From: Podarcis bocagei
Lineage: Eukaryota
DNA length: 64,000 nt
NCBI GenBank assembly: GCA_964188305.1
Contig: OZ076886.1
Strand: one strand, 5' to 3'
Of the stretch, positions 1 through 64,000 are shown piece by piece (within the stretch, counting starts at the first letter, position 1; each line of letters starts with the position of its first letter). The translations under genes were made by a program, and so were the position numbers. The notes under the pieces were generated by a model, which worked only from the letters and a program-made list of their open reading frames with translations, had not been told where the DNA came from and did no database searches.

Positions 1-751
1 GGCAGAGTAGGGAAAAAGATACCTTTGAGGTCATGAGAGGGCTAGGCAGATATTATTTTTCAGAAATTGCATCCTGAGGATGAGGAGGAAGAGAATGGAC
101 GATGTATTGGCGAACGGTAGCTCCGACCACTGCATTTTACATTTTCCCTAGTTGGTTATTTTTCACCCTAAAGCAATGAAATTCATATCTTCGCTTTGTG
201 CGAGCGCACAAACACAAAGGAGCAGGCCAGTCTGAAATATGGCACAGATGAATAATATAGACAGAGGCAGAAAAGTAGGTTCCAGAACAGAGGAAGTGGT
301 TACCTCTAGACTTTGCTGAATGACAGCTCTCATTATCCCTAGCCATTGGCCAAGCTGGCTGAGGCTGATGGGGGGCTGGAGCAACATCTGGAGAGCACTG
401 TGTTTTCTACCCCTGTTCCAAAGGCACCTAGTATGGCGAACCTGCTGATGGGAGACTGCTTTGGAACTTTATGTTGTTGCCTTGAGCCTCTGCAGAGGAA
501 AGGAACAAAACAAGCTACGATCAGAATCCAGAATTAAACTGATGATGTTGGACACCATTGATTTATCACATGACCCATCTCATGGAGATCTGTTAAAGTT
601 TACTAGTTTCCCAAATAGCTAAGTTTGGGCTGGTGTACCTGAAAGATCATCGCACCCCTGATACACCCGATTAGTCATTGTGCTCTGCAGCTGAGGGCTT
701 TCTGCAGGTACAATCTAATCAGGAGATCCACATCTAATCAGGAGATGTACA

Positions 752-1103
752 TTTCCAAACACAATTCAAAATGTTGGTGCTGACCTTTAAAGCCCGAAAC
801 GGCCTTGACGCAGTATACCTGAAGGAACGTCTCCACCCCCATCGTTCAGCCCAGACACTGAGGTCCAGCTCCGAGGGCTTTCTGGCAGTTCCCTCACTGT
901 GAGAAGCCAAGCTACAGGGAACCAGGCAGAGGGCCTTCTCTGTAGTGGACGGCCTCCCATCAAATGTCAAGGAAATAAACAACTACTTGACTTTTAGAAG
1001 ACATCTGAAGGCAGCCCTGTTTAGGGAAGTTTTTAATGTTTGATGTTTTATTGTGTTTTTAATATTCTGTTGGGAGTCACCCAGAGTGGCAGGGTATAAA
1101 TAA

Positions 1104-1150
<47 letters not shown>
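752..1150 (+). mobile_element. L2-clade LINE 3' fragment with (TTA)n tail, apparently inserted into an older L2 remnant (~630-735 and ~1151-1230)
   Basis: Translates to FQTQFKMLVLTFKARNGLDAVYLKERLHPHRSAQTLRSSSEGFLAVPSL..GTRQRAFSVV, the typical L2 ORF2 C-terminus. Same family at 17930, 31164 and 48505. Ends in (TTA)n at ~1104-1150. Confidence 0.8.
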
Positions 1151-1152
<2 letters not shown>

Positions 1153-2216
1153 TGCACAATATGAAAATTGGGCCTTTAGTGTTGTGACACCCAGCCTTTG
1201 GAATACCACCCCTTTGAATATTAGACTGCTGTATTTTCGGCACCTACTTTTTGTTTGTTGTTTGCCGCCCTGGGCTCAGGGGTGGATTTAGGGGAGCGTA
1301 ACCAGTTCAGTCACACTGGGTGTGAAGCTTTGGGGGCACCCACAACCATTATGTAGAATGGAAGGCAAGAGGCAGGGGCACAAAGTTTTGGCACTGCACA
1401 GGTTGCTGCTGAAATTTGAGACCTGAAGGTCTGCCACTGCTGGGACCCTTAGGGAGGAAGGATGGGATATACAGATGCTCTACCACTAAGCTACTACGCT
1501 TCTTCAATCCTTTGCCACTCTGGGGAGATGTGTTGTCTTTCTATTTAACTCACAGTAGATGACTCTATTTCTGCATATACACTTGCAAATTAGCATATGC
1601 AATTCTTTCGCAAATAAGTGTCCTCTTTTGTCCTCAGTTTCCTTGTTGCATTTCCTCTTTTCTGGCAATACGTAAGTCACAAAGGAGGCTGGCGTGCAAG
1701 GCTACTTCCTGGAGGCCAGCCAAAGCTTCCTTCTGAACTGTGATCAGCCTACCATCTGCTCTGGGGCTTGAGGTGGTATCAACTTACTGTTAGCAGGATA
1801 CTAGTATTACTGAGAAAAATCAGATAGCCTCAACACTGCTGCTGCAGCGGCAGAGCACAAGCAACATTATACAGCATGACAGGAACAGGAAGTGAGAGCA
1901 GAAGCTGCTTAGATCAGACAGACAACAATTGCACTCTCAGAAGCTAATGTATTGGTCTAATTCACGTGTCATCACCACTCCAGCACTTGCATTATAGGAT
2001 TAGTGTTGAGTTTGCTTTTTCCCTTTCCTCCCTCCCAATCCCCCTTTCTTGTGTTTTTCAGATTGTAAGCCTGAGGGCAGGGAATTGTCTTGTTTCTGAT
2101 CTTTCTGAACCATTTTGTAAGTCCTTTCAGCTGAATAAAGCATTGTTTTAGCACTTTTTCCAGCCGAAGCATAAAACAATGCTTTAGGTAAATAAATAAC
2201 CTATTAGTTACTAATT

Positions 2217-2751
2217 TCTTGGGAGAAAAGCAATGACAAACCTAGCCAGCATCTTAAAAAGTAGAGACATCACCTTGCCAACAAAGGTCCGTATAGTTAA
2301 AGCTATGGTTTTCCCAGTAGTGATGTATGGAAGTGAGAGCTGGACCATCAAGAAGGCTAATCGCCGAAGAATTGATGCTTTTGAATTGTGGTGCTGGAGG
2401 AGACTCTTGAGAGTCCCATGGACTGCAAGAAGATCAAACCTATCCATTCTGAAGGAAATCAGCCCTGAGTGCTCACTGGAAGGACAGATCCTGAAGCTGA
2501 GGCTCCAATACTTTGGCCACCTCATGAGAAGAGAAGACTCCCTGGAAAAGACCCTGATGTTGGGAAAGATGGAGGGCACAAGGAGAAGGGGACGACAGAG
2601 GACGAGATGGTTGGATAGTGTTCTCGAAGCTACCAGCATGAGTTTGACTAAACTGCAGGAGGCAGTGGAAGACAGGAGTGCCTGGCGTGCTCTGGTCCAT
2701 GGGGGTCACGAAGAGTTGGACACGACTAAACGACTAAACGACTAAACAACA
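2217..2751 (+). mobile_element. RTE-BovB LINE, 5'-truncated
   Basis: ORF 2233-2745 (MTNLASILKSRDITLPTKVRIVKAMVFPVVMYGSESWTIKKA...LKLRLQYFGHLMRREDSLEKTLMLGK) is the BovB RT C-terminus. Tail (CGACTAAA)n CAACAA. TSD AGTTACTAATT at 2206-2216 and 2752-2762. Confidence 0.93.
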
Positions 2752-3153
2752 AGTTACTAATTATGTAACCTATTAGTTTACCTATTAGCAACAGCATTCT
2801 TGGGCACCATGCCCCCCAAAAAGTGCAACCCAAAAATTGTGTGAGATCGTGGCGGTCCTTTTGGCTGCCGGGCTCTCACAAGAAAAAAATGTGACGTCCC
2901 ATCTCTAAATGACATTGCCATTTCTAAATTTGCACCTATAAATATAAATCAGCATGTGCAATCTTTATGCAAACTTGTGCATAAAGCCCATTGGCCTGAG
3001 ACAGTGGGGCTCTTCTTGTGTTTTTCTCAGCCTACACTGAAACAGCTTCACTGCGGATAGGCCATTTCTGCTTAGGAAATTCTTACAAACTTCAGAATTA
3101 ACTTCTCAGCGGATCACCTTTTCTCTCTCTCATTCATATATATATATATATCT

Positions 3154-4229
3154 ATGCAGGTTTTGGTGTCTTCGGGTGTCTTCCCGTGTAAGAGTTGGGG
3201 TGTCTAGGCGACGTTTCGACGAGGTCTTACTCGTCATCTTCAGGCTGGTGCTTTCGGCTTCTTGTTACTGGAACAGAGCAGGATCTCAGTGTTTGAGTTC
3301 CTATAAATACTGTTGAGGGGGTGTGGTGTATAGCCTCCAACGTTCTGGGCAGAGAGGAAGTTCCCAGGTTAGTGTGTCTTTTCTTCTTTTGTTCATTAAT
3401 TACTTGAGGGATATCTTGAGTGATTTCTTGAGTGATATTCTGAGTACCACTTAGGAGGGTCATTAGGTGTGGATTAGTTGCTAAAGCTTTCGTGTCTTGA
3501 CCTCTTGAGCTTGTGAAGAGTTTTTTCTGAGAAGATGGCTGTACTGCACTTAGTTGTGCTCTGGCTTGGCTTCGTGTATAGGGGCGAGCTGTGGTTTTGT
3601 GCCCTGTGCCAGCCAGATCTGTGTAGGGATTGCAGGGGGGTGCAGCATCCGGAGGTGCCACTATGGTTTGGCTACTGGATGGTGTCTGTAATTTATCTGT
3701 GGAGAGGGTCTGGGTTTGGGTCTGGTGTGGTTGATTGGAGATGGCGTTCTGTGTGCCTCTGGTTCTGGTGTCGGTTTTTGTGGGGAGGGCTATTTTCCAG
3801 ATGTCTGGCAGGCGGGACGTATCGTCACGCTTGTTCATGTTGTGAGGGTGTTTCTCTATCTCGATGGCTTCCATGATTATTCTCTTGTGGTGGTGTTCCA
3901 TGTTAAAGAGCAATTTGGAATCTGAAAAATTAATTTCGTGTCCTGTTTCTTTCATGTGTTGGTAAAGAGAGGAAGTTTTTTCTTCTTTTTTGACGGCATT
4001 CTTGTGTTCTGCGATACGTGCATTTATTCGTCTGTTTGTTTGTCCAATGTACGTGGCTGGGCAGACTTTGCAGGGTATTTCATAGACCCCTTGGTTTTCT
4101 AACTGGATTTTATCTTTGGGGTTTCTGAGGATATTGGCTATTTTTTGGTTGGTGCAAAAGGCTGTTTTGATATTGTGTTTATGGAGGATTTTGCTAATTT
4201 TATCTGTAGTGCCCTTGATATAAGGAAGG
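3154..4229 (-). mobile_element. Penelope-like element 3' fragment (GIY-YIG endonuclease, C-terminal tail and terminal repeat), 5'-truncated
   Basis: Colinear with 61041-62116 (offset 57887), and the translations in the ORF track are identical. Motif GVYEIPCKVCPATYIGQT. (TA)n tracts on both sides. Confidence 0.93.
3204..3248 (-). ncRNA. Minimal type I hammerhead ribozyme motif in PLE terminal repeat (copy 1)
   Basis: Minus strand reads CCAGC CUGAAGA U GACGAG-uaagac-CUCGUC GAAA CGUC GCCUAG: CUGANGA and GAAA cores, a 6-bp stem II and a vestigial palindromic stem III. Stem I pairing is weak. Confidence 0.7.
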
Positions 4230-7200
4230 CAAATAGAAAGCAAATATATATCTATATATATATAAAACCACCAACCCTTAGTGTCATCCTGTGTGTCTGC
4301 ACTTGTACTCTTCCTCCCTGCTCCTTTTTTCCTGCCTTCTGTTAATTTGAAAATGTGCTTTTACAGATATAATTCTAACTAGGCGCCCGGCTGGATTAAT
4401 TTAGCAGAATACAGTAATTATGTCCACAAAGAGGGAAAGGGGACAGTGCTGGAAAAGGAGGGCTGGCTTTTCTTTTATTGAACACCTGGGGCTTCCAGGT
4501 TGCAAATTATTAAGCATTTTGGAAAGACTCCCACAGCCGTGCTAAATTGTCCCTATGTTTCTCTGCTCAAGCTGGACTGACAAGCATCCTAACCTTCAGG
4601 AGCGGGGTAACCTTCTGATTGAGGTGAGGGGGGGGGGGAGAGCAGGAGCATTTATTTTTCAGAACACGTCCCACAAGCTCACTTAAATGTAATTCAGTCC
4701 TTTGTAAGGGTAAAACTAAGGGTAAAACTACATACAATTGCAGTGTAATGTGTAGTTTTACCCTTAGTTCAGTGCTAAGGCTTACAAAGGACTGAATTAC
4801 ATTTAAGTGAGCTTGTGGGACGTGTTCTGAAAAATAAATGTTAGTCTGACAGGGCTTCTTCTTTTTCATTCCACTGCAAAAAAACAAACAAACCATGAGA
4901 GGGGAGCTTTGCAGCTGTGATGAGGAAGCAATGCTCAACCCATTCCCTGAAGGCTGCATTTCCCCAAATCTCCTCCCAGCTGCTCCCTCCCCCTGCCTCA
5001 CTGTCCCAGACCTGAATCTGTGAGGTAAACACTGTTGGAATCTCCGTTACAACCGAGCTGATAAAGCTCATCTTCCGGAATCGCCCTCCGAGGTAATTGA
5101 CGACCTGAGCCTCTGATAAGGCTCTAGGCACATCCCGCTCAGCAGAGAATCCAAAACAGCATGTGGAAGTGATGAGATTTATGGCTAAATGCTATGCTTT
5201 ATTTCTTACTATGCAGATAGCAAAGAATTATACATCCTCTCTCTATGAAAGCAGAGAGCAACTCAGCAAAGGAACAGGAAACCACTAACGTCACATCCCG
5301 TCTCCCGTGAGACTTCCAATAGCCTGGACTGTCTCTGGAATGTAAACAGAGTCCTGTGACTCTAAGCAGCTGCACAGTGGCAAACAGAAATTAACAAACA
5401 CAAGTCCAGAACAAGGGCAAGTGGTGCTGCGGGTAAAGTTTGAGAGAGGGAAGTGGCTGGCAGGGAAAGGGTTAAAACCACTCCCATAACAAAACACAGA
5501 GACCAAAGGATGTCTTGCAACAAAGAGGGGGACACAACGGGACTCCACAGTGCCACCTGGTGCCACAGTGTTATGAAGCATATAAAGCGCTTTATCTTTA
5601 CAAATGTAGCCGAGTTCTTTATATGCAGCTGCAGTGTAACATGTAGTTTGGCCCAGCTTTAGAGAATTGGGCTCCTTTTTCTCCTTGCAGTATTCCCCAA
5701 CCAAGCAAAAAATAAGTTGGGCAAGGGGAATGCCATACAGAAAAGGGGGGGGGGGAGAGAGAGAGAGACAGCTCTTATAATGCAAAGCAGAAAGAGGAAA
5801 GAAAAAGTCCAGATGCAAATAAAAGGAACAGATCATTGACAATGATGATAAATAATGACAAAAAATTGACCTCACACTGATACCACATGTCTGGCCTAAA
5901 CATTTGCCTATGAGTCACACCACCACCATGTGGCCATAAGACAAATGTTTCAAAGTTCATGCCCACAAAATGAGCCATTGCATTAATATACAAAACGAGA
6001 AAATTGATACTCTCAGAACACTCAGTATCCACGTTTTAAAACACCTAATCGCTAACAGCACAGTATACTGCCTTTTAAATACTAAAGTAATATTACTTTC
6101 TTGTGGAAAAAGCAACAAAATTACAAGACATGAATTCCTCCTGATAACAGAGAAACAATTACCAAATATTGAATACCAGAGACATTCAGAGAACTGATAC
6201 CGTGGCATAAATGCCCATGAGCTCATGTTTCATTCCTTTCCCTAATACCTTGGAGTAGAAAATGATGTGTGTGTGTTTATTTCCAAATCCACTTTAAAGA
6301 CACACCTGAGTGCTTGACTGCAACATCAGCCGATTATTACATTGCATTCAGAGCAGAGCAGAAGCTGGATTTTAATGCAGAAGGGGTCTTTCACAAACTG
6401 TGCTGAGAATGATTTAACAAGGGATCCTCCGCCACCAGTGGGAAACTGCCAAATCAAAACAAGCAGCCCGCAATATGCTCTTTCAACCATATTTAATATG
6501 GTTTCAGTAAGAAACAGACCCACCCAATGGCAACGCTTCTGAGAATCATTTGTGGGCTAACGTACGTAGCAGTTTTCCAGCACCTACGTAGATGTTAATG
6601 TTTGGCTCAGACTGTGGATGACTGCATATTTAGAAGAATTATACAGCCACGCAGAAGACCACAGGTCAGGAGGCATGATATGAGGCAGGGGAGTCCATGA
6701 CAGAAATAATTAGAAAACATCTAGGGATGATCTTTGCAGCAGCATCTGGAATATTACTGAAGAGCCAGGGGCTACTCAGAGCACAATTAGTGGAGGCTGT
6801 TCCATCCATACTTTTGGTCCTTTGTGCATGGAATGTTAAAATTGAGGTTTGTGGGGGGTTTTTACTGCAGGAATGTTTTGTTTGATTTTTCAGAGAAAAA
6901 TGGGTTTGGCATTTTTTATTTTGCCAAGGTTTAGCAGCCTTGCAGTCAAATTTGAAGACTCGCTGAATAAAGAACATAAAAGCAGATCGATATGTCTCAT
7001 GCAAATGTGCATAAGAAACAAAACCTTGATGGTTCTTCTGGGTAGGGAAAAAGATTGCTTAGGAGGTGATTTGGAGTGGAGAAGCAACAGGAGGTACTTA
7101 GCCTTTTTGGTGTCCATCATTTTCTATAAAAAAACCAAAACCTACCACTCACTGAAGCCTCTCTTCCTGTTGTGGAGTCCCAGGCATGTGCTTGCCCTCT

Positions 7201-7775
7201 TAAATGTACAATTTCCATCAGAGGCATGAAATGCCTGATGGAAATTGCACCAGCAAAGCAACGTGTCGTGAAGGAGTCAAGCGGTACCCCACCCCCTGCT
7301 ATCTCTGCTCCAAATTCTTCCACCCAACCCACTGCTTTTCCCAACATAAAATGGCCACTGAAACCTTGTTATGTTACATGAATATGCAGGTATCTATGGG
7401 CTGACAAAGTGCTCTGTAAACTAAATCAAGTTGGCACTGAGAGTCTATCAGAGGGACATGGCTTCCCCTCTTTACATCACTACTGGTGAAAAACACAGTT
7501 GCCATGGATCAAGTTTTATTTAAGGCAGACAAAGCTAAACTGGTCCACTATTAAGACTGGCACATAGTCTGTCTAAGCAAGCACTGAGTTTCATTCATAA
7601 GCAAACAGAGCTGACAAGCCATCTTCCCTGCAATATACGACCTTCCTCGATCAAAGTTCACCCGAAAAGCCAGGAGAATGGTTTAATAACCCATCCACAT
7701 GGACAAGGGTAAGAACCACCTCTCATTCCAGTAGGAAATCACCACATGGTACAAATTCTGTGGGTTGACCATTGG

Positions 7776-8148
7776 GAGGAGGTTAAGGGGTGATATGATA
7801 GCCATGTTCAAATATATAAAAGGATGTCACATAGAGAAGGGAGAAAGGTTGTTTTCTGCTGCTCCAGAGAAGCGGACACGGAGCAATGGATCCAAACTAC
7901 AAGAAAGAATATTCCACCTAAACATTAGGAAGAACTTCCTGACAGTAAGAGCTGTTCGACAGTGGAATTTGCTGCCAAGGAGTGTGGTGGAGTCTCCTTC
8001 TTTGGAGGTCTTTAAGCAGAGGCTTGACAACCATATGTCAGGAGTGCTCTGATGGTGTTTCCTGCTTGGCAGGGGGTTGGACTTGATGGCCCTTGTGGTC
8101 TCTTCCAACTCTATGATTCTATGATTCTATGATTCTATGATTCTATGA
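7776..8148 (+). mobile_element. CR1 LINE 3' fragment
   Basis: [16 protein letters not shown]...[34 protein letters not shown], then the CR1 3' stem region and (ATTCTATG)n octamer tail. Near-identical to 45775-46117. Confidence 0.92.
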
Positions 8149-8663
8149 ATTGACTCTGGAAACCGGTGGCTCCAGAGAGCTTTGGATGGGAGTCATATTT
8201 GCAACAAATCTGTGCCTTACAAAAAGACTCCTATGACTTCAGTTACATAACAAGGGAAGTGGCCCTCAATTATACTTTAATTTGCAACAGTATATGGCTA
8301 TAGCCGCCTGTCTTAATCACTCAGTCATCATACCTTATTATGCAAATAGAGCAATCTCTATTCAAATCAAAAGATTGCACTTTGAGCTACGCAGATTTTC
8401 AGGATCATCCTATGCTATAAAGCATGGCAATAAGGGATGCAATAAAGGGGGAATGATCCATACAACAAATGCAGTGATGCAAAGGAAACACAATGACTTA
8501 AAGGCACGTCTGCATTACGCATTCCTGGGGGTGGGGGGAGTCTAGTCATTCACTCAGCAACTTATTACCCCTGGAATCCATCATCATTCTGACCTAAGAT
8601 AATATTGCTCCCTGCTCCCACAGAAACACACCTGCACTTATAATGCAAGTTGAGCTAGCTTAA

Positions 8664-9020
8664 AAGGTAAAGGTTAAAGGGACCCCTGACCATTAGGTCC
8701 AGTCGTGCCCGACTCTGGGGTTGCGGCACTCATCTCGCTTTATTGACTGAGGGAGCCGGCGTACAGCTTCTGGGTCATGTGACCAGCATGACTAAGCTGC
8801 TTCTAGAGAACCAGGGCAGCACATGGAAACGTCGTTTACCTTCCCGCCAGAGCGGTACCTATTTATCTGCTTGCACTTTGATGTGCTTTCGAACTGCTAG
8901 GTTGGCAGGAGCAGGGACCGAGCAATGGGAGTTCACCCCGTGGCGGTGATTTGAACCGCTGACCTTCTGATCGGCAAGTCCTAGGCTCTGTAGTTTAACC
9001 CACAGCGCCACCCACGTCCC
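8664..9020 (-). mobile_element. Sauria SINE (Squam1), full length
   Basis: Minus strand starts GGGACGTGGGTGGCGCTGTGGGTTAAAC and ends in a BovB-like 3' segment with (ACCTTT)n tail. Same family at 14089, 50950, 53936 and 54798. Confidence 0.9.
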
Positions 9021-11494
9021 CTGCACCACCCGCATCCCTGAAACACAGAAACACACCTGCACTTATAATGCAAGCTGAACTAGCTTAATGCAAACTATAT
9101 TCTTACAATGGTGAGTTCACGTATGTGTTGATGGGTATGCTGCACATGAAATATGTGACTCAAAACCATCCTGTTGTACAAGGGCACTGATGGCTGCATG
9201 AAGGACATGTGCAGTGTTTTGGAGAACTGGGGCAAACAAGCTAACAATTTAGGAGGAGGTCCATTTGTCCTGTTTTTAAAGGCCACTCATCTGCTTATCT
9301 TGGCTGCACAAGAAAGCTGCACCATGTGCTATTCTGCAATAAACCTTAAAGCATATGATTGACGGTAAGGTGCAGCGACAGGATTTACAAAGGCAATAAA
9401 AACAGACCCTGCTAGGAATGCCGAACATAAAGAGTTATGAGCAAGTGCAATTAACATCCTGCCAATTATTATGAACAACATGTAATTAAACTGGCTTTCA
9501 AAATGGCTTTTCACACATTCCATTTACGAAAGAGAAAAGGGGGAGGCAGTAAAAACACGTAACTACAGCATCATCGTGAATAAGCAGAATGTAATGGCAA
9601 GATCACATCTGGAGCAAGCTGATAGGGTCCAGGGCATGGGCTGAAGAGATCCTAGCTACATCACACAATTGCGATGGAGGAGGAATCCATTTTAAATGGA
9701 GTTAATACACAGAATTCAACTCTTCTTCAAACCTTGCTTGCACCAGACCTCTTGTATCAAATACCCACATGTCCAAGCTCGCCAGATGGCAGTAGGGGAA
9801 ATGGCCAGAACTCCTTTCCCCCATTCTTTCTTAATTTATTTCTAGAGACTTGGTGCTCTGCTTCAGTTCAAGCGAAACTGCATATAGCCATGTCCAGCAT
9901 GTTCATTCCTCAGAGTGGGGCTCAGAGTGGGACTTTGGAGAATTCAAGATGGCAGGTCCAATGGATGCCACAGGGTGCCCACAGGGCAGTAGCAGCTGCT
10001 GTGACACTGTGCTTTGGGGGATATAGGAAGCTGCCTCCTACCAAGGCAGAATCCTGGTCCACCTATTGTCAAAACTGACTGCCAGTGGCTCTCCAAGGTT
10101 TCAGGCAAGGGTCTCTTCTAGCCACAGGGGTCAAAACTGGGGCTCTATCACTGAGCTTTGACTCTTCTCACTGTGGTGCCTCCAGGACTATGAAGCTCCA
10201 GATTTGCTGTATGATTTTAAGGGCACTGCAGACAATGGTGTTGTGACCAAAGACAGGAAAGGGCTTTTGCTCCTTGCCCTTAGATCTGCAGGAATGCCAC
10301 ACACAGGAAAACCAAGCTGAAGAAAAGGGTTCATAAAATACATTACGAGCTGGTTCGCTACAAATCTGGATGCCGTGACCTGGTACATTTATTGATACTT
10401 CAGATGGAGATGATAACCTCACGGAGGATGGATGCTTGAATACAACCCTGATGGAATAATGTGGGAGGAAAAACTAAAATAGGAATGTATTATTATACAC
10501 ACATGAACACTTAGTGGGCAGCTGGTGGGATCAGGGGTAGGGGCGGGGAGGGAGGGAAGTTAGGGCCATGTTTAGTACCCTTCTTCTATTTTCTTATACG
10601 TCTCTAATAAAACCAATTAAAAAAAAACATTTTATAGCAGGAAAAGGAAAGGAGGTGAAAGCAGCTGAAGGGACTGAGGCACAACCAGCCTTTGTCAATC
10701 TCAGCTAAAGAGACGCTATTTGGGGAGATTAAAAGTTACAGATCTGGCTTTTAATTAAAGGGAAAGGGGCGGGAGAAACCCTGCCACACAATTTAGAGCA
10801 GATTCTAGGAATGCGAGGTTGACGGGAAAAGCGGAGAGCGGACGGGGGAGAGGAATCGCCTTCGCACTTCCAACAGTGGAATCATTAAAAAATGACACTG
10901 TGGTTTGTGGCTTGTCAGGATGGAGGGGGAAGCATGCTGCTCCATATCGTTCGGCTCCTCTCCAATCATGTTACTTGAGAAATGAGAGATTGGGGAAGAG
11001 GAACTGGGACCCCCTTTTCAAGTGAACTGCCTTTACAGCAATTTCCCTCTGTGCTACCATGACAAGTGCAAGCTTTCCCGCTCGAGAGCGCCATGTGAAT
11101 CTCATTATCTTGTAAAACCCTGCAATGTTGATATCTTATACACACACACATACACACACACCATTTTCTGGGAACCTTACTATTCCTCCCCTAAGCTCTT
11201 TTGCCTTTAATGGTGCATCAGCCAACTCCCTCCCTCTCACCCTCCCCTTCCGACGTGGTTTGTTCTGCTCTGCGCAGGTATTGTTTTGCAGTTCCTTGTT
11301 TCAATTCCAAACATCTCCTGGCAGGGCAGGGAGAGGAAGCCCTGCCTGAAACCCTGAAAAGCCATTGCCAGTCAGGTTAGACAATGCTGAGCTGGATGGA
11401 GCCATGGTCTGACTTGGTATAAGGCAGCTTCCAGCAAGCTGGCTCATAAGAGGAGGGAGTGGCATGGGGATGCTGAGAGAATGGCCTCAAAGTA

Positions 11495-11774
11495 CAGTGG
11501 ACCCTTGGGTTACGTTACCTTCAGGTAACGTAACTTTCAGGCTGTGAACGCGGCAAACCCAGAAGTGTATTCTTCCGGGTTTCACTGTGCGCGCATGCAC
11601 AGAAGCGCTCTGTGTGCCTCGTGCATACGCAGAAGTGCTCTGCAGGCCTCGCGCATGCGCAGAAGCACTCTCGCGCCGTGAGCGTGCACAGAAGCAGCAC
11701 CTCTACTTGCAGATTTTGGGGGGGTATGTGTGGACCCCTGGAACAAATTACATTCGTATCCAGAGGGTCCACTG
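11495..11774. mobile_element. Tc1/mariner-pogo (Tigger-like) MITE
   Basis: TIRs CAGTGGACCCT...AGGGTCCACTG with TA on both sides. Internal ~30-bp GC-rich repeats. Confidence 0.8.
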
Positions 11775-11856
11775 TATTATCCTAAATGGTGGTTACGCCA
11801 CATATGAGCGCTTTGGTTGGCGGAATTGGCACAACTACAGGTGTCACATAATACAC

Positions 11857-12322
11857 TGTCAAGGACCGTGCTGAGGAGGGCTGCACTGGGGAGGAATGGT
11901 GGGAACCTCCCCCCTGCTCCTGAATCTTCCCAAGAGCAGGAGGACAGTATAGATTTGGAACAGTGGTTTGAAGAGGGATATAGTTCAAAAGGCAGAGCTG
12001 GGAAATACTGGATGGGGGAATAGCTAGGAGAAGAAACACCGGAAGAGAGAGGTTTAACAGATTCAAAGTCTCTGGATAGTATCCACCCCCCTTCCTCAAA
12101 GACACAGAGAGCTTAGAAAGTGTTAGAACAGAAAGCGCAGTGGGTACAAACTCAGATTACAAGGGTGAGTCTTAATTGGGAGCACCGCCATTCTAGGGAG
12201 ATGCTTTCTTTTGTCTCTCAATGTGTTTATTAAAGAAAGAAACTAACTGGTAAGAATTTCCTTTTGTTTAATCTGCTTATTTACTGCCACGAGGAAGGAA
12301 GCCGATTCCCCGAAGCCTGACA
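11857..12322 (+). mobile_element. Solo LTR (466 bp)
   Basis: Termini TGTCAAGG...CCTGACA. Perfect 5-bp TSD TACAC at 11852-11856 and 12323-12327. ATTAAA near the 3' end. Confidence 0.8.
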
Positions 12323-12325
12323 TAC

Positions 12326-12359
12326 ACACATAATCTTAGCCAAAAGGCCAAGAGGCAAT
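12326..12359 (-). pseudogene. RNU2: 3'-truncated U2 snRNA copy (approx. nt 1-34)
   Basis: Minus strand ATTGCCTCTTGGCCTTTTGGCTAAGATTATGTGT vs U2 5' end ATCGCTTCTCGGCCTTTTGGCTAAGATCAAGTGT (recalled from memory): 29/34 identical, two differences consistent with CpG decay. Confidence 0.8.
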
Positions 12360-14088
12360 ATAATTATTATACATAATATTCATCCCACATTTGTAACTCG
12401 ATCTTTTAGTGTGGCAGCACCTGCACTTTGGAACTGCCTTTTATTATTTTTTAATTGTTTCTATTAAATATTTTCTTGGATCAAGCAGGTGCCTTCACTG
12501 TATTCTTTTTGGTGCCTGGGGGGGAAAAACATTCTTGTTTTAGAGAAGCCTACCCAAATGCTTAGAAAGTTGGGGCAATTTAGTATTTTAACTTCTGTAT
12601 GTTTTAAAGTATGGCTGTACATTTTTTCTTGACTTTCTTGTTTTACCTTTTTGTAAACTGTTCAGAAGGTTGCTGTTGTTGTAGTTTACAATCAAGCGGC
12701 TCATAAATCTTATGAAATAAATAAATAATAAGTACGACCCACTTTGACGAAAACTTAAGGTATTAATAATACAACAGCTACCAAAGCAAATAATTTAAGA
12801 AGTTGTGAATCATCCAGCAACTAAAATTAGTTTTGTTGATACAGCCACACAGTTCTGAGCTGAAGTGAAGGGTGCATATGTACAGTCTTAGGGATTGCTG
12901 ACACCTTGAAGAAATTAATATTGGGTCATTATAGACCGCCTATGTCCTCCTCCCTTGGTGGCACCCCTGTAGTCTAAACAATAATCCTGAATACAGTTCC
13001 ATATTTTTAAAGCTGCATTTAAGAACGTGCATTGTTCTAGACAAATGGTAGAAGCGCCTTTCTTCCTTGGAAACTGGGGAAAAGAAGAAGAAGAAAATAC
13101 GATGAATGGGAAGCAGAGTCAACACAGGTTATAAAAATAATAAGGCAGTCTGTCAGAGCCTTGGAATGGTCAAGAAGGGCCCGTAAATGTGAATACAGTT
13201 TATGTGTGTGTGTGTGTGTGTGTTTAAAAAATAAATAAATGAATAAATAAATAATATACTACTGATGCAAAAGGCTCCAGTGAAATGTAAAATATTGGTG
13301 ATAGCTTACAGTGTGTGAAATGAAATTTAAATGCAGCGGAAGTAGAGAAAAGTATTTTAAGTTGCTTCGGAATGTCAGGTAGCTGGTTTTTGAGTGACTG
13401 TGTAAATGGCTCAGATAGCCTAAGGCAATGTAATGAGGTATTGCCACACACAAAAAGCTATTGCACCCCTTGCACCCCTCGCAAGAGCTCCATCTCGGCA
13501 CATTATTTTTCAATTGGGAAAATTACACACAAATCCACCGCTGATGGTTATCAAAAGCTGGCAGAAATATTTCATAAAGCCTTATGGAAACATCATCATT
13601 GCAGGTGTTTGTTTTTTTAAGGGAAGAGGTGGGAGAGAAACCCAGAGCCCAAATATGAACAAAACCACCCTGAGACGCCCCTCCTCCCCACCCTATTTAT
13701 TTTCAAGTAAACATTCAACAGACTTTGAAATGCATAACCACAGTACAGAAGTTGACAAATATCATCCTATTAACTCTGGGCTAACAGTTTATATTTCCAG
13801 TGTTTAATCTCATTTTCCTCCCTCCACACAAAGCAAACATTACATTAGAAACAAATATTGTGGGGGAAGCAAACAGGCTTCCCAAAAGAAAGAAAAAATG
13901 CTCTGAGAGAATGGGACAAACTGCGCTACCAGTAACCTGCTATCTTCTGACATTTATTTCAGCTCGGGAAATGGTTTAGAAGCACGTGACACATCTACCT
14001 TGCTAGAGCCAAGGATAGCCTGGGCATGATCAATAGGGAAAAGGCAGGATGCGAAATTTATTTATATATTTATTTACTGCATTCATAT

Positions 14089-14630
14089 AGGTAAAAAGGT
14101 TAAGGACCCCTAGACAGCTGAGTCCAGTCAAAGGCAACTACAGTGGTACCTCGGGTTAAGTACTTAATTCGTTCTGGAGGTCCGTTCTTAACTTGAAACT
14201 GTTCTTAACCTGAAGCACCACTTTAGCTAATGGGGCCTCCTGCTGCCGCCGCACCGCTGAAGCACAATTTCTCTTCTCATCCTGAAGCAAAGTTCTTAAC
14301 CTGAGGTACTATTTCTGGATTAGCGGAGTCTGTAACCTGAAGCGTATGTAACCCGAGGTACCACTGTATGGGGTTGCAGCGCTTATCTCATTTTCAGGCT
14401 GAGGGAGCCGGCGTTAGTCCGCAGACAGCTTTCTGGGTCATGTGGTCAGCATGACTAAACCACTTCTGGAGCAATGGGGCACTGTGACGAGTGCCAGAGC
14501 ACACGTTTACCTTCCCGCCACAGCGGTACCTATTGATCTACTTGCACTGGTGTGCTTTCGAACTGCTAGGTTGGCAGGATCTGGGACAGAGCAATGGAAG
14601 CTCACTCTGTTGCAGGGATTCGAACCACTT
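14089..14630 (-). mobile_element. Sauria SINE, 5'-truncated, interrupted by a MITE
   Basis: Homologous to 8664-9020. 14-bp TSD TACTGCATTCATAT at 14075-14088 and 14635-14648. Confidence 0.85.
14141..14366. mobile_element. Tc1/mariner-pogo (Tigger-like) MITE
   Basis: TIRs CAGTGGTACCTCGGGTTA...TAACCCGAGGTACCACTG with TA TSD. Second copy at 60658-60882. Confidence 0.88.
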
Positions 14631-14754
14631 GAACTACTGCATTCATATCTCACCTTTTCCTCCAAGGAGCTCTAGCTGGTCACAGGGCCCCCCCTCCCTT
14701 CTGGTTTAATCCCCACAACAACCCTGGGAGGTAGGCTAGGCTGAGAGTCAGTGT

Positions 14755-15000
14755 GGAGAGCCAGTGTGGTGTAGTGGTTAAGAGCGGTAGACTCGTAATC
14801 TGGGGAACCGGGTTTGCGTCTCTGTTCCTCCACATGCAGCTGCTGGGTGACCTTGGGCTAGTCACACTTCTCTGAAGTCTCTCAGCCCCACTCACCTCAC
14901 AGAGTGTTTGTTGTGGGGGAGGAAGGGAAAGGAGAATGTTAGCAGCTTTGAGACTCCTTAGGGTAGTGATAAAGTGGGATATCAAAACCAAACTCTTCTT
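14755..15000 (+). mobile_element. tRNA-derived SINE (Squam3-like)
   Basis: Head GGAGAGCCAGTGTGGTGTAGTGGTTAAGAGCGG with A/B-box-like motifs, (CTT)n tail, TCAGTG repeated at both ends. Second copy at 35591-35870. The family name is from recall. Confidence 0.8.
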
Positions 15001-17929
15001 CAGTGAGCTTCCTGGACAAGTAGGGATCTGAATGCCAGTCTCCCAGGTCCTAGTGCAACACTTGAACTTCACCAAGACGGACTCTCAGATGTGTCTGTTA
15101 ATATCTGTCAGCATTGTAGAGAAGATCTAGTGCCTGCTATATATACACCATGAGACTGTTATCCAAGGAAAAGAATCTGCGAGAGCCAAGGCCAGGGGAA
15201 TCCATGCACTGTTCTCAGAAGAATCAGCACCACGAAAACCGCACAACCACCACAGGATGCATCAAAGTAGAATTAACTCTATTTTCACAACACACCCATA
15301 GTTCATTAATTGCAGTCCTCACCCCCATATGACCTCTGCTGTTCTATCACGTTATCCGTATTGGTGAACCCCAAATTCCTTCAGATACTGAGTCACTTTC
15401 ACTGCAGAAAATAGAGCAGCTTTTATTTATTTATTTTACAGAATTTGTATACCCCTTGAGTGTAATAAACATTCCAAGCGGTTTACAAGAAACATTAAAA
15501 CCATCAATAAAAGGGGTTTTTAAAAATCCCAAGTCATTTAATCTTTTACTATCAATTTTAACCATCTTTAAAATGTTTTAAAGATGGATAAAATTGATAG
15601 TAAAAGATTAAAACACATCAACATCTACATGTTTCGATAGGCTTACATTTTTTTAAGCAGGCACCAAAAAGAGTATAGTCAAGACACCTCCCTCATGGCA
15701 ACGGGCATTTGAATAATAATTTTAATATTTATACCCCACTCATCTGGCTGGGATGTCCCAGGATATGGGGTGCATTGAGGAAGGAGAGAGGAAAGCCCAT
15801 TACAGAAGCGAAAATCTGTGAGCTGGATGGACATGTTAGCTGGATACCATCCTTTGTGTATCAATTGCAGTTGTAATATATGCCAGTCTCACTATCCAAA
15901 CACAATTCAATCTCATAAAATCATTTGGTAGGTGAGCACTCACATAATGAGTCCACAATTTCTACTGATTTCTATGGGGAAATTTCTAACGTCTTCCTGG
16001 CCAGGGAATTTTGACCTACAGCTGATCAGGAAACCTGTTGAAACCTTGCATATGGCAAACAAGGAAAGAAAGGAAGAAGCTCTCTTATTTGTCTCATCTC
16101 CTCCCTCCCACCATGGTTTCTGGAAAAACAGCTGTGGCAGACCAGTAAAACTCAAAAAAAGGAAGGCTTGTTTAAGGCTACTTATATGTTCACAGTACTA
16201 CATACAAGTCCAGTTGTTTGGATAGCTGAATCTGTGTTGCGCATAGTGACTTTTGAGTACTAATTCCTCATGTTTGGATAAGTGAATTTTTGTAGAACGA
16301 GTGTTTGGATAGTGGGACATCTGTGTATCTTCTTGACTGGCAGCAGCTCTCCAGGATCTTCAGTGAAGATCTTTTCCACCACCTGATCCTTTTTTGAAAT
16401 TGGAGATGCCATGAATTGACCCTGGGACCTGCAGTATATAACATATATGCTTTGTCTACTGAACTATGCCTTTCCCCAACCCCTCCATCACAATTTGACT
16501 TTATGCAAAATTTGACAGTAACTCTGCCTGGAATTGAATTGTTGTTGTTCTTAAAGACGGAATACTGTTCACTGTTTTACCTGGTTACACTAGACCATCT
16601 TTGCAGCTGGCACCAATCCTACTAAAGCCAAGTATAATCCAGTCTTTAATCAAGAGAGATCATAATTCAAGCCTTCTGGATGCAAGTTAATCTGAAACAA
16701 TGTGTTGTGTCAATACAATGTTTTTGTTTCCATCCTCAAGGCGCCCTTGCGAATTAAGTGACACGAGTTCTGAACTGCATCTGTTTACCAATGTCAAAAA
16801 GTTCCTACATTCGCAAGCTATCATGCAAGGCTCTCCTACTCTATAACAGGAGCCCTTCTTAATGATGCATCCTGTCACACTGGAATCGGCGTATCATAAA
16901 CTCCCTGTTTACTGCCACCTTGCAAAGAAACAATGGATTAAACGACAGATGCTGCAAAGCTAAAAATCTGACGATGGCACCATAACTTCTAATCAAAGTC
17001 TGTCCTTTGAGAACAAAAGCCAGTGCAGAACTCTGTAATTAGAACCTGGGTGAGAGGCCTACCCCTGTATTAATTCATTATTATCATTATCAGTAGCCTC
17101 CGGGGATTGTGTATGCATGTAACATACAATAACACTTGCTGAATTTGATCTGATCTCCAAATTAATTGGCCTCCCGCCTGCAGGGAGCACACAATTGTAT
17201 ACCGAGATTGGTCCTCGATGCCGCTGAATAACCCCGCTACTCTGTAGTTGTAATCGACCTGCTCATATATATTTTAACCATCTCTATCTGTGCAGATAAG
17301 TCAATAACGCTGGCTGTAGGGCAGCGCTGATTGTGCAGCTGTCAAGAGTTCACGCTGCGCATGATCGCTTGCAGGACTGGAGGCCTGATGAAGGCTGCTT
17401 CATAAACCACGCTTTTCATGCACGGAGGCGACTTCCACGTGCGAAGTAGCTCAGAGCCCAGATCACATGCGGATAATTGAGCGTGAAGTTTTGGGTACAA
17501 ATGTGCCGGATGCTGCATGTAGATGAAGGAAAGCCCAGCCAACGAGGTAACCGGGTTTTCAGGAAGGTTAGAGATGTAGAAGAGCTGCCGAGTGCAGACC
17601 CGATTTTTAGAATTTATTTCATTCATTTATTAAGTTTTATATCCAGCCGTTTTGCCAAATGCAGCCTAGGACAAGAGACAGGACAATAAAAAAATCTCTT
17701 GAAAGAATTCCATTACAGGTGCAGGCTGGGGGAGATCTCTGCTGAAAAAGCTTGAAGAGGAAAGTTTTCAGTAGGCACCAAAAGACAATTGTCTAATATT
17801 CAAGGAGAAGGATGGGTAAAGCAACACTAAAGGTTTGATTCATGCATCTTATGGAATGGCCCTCCTGATAAGATGGTATCTGCAAGAGGCCCTCACCCGC
17901 AGAGCACAGTGAGAGACTTGATATATATA

Positions 17930-18158
17930 ATAATAATATAATAATTTATTATTTATACCCCGCCCATCTGGCTGGGTTTCCCCAGCCACTCTGGGCGGCT
18001 TCCAACTGAATATTAAAAACAATACAGCATTAGACATTAAAAACTTCCCTAAAGAGGGCTGCCTTCAGTTGTCTTTTAAAAGTAAAATAGTTGTTTATTG
18101 CCTTGACATCTGCTGGGAGGGCGTTCCACAGGGCAGGCGCCACTACCGAGAAGGCCCT
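17930..18158 (-). mobile_element. L2 LINE 3' fragment, abutting an older L2 remnant (~18160-18390, minus strand)
   Basis: Reverse complement matches the 752-1150 family. The adjacent older piece encodes LLKQWHWLPVSCWAKFKTLVL (L2 HWLP motif). Confidence 0.78.
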
Positions 18159-19106
18159 GGGCTATATAGGGTTTTACACAGTAACACTAGGGTCTTGAAC
18201 TTCGCCCAGCAGCTAACTGGCAGCCAATGCCATTGTTTCAACAGTGGTGTAGCATTTTGGTGCTTGCCCCAGAGAGCTGTCAAGCCTTCGCCGTTTACAC
18301 CAGTTGTAGCTTCTGGATCAACCTCAAGGGCAACCCCACATAGACTGCATGGCAGTAATCTAGCCTGGAGGATACCAGCACATGGATAATAGTGGGATGA
18401 AGAGAAACAGCACTCATAAAACCTCTCAGCCATCTCCAAGGTAAGAGAAGTACAGCAAAACACCTATGCCCTACACATGAAAATTTCACCAACATTTTAT
18501 CTCCTCTCTGATAATCTTCAAATGCCCTTTATTTTCCTGCTAATTGATGGAGGGCAGCCTGGAAATATGCAGAAGTTGTTTTTCAATTAAGGGAGCTCTC
18601 TGTATTCCCACTTTATATTTTAACACAAAACCAGTGCCTCTAAAAGGAAGGCATGGTGTGTTTTGCGCCCTCGGTGCTCCTTCCATCTTCCTGAGGATTG
18701 TTCCACACTTACTTGTCCCACAAGTGCAGCTGCCTTGAGAGATATTTCTGCACAAATGCTGTACGATGGGACTTGGTTTTGCTAAAAGGATCCAACCAGG
18801 TGCTGCACACAATTATAACCTTTTTTTATGGCCTTCTTGTGAGCTTCTCTAAGACTTGTTGCTCATTGAAACAGAATGCCAGGATGGGTGGGCCTCTTTC
18901 TGATCAAGCAAGGCAATTTCAATTTTCATTAATGAAGAGCTTTATAAACCTTTCTCCCAGTGACCAAGGACAATCTGAGTTGCCCATGCCTAGAAAATGT
19001 TCACAGCCTGTATCTGTCCTCATCAGACGGTGAGCTTTAGGTCTGCCCCTTTTACCAAAAAATGAAGTGGTATGTGAGAGGAAAAGTCCACTTGAAGGAA
19101 GGGCCA

Positions 19107-19256
19107 TGTTATGTACTGAGTTGACTAGGATCCAAATTGCAGCAGTCTGATTGGTCCTAAAACAATAGGATTCAGAATGCAGCAGTCTGATTGGTCCGAG
19201 AACAATAGGATTCAGAATGCAGCAGTCTGATTGGTCCTAGAACAATAGGATCCAGA
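19107..19256 (+). repeat. 40-bp tandem repeat (~3.3 copies) with inverted CCAAT boxes, probably the 5' part of an LTR
   Basis: Unit TAGGATTCAGAATGCAGCAGTCTGATTGGTCCNAGAACAA starts at 19126, 19166, 19206 and 19246. Preceded by TGTTATGTA, the same start as the LTR at 28006. Confidence 0.75.
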
Positions 19257-22092
19257 CAAGTATTTTTCAGGCCATTTCAAGACTGGCTGTTCCATTGTTT
19301 GTTTTCAAGGCTGCCCAAGTACTGTGGTCTCGATTCCTCCACCCTGATTGCCTTCAGACCACTGTGCAACCAACTAGCTATAGATGGAGCTAAGATTGTA
19401 CCTCCCATCCCCCCACTGCCCTACAGACCACTTAAAAATTTCTGGTAGTCTTGGAGGACCACTCAATGATTTTCCTGCCTGTTACAGCTATTGTAATGCA
19501 CTGTGCCAGATGTTGCGTGCCTTTTTTAACTGCATTTTTATTGCAATAAAATACAGCATAAGAAATAAAAGAAGCAATAAAAATACAGCTAAGAAATCAA
19601 TATGAATACTCAATGTGATAGATAGAGAAGTCTCCCATCTTCAGCTACAAATCTGTGGACTTCCTGAAAGAAGCTTGTGGGCCACAGCTCGGGAGCCCCA
19701 TGGACTAAGAGATCAAACAAAGAGAACCAGAAAAAGAAGAGAAGAAACACTACATTCTGACTTCCAGGTAGCGGAGATGTGGAACCAATCCTCCTAGTCT
19801 GAAATAGCCAACAACCACAATCATAAGCCATTGAGGAAGCGTCAGCTATTTGTCTTGAGCTACAGGACCATTTTAATAACCAAATCTCCTTATTACACCT
19901 GCCTGGATCCCTTCCATGGGGCTTTTTGATTTCCTCTGACTAGGAGAAATAAAAATTTCATTTTCTCTTAATAAAAGAGTGACTTGTTTGGCTCTAGAGA
20001 TTCTGGTCTGTCCCTTGTATATAAACTTCTGAGCAGAAAATGGCCTGAAGAGGAAGCCTAGGGCAGAAGATCCTTAGACATCAACCCTGTTTTAGAGGGA
20101 GAGCAACGTACCACCAGGGGAAGGGCCCTGGCAATGTGTTAGGTTTATTCATCCCCATCAAAATTTCACATTACGGGTTTTATGGGACTCTAGCTGAATG
20201 GCAAACTTTTCTACTTGACAACCAAATTACACTACTCCACAGATGATAAAACTCAAGGAAACATATTCAACCTATCAGGGATAATTGCCATTTCCCTCCC
20301 CCCCCCATCTGAAAATAAACCCGCATAACACGCCCCCTCCCCAATGAGCACATTCTGCATAAAAGTTCTTTTTTTAAATAAAAAAGCACTTATAAGTCAC
20401 TTTGGAGGGGCTAAATAACTACACTTCTGGGCTCTCTTTCATTTTAGCTGCAGGGCACCCTAGGAGATAGTAAAAAATATATTACACTTCAAAAACACCC
20501 AGGGAAGGAGCCCTAACGTTTAAAATGTGAGCACATTTACTTCACGGTGTTTGAGAGGAGGGGAAAGGGGGGGAAGGGGAGTCAGAAGCAATCTGTGGCA
20601 CAGTGAATAAGAGGCCGATTCCCCCGGAGCGGTGAGCATTTCCATTCGCCGCCTTGCCTTTAAAAGCCAGCTTTGAGTAACCCGTGCCCACAAAATTGCA
20701 GAGGAATTATCCTGAATTACAGACCTCAGACTGTTAAAAAGTGCAGTTGGTGATCAGCAGTGACCCTTGCGACGACAAGGGCCAATACAGATGAAGAAAG
20801 TCTGACGGCTGTTCAGTTGTGAGGCTTCAGAATAGAAATTGAGGGCGGGGCAGAGGGGGGGGGAGAGATAAGAGAAGAAGAGAAGCCGATTTAGGAGATG
20901 CCTTTTGAATGACTAGACTTCGTATGAAAATGCTTTACTCCTCGCTGGATGAATTGCATGTGGCAATGCAATTTTGTTTTAAGTCATTACTCCAGAGTTT
21001 TTAATTTTGGTCTCCATAGCTAAGAATTGACATACGATCCATCATGCTGAGTTTCTCTTACCCTTCCGGTTCGTACTTCTCAGCAGCTTCACCAAGCAGT
21101 GCCACTCAGGATAAGTCCCCCACCTTTGTCCCCTCACCCACCCGCCCACTCTGCCCCTCCATGTTTCTGTAATGAGGCTATAAATGAATTATGCCTGATG
21201 CTTTCTCTAATCGACAGTAATAACACCCAGCACAGCAAAGAGACGCAACTTCAGAAGCGTATTGGGTCTAATGGAATTAAGCGAAATGACACAAATAGGT
21301 TTTTTTTCTTCTTTTTTTTTTAAAGGCTTCTGACAAATGCAACTATTCATTACTTTGAAGAACAGAGAGATTTTTCTGTAGGGCAAAAAAACAAAGTACC
21401 TCCAACAAATGAGATTTAAAAAACAATATTTCTCATTTCCCACAGAGCAGATTTATTTTCCAGCATCTCCCTACTCCCCCAGCCACTTCATGATACCGTT
21501 AATTAAGGGAGGGGAAGGAAGAAGAGTTTACATAACGGAGTCACCACTTCTAAGGACTTCGGAGAGATCAAAAGGACGAAAAGAGCAAAATCTTCCCTTA
21601 GGAAGGCTTCTGGCCCACATTCAGGTCAGAGTAGGAGCGTTCGGCAGCTGCGTGTAATGTGTTTTGCCAAAGAACATTCCAATCTTCGCCCCCTCAAATG
21701 CAATTTATAAAGGGTTCTTTCAAAAGCAGAGAAGTTTTAACGCGGGCCAACCAGAAAAGTGGCAGAGAAGAAACGGCTGTTGAAAGTGCACCCCTTAAAT
21801 GGGTGCCCGTCTGCTACCAGGCCCAGTTCATGGTTCTTCTATTAATTGGCAAGAACCCCCCCCCCCCAAAAAAAAACCTTGGTCCGGGATACCTCAAGGA
21901 CCATCTAATACATTGTATCTCTGCCCAATCTCAGACATACTCAGGGGAGTCACTGCTAATGGTCCTCCATGATTCAGATAAAGGTCTTGTGTCCACCAGG
22001 AGTCATGCATTCAGTATTATGGGTCCGATTCTGTGGGATTTCCTCTCATTTGAAAACAGACTAGCCCCCTCCCTGTTGAACTTCCAGCACTT

Positions 22093-22364
22093 CATAGAAT
22101 CATAGAACTGCAGAGTTGTAAGGCACCATCTAGATCAACCCCTGCAACACAGGAATCTTTTTGCTCAATGCAAGGCTTGGACCCACGGCCCTAAGATCAA
22201 GAGCAGGTTTCCTCAACCTCGGCCCTCCAGAGACTACAATTCTCATCATCCCTGACCACTGGTCTTGCTAGCTAGGGATCATGGGAGTTGCGGGCCAAAA
22301 TACCTGGAGGGCCGAGGTTGAGGAAGCCTGATCCAGAGTCTCATGCTCTATCAATGGAGCTATC
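22093..22364 (-). mobile_element. tRNA-headed SINE with CR1-type 3' tail (Squam2-like), interrupted by a hAT MITE
   Basis: Minus strand GATAGCTCCATTGATAGAGCATGAGACTCT... (tRNA-like head) and ...TTCTATGATTCTATG (CR1-type tail). Confidence 0.65.
22204..22330. mobile_element. hAT palindromic MITE
   Basis: TIRs CAGGTTTCCTCAACCTCGGCCCTCCAG / CTGGAGGGCCGAGGTTGAGGAAGCCTG. 8-bp TSD ATCAAGAG/ATCCAGAG. Confidence 0.85.
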
Positions 22365-23280
22365 TATTGGCTTGGAACAGGGCCTCTAATTAACACTGGA
22401 AGAGATAATGGCTTGATGTGTACAAATCCAATAGTAGCAGTATGGCAGACTTTCATGGCCAAAGGAATAGCTTCTAGACAGGAGGAGGAGGAAGGGAAAA
22501 AACTGTGAGGATCACTAATGCCAGATATCAGAGAAACATCCTAGCTATGTTCATTCATTCATGGTTACTAGGGAAACAACAAAGATCTCCAAGTCCTTAT
22601 ACGTCATGGTGTAAGGTTAAAGGCTATAATTAGGATGCTATAAAGTGAAACGCCACCCCAAGACCAGCTAGCACATTTGGGCTTGGTATGATATATAGAC
22701 TAATGGCACAGACTCCTCCAAACCAATTCACAATCACAAACAGAGAATCCAGAGATAGCCATACAAATACCATGAAACTGGAAACATTCTGGCAGGGCTT
22801 GCAGTAGAACGAAAAGGTGGCATTTCCCGAGCTCCATGTAGATGAATCACTTGGGCCAAGCATTTCCCCACCCCTTACTCATGGATCTAATAAATTAGAA
22901 GTAACTTGATCTCCCCTCCAGTTCACAGCTCCCTTAAGATGAGAGTCAATTAAGCCCTAATTGTTTCTGGTTTCACTGAGCCATTTTTAAAGCCCTGCTT
23001 TAATATGGTTGCTCTTAATAGACTTCACATCTTCACATTGCATTTTTTTCTGTTAGTGTTTTGGATATTCCATTACTTCATTGTATGCATAAGAGGCACC
23101 CATTGAATGTGGGAGATTTAGGTTCACGTTTCCATTCAGCAACAAACTTTACTGGGTAACTAGGGCAAGCCATTATTTATCCACCTAAATGTCCCAAAAA
23201 ACCCAAGTCCTCTTAAGATTATTTTTTTTGGGGGGGGGGATTATGTATAGTCAATAATGCTTGGGGTAGGGTGGAGGAGA

Positions 23281-23282
<2 letters not shown>

Positions 23283-23329
<47 letters not shown>
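23283..23329. repeat. (TA)n microsatellite
   Basis: Pure dinucleotide run, with no PLE attached. Confidence 0.95.
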
Positions 23330-23332
<3 letters not shown>

Positions 23333-26300
23333 TACGCTACAGATCAGGAAATGTATCAAGTCCAGGATGAGGCCAGTTTGATTAACAAGCAAAGCCAGGA
23401 AAGTTATTAGAGGCAAGAAAACCTATTTCTGAAAATGGAAGTCTTTGTCAAAAGGGGAATGGGCGGGAGGAAAAATGGAACAAAGCTTCTTGTCATCCGT
23501 AGTGTTTTGGTTATTCTAAACTTATTTCACCTTTTGGGAAGAGACTTGGGCACATCTTGTTCCTTCAACTGACCAGTCAGGCTTCCTGCCTACTTAGCAC
23601 AGTTTATTTTGCTGGCTCACAACTTGCTAGGCCATAATCCCTCTGCCTACTGCTGCTGCCAACCTTTTATGAAATCACCAAACCCATCAGGAGGCAAGAC
23701 AGCACATTGCAGCAGGCCTGGTTCTCATTATTTCTATCAAGGAACCCAAAATGCGGCTCCAGGTCCAGGTGATCTCTGAAGCCCAGACATCCAGGTCCAA
23801 GCTGCAGGTTTTGATTTCACAAGAACTGCTCTGGCAAGTTTTCCAGACCTCAGAATGTTCTCATGTGACCACAATAGCCCTTTTGTACTCTATTACCCAC
23901 CACACAAAAAAGTCTAAAAGTACTGTGAGATCCAGCCCTTAGAAAACAGACTTAACAGTAGGGGTGGTAGAGAATTCTGCTCTAAGTGGACAAAGGAGCT
24001 GCAGTTTATGTGCACATTTGTGGTCAGGAACAGAAATCTGATAAGAGCTTTTTTTTTTTTAGTCCACAAACAATACGCAACTGAAGACCTCATCTTCCTG
24101 GTGTTTCCTTTGCACTGAAATGAATCATGAGGCATTACATAAATAATTATCTCAGTAGTTACATAATTAATTAGGTTAAATTTGATCACAATGGACAGAA
24201 AGATGAACAATGTAATTTTTGGTGGAAGCTGAACTGCAATGGAATGGAAACAGTGCCGATTGCGATGAGTACAAGGGAGAATAGAAATTGCTGCCTTCTT
24301 ACGTCACTAAACAACAAGAAAGCAGCACTGATCTGACTTGATACACTGTATTTTGACAATTATACCTTCTGCTAGTCAAAAAAGGAATACACATACACTG
24401 GGAAGTAGTGCTCTTCTGCCTTGGGTCTCCAGACCTATCATCCCTAGCTAGCTTAGCCAGGGATGATGGGAGTTGTAGTCCAGCAATATCTGGGCACCCA
24501 AGGTTGAAGAATACTGCTAGGAAGAAAAGAGAGAGATGGCAGCCATTACATAGCAAGCACACAGCAAAGTCAGACTCAACCTTTTTAAGCTAGTGGCTTT
24601 TTGGATCACCAACTAAGTAAAAGGTGGGGAAATGGCCTGTTCTGGACCGGGGGGGGGGGGGGTTATATGTATATGCTATAGGAAATGATGCTACATGCAT
24701 GTTCAGGTGATATATGAATTTTAAATAGGAAACTTGATTTAAATCAATCCACTTTGAAACATCAGGCCTTAGAATGATTTTTGAATTTTTGAAATAGGCA
24801 GTGTTGGTACTATAAGTTACTAAACAAAGGAAGAATGTAAATAATGAAAAGAAAGAGTTTTCCTTAAGTGACATTGCCAGCAAGATCCATTTCCACTGAC
24901 ATCAGTAAGGGTTTTCATGAAAGAAGAAGTGATGGAGAAGGAACACGATTCAGTTTTCATTTAAAGTCAAACCCACCTGACTTGCACTTTTCAAAACAAT
25001 CAGTGGGCCAAAACACAGCAATCCTCCAAAATTTGTCCTTCTCTGAATCTTGCAATGCCGTTCTCCAGCCAAGTAGTGGGCATGAAAATGCATGTGTTAC
25101 TGAAAATAAACTACAAAAAAGGCATTCTAGTAGAAAGCATGCTTTGCAGAAATGAGTATATTAGGAACAATTGCATACAAACATGTGTCTGTTCAGAGAA
25201 ATTAACATTAAAATGCTGATGAATCACCCACTGATGTAGAATTTAAGAGAACTGAATATGGGGGAACTGAGAAAACCGAAATTGACAGATTCTCCTATGC
25301 CTGGAAAGAAGTCTCACCCTTTTGAGGAAAAGAGAGACTCCCAAACTATTCCATTCTAAGCAAAAAGCCTTTATCACAAACCCTTCCTCTCAACAATGCT
25401 CCCTGCTGATGCTAAAAAACAAAGGAACACACTCACCTTCCCGGTGAAAATTAAACATGAGTCCCAGAAACTGCCAACATGAGACAGAATTATTTTGTTC
25501 TGTTGTATTATTGAAAAACAAACAAACATTTATACAAGATGGAAATTTAGCAAGAAACATAATCCCAAGACTTCCCAAAGAGCCATTATTGTACCTGTGA
25601 GCAGGAATGAAGCACCTTTTGTGAAGATGAAAAGAAGAGAAAAACAACTTCCTGGAGGAGAAGAAAGTGATTGCATCTTCAGTCACAATTGGTTATTGTA
25701 AAAATCTTTATTAACCTAAGTGCATATAAAAATTGTGAATTCTTAATACAAAGCAGTATTTGACTTTTAAATTTCATTTTAAGCTTACCCCATTCACTAG
25801 GAATGTGATTACAGAGTAAATTAAAAAGTAATCACATGTGAATTACATTTCCTCATGAATGTAATGACTTCAGGAGACTGATTAATGTTAAGCAGTGTCT
25901 GTCCTACCTCATGCATACCTTCCCAGGTGAGATGAGTAAGATAGCTGGCGTGCACTGATTTAATTTCCTTTTGCCGGTGAAGAGCTATATGGATACAATA
26001 TTGTGTGTGCATGTACACACACGAGGGAGGGGGAGATTTAGTCCATTGAAAGCACCAACAGCAAGATGGCAGCTGGGACCCCACATACAGAACTGCCTTC
26101 CTAATGAGGCTCGCCTTTGTGGTCTCTCTGTTTTGTGTTGTGTTGTTTTAATCTGTATTTATATTCTTGGGGATGTTGCTTTCGTTGCATGCATTTCATT
26201 TTGATATTACGGGTTTAAAAAATGTTGGCATCGTTTTATTTACTGAAAGTGGCCCAGATAACTTTTGTGTTGTGGCACGGAAAACAAAGCCCACTCACAA

Positions 26301-27011
26301 ATAAACAAACTATTAGCAGTTCTGGGCATATGGCTATGAGCCAGACTCTGGGGGAAGTTGTGCATATTATTTATCCTTCAGCTTTAGAGAGGCCTAGCCT
26401 TTAGGTTACCCAAAGCATGTGAGCGTCAGGAAAAATCAGATGCGTTGATATGGAGGAGGAAACCTTATTTAAGACCTCTAAACACACTTGCTTCAGAGTC
26501 AGCTCTGTTGAACTCAACAAGGCTTACCTCTGATGATGAATGCTTAGGATTGGGCTACAGGCATCAGGTAAGAGTCCCACCTGAAACCAAACTATAGTGC
26601 TACCTGGAGATTATTTGGTGTGCAAAACTATAGACTGAAACCTTATCTGTTTGATATTTTGATGCTTAACCTGGCTGAACCCAAGAGGCTGAAGTATGGT
26701 GAAATTTACAAAAGACTTGAACAGGGGCATAGGAAGATGTCTTACACGACGTTGGTTTATTGAACTCAGTATTGTCGACATCAACTGGCAATGGCTCTTC
26801 AGGGCAGGGGTCTCTCCAAGATATGCTATATGAGATTGAAACTGGGACCTTCTGCATGCAAAGGAGATGCACTACCACTGAGCTACAAAATACTGGGGCA
26901 ATAAAAGACAGCTGCTAAAAGAATGTGGCAGCATTGGTGCTTCATACTCTTCTTTCCCACATTTTTACTGCAAGCAAATAGCCCCCTGAGTCACAAAGAA
27001 GTGATATCTCA

Positions 27012-27463
27012 GTTTCATTTGTTGAGACATTGGGAAGAAAAGGGGTGGAGGGGGGGAATGGGTGGGGTCGGGTGGCAATGTTTCTATTTTGCTTAATGTA
27101 TGTAGGGTTTGGTGTCAGCATTACTCGTGCCGGTTCTCTGCTGTTCACTTGTGTTCCTTTGGTGGTGAGAGAGGTTGGGGTTGTCCTAGGGTGTGGTTGT
27201 TTGTTTGTGATTGGCTGTGGTGATCTTTGTTTTTGTGAGTGAGTGGGGTGGGTGTGTGTTTTGGATCAGGTTAGCCATATTGATTTATATGCCGTTGGTG
27301 GATTATTGTCATTGTCTTGTTGAGCTGTGTACGTGATAAAGGGGAGCCATACTGGGTTTTGTCCCCGTGTCAGTTTCAGTTTATTGGTTAATTGTTACAT
27401 GGAAAAAATACGAGAGACATTTCTTGTAAAACAAGAAAATCTTTAATAAAAATAAAAATAAAA
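27012..27463 (+). mobile_element. L1-clade LINE, 5'-truncated with 5' inversion
   Basis: 19-bp TSD ACAAAGAAGTGATATCTCA at 26993-27011 and 27464-27482. About 27012-27392 is an L1-like ORF2 end plus 3'UTR on the minus strand (..LTNKLKLTRGQNPVWLPFITY..IWLT*). About 27393-27463 is a 3' end with AATAAA and an A-rich tail on the plus strand. Confidence 0.72.
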
Positions 27464-28005
27464 ACAAAGAAGTGATATCTCACACTAGAAATACCCATGT
27501 CCCTTTTTCTCGGTCACCCCACACTCTCAACTCTGTTGTCATACCATGTCCTCTTTCAGAAAGGTCACACCCATGAGCCACTTCCAACCCTCATGCTGAC
27601 CCCCTCCCTGTGGGGGCTGGTCTTTCTGCTGCCCTGAGGCCTAATTACCAACAGGGAAGTTTTAGATCTGGAGCTCTCCAGCTATTTTGGTATTCATTAA
27701 TGGATAGCTGAATTGGATGACCTATGTTGAGTTCCTTTCCAAGGATATTTTTATCCTGGTTGATAATAGGCACTTCTTCTTTTATTAGTATCATTTTCAG
27801 TACCATCGCATATACATTCCAGAGACAAGCTGCATACCAAAGGGTGGGGAAGCATGTAGCCCCATGGCTCCATCCACTCAGGGAGCCAACCAGGAGCTAT
27901 AGAAGAGACAGAAGGGGGTCTGAGAGAACCCCTTCCCTCCGAAAAAGGCCAAAAGGAGCCCGAAACCTCCTCTTCACAAGGCATAAAAACAACACAATCA
28001 AATAC

Positions 28006-28328
28006 TGTTATGTATTCAGTGGTCTGTGTTTGCCTGAGCTTGAGTCTGGACTAAAGATTCTGAGCCCCTGTGTTCTGATTCGATACATGATATCCAGTCA
28101 TAGAACATTTCAGAATTTGGGCCTCTGCCATTGGCCCTTAAACTCTGAGTCATGATTTGCAGCTTGGAAGTTTAGACAGCCAATCACGTTGGGCGTGGGA
28201 GTGGTCTAGGCCTTCAGAAATGTATATAAGCCATTGCTTTGACCCTGTTGTACAGTTCTGTTAGTTCAATAAAGGTTCTTGCTGTTATCACTGTGTCTTG
28301 CCTCGTGGGAACCCACCTACACATCACA
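28006..28328 (+). mobile_element. Solo LTR (ERV-like)
   Basis: Termini TGTTATGT...ACATCACA (7/8 inverted match). CCAAT, GGGCGTGG, TATATAA and AATAAA occur in U3-R-U5 order. The TSD is not clean (only TAC matches). Confidence 0.65.
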
Positions 28329-29729
28329 TACATTACTCTTTGTGGAATAACCTAAGCAACTGACAGAGCCATCTTTCAAGAAGATTATAATTTAGATTTA
28401 GGACGCCTCCAGATTATCAGGTAGGTGTACAAAATTACAGCAGACTAAAGCACCCAGTTGCCCTCAGGCAACAAATCTACTTTTAAAAAAACCCCTAAAA
28501 AAACCATCAGGCTTTGTGGTGAGTAAAGTCACAGAAAAATGCACTGGATGTGGGGTGAATAAATGATTAAGGGAAAGACATATAACCCACCATGAAAGTA
28601 AATACACCCTTTTGTTCCCTGCAAACAAATCAGAATGAATGTCAAGTCTCCTGGAAGAACCCTTAGAAAGTATCGAGGAGAGAGGAGAGGGGTCTGAGAG
28701 AAAGAAGGGGCAGACCTGCATAGGAGCAAATGTAGATATACAAATAGAAGCTTCTTAATTTTTCATCTCAGCCCCTTTGTGCCTTGTTGTGTCTTCTGAA
28801 GCTTCAGTGCATTTTAAGTGCACTGCTGCTGTCTGCCACTGAAGGTTGGGTTGGTCATCAGATAGTACCAGCCTGGCTCCAGGGACAAGGTTTCAACTCT
28901 TTCCACTCAGCCCATGAATGAGTACACAGAAGATGGCCATTTGACTCTATGCAGGGCGAGGCATTTCATACAGCAGTTCCTGCCCTTCTCCACATGCCCA
29001 AGTTGATTACAGGCTCTTTTTAAAGAACTAAAGAACTCAAGAAAAGTACCTATAAAAGGCACTGAGAGGGAAAAAATATGCTGTCCTGGCTAAGCTAGCA
29101 TTCTCTCCACCTTAAATAATGCAGCCAGAAATTAATTGGCACTAATTCACTCGTTCACAGTTGTACCCGAGATGTTGCTCATAAACAGCAGCCACGGTTC
29201 CCTGATTGCAGATATGTAATTAATTCAAGAAAAGGCTGCTATAAAATAACAATCCAATACAGCCTCAGCAGGTGTCAGTGTGGCAAGGAGAACAGATCGC
29301 AGTAGGAATGCACTGCATTTCAGCAATACACTGGCGTTGCAAATACTGCTACGGAGCAGGGAGGTGGGGTGGAGAAGAGACTGAGGGAGGAGAGGATGAA
29401 ATGCTCTGGGAGGTAATTGCAAGGCCGCCTAGGCTGGTGTGGCTGCATTGATTTCAGAGAAATTGCACAAACCCAAATGGTCAGGTGAACTGACCATTCT
29501 TTCACCTATTTACACAGGCTGTTATTCAGCCAGTAATGGGGCACGTTAATCTAACACTCTGATATAAATGGGAGGAATTGGTATTAAAAACCACAGGGGA
29601 TTCATTTTTTGTTTTACTGGAAAGAAGAAACACCGGGTTTTCTGACTTTATGGGTGACTTCTTGTGAACTCTTTGTGATGAGTGCTAGAGAAACCATTCC
29701 AATGCTTGCATGCACCTTTGGACTAATCT

Positions 29730-30175
29730 CAGTGCCAGATTTACATATAAGCTAAACAAGCTATATTTTAGGGCCCCACTCTCTTGGGGGCCCCCAAAAA
29801 AATTAAAGGAAAAGAAACCTGAATGTACATTTCCAAAATATAATATAAAAAACAAATAAAATAAAACCTACATACAGCAACAGTGTTTTGTGTTGTGTAG
29901 GCTCCTATGATGTAAGTTATGGGCCCCGCCTGCTCCCTAAAATATCACTGGTTTGCTCATTTCTATATATAGGGTGCCTACAATCTGCATGGACTGGTTG
30001 CAGGGCAACATGTGCAAATGGCTTTTGATACCTATTAGGTCCATCAATTACCATATAGCATATATTCAATACAGAAAACAGCAACAATTTGTTGTTGACA
30101 AAGGACAGCTGCACATATAATGAGCCCCATTACCTTCAGTAGCTTAGGGCCTCATCAGACCTCAATCTGGCCCTG
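29730..30175. mobile_element. hAT non-autonomous element
   Basis: TIRs CAGTGCCAGATT...AATCTGGCCCTG. 8-bp TSD ACTAATCT/ACTAATCC. Confidence 0.8.
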
Positions 30176-30664
30176 ACTAATCCACACTGGTCTGGCAGTT
30201 GTGGCACACACCCGGGGGCTCTGATGCTCACACAGAGCTCCACACAAGCAGGAGCCTTTGATGAGCGCTCCGTGAGGATGACCCTGCTGAGCAAACAAAA
30301 CACTGAGGACAACACTTGTTCCCCTGCTTGAGCAGAGCTCTGCAGATCACATGGCTGTTGTGTGATGTGCTGAAAAAATTAGTCAGGGGCAATGATGCTT
30401 CTGGCTTCCAGCTGATGGAAGCCACAGGACAGGAGAGTGATCTTGTGGTTGGGTTTCCCAAGAGAATCTGGGTAGCCACAGTGAGGACAAAATGCTGGAC
30501 TAGATGGGTCTTTGGCCGCATCCAGCAGGCTCTTATAAGTTTGACTGACCAACTGGTGACTGAATCATCTTTCTCCAGGGGACACTTCTTAAGAAACACA
30601 GGTGAATATTCATTGTTAATTACCGTTCAAACCAAAATGAAAGGCATTGATCAACCCCCTAAGA

Positions 30665-30802
30665 CGGCCTTTCTCAACCTGTGGGTCCCCAGATGTTGTT
30701 GAACTACAACTCCCATCACCCCTAGCTAGCAAGGCCAGAGCTCAGGGGTGCTGGGAGTTGTAGTCCAACAACATCTGTGGACCCACAGGTTGAGAACCGC
30801 TG
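30665..30802. mobile_element. hAT-Charlie MITE with SPIN/URR1-type terminus
   Basis: Right end is the reverse complement of CAGCGGTTCTCAACCTGTGGGTC. Palindromic body. Perfect 8-bp TSD CCCTAAGA at 30657-30664 and 30803-30810. Confidence 0.85.
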
Positions 30803-31163
30803 CCCTAAGAGATCTACTACAATCATATTGGAAATGCCAGGCCAAACTATACTTTGCCACTAATGAAGATGAAAAGAGGCACCAACTATTGCAGCACTAC
30901 ATCTGGTTTTCTTTGGCAGGGAATAAGTAGATTCGTTTTAATAAGGCGGTGCATTATTCTGTGTTGCTCAATGTGTCTGTTAGATGAGATTTCTGGCATC
31001 CATCCTTACGGAACTGTGTAGCTCAGGCTGTGTGCAGAGGTGCATGGCTGCAACTGTCACAGCTATGTGCTCAACAGACAAGGCAGGTTTTATTCACACA
31101 TTCCAGTCCCATACTTGGAAGCCTATTGCCAATATTCAGCTTAGAAGGCTGCACCAGCATAAC

Positions 31164-31479
31164 CACCGAGGGCCTCCTGGCGGTTCCCTCATTGCGAGAA
31201 GTGAGGTTACTGGGAACCAGACAGAGGGCCTTCTCGGTAGTGGCACCCACCCTGTGGAACACCCTCCCTTCAGATGTAAAGGAAATAAGCAACTATCCTA
31301 TCTTTAAAAGACATCTGAAGGCAGCCCTGTTCAGGGAAGTTTTTAATATTTAATGCTGTACTGTTTTTAACACTTGATTGGGAGCTGCCCAGAGTGGCTG
31401 GGGAAACTTAGCCAGATGAGCGGGGTATAAATATATGATGATGATGATGATGATGATGATTATCATCATTATTATTATT
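31164..31479 (+). mobile_element. L2 LINE 3' fragment with (GAT)n/(ATT)n tail
   Basis: EGLLAVPSLREVRLLGTRQRAFSVVAPTLWNTLPSDVKEISNYPIFKRHLKAALFREVF. Confidence 0.82.
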
Positions 31480-34400
31480 GGTTCTAAGGCATCCAAAACA
31501 GTCTTTCAACACTCTCCAGGTAGGTGCCCCAAAAACCCACTCCAGGAGTTTGATTCTTCTTCCATTTCCGAGCCAGCTCTGGCTTACAGCACATCTGGTG
31601 AACACGCTTGTTGCTGGCACAGCAGCATTGCCTCATAAGGCTGTCCAGGTGTGCCTTCCTAGGTCGGTTGCCAATACAAGCACGGCACAAGAGGTTGCGA
31701 TGCTGTGCTGGCTCGGCCGCCGGCCTGCCACATTGCAAAAAGACACATTCACCAATGGAGTAACTCACAGGGTGGGGCTGTTAAAGAACAACATCTACAA
31801 GAGAGAGCCTTCCCATGCTGATGGCGCTTTTAACTCGAGCAAATGCAAGATTGCACTCTCTCTGTTGCAATGCAGATCTGAGATAGATATGGCAGGCAAT
31901 TCTTGTGCTCAGATGAATTTTATCTGCCATAAAAAATACAGCTACCCTTTCTAAATCACCACCATAAAACTCCAGAACGCAGGTTGGGGGAAAGCGACGT
32001 GCATCTGACAGACACTGTTAAAAATAAAAATACAAAATGCACGTTTAAGGAAGCCGTCCTTGGCAGAAAAGACGAAAACCTTTCCAAGAGCTTTGCTGAA
32101 TGGCTTTCCAATTTTTCTCCCTAGCAATTATGTGTTAAGTATTTCGAGACACATTATATTCAAGTGAGGGGGGGGGATTTGTGCATCAACGCTCCTGCAT
32201 TTATAACTTAAGAATATGTCAAATAGAGTATTAATGGAGTACACAGTTGTTGCTTTTTTATTTTCTTACAGCGTTTTTCAAGATGCAGCATACAAAAATA
32301 TTGGGAGATAAGAACAGATTAATGACATTCATCCCCAGAAATAATTTTCCAAGCAGGGAGCTGCAAGTTCATCATCTCATGGAGGCCCACCGATCAGGAA
32401 GTGTTAATTGGAGCCTGCCAATCAAGTCAGTGGATGGCAAAGCCCCTAATAAAAGCCCAAAGCCCCACACCCGACTTCCCTTGGTTTTGCCATATTATGC
32501 AACCCTGAGCCTTTGAGTGGGACTATGCTAAGAAGAATCACAGCAATGGACCATATGTGCAGCGATGGGTCATATGATAGGGAGGGGAAGCAGGCACACT
32601 CTATAAAGCAGGGCTGGAGCCCTCCAGATGGTGCTGGGCTTCTATAATTGCCGCCCATTTGCCTGTGGGCTGGGGCTTATAGGAGTTGGAGTCTTACAAC
32701 CCCTGGAGGGGCAGAGGTCTCCCCCCCCCCCGCTATGAAGGGAGATTAGTAAATTCTATAAAAGTAGGAGAAGTGGAGTTGGAGAAGTGGAATATATGGC
32801 AATGCCTGATGTTGCTGAAGCTAAGTAGATGCAACCACTGCCTGGATGTAAGACCCCTGGGAAGACCCATAAAAGCATGAGAATGGAAGAATGGGTGGAA
32901 GGTAGACCCCTTCCATTCTTCCTTTGCCTCCTGCATTTCATCCAAATGGTGTGAATCCTTTCTGCTCTGGCAAAGGAGTAAAGGTGCCATCTGTCACTCA
33001 GCTAATGTGCCGCCCTAACATCTAAATACTGTCACCTAGTAGCAAAGGTTAGTATTCATCAAGGAATGCAGTTTCAAGGCCAAGCCATCACAAAGCACCC
33101 ACACTAGCAATTCCACCCCATTAAATGCATATCCATCCATCACATTTCTTCCCGGTATTTCTCTCCTAAAAATAGAAGGCTGAAACTGTACCATGCAGAT
33201 GCAGACCTTTTCGTTGGATCAAATACAAAGGGTAGATTTTCAGTGGGTGACCTTGTGCCAGTTATCATGTCAGCCTTCAAAATGGCAGCCTTTTCAGCAG
33301 AACATGCAAGTCTGTTCAGTCCTGGCTGGCAAGCCCATTTTAACAGGGGGCACCTTGGGAAATGTACATGAACATGAGAAAGATCATTAGAAAATGGGGC
33401 AAAAGTGCTGCCATCATAATCAGCAGAATTAATTCAATATACAGCATGTCTGAATGCACCCAAAGAGTCAGATAAATTGAGGGGCAGAGTATAGAAGATT
33501 TCAGTTCCATGATACAAAGAGGTGGAAGAAATGAGGATTCAACTGTTTGAGCCATTAAAAAAACAACACACCACGAACCCCATTACACTCTCCTAGCTCA
33601 CTACATCCTCATGTAATCTACACTATATACCGTACTTTGGGTGGACAACGTCACAGCTCTTAGAAGTATTAACAAATACGTTCACCCTACAGTCTGTCTG
33701 AGAATACAAACGCTCCCACTAATCATTATTTCTTCTGTACAGGAGTGCAGAGTGAAAGCAAAATTGCACGTGGGGAGTCCTGATCACTGCCAAGAAATAC
33801 TGTGTTAGTGAGAAAGCGACAATCACGAAAGTCGGAGCACTTAGCATAGCAGCCAGCTTGCTCTGGTCCTCCGCAGGGGTGCCCAAGAAAGGCAAGTCAG
33901 TTGCTGCAGCACCTTGGAGAGCTCCTAGTGAGCTCTGACAAAGGTTGGAATTAACCAGAGGGATTCTGAATTTCTGCATCCAAGTTAACCTCTCCTAGGC
34001 TCCACACCAGAGACTCTTAAAGGCCTGAAGGCAGGCACTCCAATACACATAAATACCACACACCTGGTGTGCTCCCTGCACCACTGAACTGGCGAGCTAC
34101 TTTGAGATACAGTACTCTCAGGGGAGGACAGCTGTGAGGGACCTGGATTCTATTCTACAGGCTCTAGTGCTGTGGTACCTGGTTCAGTGGGTTCCTGCCT
34201 GCCAGACTAAGGTTCCATGGTACCCTGAAAAGCAGAATTAGGCTGAAAATCAGTGCTCTGGTCTGGCTCCTTTGTCAGTAATACTGTAGCTTCCAATTTA
34301 GTGTCCTAGTCACTGCCAGACTCCAGGGACATGACAATAATATTGTTTGTTGCAAAGAGTTATGGGGTTCCGAATTAGAATGCCCAAATCACTCCCCTCT

Positions 34401-35590
34401 AATAGGAAAGTCAGGTCTGAACTCTGGTGGCAGCTATGTAGCCAAAATGAAACCACTGAGAAATCTTATTGGTTCTGATTAATGTTTCCTCTAGGGGCCT
34501 CAGAGGCTGGAGGTGGACTTCAGAGCAGGCCTGTCCAAGAATCATAGGTTTGTACAACCATCTGCCATCAGCAATCCAAGGCAGTTATGTCAGGCTTTGG
34601 AGTGGTCAGTAACACAAAGAAGTTCCTCTATTCAGCAGCAGTCAGGGGAACACAGCAGGCTATTTCCAGGAAGCTGACAAATGCCTTTCTTTCCCCAGGC
34701 TCAACAAATCATTCTCAGGCATCAGAGGACCTCAGCAACATGGGATGGTAGTGTGAGCGTGCCGTCATATACAGACACATCACACAGCAACCTAGAATAC
34801 TTGCCCAACTCACTGGAATGTGCAGGGCCAGCACTGTTTTTAAAAATCCCATGAAATATCTCTGGCTTCTCGCATTTCAAATTTATTCATAGATGCCAAT
34901 GGTCCATATTTATTTAAAGGAAATGGGAAGGAGGAGGAAACTGCAGTGTGCAATCTCACACAAGAATCTGGCAGATGTGCTCTCACACCTAGCCAATGCC
35001 CCACCCCCACCCCCATTCTCCTGAAATGAATATGTTAATTGACTTAAATGCACGAGAGTTTAAGACTGCCTGCTGGCTAATACTCATGTTGAGCCAAAGA
35101 ACTCGTATTATTGCAAGGGCAGGGTTAAGGAGGTAGAGAAACCGTCAAGGTGGGTTAAACCAAACAGTGGGGCAATCCTAACTCTTACCTACCTTAATCA
35201 GGCATGTTTAGAGCTTTCGGAAACCTAACTCAGAATCCACTGCCACTGATTCCATGTTGGATATCACCACATTTAGTACTTGAGAACGCCCTTCCCCCAA
35301 TTTTGCCAGTCTTACACTTACCAAAAACATTCTGATTTGCTACGAACGTCCATCAATATTTTCACTGGGGGAGCTGCTCTAAAATTTGATTCACATTTTG
35401 CTTTAGATGACATTTCCATGCCAACTCTTTTTATAATGTAAAATGGATTAGATTGCTGAGTAGAACTGCAAGAAGGCATTCTATATTCTATGGGCATACA
35501 AACTAACTAGGTGTCTCTGGGCAGACTCAGAACTTTGCAAGACCAGAACCAGACGTGCTTGATTGGCCTTTTGGCAGGCCAGAGTTGTTA

Positions 35591-35870
35591 GAAGAGGAAG
35601 AGGAGGAGGAGGAGGAGGAGGAGGAGGAGGAGGAGGAGTTTGGACTTGATATCCCGCCTTTTACTACCCTAAGGAGTCTCCAAGTGGCTAACAATCTCCT
35701 TTTCCTTCCTCCCCAACAACAAACACTCTGTGAGGTGAGTGGGGCTGAGAGACTTCAGAGAAGTGTGACTAGCCCAAGGTCACCCAGCAGCTGCATGTGG
35801 AGGAGCGGGAAAGCGAACCCAGTTCACCAGATTACAAGTCCACCGCTCTTAACCACTACACCATGCTGGT
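35591..35870 (-). mobile_element. tRNA-derived SINE (Squam3-like) with expanded (CTC)n tail
   Basis: Reverse complement of the 14755-15000 family. The tail explains the poly-Glu pseudo-ORF at 35555-35908. Confidence 0.82.
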
Positions 35871-38660
35871 TAGGATGGGAAGGCATCAGTAGGTTATTTA
35901 TAGACTAGACCTGGCACCTTACAGTATATTGCCTGCTTCTGTTTATTTGGATGCAGGCAACATGCATACAATCAATGATAACTTAACCTGGAGCCAGAAC
36001 TCATTGCATTGAGGTTTGAACCTGTTTTCAGTCTGAGGGCAAGACCACAGACTATCTGAAATGGAATGCAAGCGGAAGTGCCTGCTTTGGCCAGGATGGA
36101 AGACCCAATATCTCCAATGAGGCAAGAATCTGGCTATGATGCCCAGAACTTGGGGGGGGGGGGAGGCTACTTTGAATTGCTCAAGGTAAGGCGATGCAGC
36201 TAGAACTGCAGTTTTATAGAGGCAAAGACCAACCAGCAGCTAGTAGCTACTATAGCTAGTAGAAATCTAGCTATAGATGGTTCAGCATATCTTTGAAAAG
36301 ACTGGCTGCAGAACTACTGATATAGCAGCCTTGTTAAGACTTGCAGTTCCTGCCTTGGGCCCAAGAACCTCCTTGATGGTACCATGAACAGTGACACTGT
36401 CTTGATAACTCTCGGCCAAGAACACAAGGAGAATCCAATGCATCGTCCTGTTTCTCTCTATGGCCAACCACACAGCTATGGGAAGCAGGACCTGAGTACA
36501 ACAGCACTCTCCACACTTATGATTTCCCAGCAGATGGTGTTCAAGGGGTGAACTGCCTCTGATTCTGGAGGCAGTATACAACCATGGAGAAGACAGGCTT
36601 CTTCTCCGTGAATATGACTAATCCTCATTTAAAGCCATCTCCATTTGTGGTCATCACTACATCTTATGGAGGCAAATTTCACAGTTTAAATATATACTGC
36701 GTAAATGAAGTCCTTCCTTTTGGCTTGTTCTGAATTTGCCTTTCTTTTCTTTCTTTCCCCTTTTTTTTGTAGCTGCCACACGCTGGGCAAATGTTTTTGT
36801 TCAGCCATCCCCCACCCCACCCTGATGCACAAGTGTTCTCTAATCAATGAGACAAGGTGAAGTGGCTGCCTCAAGTGGCAGGGTTCTGAGTGCTGCTCAG
36901 AGTGGATTGTAAAACACAACAATCCGCCATAAAGTTCTCTTGCACAAATCCCACTGGAAAAAAATAAATAAAGGGAACTTCATTTAATTGGAGCTTCCCC
37001 ATGAGAGCTTTGTGGTGGGTTGGGCCCCAGGTTAGAATTTAGAATAGGCAAGATCTAGGCAATAATTCCCAGGGATTCTAATGCATGTCTTTATTCTTTC
37101 CTGTTTCAATTAGTGGGACTTTTAAAGAGCCTAACTTGAGTTGACGTGTGCTGTATCTGTGTCGGAGAGCCATTTGCATTTTTTTGCCTCGGGCACCCAA
37201 ATGTCTTGAGCTGGTCCTTCTTGGTGATGGTGCCAGAGACTTCATCGGGTAACTTTGATCCAGTTACACAATCTTTTTTTCTGCACTTCTTTGTTGTTTC
37301 CTTTGCCTTTTGTTTACATGCTGCGGGGGCCTTGGAGTACAAAGAACTGACTGATTTAGGTTAATACAGATCCCAGAAGCCTATGGTGAGGGGGAAAACG
37401 TTGTTTCTTGAGGCACACCCTGGAAACACTTTATTAACATACACAGGAGTATTATACTGAACTGGAAAACTTCTATGAAACTCATTTATTCACTTATCTA
37501 GCCATGAGTTCCCAACTGTATTCATAATTTTGAATACATTGTAAAATCCAAACTTAAAGCCTAAATGCCAAGGGATCAGTCTCTTAGAGCATCTACGTCT
37601 TCATCCTGCTTTCTCAAATGCACTGTGTTCAATTTGATGCTACATATAGGAGTTAAAACTCTCTCAGGCATATTTAATAGCCTGAACAATTTTATTTATT
37701 TGAAGCTTCTTCCAAGCCAACAGTCAATCTCACGAACAGTTCAGCAGAGAGACTAGGCTTGGGCAAGGGAAAGATGGTCCACAATTCAGATAACTGTACT
37801 CTAAAGTCTCCATATCCATCAATGGAGTTTTTGACGTATTCCCCTGCTTTTGGGTGGAATAATAACACTCAAAATAGAATTAAAATCAAGGAAGTGTGGT
37901 CTAGGGTGTCGAGCAAAAAAATATCTGCATGCTGCACTATGAACTACCTTCAAAACTCAAGAGGCACATCAGAGGTTGTTTGCAAAGCATCATGGGTAGC
38001 AAAATTCAGAAGGAGGCAAAAACAGGCTGGTTTTGCTTTGAAGCTGAAAGTCAAGCAATCGCTGAATGAGTTTGCATGCTACGAAAAGGGTGTGTTAAAT
38101 CTGTATTGTATGAAGAGCATTGCCAACAACTCAATTGTTTCTGGAAGTCATTTGTTTATCAGTTAAGCCTCTTCAAAGGAGAAGAGATGGAACGATGGGA
38201 GAAATCATGGTTTGGGAAAAGAGAAGACAAGGAGTAGAAACTGGTTTTGAAAAAGGATAACAGGGCCAGAGGCTGTTTAAGCAATTGCAGGACCGGCCCT
38301 ACCATTAGGTAGAGTAAGGAAACTGACACAAGAGTTTGATGTTGGGCAGGGCAGCAGCTTCCTGGCTGCTCTCACTGTAGAGGGACAGCTGTGTGTGCCA
38401 TGTAGCTTTCCAGCAGTTCCATAAGGAGCCTGCTTCTGCTAGGTACAGTGGAGGACTCTATTCCTTGCCAACAATGAAATAAGCTGCTAGTCCAGTTGGC
38501 TACTGTACATTGAATGATGGGTGCCCCATCTTGTGCTTTGCCTCAGGCAACAAAATATTTTGGGCCGGCTCTAGCCAACAGGACTGTCAAACCAGCAGTG
38601 GGCTAATGCCTACACACACACTGAAGTCATCTCACACATCCTAAATACATCTAAATGTCT

Positions 38661-38661
<1 letters not shown>

Positions 38662-38704
<43 letters not shown>
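38662..38704. repeat. (CA)n microsatellite
   Basis: Pure dinucleotide run. Confidence 0.95.
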
Positions 38705-38705
<1 letters not shown>

Positions 38706-39485
38706 CTTGCCTTCCACATTCCAGTTGTTTGCAACAATGGATAACAACATTGCAGAATCGATATACTGTATCAACAGCTACAAAGCCTGTTGCTTCATAG
38801 AGATCTGTGCAATGAGGGTGTTGTTTAATAAGGGATGCACTGTGTTTTCCATAGAGTTGTGATGAATTGAGACAATTATTTAAAATCCTTCAGAGTTTTG
38901 TTGACACACATTCTGGTCATTTGTTAGCCGAGCAGAAAAAGAGCAACTTATAAAACTAGAAACAGCATTAGAAAGAAAGGGGGGGGGGACTGGTTAACTT
39001 CGTTGTAAATAAGGTCTTGAAAATATACCACCTGTTGTTTCATAGGGTTCCCCTCCCCCTTTTGTTCTTCCTAAGATAATTAATCATTGACACATTTGGC
39101 AGCTGAGTACAACACAACACATAACAGTGCATCGTGGTAACTGAAGAACATATTCCACTTAGGGAAGATAGAACTGTGGGGCATATAAAAAATTCACAGC
39201 TTTCAAACGATATGCTGGGGGGAGAGGGAATATGCTGGCTGCAAAGAGCAATCATTTGTCTGATGTCTGCCTTATCATCTGCAAGTTTCCATAAATATGG
39301 AGAGTGGTTTTAGCAACCAGATTCACAAGAATAATAACATAATCATAGTATGTTGAGAGGGAAAAAAGAGTGCTGCAAGATTTTGAAAAATCTGAGTAGG
39401 CTGGAAAGAGATATGAAAAGCGGGGATTCCAGAGGTTCAACAGATTGGTGATGTTGACTTCCCTCCTTGCTCAAGGATGTACACA

Positions 39486-39539
<54 letters not shown>

Positions 39540-39974
39540 AGATCCACCATGAATGACTTCTAGCAACCTCCTAGTTCAAAAGAGGCAGGCCACTCTGCAG
39601 CAGTTGCTGGAGAACAAAAGCAGGAGAGGGCCTGTTGCCCTGATGCCCAGCTTCTGAGATTTCCTTGGACATCTGGTTGGCCACTGGGGGAAACAGGATG
39701 CTAGACTAAATTGACTTTTTGTCTGATCGAGCAGGGTTCTTGTGATCTTATGAAGAAGAAGCTTGTCCCAGGAGGCATTACAGAGAACCCTCTCTGTTCT
39801 TTGAAGGGCCACATAACAGGGGTCACCAACCTGGTCCCATGGGCACCATGGAGTCCACGAAAGCTTCCGGCTGTGCCACTAGGTAGGTGCCCCAGACATG
39901 CGTGTGTGCCCACACAAACACACACACACACACGTCATAATAGAAAATAAGGGACCAGTGGCCCAGCCTTGGAA

Positions 39975-40455
39975 GAAAAAAATTGCATAAATAAAAAGAT
40001 TAGAAGAAAATAAAAAAATAAAAAAAATAAAAAGGAAGAATACAAAATACAGAAAAAAGATAAAAAAACATTTAAAAAGAAAACACATCAATCTTTCCAT
40101 GTCATATATTCATATCCTTGCTTCCCTGACCTCCTCACACCTCCCTTTTTTGTATTCCAATTCAGTTAGTTAATTCAGCAATTTCTTTCCCTCTTTGTTT
40201 TTATCTTAATCCTTTAACTTAATATAATATAACTTTGAGTTCTCACCTGTTAATAATCCATTTTTCATACACCTTTAAAACATTGCTGCTTAAACCACTT
40301 AACTTCATTCTGACATCATTCTAACATTCATTAATTTTGCAATATTTCTGTAAATAGTCTTTAAATTTCTTCCAATCTTCTTCCACCGACTCTTCTCCCT
40401 GGTCTCGGATTCTGCCAGTCATTTCCGCCAGTTCCATGTAGTCCATCACCTTCAT
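39975..40455 (-). mobile_element. L1-clade LINE 3' fragment (ORF2 end and T-rich 3'UTR)
   Basis: Minus strand encodes MKVMDYMELAEMTGRIRDQGEESVEEDWKKFKDYLQKYCKINEC*, resembling non-mammalian L1 ORF2 C-termini. Confidence 0.7.
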
Positions 40456-40869
40456 GGTCCAACTAACTCAGTATTGTTACACTGACAGGCCATAGCTCTC
40501 CAGGGCTTCAGAATAGAGACCTCCACCAGCACTTCCTGGAAAAGTTGGGAGTTTCTGTATGCATGCAAAGCAGAAGCTCTTCCACTGCCCCCTTCCCTTC
40601 CTGTGCAATGGGATCACACAGGTATTCAGGGAGGATATTCCAGGAATAAGGGGGCAGAGTCTTTCACTGCAGCTTCACCACACATTCATACATGGGTTCC
40701 CTGTGCTGCATGGGGTGCTTGCACACCATTGTAATAGATTCCTGGTGGATGCTGCTGGTGGTGTCTTGACTCTGCATGGGATGCAGGCCAGTCACATGAG
40801 GAATATGAGCTTCAAGTTGAGGAATCCACAATGCAGGCACTGCTTAGCTAGGCTCCCCTTCTCTGCACA

Positions 40870-41240
40870 TGTTGGGATACTGCCAGGGAGACATAGGCAT
40901 CAGGCAGCCTCCATGTCATCTCCGGACGATCTCCCAGTATCCCGTAGAACAGCATCAGTCAATTAGCGACATGAGCCTCAGACACATTCCGAGACTTGTT
41001 CACACCCTTTCTGCAGAATTTCCACAACGGAAGATTCAGCCAGGAGAGCATATTTACAGCTTTATTCAACACTGATCAGAACAAAGGAAAAACATGACTG
41101 CTTGCATCTGTGTCCAGGAAAACAGCCGGAACAAAAGTATATACAAAACGGAAAGTCCCAGTGAGCAGGAAGTAAACAGGCATGTGACACACAACAATCA
41201 TGCCTGACCATTTAAGGTGGAACGGAACTATATCCTAACA
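40870..41240 (-). mobile_element. Solo LTR (371 bp, possibly Copia-type)
   Basis: Termini TGTTGGGATA...TATCCTAACA. Perfect 5-bp TSD GCACA at 40865-40869 and 41241-41245. AATAAA on the minus strand. Confidence 0.85.
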
Positions 41241-42379
41241 GCACATACATTGACCCTCAGACTCAGAGCCATGGAAACCAGAAGAGAACACAGCACCAAG
41301 AAAGGGAGGTGAATGAGTTTGTATTTATGACCAACACCAACAAAATGCTGGTGAGATTGGGCAACCTGCAGCTCCCTAGGTCCCTGACTGTTGCCCATAC
41401 TTGCTAGAGTTAATGGGTACAGTCCAACAATATCCCCATCTCTGTTCTGAAAAGATAAGAACAGGGTTGGAGGACTAGAGTTTCAACAACCCTTACTTCT
41501 ATCCCAGTATCATTTCATTACAGCCCCCTATAAAATCTGCTGTAACACCCTGCACACCAATGGCAAATGCATTCAGTGCTTGGCTTCTCCACCGTAAGAA
41601 GCTGCAGAACTGCCATGGATTAGATGGTTTGACACTCTGCTGTGAAGCAAGTGACCTTGGCTTCCATTATATGTCTTCAGGACACAGCTTGAGAGCCAGT
41701 CAATTATCTAGCCGTGGTGTTTGTGTAAGGACGGCATGGCTGGCAAAATTGGACACCAGTGGTTGCCAGGTGAACTTTGTGTGCTGAGCACAGGGGATGA
41801 AAACACAGACCTTTGCAGCTAGAAGAGAAAATTTCCCCAGCAAGCAGCCATAATAGAGATAATAGGATTGACTCTGTATTCAAGCCTTTGCAGCTTTGTA
41901 AGTCGTTTTGCACAGCTCAGTGCTGGGTGGCAAAACATTTTCTATCTGTGAAGACACCTGGACTGGAGTAACAGAAACAAAAGGGGCTAGATTGTCCTCA
42001 TTGTTCGAAATATTAGCAGAGGAAATAGAATGTGGGATTTTTAATAGAGGCTGACGTTGTAATGGTGTCCATGCCATGATGCGCCTTTTGGGTGGTGTTT
42101 CTGAACCTGTGGAACACTCTCCCCACTAGGGATGTCAGAGAATTTTGACCAAAACAGAAACTGGAGGATAAATTGCTACTGTTCATTTATTTGTCCCATG
42201 TCTGGAACAAAAATCAATCCAGCAAGTATGATTGGTATTCACTGCTCTTGCTTTCAGTCTGCAAATGATACATAATTAGGTTTTTTGTTTTCATTTGCTT
42301 TGTGTTTCCTGTCCTTTTGCACTCTGAAAAATACTGTGCACTTTACAAAGCATGTGCTGAGCTGCCTTGGCCTCTTCTG

Positions 42380-42776
42380 TGTCAGCATCCTACGGGGGTC
42401 GAGATGCCAGCTGGCTAGCCCCCAACTGGATCATGCCCTTCCGGCGATGACGATCCCCCGATCTCTGATGCGACGTAAATCAGCGACTCAGATTTCAAAG
42501 CCTGAGCACACTATATTAGCAGAGCATACTGCACAAACAGAAGTGGTGTGAGGCTTGTGGAAGTGTTCTAACAAGCTACAGATTTATTAAGCATAAATCA
42601 GGACAAGGAAAACATGTCGTCTCTCTTTCGTCTCCTCAGATAGAGAGAGAGAGAGTGAAAAGCGAAAGCTACACACACAATGGAAGTTCCCAGCAAGCTG
42701 TGCTGGTATGTAAACAGACATGTGACATGCAACAGTTCCATGTCGGCAACTAAAGGTGGAATGGAATTTCCCAACA
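42380..42776 (-). mobile_element. Solo LTR (397 bp), related to 40870-41240
   Basis: Termini TG...CA. Perfect 5-bp TSD TTCTG at 42375-42379 and 42777-42781. Shares GTAAACAGRCATGTGACA and AAGGTGGAAYGGAA blocks with the 40870 LTR. Confidence 0.8.
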
Positions 42777-43704
42777 TTCTGAGCCAGCTATAAGAGTAGA
42801 GAGCCCCAGTGAGTCACTGATAATTTAGAAGGAACAGGGGAAGCAACAGATACTTTCCTTTCACTACATTGGTAAATCATTCCCATGTAAAAAAACCACA
42901 TCATTTGTACAAAACAAGCATTAGGTAAGGGGGGGGGCAGGTGCCTTCAACCAACTGTCATGCACTCCTTTGGGGGATGCCATGGGGCTGATCCATACTA
43001 TTGTTAAATGAGAAGAGAACATCATACGGACAAGGAAGAGATAATAGAGCTACAGGAAGCATACCACCCACATTAACGTAAAATAAGGATGACCCCATGA
43101 TATTCTGGTTTGAGCAACATCCCTGGTTCCAGGCACCTCTCCTTGCAGGAACCAACGAGTGCACAATTCCTTGGAAATTCCATCAGGTCATATTTTAGAG
43201 TTAGAAAACAGAGTGGCTGATAGTGTATACAGATTTGGGGAGGAGGTGTTGTACAATGGGAAGGGGGAATTCCTCACATTGCACCAATAACCTATCCACA
43301 GCTTTTGCTGCAGCCCGGAACAAAACCAGGTGAAAAATATTTTATTTATCTCTACAGAGGTGCCCATGCACCAACACATTTACTTGTGGTTTGAGATCAG
43401 GCAGCAATATAGCTGTCTTCTTTAGATTAAAAGAGGAGGGGGTGGGGAATTACGCTGGAGAGTGGGTGGGTAATGAGGATAACTGAAATAGAGTCTTTAT
43501 GCTAAATAATGTTGCTGCCATGGTGATCCCTTGCCTTTCTGTTTTGTACTGTGTCAAAAGCTCTTGCCTGCTTCTTCTTTTTGCATTTGAGTTCAGCTCT
43601 TTTCCAGATGCAGAGGTGGCAGTGCAGTTTTGGCAGCACGTGGAACAGCAGGGGCAACAGGAAGCCAGTTGAATGGGATTAGCCTACAACATCAAGAGCT
43701 AGAC

Positions 43705-43890
43705 CAGGGGTTGTCAACTTGATCCCTACTGCCCACTAGTGGGTGTTTCAGGATTCTAGGTGGGCAGTAGGGGGTTCTATGGCACAGGCTGAATCCTGCT
43801 TCCATCGAGCACTGGTGGGTGGTAAAGAAATTTTAGCTTCAAGAAAGATGCATTAGTGGGTGGTAGGCATAAAAAGGTTGACTACCCCTG
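43705..43890. mobile_element. hAT MITE
   Basis: TIRs CAGGGGTTGTCAAC...GTTGACTACCCCTG. Degenerate 8-bp TSD AGCTAGAC/AGCTAGGT. Confidence 0.72.
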
Positions 43891-45579
43891 AGCTAGGTTC
43901 TGTTGCATCATCATCATCATCATCATCATCCCTAGCCTAGGAACAAACCAGACTCTGAAATGTTCTTTCAATATCAGCTCCTCTTCGAAAGCACATTGCC
44001 TTCCTGCTTAAACAGCCAGGCCACTTTCAGGACTTTCATTTAAGAAGTCTGCATTTGCAAGGATCAGATGTTACTAAGTATTCCATTCAGGCAACTGTTG
44101 GTCCCACCAACACTGCAATACACTGTGTTGTTTACACTGAGGCAGAGGCAGGTGTATGTGTGTGTGAGAGAGAGTGTGACAGAGAGAGAGAGAGAGAGAG
44201 GACGGAGTCCTTAAGTTGGGTTGGTAAAGTAATAAGTACTCGGTGGAGCTCTCCCTTGTTACAGAGCAGATAAATTGAGAATGACTGGAAGGGAAGATAA
44301 TACAAGCAGAGCCATTGTTAAGGAGGCTTGCTGGGCCTATGCCCAATTCAAGGTGTAAGTATTTACGAGCCCCTAAATGGCTTAGGATCCAAATACATAA
44401 AAAAGCGCCAACGCAGTATCAACCATCTCTAGCCCTACGTCCAGCAAGGGAGGTCCTGTTGGTAATGCCACCACTCAGGAGTGGTGTGTGTGTGTGTGTG
44501 TGTGTGTGTTGCCTGGTGACATGGCCTTCTCAGTGGTGGCTCCGTATTTGTGGAATGCCTTCCCCAGTGAGAGGCATCAGATTCCCCCATCATGACTTTT
44601 TGATGATATATACATCCCTTTTTACCCAGGCATTTAATGGATGGAAGTCCTGTACCATGCAACCTAGAAACTGCTAGTTCGAGAGTAGGTGTTTCCTTTT
44701 AGAAGGTTGTTTTTAAATGTTTGGGCCAAATTTCACCAGCACAGAGTGCCAGGAGACACAAGGACAAGAACTAGGAAATGCCAGGCCTCTGCTCTGCTTC
44801 CCCTTGTGCTGAGTAACTTAGGGCTGCAGACCAGGGACATTCCCACTGGGGCTGGGGTAAGACTCTCAGCCTTGGAGGCCAAACGCAGCCTTCTGAGCCT
44901 CCAAACTCTCCCAAGATGTCATCCCTCACTGGCGCAGCTTTGTAGCCCAAGTGATTTTTCCTGGTTGAAATGTGTCCTTTGCACTCTGCTAACACCTCTT
45001 CCTTGAATGAAAGGAGGCTGGAGAAGGACATGTACAAACCGGCCTGCTGTACAAAGCATTTTGTACTTGCAGCTTGTATATCTGTTGCTGCATTTTCGTC
45101 CCTGACCTTGCACATCACCCTTGACAGGTTTCCCAGAAGAGAATGTGGTCCTTGGCTATATATATATCCTCCTTCCAGATTCCAGGGGGACTGTCAAGAC
45201 CTCAGGGTCTCACTCCCTATCCTCATGGAACAAGGCTGTGGATGTAGAGCAAGAGAAGGTATCAGCCCCAGGTATTCCTTCTGCACTCCAATCCAGACAA
45301 GCCAATAGGTCTCCTCTGACCTGGGAGGGCTAGAAAAGCTTTCAAGTGAAACTTGGGTACTGCTTGGGCAAAATCCAGCTTTATCTTGTCTGCCTGGCTC
45401 TTATTCCTGGTTCTTTTTCCTCTGCCTGCAGGATTCACCTCCCCACCCAGACCCAAACTCAGGGACTCCTGTCTCCTTCTCCCTATCTTGCCAACAATCT
45501 AGGTTACCTGTAGCTTAACATAGTGACACAACTAAACCTTAATTGCCCTGCAGTTGAAAGACAAGCTCCTTGTCTTTCA

Positions 45580-46117
45580 GTAATAGTGCCACTGTATTCT
45601 GCTCTGGTCAGACCTCACCTGGAGTACTGTGTCCAGTTCTGGGCACCACAGTTCAAGAAGGACACTGACAAACTGGAACGTGTCCAGAGGAGGGCAACCA
45701 AAATGGTCAAAGGCCTGGAAACGATGCCTTATGAGGAACGGCTAAGGGAGCTGGGCATGTTTAGCTTGGAGAAGAGGAGGTTAAGGGGTGATATGATAGC
45801 CATGTTCAAATATATAAAAGGATGTCACATAGAGGAGGGAGAAAGGTTGTTTTCTGCTGCTCCAGAGAAGCGGACACGGAGCAATGGATCCAAACTACAA
45901 GAAAGAAGATTCCACCTAAACATTAGGAAGAACTTCCTGACAGTAAGAGCTGTTCGACAGTGGAATTTGCTGCCAAGGAGTGTGGTGGAGTCTCCTACTT
46001 TGGAGGTCTTTAAGCAGAGGCTTGACAACCATATGTCAGGAGTGCTCTGATGGTGCTTCCTGCTTGGCAGGGGGTTGGACTCGATGGCCCTTGTGGTCTA
46101 TTCCAACTCTATGATTC
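45580..46117 (+). mobile_element. CR1 LINE 3' fragment
   Basis: [71 protein letters not shown] is the CR1 ORF2 C-terminus. CR1 3' end present. Confidence 0.93.
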
Positions 46118-47049
46118 CTCTTGGCAATCATAAAAGCAAGAAAAAGGAGCCAGGTCCTATCCTCTAAAGATAACAAAGACATCAGGGAATGATCTAACAG
46201 CCTGAATGGATTTTGGCCACGACGCAAATTGGATTTCATCTGCATAGAGCAACCTAATTTTTCAATCTGTTCCTACTGCCACTGAAGATACAATTTCTCA
46301 CCTTGAGCTTCTGATCTCACAGCCTGCTCCTTGGCACTGCTGAGTATGTATGTGCGGCAGATGTATAAAAGGGACACACGTTCACTTTTGATGGGAATGG
46401 TCAACTTACCCCTCTGAAGTAGCTTTCTTGGCGTGGCCCCGCCATGGCATTGCAAGCTGAAAGGCAAGTAGAGGAAAGCTGCATTAGATTAAACCGAAAT
46501 CAATGGGTGTGTGTTGGAGATACATTATAGTGGGCATGCTCTCAAAGGGCTGAGGTCACTTCTAGACCGTCAGCATTTTACAGGAAAGATTCGAGCCCTT
46601 GCTAGAAATTCAGGTTTGTGCAATCAAAGCAGATTAAAGTGCTCTGTTGCCCTGGAACAACAAGCTAACTTTTCTTTTCTTTTAAATAACTTTTTGCAGT
46701 TAGGAAAGTGGTGGGGTGGGGAAATGAGCTGAAAAGTGTGGAATGAATGAATGATTAACAGGAAGGTGTATAAACAGTGTGTGAGCAAATCAGGATGAAT
46801 GCTCCTTATCATAGAATTCCTCCTCAAACAACTCTGAAGAAGAGCTCAAAGTACTAGCTGCTGGGGAATAGCAGGAGATGGCTCCTGCTTGTGAGCCTTC
46901 CTAGGCAACCTGTTATCACGTTGTTGTTGCTTGTGGTGGTGTTCATCCTGTTGGCCATTGGGAGCAACGGGATGCTAGACTACAGCAAAAAGAGCTCTCC
47001 TTATGTCCTTAAGCTGTTCTTATGAGTTTTTCTCTCTCGTAACACTTAA

Positions 47050-47410
47050 CATGGACGTACGGCAAAACTGAATGTTGGAAGATTCAGGACAGACAATAGA
47101 AAGTACTTCTTCACACAGCATAAACAGTGGAAATCACTTCCACAGGAGGCAGTGATGGCCACCAACTTAGATGGTAAGATTTGACAGATTCATGGAGGAG
47201 AAGGCTATTGATGGGCTACTAGCCCTTGTGGCTATGTTTTGCCTCTGCAGTGGAGCGGGGAAGGGGGTGCTTCTGAATACCAGCTATTGGGAACCATGGG
47301 AAGGGAGAGTGCTCATGTACGTAGGACCTCCTTGAGGGTTTCTGACAAGCATCTGGTTGGCCACTTGATGAGCCACTGGACTGATCCAACAGGCTCTTCC
47401 TATATCCTTA
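47050..47410 (+). mobile_element. Degraded older CR1-type 3' fragment (related pieces near 36430-36690 on the minus strand and 54450-54695)
   Basis: Remnant GGAAGATTCAGGACAGAC..AAGTACTTCTTCACACAG..TGGAA..CACTTCCACAGGAGGCAGTGATGGCC, resembling a CR1 ORF2 end. Confidence 0.5.
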
Positions 47411-48504
47411 TGGGAGGGGGAATTCCAGTCTTGCTCACGTACACCAGGAACCATCTCCATGCTGTGTAAACCTATCAACATGCCAAGGGTATAACAAACA
47501 CGATAGCTTCCTTGGGACAGAAAGGGTCACAGGTTATGGTGCCTTCAGGATGCCCCTTCCCTGTGCTTGGGCCATCACATGACTCCGAGCACCTTGGGCT
47601 GTAGCTCACATGAGCCAGCTGTAAGGAATTAAGAGAACATCCTTTTGCAGAAGGTCTGGCAGGTCTAGAACACATCCGACTTTAACTTGACAGCTTTATT
47701 CCAGTAGTCTCACAGCAGATTTCTCACCCAAAAGCTTCACTTTCCCTCACTCCTCATTCTATTATTTCTCACCTTTTCCCACCACCATTTCTGCTTTCTG
47801 CCAAATGATTGATTAATTCTGACACGCAGTCTCTGAGTGTTCCTTTCCTCACCTTTGCTATTGTGTGGGGATTACACCAGTGAAGCAGCATCTCTCAGAC
47901 CTGTCCTACTTATTAACCTTTTGCATTGTTTGGTGCCCATTTTTCCTTTTGCGCAAGAGATACTGAATCTGACCTCATGTTAGCCAACCAGCTTTTTTGG
48001 TCCAGGCGTAATTGAAAAATTCTCGAGTCCCGAATGGAAGTGCTTATTGGGGTCAAAAACTTCTGACATTCCAGATCCCAGAAATGTATTAAGTTATTTG
48101 GTCTACCTGGCACAAGGCTATTAGGGAAGAAACACAAAAACCTACAAAACTACTTTCTTTTTTAATCACTGTAGAATCTTCTGAGTTGCTAAGAGCATCA
48201 GAAGCCCCATCTGCACTACACCTTAAGAGCAGTATCATACCACTTTAAAGAGGCATAGCTTCCCCCAAAGTATCCTGGGAACTGCAGTTTGATAAGGTTG
48301 CTGAGAGCTGAAGAGACTCCTATTCCCCTTACAGATCTGATTTAACAATCCCTTTCCCTAGGAAACTGGGAATTGTACTTCTGTGAGGGGAACATGGGTC
48401 TCCTCAGCTCTCAGCATCCTGAACAAATGGCAGCTCCCAGGATTTTTGGGATTTCCCATATTCCATGCCTGCTAAAATGGTAGCCCCAGTACGCTTCCGA
48501 GCAT

Positions 48505-48837
48505 TGGCTCCCAGTATGTTTCTGAGCACAATTCAAAGTGTTGGTGTTGACCTTTAAAGGCCTAAATGGCCTCGGTCCAGTATACCTGAAGGAGCGTCTC
48601 CATCCCCATCATTCTGCCCAGACACTGAGGTCCACTGCCAAGGGCCTTCTGGTGGTTCCCTCCCTGCGAAAAGCCAAGTTACAGGGAACCAGGCAGAGGG
48701 CCTTCTCCACCCTGTCTCCTCCCATCAGATGTCAAAGAGATATACAACTATCTCACATTTAGAAGACATCTAAAGGCAGCCCTGTTTAGGGAAGTTTTTA
48801 ATGACTGATGTTTTAATGTCAGATGGACGGGGTATAA

Positions 48838-48891
<54 letters not shown>
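48505..48891 (+). mobile_element. L2 LINE 3' fragment with (TTA)n tail, inside a degenerate palindromic MITE (~48205-48920; related copy at ~49168-49430)
   Basis: VLVLTFKGLNGLGPVYLKERLHPHHSAQTLRS. (TTA)n at 48838-48891. Confidence 0.8.
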
Positions 48892-48892
<1 letters not shown>

Positions 48893-50835
48893 CTTAAATG
48901 TATGGTATGGATGTGGCCTTAGTCAGCTTGGTATGTCCAAATATTTTTTTTAGCTTTGATGCCTCTGTTTGCACTTCAAACTAAAAATTGGTCTGGTCAG
49001 TTCCTTGCTCATATAACATCTCTTGTCAGTTATCAAGATCATAGTTATTTTTCATACCAAATAATAATAATAATAATAATAAAGAATTGCCAGAGATCTT
49101 GAAGAACATAGCCCACCTTTTCTGAAAATAAATATTTGACTGGAGGACCTGTGGTCTCACTGTATAAAACCACATCTGCCACAATACATTTAAAGCAGTG
49201 TCCTATCACTTTAAACAGCCATGGGTTCCTCCCAAAGAATGCTGAGAATTGTAGTTCGTTTCCTGGGAAGATGGGCTGACTGTTAAACCACTCTGCAATT
49301 TGTAGCTCTGTGAAGCAAACAGAGGTCTCCTAGCAACTATCGGCACCCCTAACAAACAACAGTCCCTGGGGAGAAGCCATGGCGGTTAAAGTAGTATTGA
49401 AGTGCTTTAAATGTATGGTGCAGACGAGACCATCAAGCAGGGTGCAGATTAGCCATGTAGCAGGACTATATAGAGAACAAGCAGGCTTGTTCTAGCACTA
49501 GATCTGATCTAATCTAACAAAAAAAAATCTGTCAAACCATACAACATTTACACAAAATGTAGATGACGCACAGTAGCATTTCGATGCCGTTTGGTTATTC
49601 TGAATGGAAAAAAAACTCTAAAGACTCATAATAGAAGCAATTAAGAAAAAGCAGAACTATAGATCTACTGCTCCAGATATTGTGTTACTGCAAGTTGAAG
49701 CATCCATTAGGATTTAAGCTACTTTTGTGTATTGTTTTAATATACCTTCACAGCATGCACTGTAATGGCTCCTTAGCAGCTATTAAAATGTAGGCTGGCT
49801 ACATGAATTAACAATAATATATGCTGCCTATTCTACAGCTCCGTAACACCTAATCCATTTATCCATAGCCTTTTTATTATTCTTAACACAGAATCAGAAA
49901 GGAAACCATAACCCTGTACTGGCAATGTATGTGCCCATGTAATGTATCTCAAAAGCTGCAGTGGAAAGGGGGAAAAAGGTTTCTCTATCAAAAGCATTTA
50001 CGTGTGGGTCCCTTTTGAATCTGAATTCCTTCAGTTCGCATTTCACAAGTCCCAATCCAGAGCCCAGCTAATTTTGAAATACAAACACACACACGTGTGC
50101 GCGCGCGCAGGCACAGCAATCCATAAATAAAATCCAGTCACTGCAAAATTATTCCTGGTGCTATTATTCCTGGAGTGGACTGAGGAGGGAAGGGAGGCAA
50201 TGAACACCAACAACAACTGCTTTCTTCCCTTTGTTTTTGCCTGTCTTCCTTGCCCAAACTCTTGGGCTAATTCATAAAATAGCTAATGGCTCCTGTGAAC
50301 AACTAAGGCACCTGCTCCACAAGGGAGGGTACCACATCCTGTCCCTGCATCAGAGGCACTACAAGGGTTAAGGCCCTAGGAGAGGTCCCTGGGAGTGCCT
50401 ACCTTGGCAGCAGTGGCACTGCCACCCGCTGCCTTCCCCCACCGTTCCTGCTTCCTCACACTTTTAAGCTTAGCTGCAGTGGGCAGGCAACAGTGGCAAC
50501 TGGCACACACCAATGGCAAGCAAAATTTCAGCCACCTGCTGTCATTTTAGTTTAAGTACCCCCTCCCTTAGGAGTGTCAATGGGTTCAGCCAATCAGATG
50601 ACACTTTTGAGGTCACAGGGGCAATGATGGCTCCAGAGTGATGAGGGGGCAGGGCTGAGAGGGCTTGGCCATTCCCTCTTACTTGATTGGACCTGCAACA
50701 CCAAAGGCAATATCTGATTCGCTTTGCTTGCCACCACTCTCATTTGAGGGGAAGGAGAGTAGATGGCTACAGCCTTGGGTGCCAGCACAGAACATTCTAG
50801 TGCACCGCAAATGCCACTGCTTATCTCATGGGTCT

Positions 50836-51459
50836 AGTAGTGATGTATGGAAGTGAGAGCTGGACCATAAAGAAGGCTGATCGCTGAAGAATTGATGCTT
50901 TTGGATTATTTTTTATTTTTATTTTTATTTTTATTTTTATTTTTATTATATGGTTAAGCCGCTTCTGGCGAACCAGAGCAGCACATGGAAAACTGTTTAC
51001 CTTCCCACCGGAGCAATACCTATTTATCTACTTGCACTTTGATGTGCTTTCAAACTACTAGGTTGGCAGGAGCAGGGACCGAGAAATGGGAGCTCACCCC
51101 GTCGTGGGGATTTGAACCACCGATCTTCTGATGCTTTTGAATTATGGTGCTGGAGGAGACTCTTGAGAGTCCCATGGACTGCAAGAAGATCAAACCTCTC
51201 CATTCTGAAGGAAATCAGCCCTGAGTGCTCACTGGAAGGACAGATCCTGAAGCTGAGGCTCCAATACTTTGTGCCACCTCATGAGAAGAGAAGACCCTCT
51301 GGAAAAGACCCTGATGTTGGGAAAGATGGAGGGCACAAGGAGAAGGGGACGGCAGAGGACGAGGTGGTTGGACAGTGTTCTCAAAGCTACCAGCATGAGT
51401 TTGACCAAACTGCAGGAGGCAGTGGAAGACAGGAGTGCCTGGCGTGCTCTGGTCCATGG
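50836..51459 (+). mobile_element. RTE-BovB fragment interrupted by a Sauria SINE piece
   Basis: Matches 2316-2700. The insertion at 50910-51128 is bounded by the duplication TGATGCTTTTG(G/A)ATTAT. Confidence 0.88.
50910..51128 (-). mobile_element. Internal Sauria SINE fragment with (TAAAAA)n tail
   Basis: 50950-51128 is homologous to the middle of the Sauria SINE. 50910-50948 is (TTTTTA)n. Confidence 0.8.
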
Positions 51460-51462
51460 ATC

Positions 51463-51696
51463 AGGCCCGGGGGCCAGATCCGACCCAATCGCCTTCTTAA
51501 TCTGGCCCGCAGACAGTCTGGGAATCAGCATGTTTTTACATGAGTAGAATGTGTGCTTTTATTTAAAATGCATCTCTGGTTTATTTGTGGGGCATAGAAA
51601 TTCGATCATTTATTTTTTTTCAAAATATAGTCCGGCCCCCCACAAGGTCTGAGGGACAGTGGACCAGCCCCCTGCTGAAAAAGTTTGCTGACCCCT
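51463..51696 (+). mobile_element. hAT-Charlie non-autonomous element (OposCharlie1/OC1-like), left end missing
   Basis: End CCGGCCCCCCACAAGGTCTGAGGGACAGTGGACCAGCCCCCTGCTGAAAAAGTTTGCTGACCCCT resembles OC1-type right termini as I recall them. Confidence 0.6.
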
Positions 51697-53935
51697 CGCT
51701 TATCTGCTGGTTCTTTGGGGGACTCCCAGGCTGTGATGGGCTAATGTCTTTAAGCCTGGGCTAAACATGTCAGTGCACCACATGAGTAATGACGACCAGG
51801 AGGCACGAGTGCATGAGTGCCTCACGCAGAAATGCATGGAGTAGTCTCCTCTGAGGGCAGATAATTATTACTTAGATATTGCATTCTACATTTTGTGGGG
51901 TAGAAGAGTGGACGTCACCTCTTAATTAAAAATGACAACAGTCATCATCACCTAAGTTTGGCCAACAATGATGTCAAGGAAGAAGATTCCAAGCCTTTTT
52001 TTTTTAATTGGAGACAACAGCTTCACCAAGAAATAAAGATTTGTTATATTTATTGAGTTGATACACTTTGGCTGTGAGTCCTGGAAGGCCTGCTCTCTGC
52101 CTTGCTTGCCTTTTCCACCTGGCCTGGGAGAGCAGGGCCCTGACTGACTCCAGCTACGAAAGCTGAGGTCTCTGAAAAGACTGTTGGGGGTGGGTGAGGG
52201 AGGGGACTGTTGCCGTTGCTGCTGTTGGATTTCTGTATTTTTATTTTAGATCTTTTGATTTACGTGGAAATTGTTCAGATTGGTTGTGCATTTTTAAATG
52301 TTTTATTTATTGTTTATAACCACTTTTGCTATGTCGTAGTTGTGTATTTTTTCATGTTGTAAGCTGCCCTGAGCATGGTTTGAACTGTGGAAGGGCGGAA
52401 TACAAATAAAATTATCTATGTATGCATGCATGCATGCATGCATGTATGTATGTAATATCACTTGCCCAGGGCAATTAAAAAGTTTCTTGGTGACTTAGAA
52501 ATTGAATAAAAATACATTTTTTAAAAAAATTAAGCCAGTGCTTTTTTTCCTAAAAAAAATGTTTAGGGGTGCTCTCATTTTGCTACTCATATTGAAATAC
52601 TGCCCCTCAATGAGGCCAAGCTTAGAAAAACTTCAAGATCCACAATAGCAACAGCAATAATAAGAATATCAGCCACGTATGGTCATGATAACCATCACAT
52701 TCTAAGAAATGCAAGGAGACTTTAATTTGCTGCAAGTCAAAATTCAAAATCTTGCCACATAAATAGCTAAACTGTGTGACTTCGTGGTCAGCAGTATAAT
52801 GAAAATTAGACAAATGATACAAATGATACCTGACCTAAAGAAACAAAAGCCAACCCTGATATAATATGTGTAAAGTCCTTTCAGCCTGAGACGTGAGAAT
52901 GGATTGCAAGATGGTGCCCCAGCGAACAGATTGCAAGCTTAGAATGGTGAAAAGTGGAAAAATTGAAGTACAATCAGCCACAGCTCAAGCAATATGCAAC
53001 ATTATACAGACAGAGCTTTTAAAGTGAGTTTTGACCTCCCTTGTTCCCAGACTTCTGTTTCTTGATATCTCAGTGGTGCTGTAGAATGAACACACAACAG
53101 TGGTTTGCTGAAGTAACATTTTCTGCAGACGCTTCCCATTAAAAATATTAATACCACTCCTCTTTCTCCAAGTAGTTCAGGACGCTGCTGTACTTCCACC
53201 CATTTTATTCTCACAACAATCCTGTGAAGTAGGCTAGTCTCTAGTAGGTTGTGAATGTCCCAAACTCAAGCCACAAGCTTTTTGTCCCAGCTGTTATTGC
53301 ACCAACCTGCTCTCAGGCTACACCCAGGGATGCAAAAGAATTGGGTCAGAATAAAATGGAGGAATGGGCTTGGGGGAACCACTTCTGAAGAGGCCCCACT
53401 TTTTGTTAAACTGCATAATATATATTTTTAAAAGCTAGCAGATGATGGTGAAATGCCTTGCCGTCCTGCTTATGCATTTGTTTGCTTAATATCTGTTTTA
53501 TTAGTTACCATTAAAACAGGCAGATGCAAAGGAAGATCTAATAACTGAATTGCAAATACATAATTCCACATGCAAATAAACTGAAAAAGTAAAACAAATG
53601 CAAGTTAATAAAGGAGAATATCCCTTTTTAAAAACTGACTTGTTCCCAATGGACACACAAACACAAAAACCCAGTTATTCTTAATTTTAAAAAGAACACT
53701 TGGGGTGAGTGGGGAGGGGACTATTGCTGCTGTAGCAAAAGCAGAACATCTTCCAGCCCCTTAAAACTAGCAACTTTATTACTGCATAAGCTTTAATGAA
53801 CTAGAGGCAACTTCATCAGATGCAAACTATCCACTTACTGCATAAACAGATCACACAATGAAAGGAATGTGTGGTGGGAGCTGCAGGTCTACACAAGCTA
53901 GCTCAGTCACCACCACTGCTTTTCCGGAGTTACAT

Positions 53936-54286
53936 GGGACACGGGTGGCGCTGTGGGTTAAACCACAGAGCCTAGGGCTTGCCAATCAGAAGGTCAGTGG
54001 TTCGAATTCCCGCGATGGGGTAAGCTCCCGTTGCTCGGTCCCTGCTCCTGCCAACCTAGCAGTTCGAAAGCACGACAAAGTGCAAGTAGATAAATAGGTA
54101 CCACTCCGATGGGAAGGTAAACGGCGTTTCCGTGTGCTGTTCTAGTTCACCAGAAGCGGCTTAGTCATGCTGGCCACATGACCCGGAAGCTGTACACCGG
54201 CTCCCTCGGCCAATAAAGCGAGATGAGCACCGCAACCCCAGAGTCGGTCACGACTGGACCTAATGGTCAGGAGTCCCTTTACCTTT
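53936..54286 (+). mobile_element. Sauria SINE, full length
   Basis: GGGACACGGGTGGCGCTGTGGGTTAAACC...CCCTTTACCTTT. TSD TTTCC(G/A)GAGTT(A/G)CAT at 53921-53935 and 54284-54298. Confidence 0.92.
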
Positions 54287-54797
54287 CCAGAGTTGCATAC
54301 AACCCTTTGTTTTCAGATCATGTACAAATGTGTCATAGGAGGCAATCTCTTAGAACAGGTGTGGTAAACATTTGGCTCTGCAGGTGTTGAACTTCAACTC
54401 CCAGCAGCCCCAGAAAGCATAGTCAGGAATGATAGAAGTGGTAGTTTTGGCGCAAGCTCGTTTTCTGCTGCTCTGCAGAGTGGAACTCGAACTGATGGCT
54501 TCAGGTGACAAGAAAGGAGATCCTGACTCAACCTCGGGAATAACTTTCTGACAGTAAGAACAGACTCCCTTGTGGGGGTGGGACTCTCATTCACTAGAGA
54601 TTTTTAAGAAGCGGTTGGCTGCTTTAGTTGAGATTCCTGCATTGCAGGGGGTTGGACTAGATTGCCCTTGGGGTCCTTTCCAGCTCTACGATTCTACATC
54701 TGGAGAGCCAAAGGTTCCTGACACTTGTCTCAGAATAACACTTCACTGTGCAAAAGAAGAAAAATCCTACTTTTGATATGGTTTAATGAAATTTCTC

Positions 54798-55052
54798 GGG
54801 GCGCGGGTGGCGCTGTGGGTTAAACCACAGAGTCCAGGACTTGCCGATCAGAAGGTCAGCGGTTCGAATTCCCGTGATGGGGTGAGCTCCTGTTGCTCGG
54901 TCCCTGCTCCTGCCAACGTAGAAGTTTGAAAGCACGTCAAAGTGCAAGTAGATAAATAGGTACCACTCCGGTGGGAAGGGAAGGTGGGAAGGTAAACAGT
55001 GTTTCCATGCACTGCTCTGGTTCACCAGAAACGGCTTAGTCATGCTGGCCAC
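54798..55052 (+). mobile_element. Sauria SINE, 3'-truncated
   Basis: Intact 5' end. Stops at CATGCTGGCCAC. Perfect 13-bp TSD AATGAAATTTCTC at 54785-54797 and 55053-55065. Confidence 0.88.
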
Positions 55053-58000
55053 AATGAAATTTCTCAATTAAGGCTGCAATCCTCAGCACTCATTTCTGGG
55101 ATGGTGGGACTTCTGCCCGAGTAAACCTGCATAGGTATCTACAATGTAAATGTTGTGGTCCTAATATAACAAATAAAAAACTGCAGTTACCAGCTACTTA
55201 TGGAGCTGCTGTTCACAAAAAAGGAAGATACACTGCGCATGTCTATATGTTCAGAGGTATCTCCTGGGATAGGAAGGGTCTCTTTTCAATCTAGTCTTAA
55301 CTCTGCTTAGAACAGTTGTAAATATTTTGTGTTGCCATGTCTGCAAAACCTATGTGAATTAGCCACAAAGGCATCACAGTTTCCTCGCTTACTACACCAT
55401 GCATGGGAATAAATAATCAAAACCACTCCTCCCAGGGTGTACATTGCACACAAAGTGGTCTCAAGGATGAGAAGCGGGGAGGGAACTTTTCTAGAAATCG
55501 GGGAGAGTGGGCATATTTTGCACACTCCTCTCTCTCCCTCCTCTGCTCCCAACACGATGTAAACAGATGAATATTCAAGCACTTCTGAAGGGATGCAACT
55601 TCTTCAAATTGGAACACGGCAAACTTTCCTCTAGTTTGTACAGTCCCTGACAACACGAAGCACAAACAGTTCCTCTCAACGGCATCAGCGCTCTGGATGC
55701 AAACTGTCACTGCTAAAGCCGGCATAAAATGAGAGCACAAAGAGCAGCCATTTGCGAACAACGAAGAAAATGGGATTGCTAGAGAGACAGTAATGTAAGG
55801 TGGAACTTTACTTAGAAGTTCATTACTTCTAACCAGTGGTCATCAGCTGACCTGTGTGGAACGAATCAGTGGATTAAGTCCAGTTCCTTGACAACAATCA
55901 TTCACACACTACCAGGACTTCCACCCAGCTGGTATCGCTGCAGGTAGCAGCACTCATCTTCTCGCAGTATGATGTTGTTGCACCTCCTTTTTGAAAAAGA
56001 AGAGGGTAGGATTGGTAATACAGCGCACACAGATGCCTGCAGAAGGCTGAGCCTTTTGTGTATCTAATCCCTGTGACAAAGAAAACATTTCCATTCCATC
56101 TCTATGGATTCCTCAGGACAGCTTCAACCACGCAGCATTCCAAAAAGGGAAGGTTGGCAGATGAGTCAAGACCCTGTATGCTTCATGCATAACAAGAAGC
56201 ATCTATGGCTGGAAGGCAGTACAAAAAAGTGGGAGATAGGTTTTTGCCAAGGATGCTGTGAAAGTCCTCTGTGTAGGGAAAGGACAGATCTGGCCTGCCT
56301 AGCTTTCTTGTGGCACAACAGACCTGACTGATATTATATGGATGCCCCGGACAGACTGGTGACCTGCTCTATAAAATTTGCAGAACCGGGCCCTTGGGAA
56401 GTCCAGTTTCATCTGTAAAAGCCCAAACGTAGCTTTGGGGCCTGACGATGGCAACAAATGAGAGTCATTAAGTGTGGTGTACACTTTGTCCTGAGCTATC
56501 AGAAATACATGATGGGATCACATCTAGTGGCAAGAGGTGAGATTGAAAGCCGTTTCTCTGTGGTCCGAAGGCCAACCCACACGTTACACGTAATTGCGAG
56601 CAAGAAAAGCCCAGTGGCCCACTTCTTCCTTGAAACCAGTTTCAGAAAGGGATGATTTTCAGCAAAGACAGATGGGTTTGAAAGGTGCTTATCTTTTCCT
56701 CTCCCCGCCCCCCAATTTTCTTCAGGAACTCCCTCTTCCGAAGTTGCTTTCTCTTTGCCATTTTTCTTTTCATCTTCCTAATATGAGCCTGGAAGCAACT
56801 TGGGGGAACCAAAAACAGGTTAGAAGTGGTATAAAAATTTGGTTAAAATAAAAAATAAATGAATAAAAGCAGAGAGTGGAGAATGGCTTAAGACCAGGGC
56901 TGGAATAAAACCACAATGGGCTGGCAAGCTGTTGTGGGTCCTCTGCTCCATCCCAACTCTGAACTCACCCATTTGTCATATGTGTTGTACTGTGTTATGT
57001 ACAACAAAACAGGGTAGGGTGGAAACTACATTTCTTAGCAGAGCATTATCATCCATGTTTTTTTCCTGAAAACAAGAGACTCTAACTCATGACCAAATGA
57101 CATGCTCTTTCTCAAGTCACTTTCAATCGACGTTGAGCACTAGTCACAATATTCAACTTGCATCTCTATCTATAACTTTGGGAAGCAGCCTGATACGTTT
57201 TGGAGCTGCTCTGTAGCTTTCCAGTTTGACTCTTTATTCAGAACTGAATTAGATCCATTAAGAACAAAGCTCTGTTTTTCCACAATTCACTGTAATAGGA
57301 AATCTAAAAGTAGCTGTAACTCCCCCCCCCCCCTGTTTCACAGAAGTGGAAGAAATTTTCAGGCATGGGAACCTCTCCAGAGTGGAACAAGCGTTCATGT
57401 AAGGCGTTCGTGTAAGGTATCTTTATAGTTTGATCATTGTAAAAGGAAAAGGAAAAGTATATTTTACCTTCTGCCAGAATTGTACGCAATTTCTAGGCAT
57501 GGTGACTTCTTCTGAAATGATGAAGGTTGCTATATTTCAAAATGACAGATACAGCGGTTATCCCATAAGGACAGAATTTACTATTTGGAGGTGGGTACAA
57601 CTGGAATCACAGAAAGCAGGAGTAGAGATGAAAAAAGGACACAAATACTTAGGAGAGACTGGGGCAAGAGGAAAGGCTACCCTCCTGCAAGTCCCTGTTA
57701 CTCTAAGACAGTGGTTTTCAACCAGTGTGCAGGGGCACCCTGGGGTGCCTTGAATGATGTTCAGGGATGCTGCGGGCAACACTGGCCTCCGTCCCTCTTT
57801 CCTTCCCTTCTTCCTCTGATGCCCTCTTGTTTCTCTATACAGCTGACCTTGCCCTCTTGCGTCTCTTGCACAGCTGACCTCATGTTCACCTTTGGCAAGT
57901 GTCCGTTGGGTCACTAAGGCTGGGGGCACCCTCTTCTCAGGTCCCTGTGGGGCAGTGTGAGGAAGCACCTCCCTTTGGGGCAGGAGCGCAGCTCAGAGAC

Positions 58001-59452
58001 CAGGGGTAGTAGCAGCGGCTGCCCAGAGGACTCCCAAGGAAAGGGGAAAGGGGAGGAGGCTGAGGGAACACTCCACAAGGGAGGGTGTTCAAAAAAGGGT
58101 GAGGGGCTGCCAGCTCTGCAGACAAGGGGTTACATAACTGAGCCACAGAAAGAATGGAGTTGGTCAAGATAGATAAGGACTCAAAAAGATTGATAACCTC
58201 TGCTCTAAGGGTCACTGGTGGTGGTGGGCTTCCACCACCCCCAGCTGGAAGTCTGGGGGTTGCAACATCCTAATTCCAAGCAAAATCTTTCCATTGACTT
58301 GCTTAGAGGAGAAGGGTAGCGAGGGGTGAATGTATGGATCCCCAAGAAAGACTAGGTGGTAGAAATGTCACCCAGTAACAAGGACCTGATTGCCCCAATG
58401 GTTCTTGATGGTGGAGTGTAAGCTTCTGCCTCCCCATCAGGGAATTTTTTTGGTTAGCACCTCTTCAGTTAGAGATTTTTCCATTATCCTGTATAAGGGA
58501 GTAAGTGGTGATGGGGGAAAAAAATCCCAGCATAGATCTATGTGAAAAAACAAACACTTTCAAAATTTACTTTATTTCACCTTCCTTTCCCCAAATCACT
58601 GTGAATGGAGTGCCCTCAGAAAATAATACACTGTGATTAAAATGTAAACCTGTCCATCAAAATGAAAGATCTCACCTCACTGAAGCTCTGGAGGCTTCCT
58701 TGGTCAACTTGGTTTCGCTTTTAAAAAATGTAGTAGTCACTTTAAAGATGCAGTTTGGGGGAGGTAACAGAGCCCCCAAAGCTACTGTCCCTGGTCAGAC
58801 TCGAGATGCCTTATTAATGAAGCAATCCAGTTCAGGCCTGCAAAACTGACTTAAAACCACTGCTGCTGCTGTTAATTTTGCAGAATTGTGATCTCTCTTT
58901 GTTTTGTTATTGAATGTCAGAACATGATGTTTGAAGATGATAGGCTGACCTATTTTGCAGTGACTTTGTGCAACTCCGTGAATCTTTTACACCTTATATT
59001 ATCAGGTGTTTCACTGTAGACAGTACGCTTTGATCAGAAGGCACAGCAAGGAATGTAGACCTAATACAAAAACTCACATTAATGCTGTTGAAAGAAACAC
59101 AGATTAACTGTCTCTCGGTGGTAGGTGGCCTGAGAAGCAGGGGCTCTTGTGGTTGGTGGTGCTGTTGTGGTTCAGGATGGTGTTAGCTCCGGGAGCCAAT
59201 CAGTGACAATGGTTGGCTCCTGCATAGGCAGGGCCAGGGCACAAACCCAGGGGAAGTCTAGCCTTCCTGCGGTCCATGGTCTGGTCTATCAATTGGGACG
59301 GAACCTACAACTGTGCAAATGTCCACGCTGCTGTTGAGTGACCCAACCACTTGACTCATTTCGTCCTTGTTGTTGCTGTTTAACAGAGCCAGGAAAGACT
59401 TTTAATCATGGTGCAAACTGACCATGGTGTTCAAGGGTTCTCTTTACTCCTT

Positions 59453-59719
59453 TGTTGTTGTTTAGTTGTTTAGTCGTGTCCGACTCTTCGTGACCCCATG
59501 GACCAGAGCACACCAGGCACTCCTGTCTTCCACTGCCTCCCGCAGTTTGGTCAAACTCATGCTGGTAGCTTCGAGAACACTGTCCAACTATCTCGTCCTC
59601 TGTCATCCCTTTCTCCTTGTGCCCTCCATCTTTCCCAACATCAGGGTCTTTTCCAGAGAGTCTTCTCTTCTCATGAGGTGACCAAAGTATTGGAGCCTCA
59701 GCTTCAGGATCTGTCCTTC
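59453..59719 (-). mobile_element. RTE-BovB LINE 3' fragment
   Basis: Reverse complement of ~2480-2751 with (CAA)n tail. 15-bp TSD TTCTCTTTACTCCTT at 59438-59452 and 59717-59731. Confidence 0.92.
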
Positions 59720-60657
59720 TCTTTACTCCTTACTTGCATATTTTTCTTGCACACAGTTTCCTTTAGTAGGGGTTTGGCAATGGGCGGGATCTATAGCTGT
59801 ATGAGGGGATCCCCTCAAGGGGGTCAAGTTTGGCATGGTAAGGCTTTGGCCCCTAGCTCAGGAGGCCAGAAGAGCCAGATGCCACTGCCAGCTTGCAACA
59901 GGAACCAACAAGAGTGGCTCACCCTTGCAATTGGAACCTCCCATTAACAAGTCCTCCAGCTGACCCAGCAGGCAGGCTGGAGGAAAGATCAGTGCTCCCA
60001 TGTCATGCCAAACCACAGTGTACTATAAACTAAGGCCCCACATCTACCCCATACTTCCACTGGCTCTTCTTTGGTCCCCACAGGCCTAAACCCATGTGTC
60101 TGATAACATGGGCACCAGAAGATAAAAAACAAGAGGTCTGAAACAGAGAAACAGAAGTGAAACCTCTAACAGAGATAATAGATGAAATGCTAGAAAGGGG
60201 GAAAGCGCTTCTGCTTTTCAACGTCAAGTTTAGAAACCACAATCCCGTTCCTCAATTCCACTTGGCTATAAATAGATCATTTCTAGAAAGAGAAACTGAG
60301 CAAACAAACTTTGCAAATTGTTAAAGGCAGCAGAAGCCTTGTCTCATTTTCAGACCCCCTTAAAATGTTACGTTTTGCCATTTCCCACACATTAGGGGTG
60401 CTTAAGACAGGTTGGAGAAAATTGCTTGCACCCGTCCCTCCCCTGTGTCTTAGTGCTCCACTGACAGAACCATTCTGCAGGAATTTCAAGTTTGTAAATC
60501 AGCTAATTCCCTCCCTGGCTACTTTGGCACAGTGATATAGAGGGTTGTGATTTTCAAAGACCAGAGACAGGGTTAACAGTCGGTGACCAGGCTGCTGCAA
60601 TGGATGTTGAGGAGTGAAAATGCAAAAGTTCAGAAGAGATTTCCATTATTTTTACTA

Positions 60658-60882
60658 CAGTGGTTCCTCGGGTTAAGTACTTAATTCGTTCCGGTGGTCC
60701 ATTCTTAACCTGAAACTGTTCTTAACCTGAAGACCACTTTAGCTAATGGGGCCTCCTGCTGCCGCCGCACCACTGGAGCACAATTTCTGTTCTCATCCTG
60801 AAGCAAAGTTCTTAACCCGAGGTAATATTTCTGGGTTAGCGGAGTCTGTAACCTGAAGCATATGTAACCCGAGGTACCACTG
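60658..60882. mobile_element. Tc1/mariner-pogo (Tigger-like) MITE, same family as 14141-14366
   Basis: TIRs CAGTGGTTCCTCGGGTTA...TAACCCGAGGTACCACTG with TA TSD. Confidence 0.88.
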
Positions 60883-60940
60883 TACTATCTTATTTATATA
60901 TTGCCTTATTCCGCAAAGTCTCAAGGTGATTTCCATCACA

Positions 60941-61012
<72 letters not shown>
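60941..61012. repeat. (GT)n(AT)n compound microsatellite at the PLE 3' junction
   Basis: About 20 bp of GT followed by about 50 bp of AT, directly joined to the element end. Confidence 0.95.
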
Positions 61013-61014
<2 letters not shown>

Positions 61015-61090
61015 TTTCGTAGATTTTCACGGGTACAGGAATGCAGGTTTTGGTGTCTTCGGGTGTCTTCCCGTGTAAGAGTTGGGGTGT

Positions 61091-61135
61091 CTAGGCGACG
61101 TTTCGACGAGGTCTCACTCGTCATCTTCAGGCTGG
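61091..61135 (-). ncRNA. Minimal type I hammerhead ribozyme motif in PLE terminal repeat (copy 2)
   Basis: Minus strand reads CCAGC CUGAAGA U GACGAG-ugagac-CUCGUC GAAA CGUC GCCUAG. PLE pseudo-LTRs are known to carry such minimal hammerheads. Confidence 0.72.
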
Positions 61136-63540
61136 TGCTTTCGGCTTCTTGTTACTGGAACAGAGCAGGATCTCAGTGTTTGAGTTCCTATAAATACTGT
61201 TGAGGGGGTGTGGTGTATAGCCTCCAACGTTCTGGGCAGAGAGGAAGTTCCCAGGTTAGTGTGTCTTTTCTTCTTTTGTTCATTAATTACTTGAGGGATA
61301 TCTTGAGTGATTTCTTGAGTGATATTCTGAGTACCACTTAGGAGGGTCATTAGGTGTGGATTAGTTGCTAAAGCTTTCGTGTCTTGACCTCTTGAGCTTG
61401 TGAAGAGTTTTTTCTGAGAAGATGGCTGTACTGCACTTAGTTGTGCTCTGGCTTGGCTTCGTGTATAGGGGCGAGCTGTGGTTTTGTGCCCTGTGCCAGC
61501 CAGATCTGTGTAGGGATTGCAGGGGGGTGCAGCATCCGGAGGTGCCACTATGGTTTGGCTACTGGATGGTGTCTGTAATTTATCTGTGGAGAGGGTCTGG
61601 GTTTGGGTCTGGTGTGGTTGATTGGAGATGGCGTTCTGTGTGCCTCTGGTTCTGGTGTCGGTTTTTGTGGGGAGGGCTATTTTCCAGATGTCTGGCAGGC
61701 GGGACGTATCGTCACGCTTGTTCATGTTGTGAGGGTGTTTCTCTATCTCGATGGCTTCCATGATTATTCTCTTGTGGTGGTGTTCCATGTTAAAGAGCAA
61801 TTTGGAATCTGAAAAATTAATTTCGTGTCCTGTTTCTTTCATGTGTTGGTAAAGAGAGGAAGTTTTTTCTTCTTTTTTGACGGCATTCTTGTGTTCTGCG
61901 ATACGTGCATTTATTCGTCTGTTTGTTTGTCCAATGTACGTGGCTGGGCAGACTTTGCAGGGTATTTCATAGACCCCTTGGTTTTCTAACTGGATTTTAT
62001 CTTTGGGGTTTCTGAGGATATTGGCTATTTTTTGGTTGGTGCAAAAGGCTGTTTTGATATTGTGTTTATGGAGGATTTTGCTAATTTTATCTGTAGTGCC
62101 CTTGATATAAGGAAGGAGGGCCATGCCATTGTTTTCTTCTGTGTCTTGGTTTTTGGGGGGTGTTTCTTTTTGGATTAGCTTCGTAACCCTGTTTTGCTGG
62201 TATCCGTTGGCGATTAACACATTTGAAAGATTCTGTAACTCAGTTGTCAAGTGGTCTTTGTCAGCCAGGCGTTTGGTTCTGGAGATGAGAGTCTTGGCTA
62301 CGGAGTTTATTTGTGCAGGGTGGTGGTGTGATTGTGCATGTAAGTAGCGGTTGGTGTGTGTTTTTTTCCGGTAGATAGTGTGTCCTAGGGAGCCATCAGG
62401 TTTTTTGTAGATTAGGACGTCAAGGAAGGGAAGTTGGTTGTTGGCTTCTATTTCCATAGTGAATTGTATTTTGGGGTGTAGGCTGTTGAGATGTGTGAGG
62501 AAGCTATCTAGTTTTTTCTTCCCGTGTGGCCAAATTACAAAGGTGTCGTCAACATACCTGAGCCAAAGTTTGGGTTTGTGTTCTGACTTGTCTAAAGCAT
62601 TGGTTTCAAAGTGTTCCATGTACAGATTTGCGATGACCGGTGAGAGGGGTGATCCCATAGGTGCTCCTTCTATCTGTTTGTATCTTTGTCCATTGTGGAT
62701 GAAGTACGTGTTGGTTAGGCAGTGGTTGGTCAGGTCCAGGATGTATTCGGGGGGATTGTATTTGTTTTGAATGGCTGTCAAGGCTTCATTAATGGGCACT
62801 TGTGTGAAGAGAGATACAACATCGAAGCTCACAAGTAGGTCGTCGGGATGTAGGTTTTGCTTCTTTATTGTTTCTATGAACTGGAAGGAGTTTGTAACGT
62901 GTGAAGCGATAGATTCTGCATAGGGCTGAAGTTGCTTAGCGAGAAATTTAGCGAGATTTTGTAGAGGTGAGCCTATGGAGCTGACTATTGGTCTGAGTGG
63001 TGTTCCTTCTTTGTGTATCTTGGGGAGACCGTAGAGTTTGGGGCATCTGGATGATTTTTCTCTGGGGATGATTCTTAGCTGGATTTCTTCACTGATAGGA
63101 GAGGCTTTTATTTTGGATTTGGTGGTTTTTTCCAGATAGGTGGTGGGATCTGTTTTTATAGGTTGGTAGGTAGGGTCTTGGAGTAGATTTGATAGTTTTG
63201 CTTGGTAGTCCGATGTGTTCATCACAACAGTGGCATTACCTTTGTCTGCTGGGAGAATGATTATGTTGTTGTCTTTCCTCAGGTTGGTGAGTGCTTTCTG
63301 TTCTTCTTTGTGTAAATTGCTTCTGGGTGGTTTGCTGGAGCAGAGGATGTTGGTGACTTCAAGTCTGATTTTATTGGCTTCATCTGGGTTGATTTTGGTT
63401 AGGCTAGCTTCGACTCCGCATATGATGTTTTCCGTGGGGATGCGTCTCGGGGCGACTGCAAAGTTGAAACCTTTGGAGAGTACTTTGGTTTCAGTTGAGG
63501 TGAGGATCCTGTCTGATATGTTATGTACTGTTTGTTTCAT
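61114..63540 (-). CDS. PLE reverse transcriptase / GIY-YIG endonuclease (808 aa from an internal Met; the true N-terminus lies upstream across a frameshift)
   Basis: Motifs ILPADKGNATVVM, LYGLPKIHKEGTPLRPIVSSIGSP, LVSFDVVSLFT, GAPMGSPLSPVIANLYM, WLRYVDD, LPFLDV, YRKKTHTNRYL, and GVYEIPCKVCPATYIGQTNRRINARIAEH. Confidence 0.95.
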   Translation of the reverse strand: MKQTVHNISDRILTSTETKVLSKGFNFAVAPRRIPTENIICGVEASLTKINPDEANKIRLEVTNILCSSKPPRSNLHKEEQKALTNLRKDNNIIILPADKGNATVVMNTSDYQAKLSNLLQDPTYQPIKTDPTTYLEKTTKSKIKASPISEEIQLRIIPREKSSRCPKLYGLPKIHKEGTPLRPIVSSIGSPLQNLAKFLAKQLQPYAESIASHVTNSFQFIETIKKQNLHPDDLLVSFDVVSLFTQVPINEALTAIQNKYNPPEYILDLTNHCLTNTYFIHNGQRYKQIEGAPMGSPLSPVIANLYMEHFETNALDKSEHKPKLWLRYVDDTFVIWPHGKKKLDSFLTHLNSLHPKIQFTMEIEANNQLPFLDVLIYKKPDGSLGHTIYRKKTHTNRYLHAQSHHHPAQINSVAKTLISRTKRLADKDHLTTELQNLSNVLIANGYQQNRVTKLIQKETPPKNQDTEENNGMALLPYIKGTTDKISKILHKHNIKTAFCTNQKIANILRNPKDKIQLENQGVYEIPCKVCPATYIGQTNRRINARIAEHKNAVKKEEKTSSLYQHMKETGHEINFSDSKLLFNMEHHHKRIIMEAIEIEKHPHNMNKRDDTSRLPDIWKIALPTKTDTRTRGTQNAISNQPHQTQTQTLSTDKLQTPSSSQTIVAPPDAAPPCNPYTDLAGTGHKTTARPYTRSQARAQLSAVQPSSQKKLFTSSRGQDTKALATNPHLMTLLSGTQNITQEITQDIPQVINEQKKKRHTNLGTSSLPRTLEAIHHTPSTVFIGTQTLRSCSVPVTRSRKHQPEDDE

Positions 63541-64000
63541 GGGTTGTTGTGGAGGGTGGCTGGGCTTCTGGCGTTTCTCTAGTTTGTGGAGTTTGTTGGT
63601 GTGTGTGTCTGTCTTATGTGCGGACTCCGTTTCAGCTCTCCAAACGGCTAGTTGTTTGCATTTGTCCCAGAGTGCAGGGTGGATTTTGTTACAAAGTTTG
63701 AGGTGAAGAGTGAGCAGATCTTTGTTGGTTTGGTTTAGTAGGTATCTTTTCTTATGTAGTTCGTTTCTGATTAGGGATAGTTCAGTTCGTTTCAGGATCT
63801 TTCGGTAGCTGGGGTTTTAGAGTGGAATTTAAGTTGGAAGCATGTGGGAATTAAGTTGTTGTCTCGGCAGTTGCGTAGGAACAAGAGATCACATAAGATG
63901 GTGGCTCTTCGGATTTCTAGTTTCTCGTAGGTTCTTGTCAGCTGGAAGGTTTCCTCCCCGTAGAGGTGAGATATTTGCTTTCGTAGATTTTCACGGGTAC

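Follow-up and report, generated by a model that had tools for sequence, protein, structure and literature searches.

Can a single minimal hammerhead at the boundary between two tandem units of a retroelement hold both the stop codon of one open reading frame (ORF) and the start codon of the next, so that the ORF exceeds the unit that encodes it? The question is raised by one end of a 64,000-nt stretch of Podarcis bocagei DNA (contig OZ076886.1, assembly GCA_964188305.1), hereafter the window. A sequence-only reading had described such an arrangement there, in a Penelope-like element (PLE) with a minimal hammerhead in its pseudo-LTR (pLTR), and the present analysis followed it up, confirming the observation and supporting its interpretation in part.

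Element in the window

The window contains two copies of the element, designated A and B; their features are collected in Table 1. The period of copy A is 2964 nt, as had been proposed, since positions 61012-61037 and 63976-64000 are identical. The copy is a partial tandem with pLTRs: the 113 nt following the AUG recur 3' of the ORF, and the upstream pLTR lies beyond the window. The usual 3' end of insertions, defined by comparison of copies and by loose ends in reads, is position 61041, and in copy A positions 61012-61040 form a 29-nt extension (a 'tail') beyond it; PLEs of this clade characteristically insert in microsatellite or AT-rich DNA and have tails of 30-40 nt. Copies A and B differ by one base in 1076 (61115 vs 3228), and this is the lone UGA to UAA difference that had been spotted between the two hammerheads.

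Table 1. Features of the element in the window; all lie on the minus strand, the (TA)n target aside.
Feature	Position	Strand	Remark
Copy A, Penelope/Poseidon-type retroelement	61012..64000	-	one unit and the first 113 nt of a second; 5' side past the window edge
Copy B, 5'-truncated, with TA-repeat flanks	3154..4229	-	99.9% identical to copy A; stops at the usual 3' end
(TA)n microsatellite, insertion target of the element	60960..61011	.	(TA)26 abuts 61012
Codons 2-37 of the ORF, repeated as 3' pLTR	61012..61121	-	
Minimal hammerhead, copy A	61097..61130 (read 61130-61097)	-	CUGAAGA core, bulged U, 6-bp helix II, 6-nt loop, GAAAC, GUC
Minimal hammerhead, copy B	3243-3210	-	
Reverse transcriptase (RT) and GIY-YIG endonuclease (EN) frame with 184-codon C-terminal tail	61114..63816	-	open from stop 63819-63817 to UGA 61116-61114
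UGA ending the RT/EN frame, within the loop of helix II	61114..61116	-	UAA in copy B
AUG from core base A9, bulged U and G10.1	61122..61124	-	ORF start of the next unit
Conserved N-terminal domain	63797..63998	-	in the hammerhead-AUG frame
Interval of the single frameshift of copy A	63794..63819	-	

The encoded protein is recognized by Pfam as a PLE-type RT (RVT_1, E 1.2e-15). The GIY-YIG match (residues 522-566, E 9.7e-4) is weaker than the Pfam cut-off; residues G522, Y524, Y535, G537, R541, E549 and H550 are invariant in an alignment of 14 sequences (A1). The architecture PF00078, PF28514, PF26215 is found in 3032 homologues, the best of them being a Podarcis muralis protein with 95% identity. 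A P. muralis locus (L003), checked for a full-length annotated copy, yielded just a pair of inverted copies truncated at the 5' end; it shares the UGA with which the RT/EN frame closes.

Minimal hammerhead motif

The window contains the 34-nt motif twice, while none is expected (100 shuffles). CUGAAGA, GAAA and GUC (the NUH cleavage triplet) are present in both copies, and across 20 relatives the columns of the core vary little or not at all. Helix III is lacking, the cut is predicted between 61097 and 61096, and the helix II hairpin is part of both the MFE and the centroid folds. An Rfam scan of positions 60900-61400 (E <= 10) returned no hammerhead family, yielding just microsatellite-driven miRNA matches. 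Since the Rfam models are evidently blind to the motif without helix III, the hammerhead was called by the published minimal PLE descriptor, which it fits, together with covariation.

The RNA structure of the hammerhead is under selection across the relatives. Overall, 96% of cells are paired, compared to 58% in shuffled and 29-48% in slid alignments, and double-sided changes are seen in seven of the eight pairs. In the 20 relatives helix II is 97.5% paired, with double-sided changes in five of its six pairs. Helix I has only two contiguous pairs (92.5% paired in the same relatives), both of which covary; 4-5 bp is the norm for the minimal type, and a 2-bp helix I is on record for Penelope of D. 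virilis. Minimal PLE hammerheads are poor at cleaving and are expected to work as dimers (Cervera and de la Pena 2014, PMC4209133).

Stop, start and reading frames in copy A

The RT/EN ORF comprises 808 codons, with its first in-frame AUG at 63540, and ends inside the hammerhead. As the sequence-only reading had it, the same hammerhead contains a putative start in another frame: the AUG at 61124-61122 opens 37 codons that continue up to 61012, the border of the (TA)n tract. The nearest in-frame stop 5' of this AUG is at 61154, no other AUG intervenes, and core base A6 occupies the favourable -3 position.

The frame opened by the hammerhead AUG leads into an N-terminal region that recurs at the edge of the window. 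There, the frame that is open between 63998 and its stop at 63794 aligns with a homologue, P0009, over residues 2-68 (54% identity, E 3e-25); the domain was identified by this BLASTP match, as Pfam gave no matches for the 67-residue piece. The RT frame from 63816 matches P0009 residues 67-146 (E 9e-12). As the P0009 matches switch frame between 63794 and 63819, copy A has exactly one frameshift, located in this interval, where other copies have one letter more in reads and contigs; the sequence-only reading had likewise assumed one missing base. Being frameshifted, copy A is unable to make the protein itself.

The AUG equivalent to the one at 61124 is expected one period upstream, at 64088, past the window end, as had been noted, and the distance from 64088 to 61114 is 2975 nt. 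Because of the frameshift and the position of this upstream AUG outside the window, copy A points to an ORF exceeding the unit by extrapolation only.

The C-terminal tail of the RT/EN frame is open over 184 codons, while the other two frames contain 10 and 8 stops; its openness by chance is rejected by shuffling (P about 5e-4). In a transcribed subfamily the tail differs by compensating +1/-1 indels and has no stops. Constraint on the tail is weaker, with 5 synonymous vs 6 non-synonymous differences. Depletion of upstream AUGs in the tail, which would be a sign of a 5' leader, is not significant (3 seen vs 4.9 expected).

Layout in related elements

The layout at the unit boundary was compared in related elements. 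In L090 (62% identical) the tandem junction can be read directly: the CUGA core provides its UGA as the stop, and after 2 nt comes the AUG leading into the N-terminal domain. The stop of L089 is the same core UGA, and stop and start are 2 nt apart in both. In L084, a Logan contig with a 30-nt terminal overlap, the hammerhead AUG lies in frame, with no ATG before it. In an Anolis locus (L002), the ORF 3001-5511 starts at the A9-U-G of a hammerhead at 2995; the ORF of the Anolis element stops 127 nt short of the next AUG.

In L001 an ORF of 2985 nt exceeds the period of 2911 nt by 74 nt; for the window element the value of unit plus 11 nt is extrapolated, and in L090 the ORF equals the unit minus 2 nt.

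In a quick tree the window element falls into a clade of 8 rows (SH-aLRT 96), and the hammerhead AUG is present in all five members with a readable layout. The direct readings in L090, L001, L084 and Anolis L002 support the hammerhead AUG as the genuine ORF start in this lineage. A start inside the hammerhead is not new, having been published for PAc, a Poseidon-type PLE of Anolis carolinensis (Frangieh et al. 2024, PMC11167929). What is apparently new is the missing untranslated spacer, which recurs in the clade; with no such spacer, the ORF becomes about as long as the unit or longer.

The start-in-hammerhead layout is not universal, as several relatives have a bulged A, thus forming no AUG, and start the ORF 50-165 nt 3' of the hammerhead. 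Of 20 relatives, 12 have U and 8 have A as the bulged base; the AUG within the hammerhead of L032 opens just a 17-codon upstream ORF. The stop varies in position between 134 nt ahead of the AUG and 74 nt past it.

RNA reads

Sense-strand RNA of the element is present: reads span the unit and run unbroken across the hammerhead, with no pile-up of molecule ends at the predicted cut (61096/61097). Informative RNA-only joints were not found in the RNA reads; the joints listed all come from a contig set that probably represents DNA, and they arise from insertions that are adjacent or nested. As the RNA reads are derived mostly from diverged copies, many of which probably lie inside host transcripts, the coverage is no proof of autonomous expression. 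The reads lend no support to the translation/template switch or the translated circular monomer that the sequence-only reading had proposed. Moreover, the junction of a ligated circle is identical in sequence to a tandem junction, so short reads cannot separate the two.

Possible mechanism and its alternatives

The explanation that we favour, and consider rather probable, is that the element is a recently active EN+ PLE of the Penelope/Poseidon clade that integrated into a (TA)n tract in a lacertid lizard, with a spacerless unit, a start-bearing hammerhead and an uncleaved transcript that serves as both mRNA and template. In this scheme the hammerhead near the unit boundary would supply the start codon, and in the window family its helix II loop also contains the stop of the preceding unit. 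With start and stop placed in hammerheads, full-length protein needs RNA extending from upstream of one hammerhead through the next; such RNA would be a pLTR-ORF-pLTR transcript of a partial tandem, and we infer its ends, like the use of the AUG in vivo, from this anatomy. The uncleaved transcript would most likely be translated and also be the template of target-primed reverse transcription, which would begin internally, about 84 nt past the downstream AUG, rebuilding the 3' pLTR. The hammerhead may be a weak, dimer-type or protein-assisted ribozyme. The predicted cut after GUC lies 3' of the AUG, as had been stated; being 25 nt past it, the cut would detach the start codon from the remainder of the ORF, so that cleavage would plausibly stop the RNA from being translated further, perhaps in a feedback by the element's own protein. 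In PAc, cleavage requires the protein, the insertion substrate is unprocessed RNA, and RT initiates internally (PMC11167929).

The overlap of start and hammerhead might instead be incidental, the AUG being a by-product of the core and the U bulge, and the long tail a drifting read-through of a functional UTR or promoter, with no meaning for expression. The mixture of U and A at the bulge, the short upstream ORF of L032, the widely ranging stop and the weaker constraint on the tail all agree with this. Yet, within the clade of the window element, the hammerhead AUG is the earliest one in frame with a conserved domain that has no other start, the tail is open and keeps its frame via paired indels, and PAc protein produced recombinantly from this start shows activity (PMC11167929), which renders mere coincidence unlikely. 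The folded uncleaved hammerhead could also be a platform for internal ribosome entry or reinitiation, at which ribosomes terminating at the UGA 8 nt past the AUG, or travelling on host read-through transcripts, would start without a cap-proximal 5' end. The proximity of stop and start (within 11 nt in the window element, 2 nt in L089 and L090) is reminiscent of termination-reinitiation systems; hammerheads in UTRs of RNA viruses promote cap-independent translation (PMC13725137), and the same is reported for HDV-like ribozymes of non-LTR retrotransposons (Ruminski 2011, as described in a citing paper). However, the published cases cut upstream of the start and need catalysis, whereas the cut here is downstream of the AUG, and relatives in which 35-134 nt separate the stop from the AUG, or in which the ORF starts 3' of the hammerhead, have no need of such a platform. 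We regard it as quite unlikely.

A further possibility, in our judgement very unlikely, is that one PLE clade recruited the hammerhead core to mark stop and start together (C-UGA-AG-AUG, or AUG...UGA within 11 nt). In that case RNA that is multi-unit or circular would form a coding ring with no seam, in which ribosomes stop and restart inside the ribozyme, and a protein-assisted cut between the AUG and the ORF would switch the RNA from message to template. Coding by circular RNA appears highly improbable. It would require two hammerhead cuts and ligation into a unit-length circle, rejoining the AUG, so that a ribosome reads slightly over one lap; the circle might also be the rolling-circle template behind the pLTRs. 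The geometry of ORF and unit fits (+11 nt in the window element, -2 nt in L090, +74 nt in L001), the terminal overlap of L084 is as expected of a tandem or a circle, and metazoan retrozymes with the same hammerhead type, for which an origin from PLE pLTRs has been proposed, form circular RNAs. But the RNA reads have no ends at the cut site, nor are such ends seen in Anolis PAc, where catalytic mutants have no effect on insertion in vitro (PMC11167929); minimal PLE hammerheads cleave weakly (PMC4209133); and the junction, being the same as that of a tandem, yields no positive evidence.

With the start, and sometimes the stop too, inside a ribozyme whose predicted cut falls between the start and the gene body, cleavage and translation of one RNA are predicted to be mutually exclusive. 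About 30 nt are triply constrained, since one protein frame ends there, another begins, and the RNA adopts a covarying ribozyme fold, making this stretch a compact example of overlapping RNA and protein information.

Comparison with known systems

The closest known system is PAc, which resembles the window element in having a single ORF (N-terminal domain, RT, GIY-YIG EN) in tandem or pLTR organisation, and a minimal hammerhead with a bulged U, where the ORF begins at A9-U-G10.1 and the cut falls about 25-26 nt past the start codon. Insertion sites are AT-rich in both, and the 3' end is fixed by internal RT initiation. On the other hand, the proteins are just 47% identical and belong to different subclades in the quick tree. 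The Anolis ORF ends 127 nt before the next AUG, leaving a short UTR, while that of the lizard family studied here is 184 codons longer, stops in the hammerhead loop and leaves zero non-coding bases.

With the hammerheads described in PLE pLTRs (PMC4209133), the motif shares the CUGANGA core, an unpaired base 5' of a long helix II, GAAA, the GUC site, a short helix I and the absence of helix III. Those hammerheads were placed in flanking repeats, whereas in the window element and several relatives the motif lies within sequence that codes in two frames. Small ribozymes at an ORF start, tied to translation initiation, are likewise known from R2 and further non-LTR elements (HDV-like ribozymes) and from the UTRs of RNA viruses (hammerheads; PMC13725137). 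They cut 5' of the start and free a translatable end, unlike the window element, where the predicted cut after the AUG would remove the start. Finally, metazoan non-LTR retrozymes and viroid-like circular RNAs with endless ORFs provide parallels in their tandem type I hammerheads, proposed PLE origin and circle-readable unit; retrozymes, however, are short and non-coding, while the unit in the window encodes RT and EN in an ORF that terminates.

Reading frames and coding capacity

All features of the element lie on the minus strand of the window.

Features of the Penelope-like element and its hammerhead motifs
Feature	Position	Strand	Remark
Reverse transcriptase/endonuclease (RT/EN) ORF	63540 to 61114	-	808 codons
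UGA stop of the RT/EN ORF	61116-61114	-	within the helix II loop
Hammerhead AUG	61124-61122	-	frame one base off the RT/EN frame
34-nt hammerhead-like motif	61130-61097 and 3243-3210	-	expected 0 (100 shuffles)

The RT/EN ORF encodes a reverse transcriptase (RVT_1 domain, E 1.2e-15) and a GIY-YIG endonuclease; its best database hit, at 95% identity, is a protein of Podarcis muralis. The frame opened by the hammerhead AUG comprises 37 codons, extending to 61012, the start of a (TA)26 tract; the nearest in-frame stop 5' of this AUG is at 61154, with no other AUG in between. The period of the element is 2964, positions 61012-61037 being identical to 63976-64000.

At the window edge, the continuation of the hammerhead-AUG frame matches residues 2-68 of the homologous protein P0009 (E 3e-25), and the RT frame, taken from 63816 on, aligns with residues 67-146 (E 9e-12). 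Because the two frames match adjoining stretches of one protein, the window copy carries exactly one frameshift, inside 63794-63819; reads and contigs of other copies have one extra letter in this interval. The sequence-only reading had proposed an ORF longer than the repeat unit. Its arithmetic (an expected AUG at 64088 and 2975 nt to the stop) is correct, with the limits that this upstream AUG lies beyond the window and that the window copy is broken by the frameshift. UGA versus UAA, named there as the sole difference between the two hammerhead copies, is indeed the only one.

The C-terminal tail consists of 184 codons past the endonuclease and has no stops in the RT frame versus 10 and 8 in the other two (P about 5e-4 for such openness, composition-keeping shuffles). 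In a transcribed diverged subfamily, 5 synonymous and 6 non-synonymous changes separate the tail from that of the window; stops are again lacking, and two indels (+1 and -1) spaced 11 nt from each other (window 61397 and 61408) together preserve the frame. In RT/EN the corresponding counts are 16 synonymous vs 7 non-synonymous. On these counts the tail is translated, though loosely constrained. A short basic motif, x-T-R-S/A-x, a candidate peptide or RNA signal, is found a few residues ahead of the stop, just 5' of the hammerhead (window 61141-61165, minus strand), and also at the C-termini of the homologs P0004, P0005, P0007, P0009, P0011 and P0013, these relatives being only 45-62% identical.

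Hammerhead motif and its fold

The minimal hammerhead of Penelope-like elements (PLEs) has a CUGANGA core, a single unpaired base ahead of a long helix II, followed by GAAA and GUC, and a short helix I, and is devoid of helix III (Cervera and de la Pena, PMC4209133). The window motif fits this description. Its helix I has only 2 contiguous pairs. Rfam reports no hammerhead over it at E <= 10. The helix II hairpin is present in both the predicted minimum-energy and centroid folds. In the alignment of 20 related hammerheads, pairs are formed in 96% of cells, vs 58% in shuffles and 29-48% with partners slid. Double-sided changes are seen in 5 of 6 pairs of helix II and in both pairs of helix I. 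The RNA structure is thus under selection, despite these bases also coding for roughly the first nine codons.

In two relatives, L001 (117-150) and L084 (120-153), the core is replaced by UUGAAAA. Here U stands in for C3 and A for G8, so that a U3-A8 pair would take the place of the C3-G8 tertiary pair, and the ORF start is still at the A9-U-G position.

Start and stop codons in related elements

The start-in-hammerhead layout, published for an Anolis element (PMC11167929), is confirmed at the Anolis locus L002, where hammerheads are located at 2995 and 5633 and the ORF (3001-5511) starts at A9-U-G10.1. In L090, a contig with an element 62% identical to that of the window, a tandem junction is contained within one contig: the UGA within the CUGA core terminates the upstream ORF, and an AUG two bases past this stop opens a frame that continues through the conserved N-terminal domain until the contig end. 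The stop is likewise in the core in L089. In L001 (period 2911) the hammerhead-position AUG opens an ORF of 2985 nt, the unit plus 74 nt; in L084 the hammerhead AUG is the first ATG, in frame, and 134 nt are non-coding. The stop-to-AUG gap is 35 nt in L086, 42 nt in L087 and 57 nt in a Vipera copy.

In a quick tree, all these elements except the Anolis one form a single clade with the window element (SH-aLRT 96); in its sister group the ORF starts downstream of the hammerhead, and the Anolis element falls outside, adjoining a relative with A as the bulged base. Among the more distant relatives, it is common to find A as the bulged base (no AUG) or an ORF beginning 50-165 nt past the hammerhead, and their units contain 127-352 non-coding nt. 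Hence the start-in-hammerhead layout is typical of the window clade and not universal, and the window family lies at the compact extreme.

Proteins with 43-50% identity come from numerous insects (beetles, termites, Lepidoptera, bees), echinoderms, fish and metagenome contigs; this patchy distribution may involve horizontal transfer.

RNA reads, insertion ends and genomic context

Assuming the standard library layout, in which first mates are complementary to the RNA, the majority of reads of a stranded RNA-seq run are, over most of the unit, consistent with sense-strand RNA. The reads span the entire unit, uninterrupted over the hammerhead, and in this run molecule ends do not build up at the predicted cut site (61096/61097). 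As the reads derive mostly from diverged copies, and many probably from within host transcripts, they do not establish autonomous expression, transcript ends or circles. Two read sets (7 and 8 reads) depart from the element precisely at the hammerhead's first base (window 61131-61133), which suggests that there are expressed truncated copies with a 5' end at the ribozyme boundary, not at the cut site.

The usual 3' end of insertions is 61041; the window copy ends 29 nt beyond it, as does the Vipera copy (L088:1230-1400). Both alternative ends, 61041 and 61012, abut (TA)n. They agree with reverse transcription initiating internally, as published, and with the 'tail' of PLEs.

A SINE-like repeat (2240-2760, minus strand) adjoins the second, truncated copy in the window, and the first 6 kb hold further interspersed repeats and microsatellites, e.g. 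(AAT)n near 1110-1180. In Podarcis muralis (L003:2393-7048) two 5'-truncated copies of the window family form a head-to-head inverted pair, the hammerhead of each facing outward.

Proposed role of the hammerhead

The anatomy is secure; for the functional steps, we infer that an uncleaved transcript, from 5' of one hammerhead through the next, would serve as both message and template. Cleavage would be weak, possibly helped by the element's own protein, and would detach the AUG from the ORF, ending translation of that RNA. We regard this overall picture as fairly probable.

That the overlap of the ORF ends with the hammerhead is incidental seems unlikely, and that the folded hammerhead acts as an internal-entry or reinitiation element slightly more so. 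Short reads cannot separate a ligated circle from a tandem junction, since the sequence is identical; translation of a circle is the least probable of these alternatives.

Comparison with known systems

The window element is one of the Penelope/Poseidon PLEs, with the minimal hammerhead of that group, and a start codon within the hammerhead is already known. In a non-exhaustive literature search we found no description of a stop codon also inside the ribozyme (in the loop or as the core UGA), nor of a unit without an untranslated base, whose ORF roughly equals or exceeds the repeat unit in length. For the published Anolis carolinensis PLE, the element's own protein is required for cleavage, the insertion substrate is unprocessed RNA, and RNA-seq ends at the cut site are absent (PMC11167929). 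In ribozyme-assisted translation of R2-type elements and RNA viruses, the cut is upstream of the start codon, unlike in the window element.
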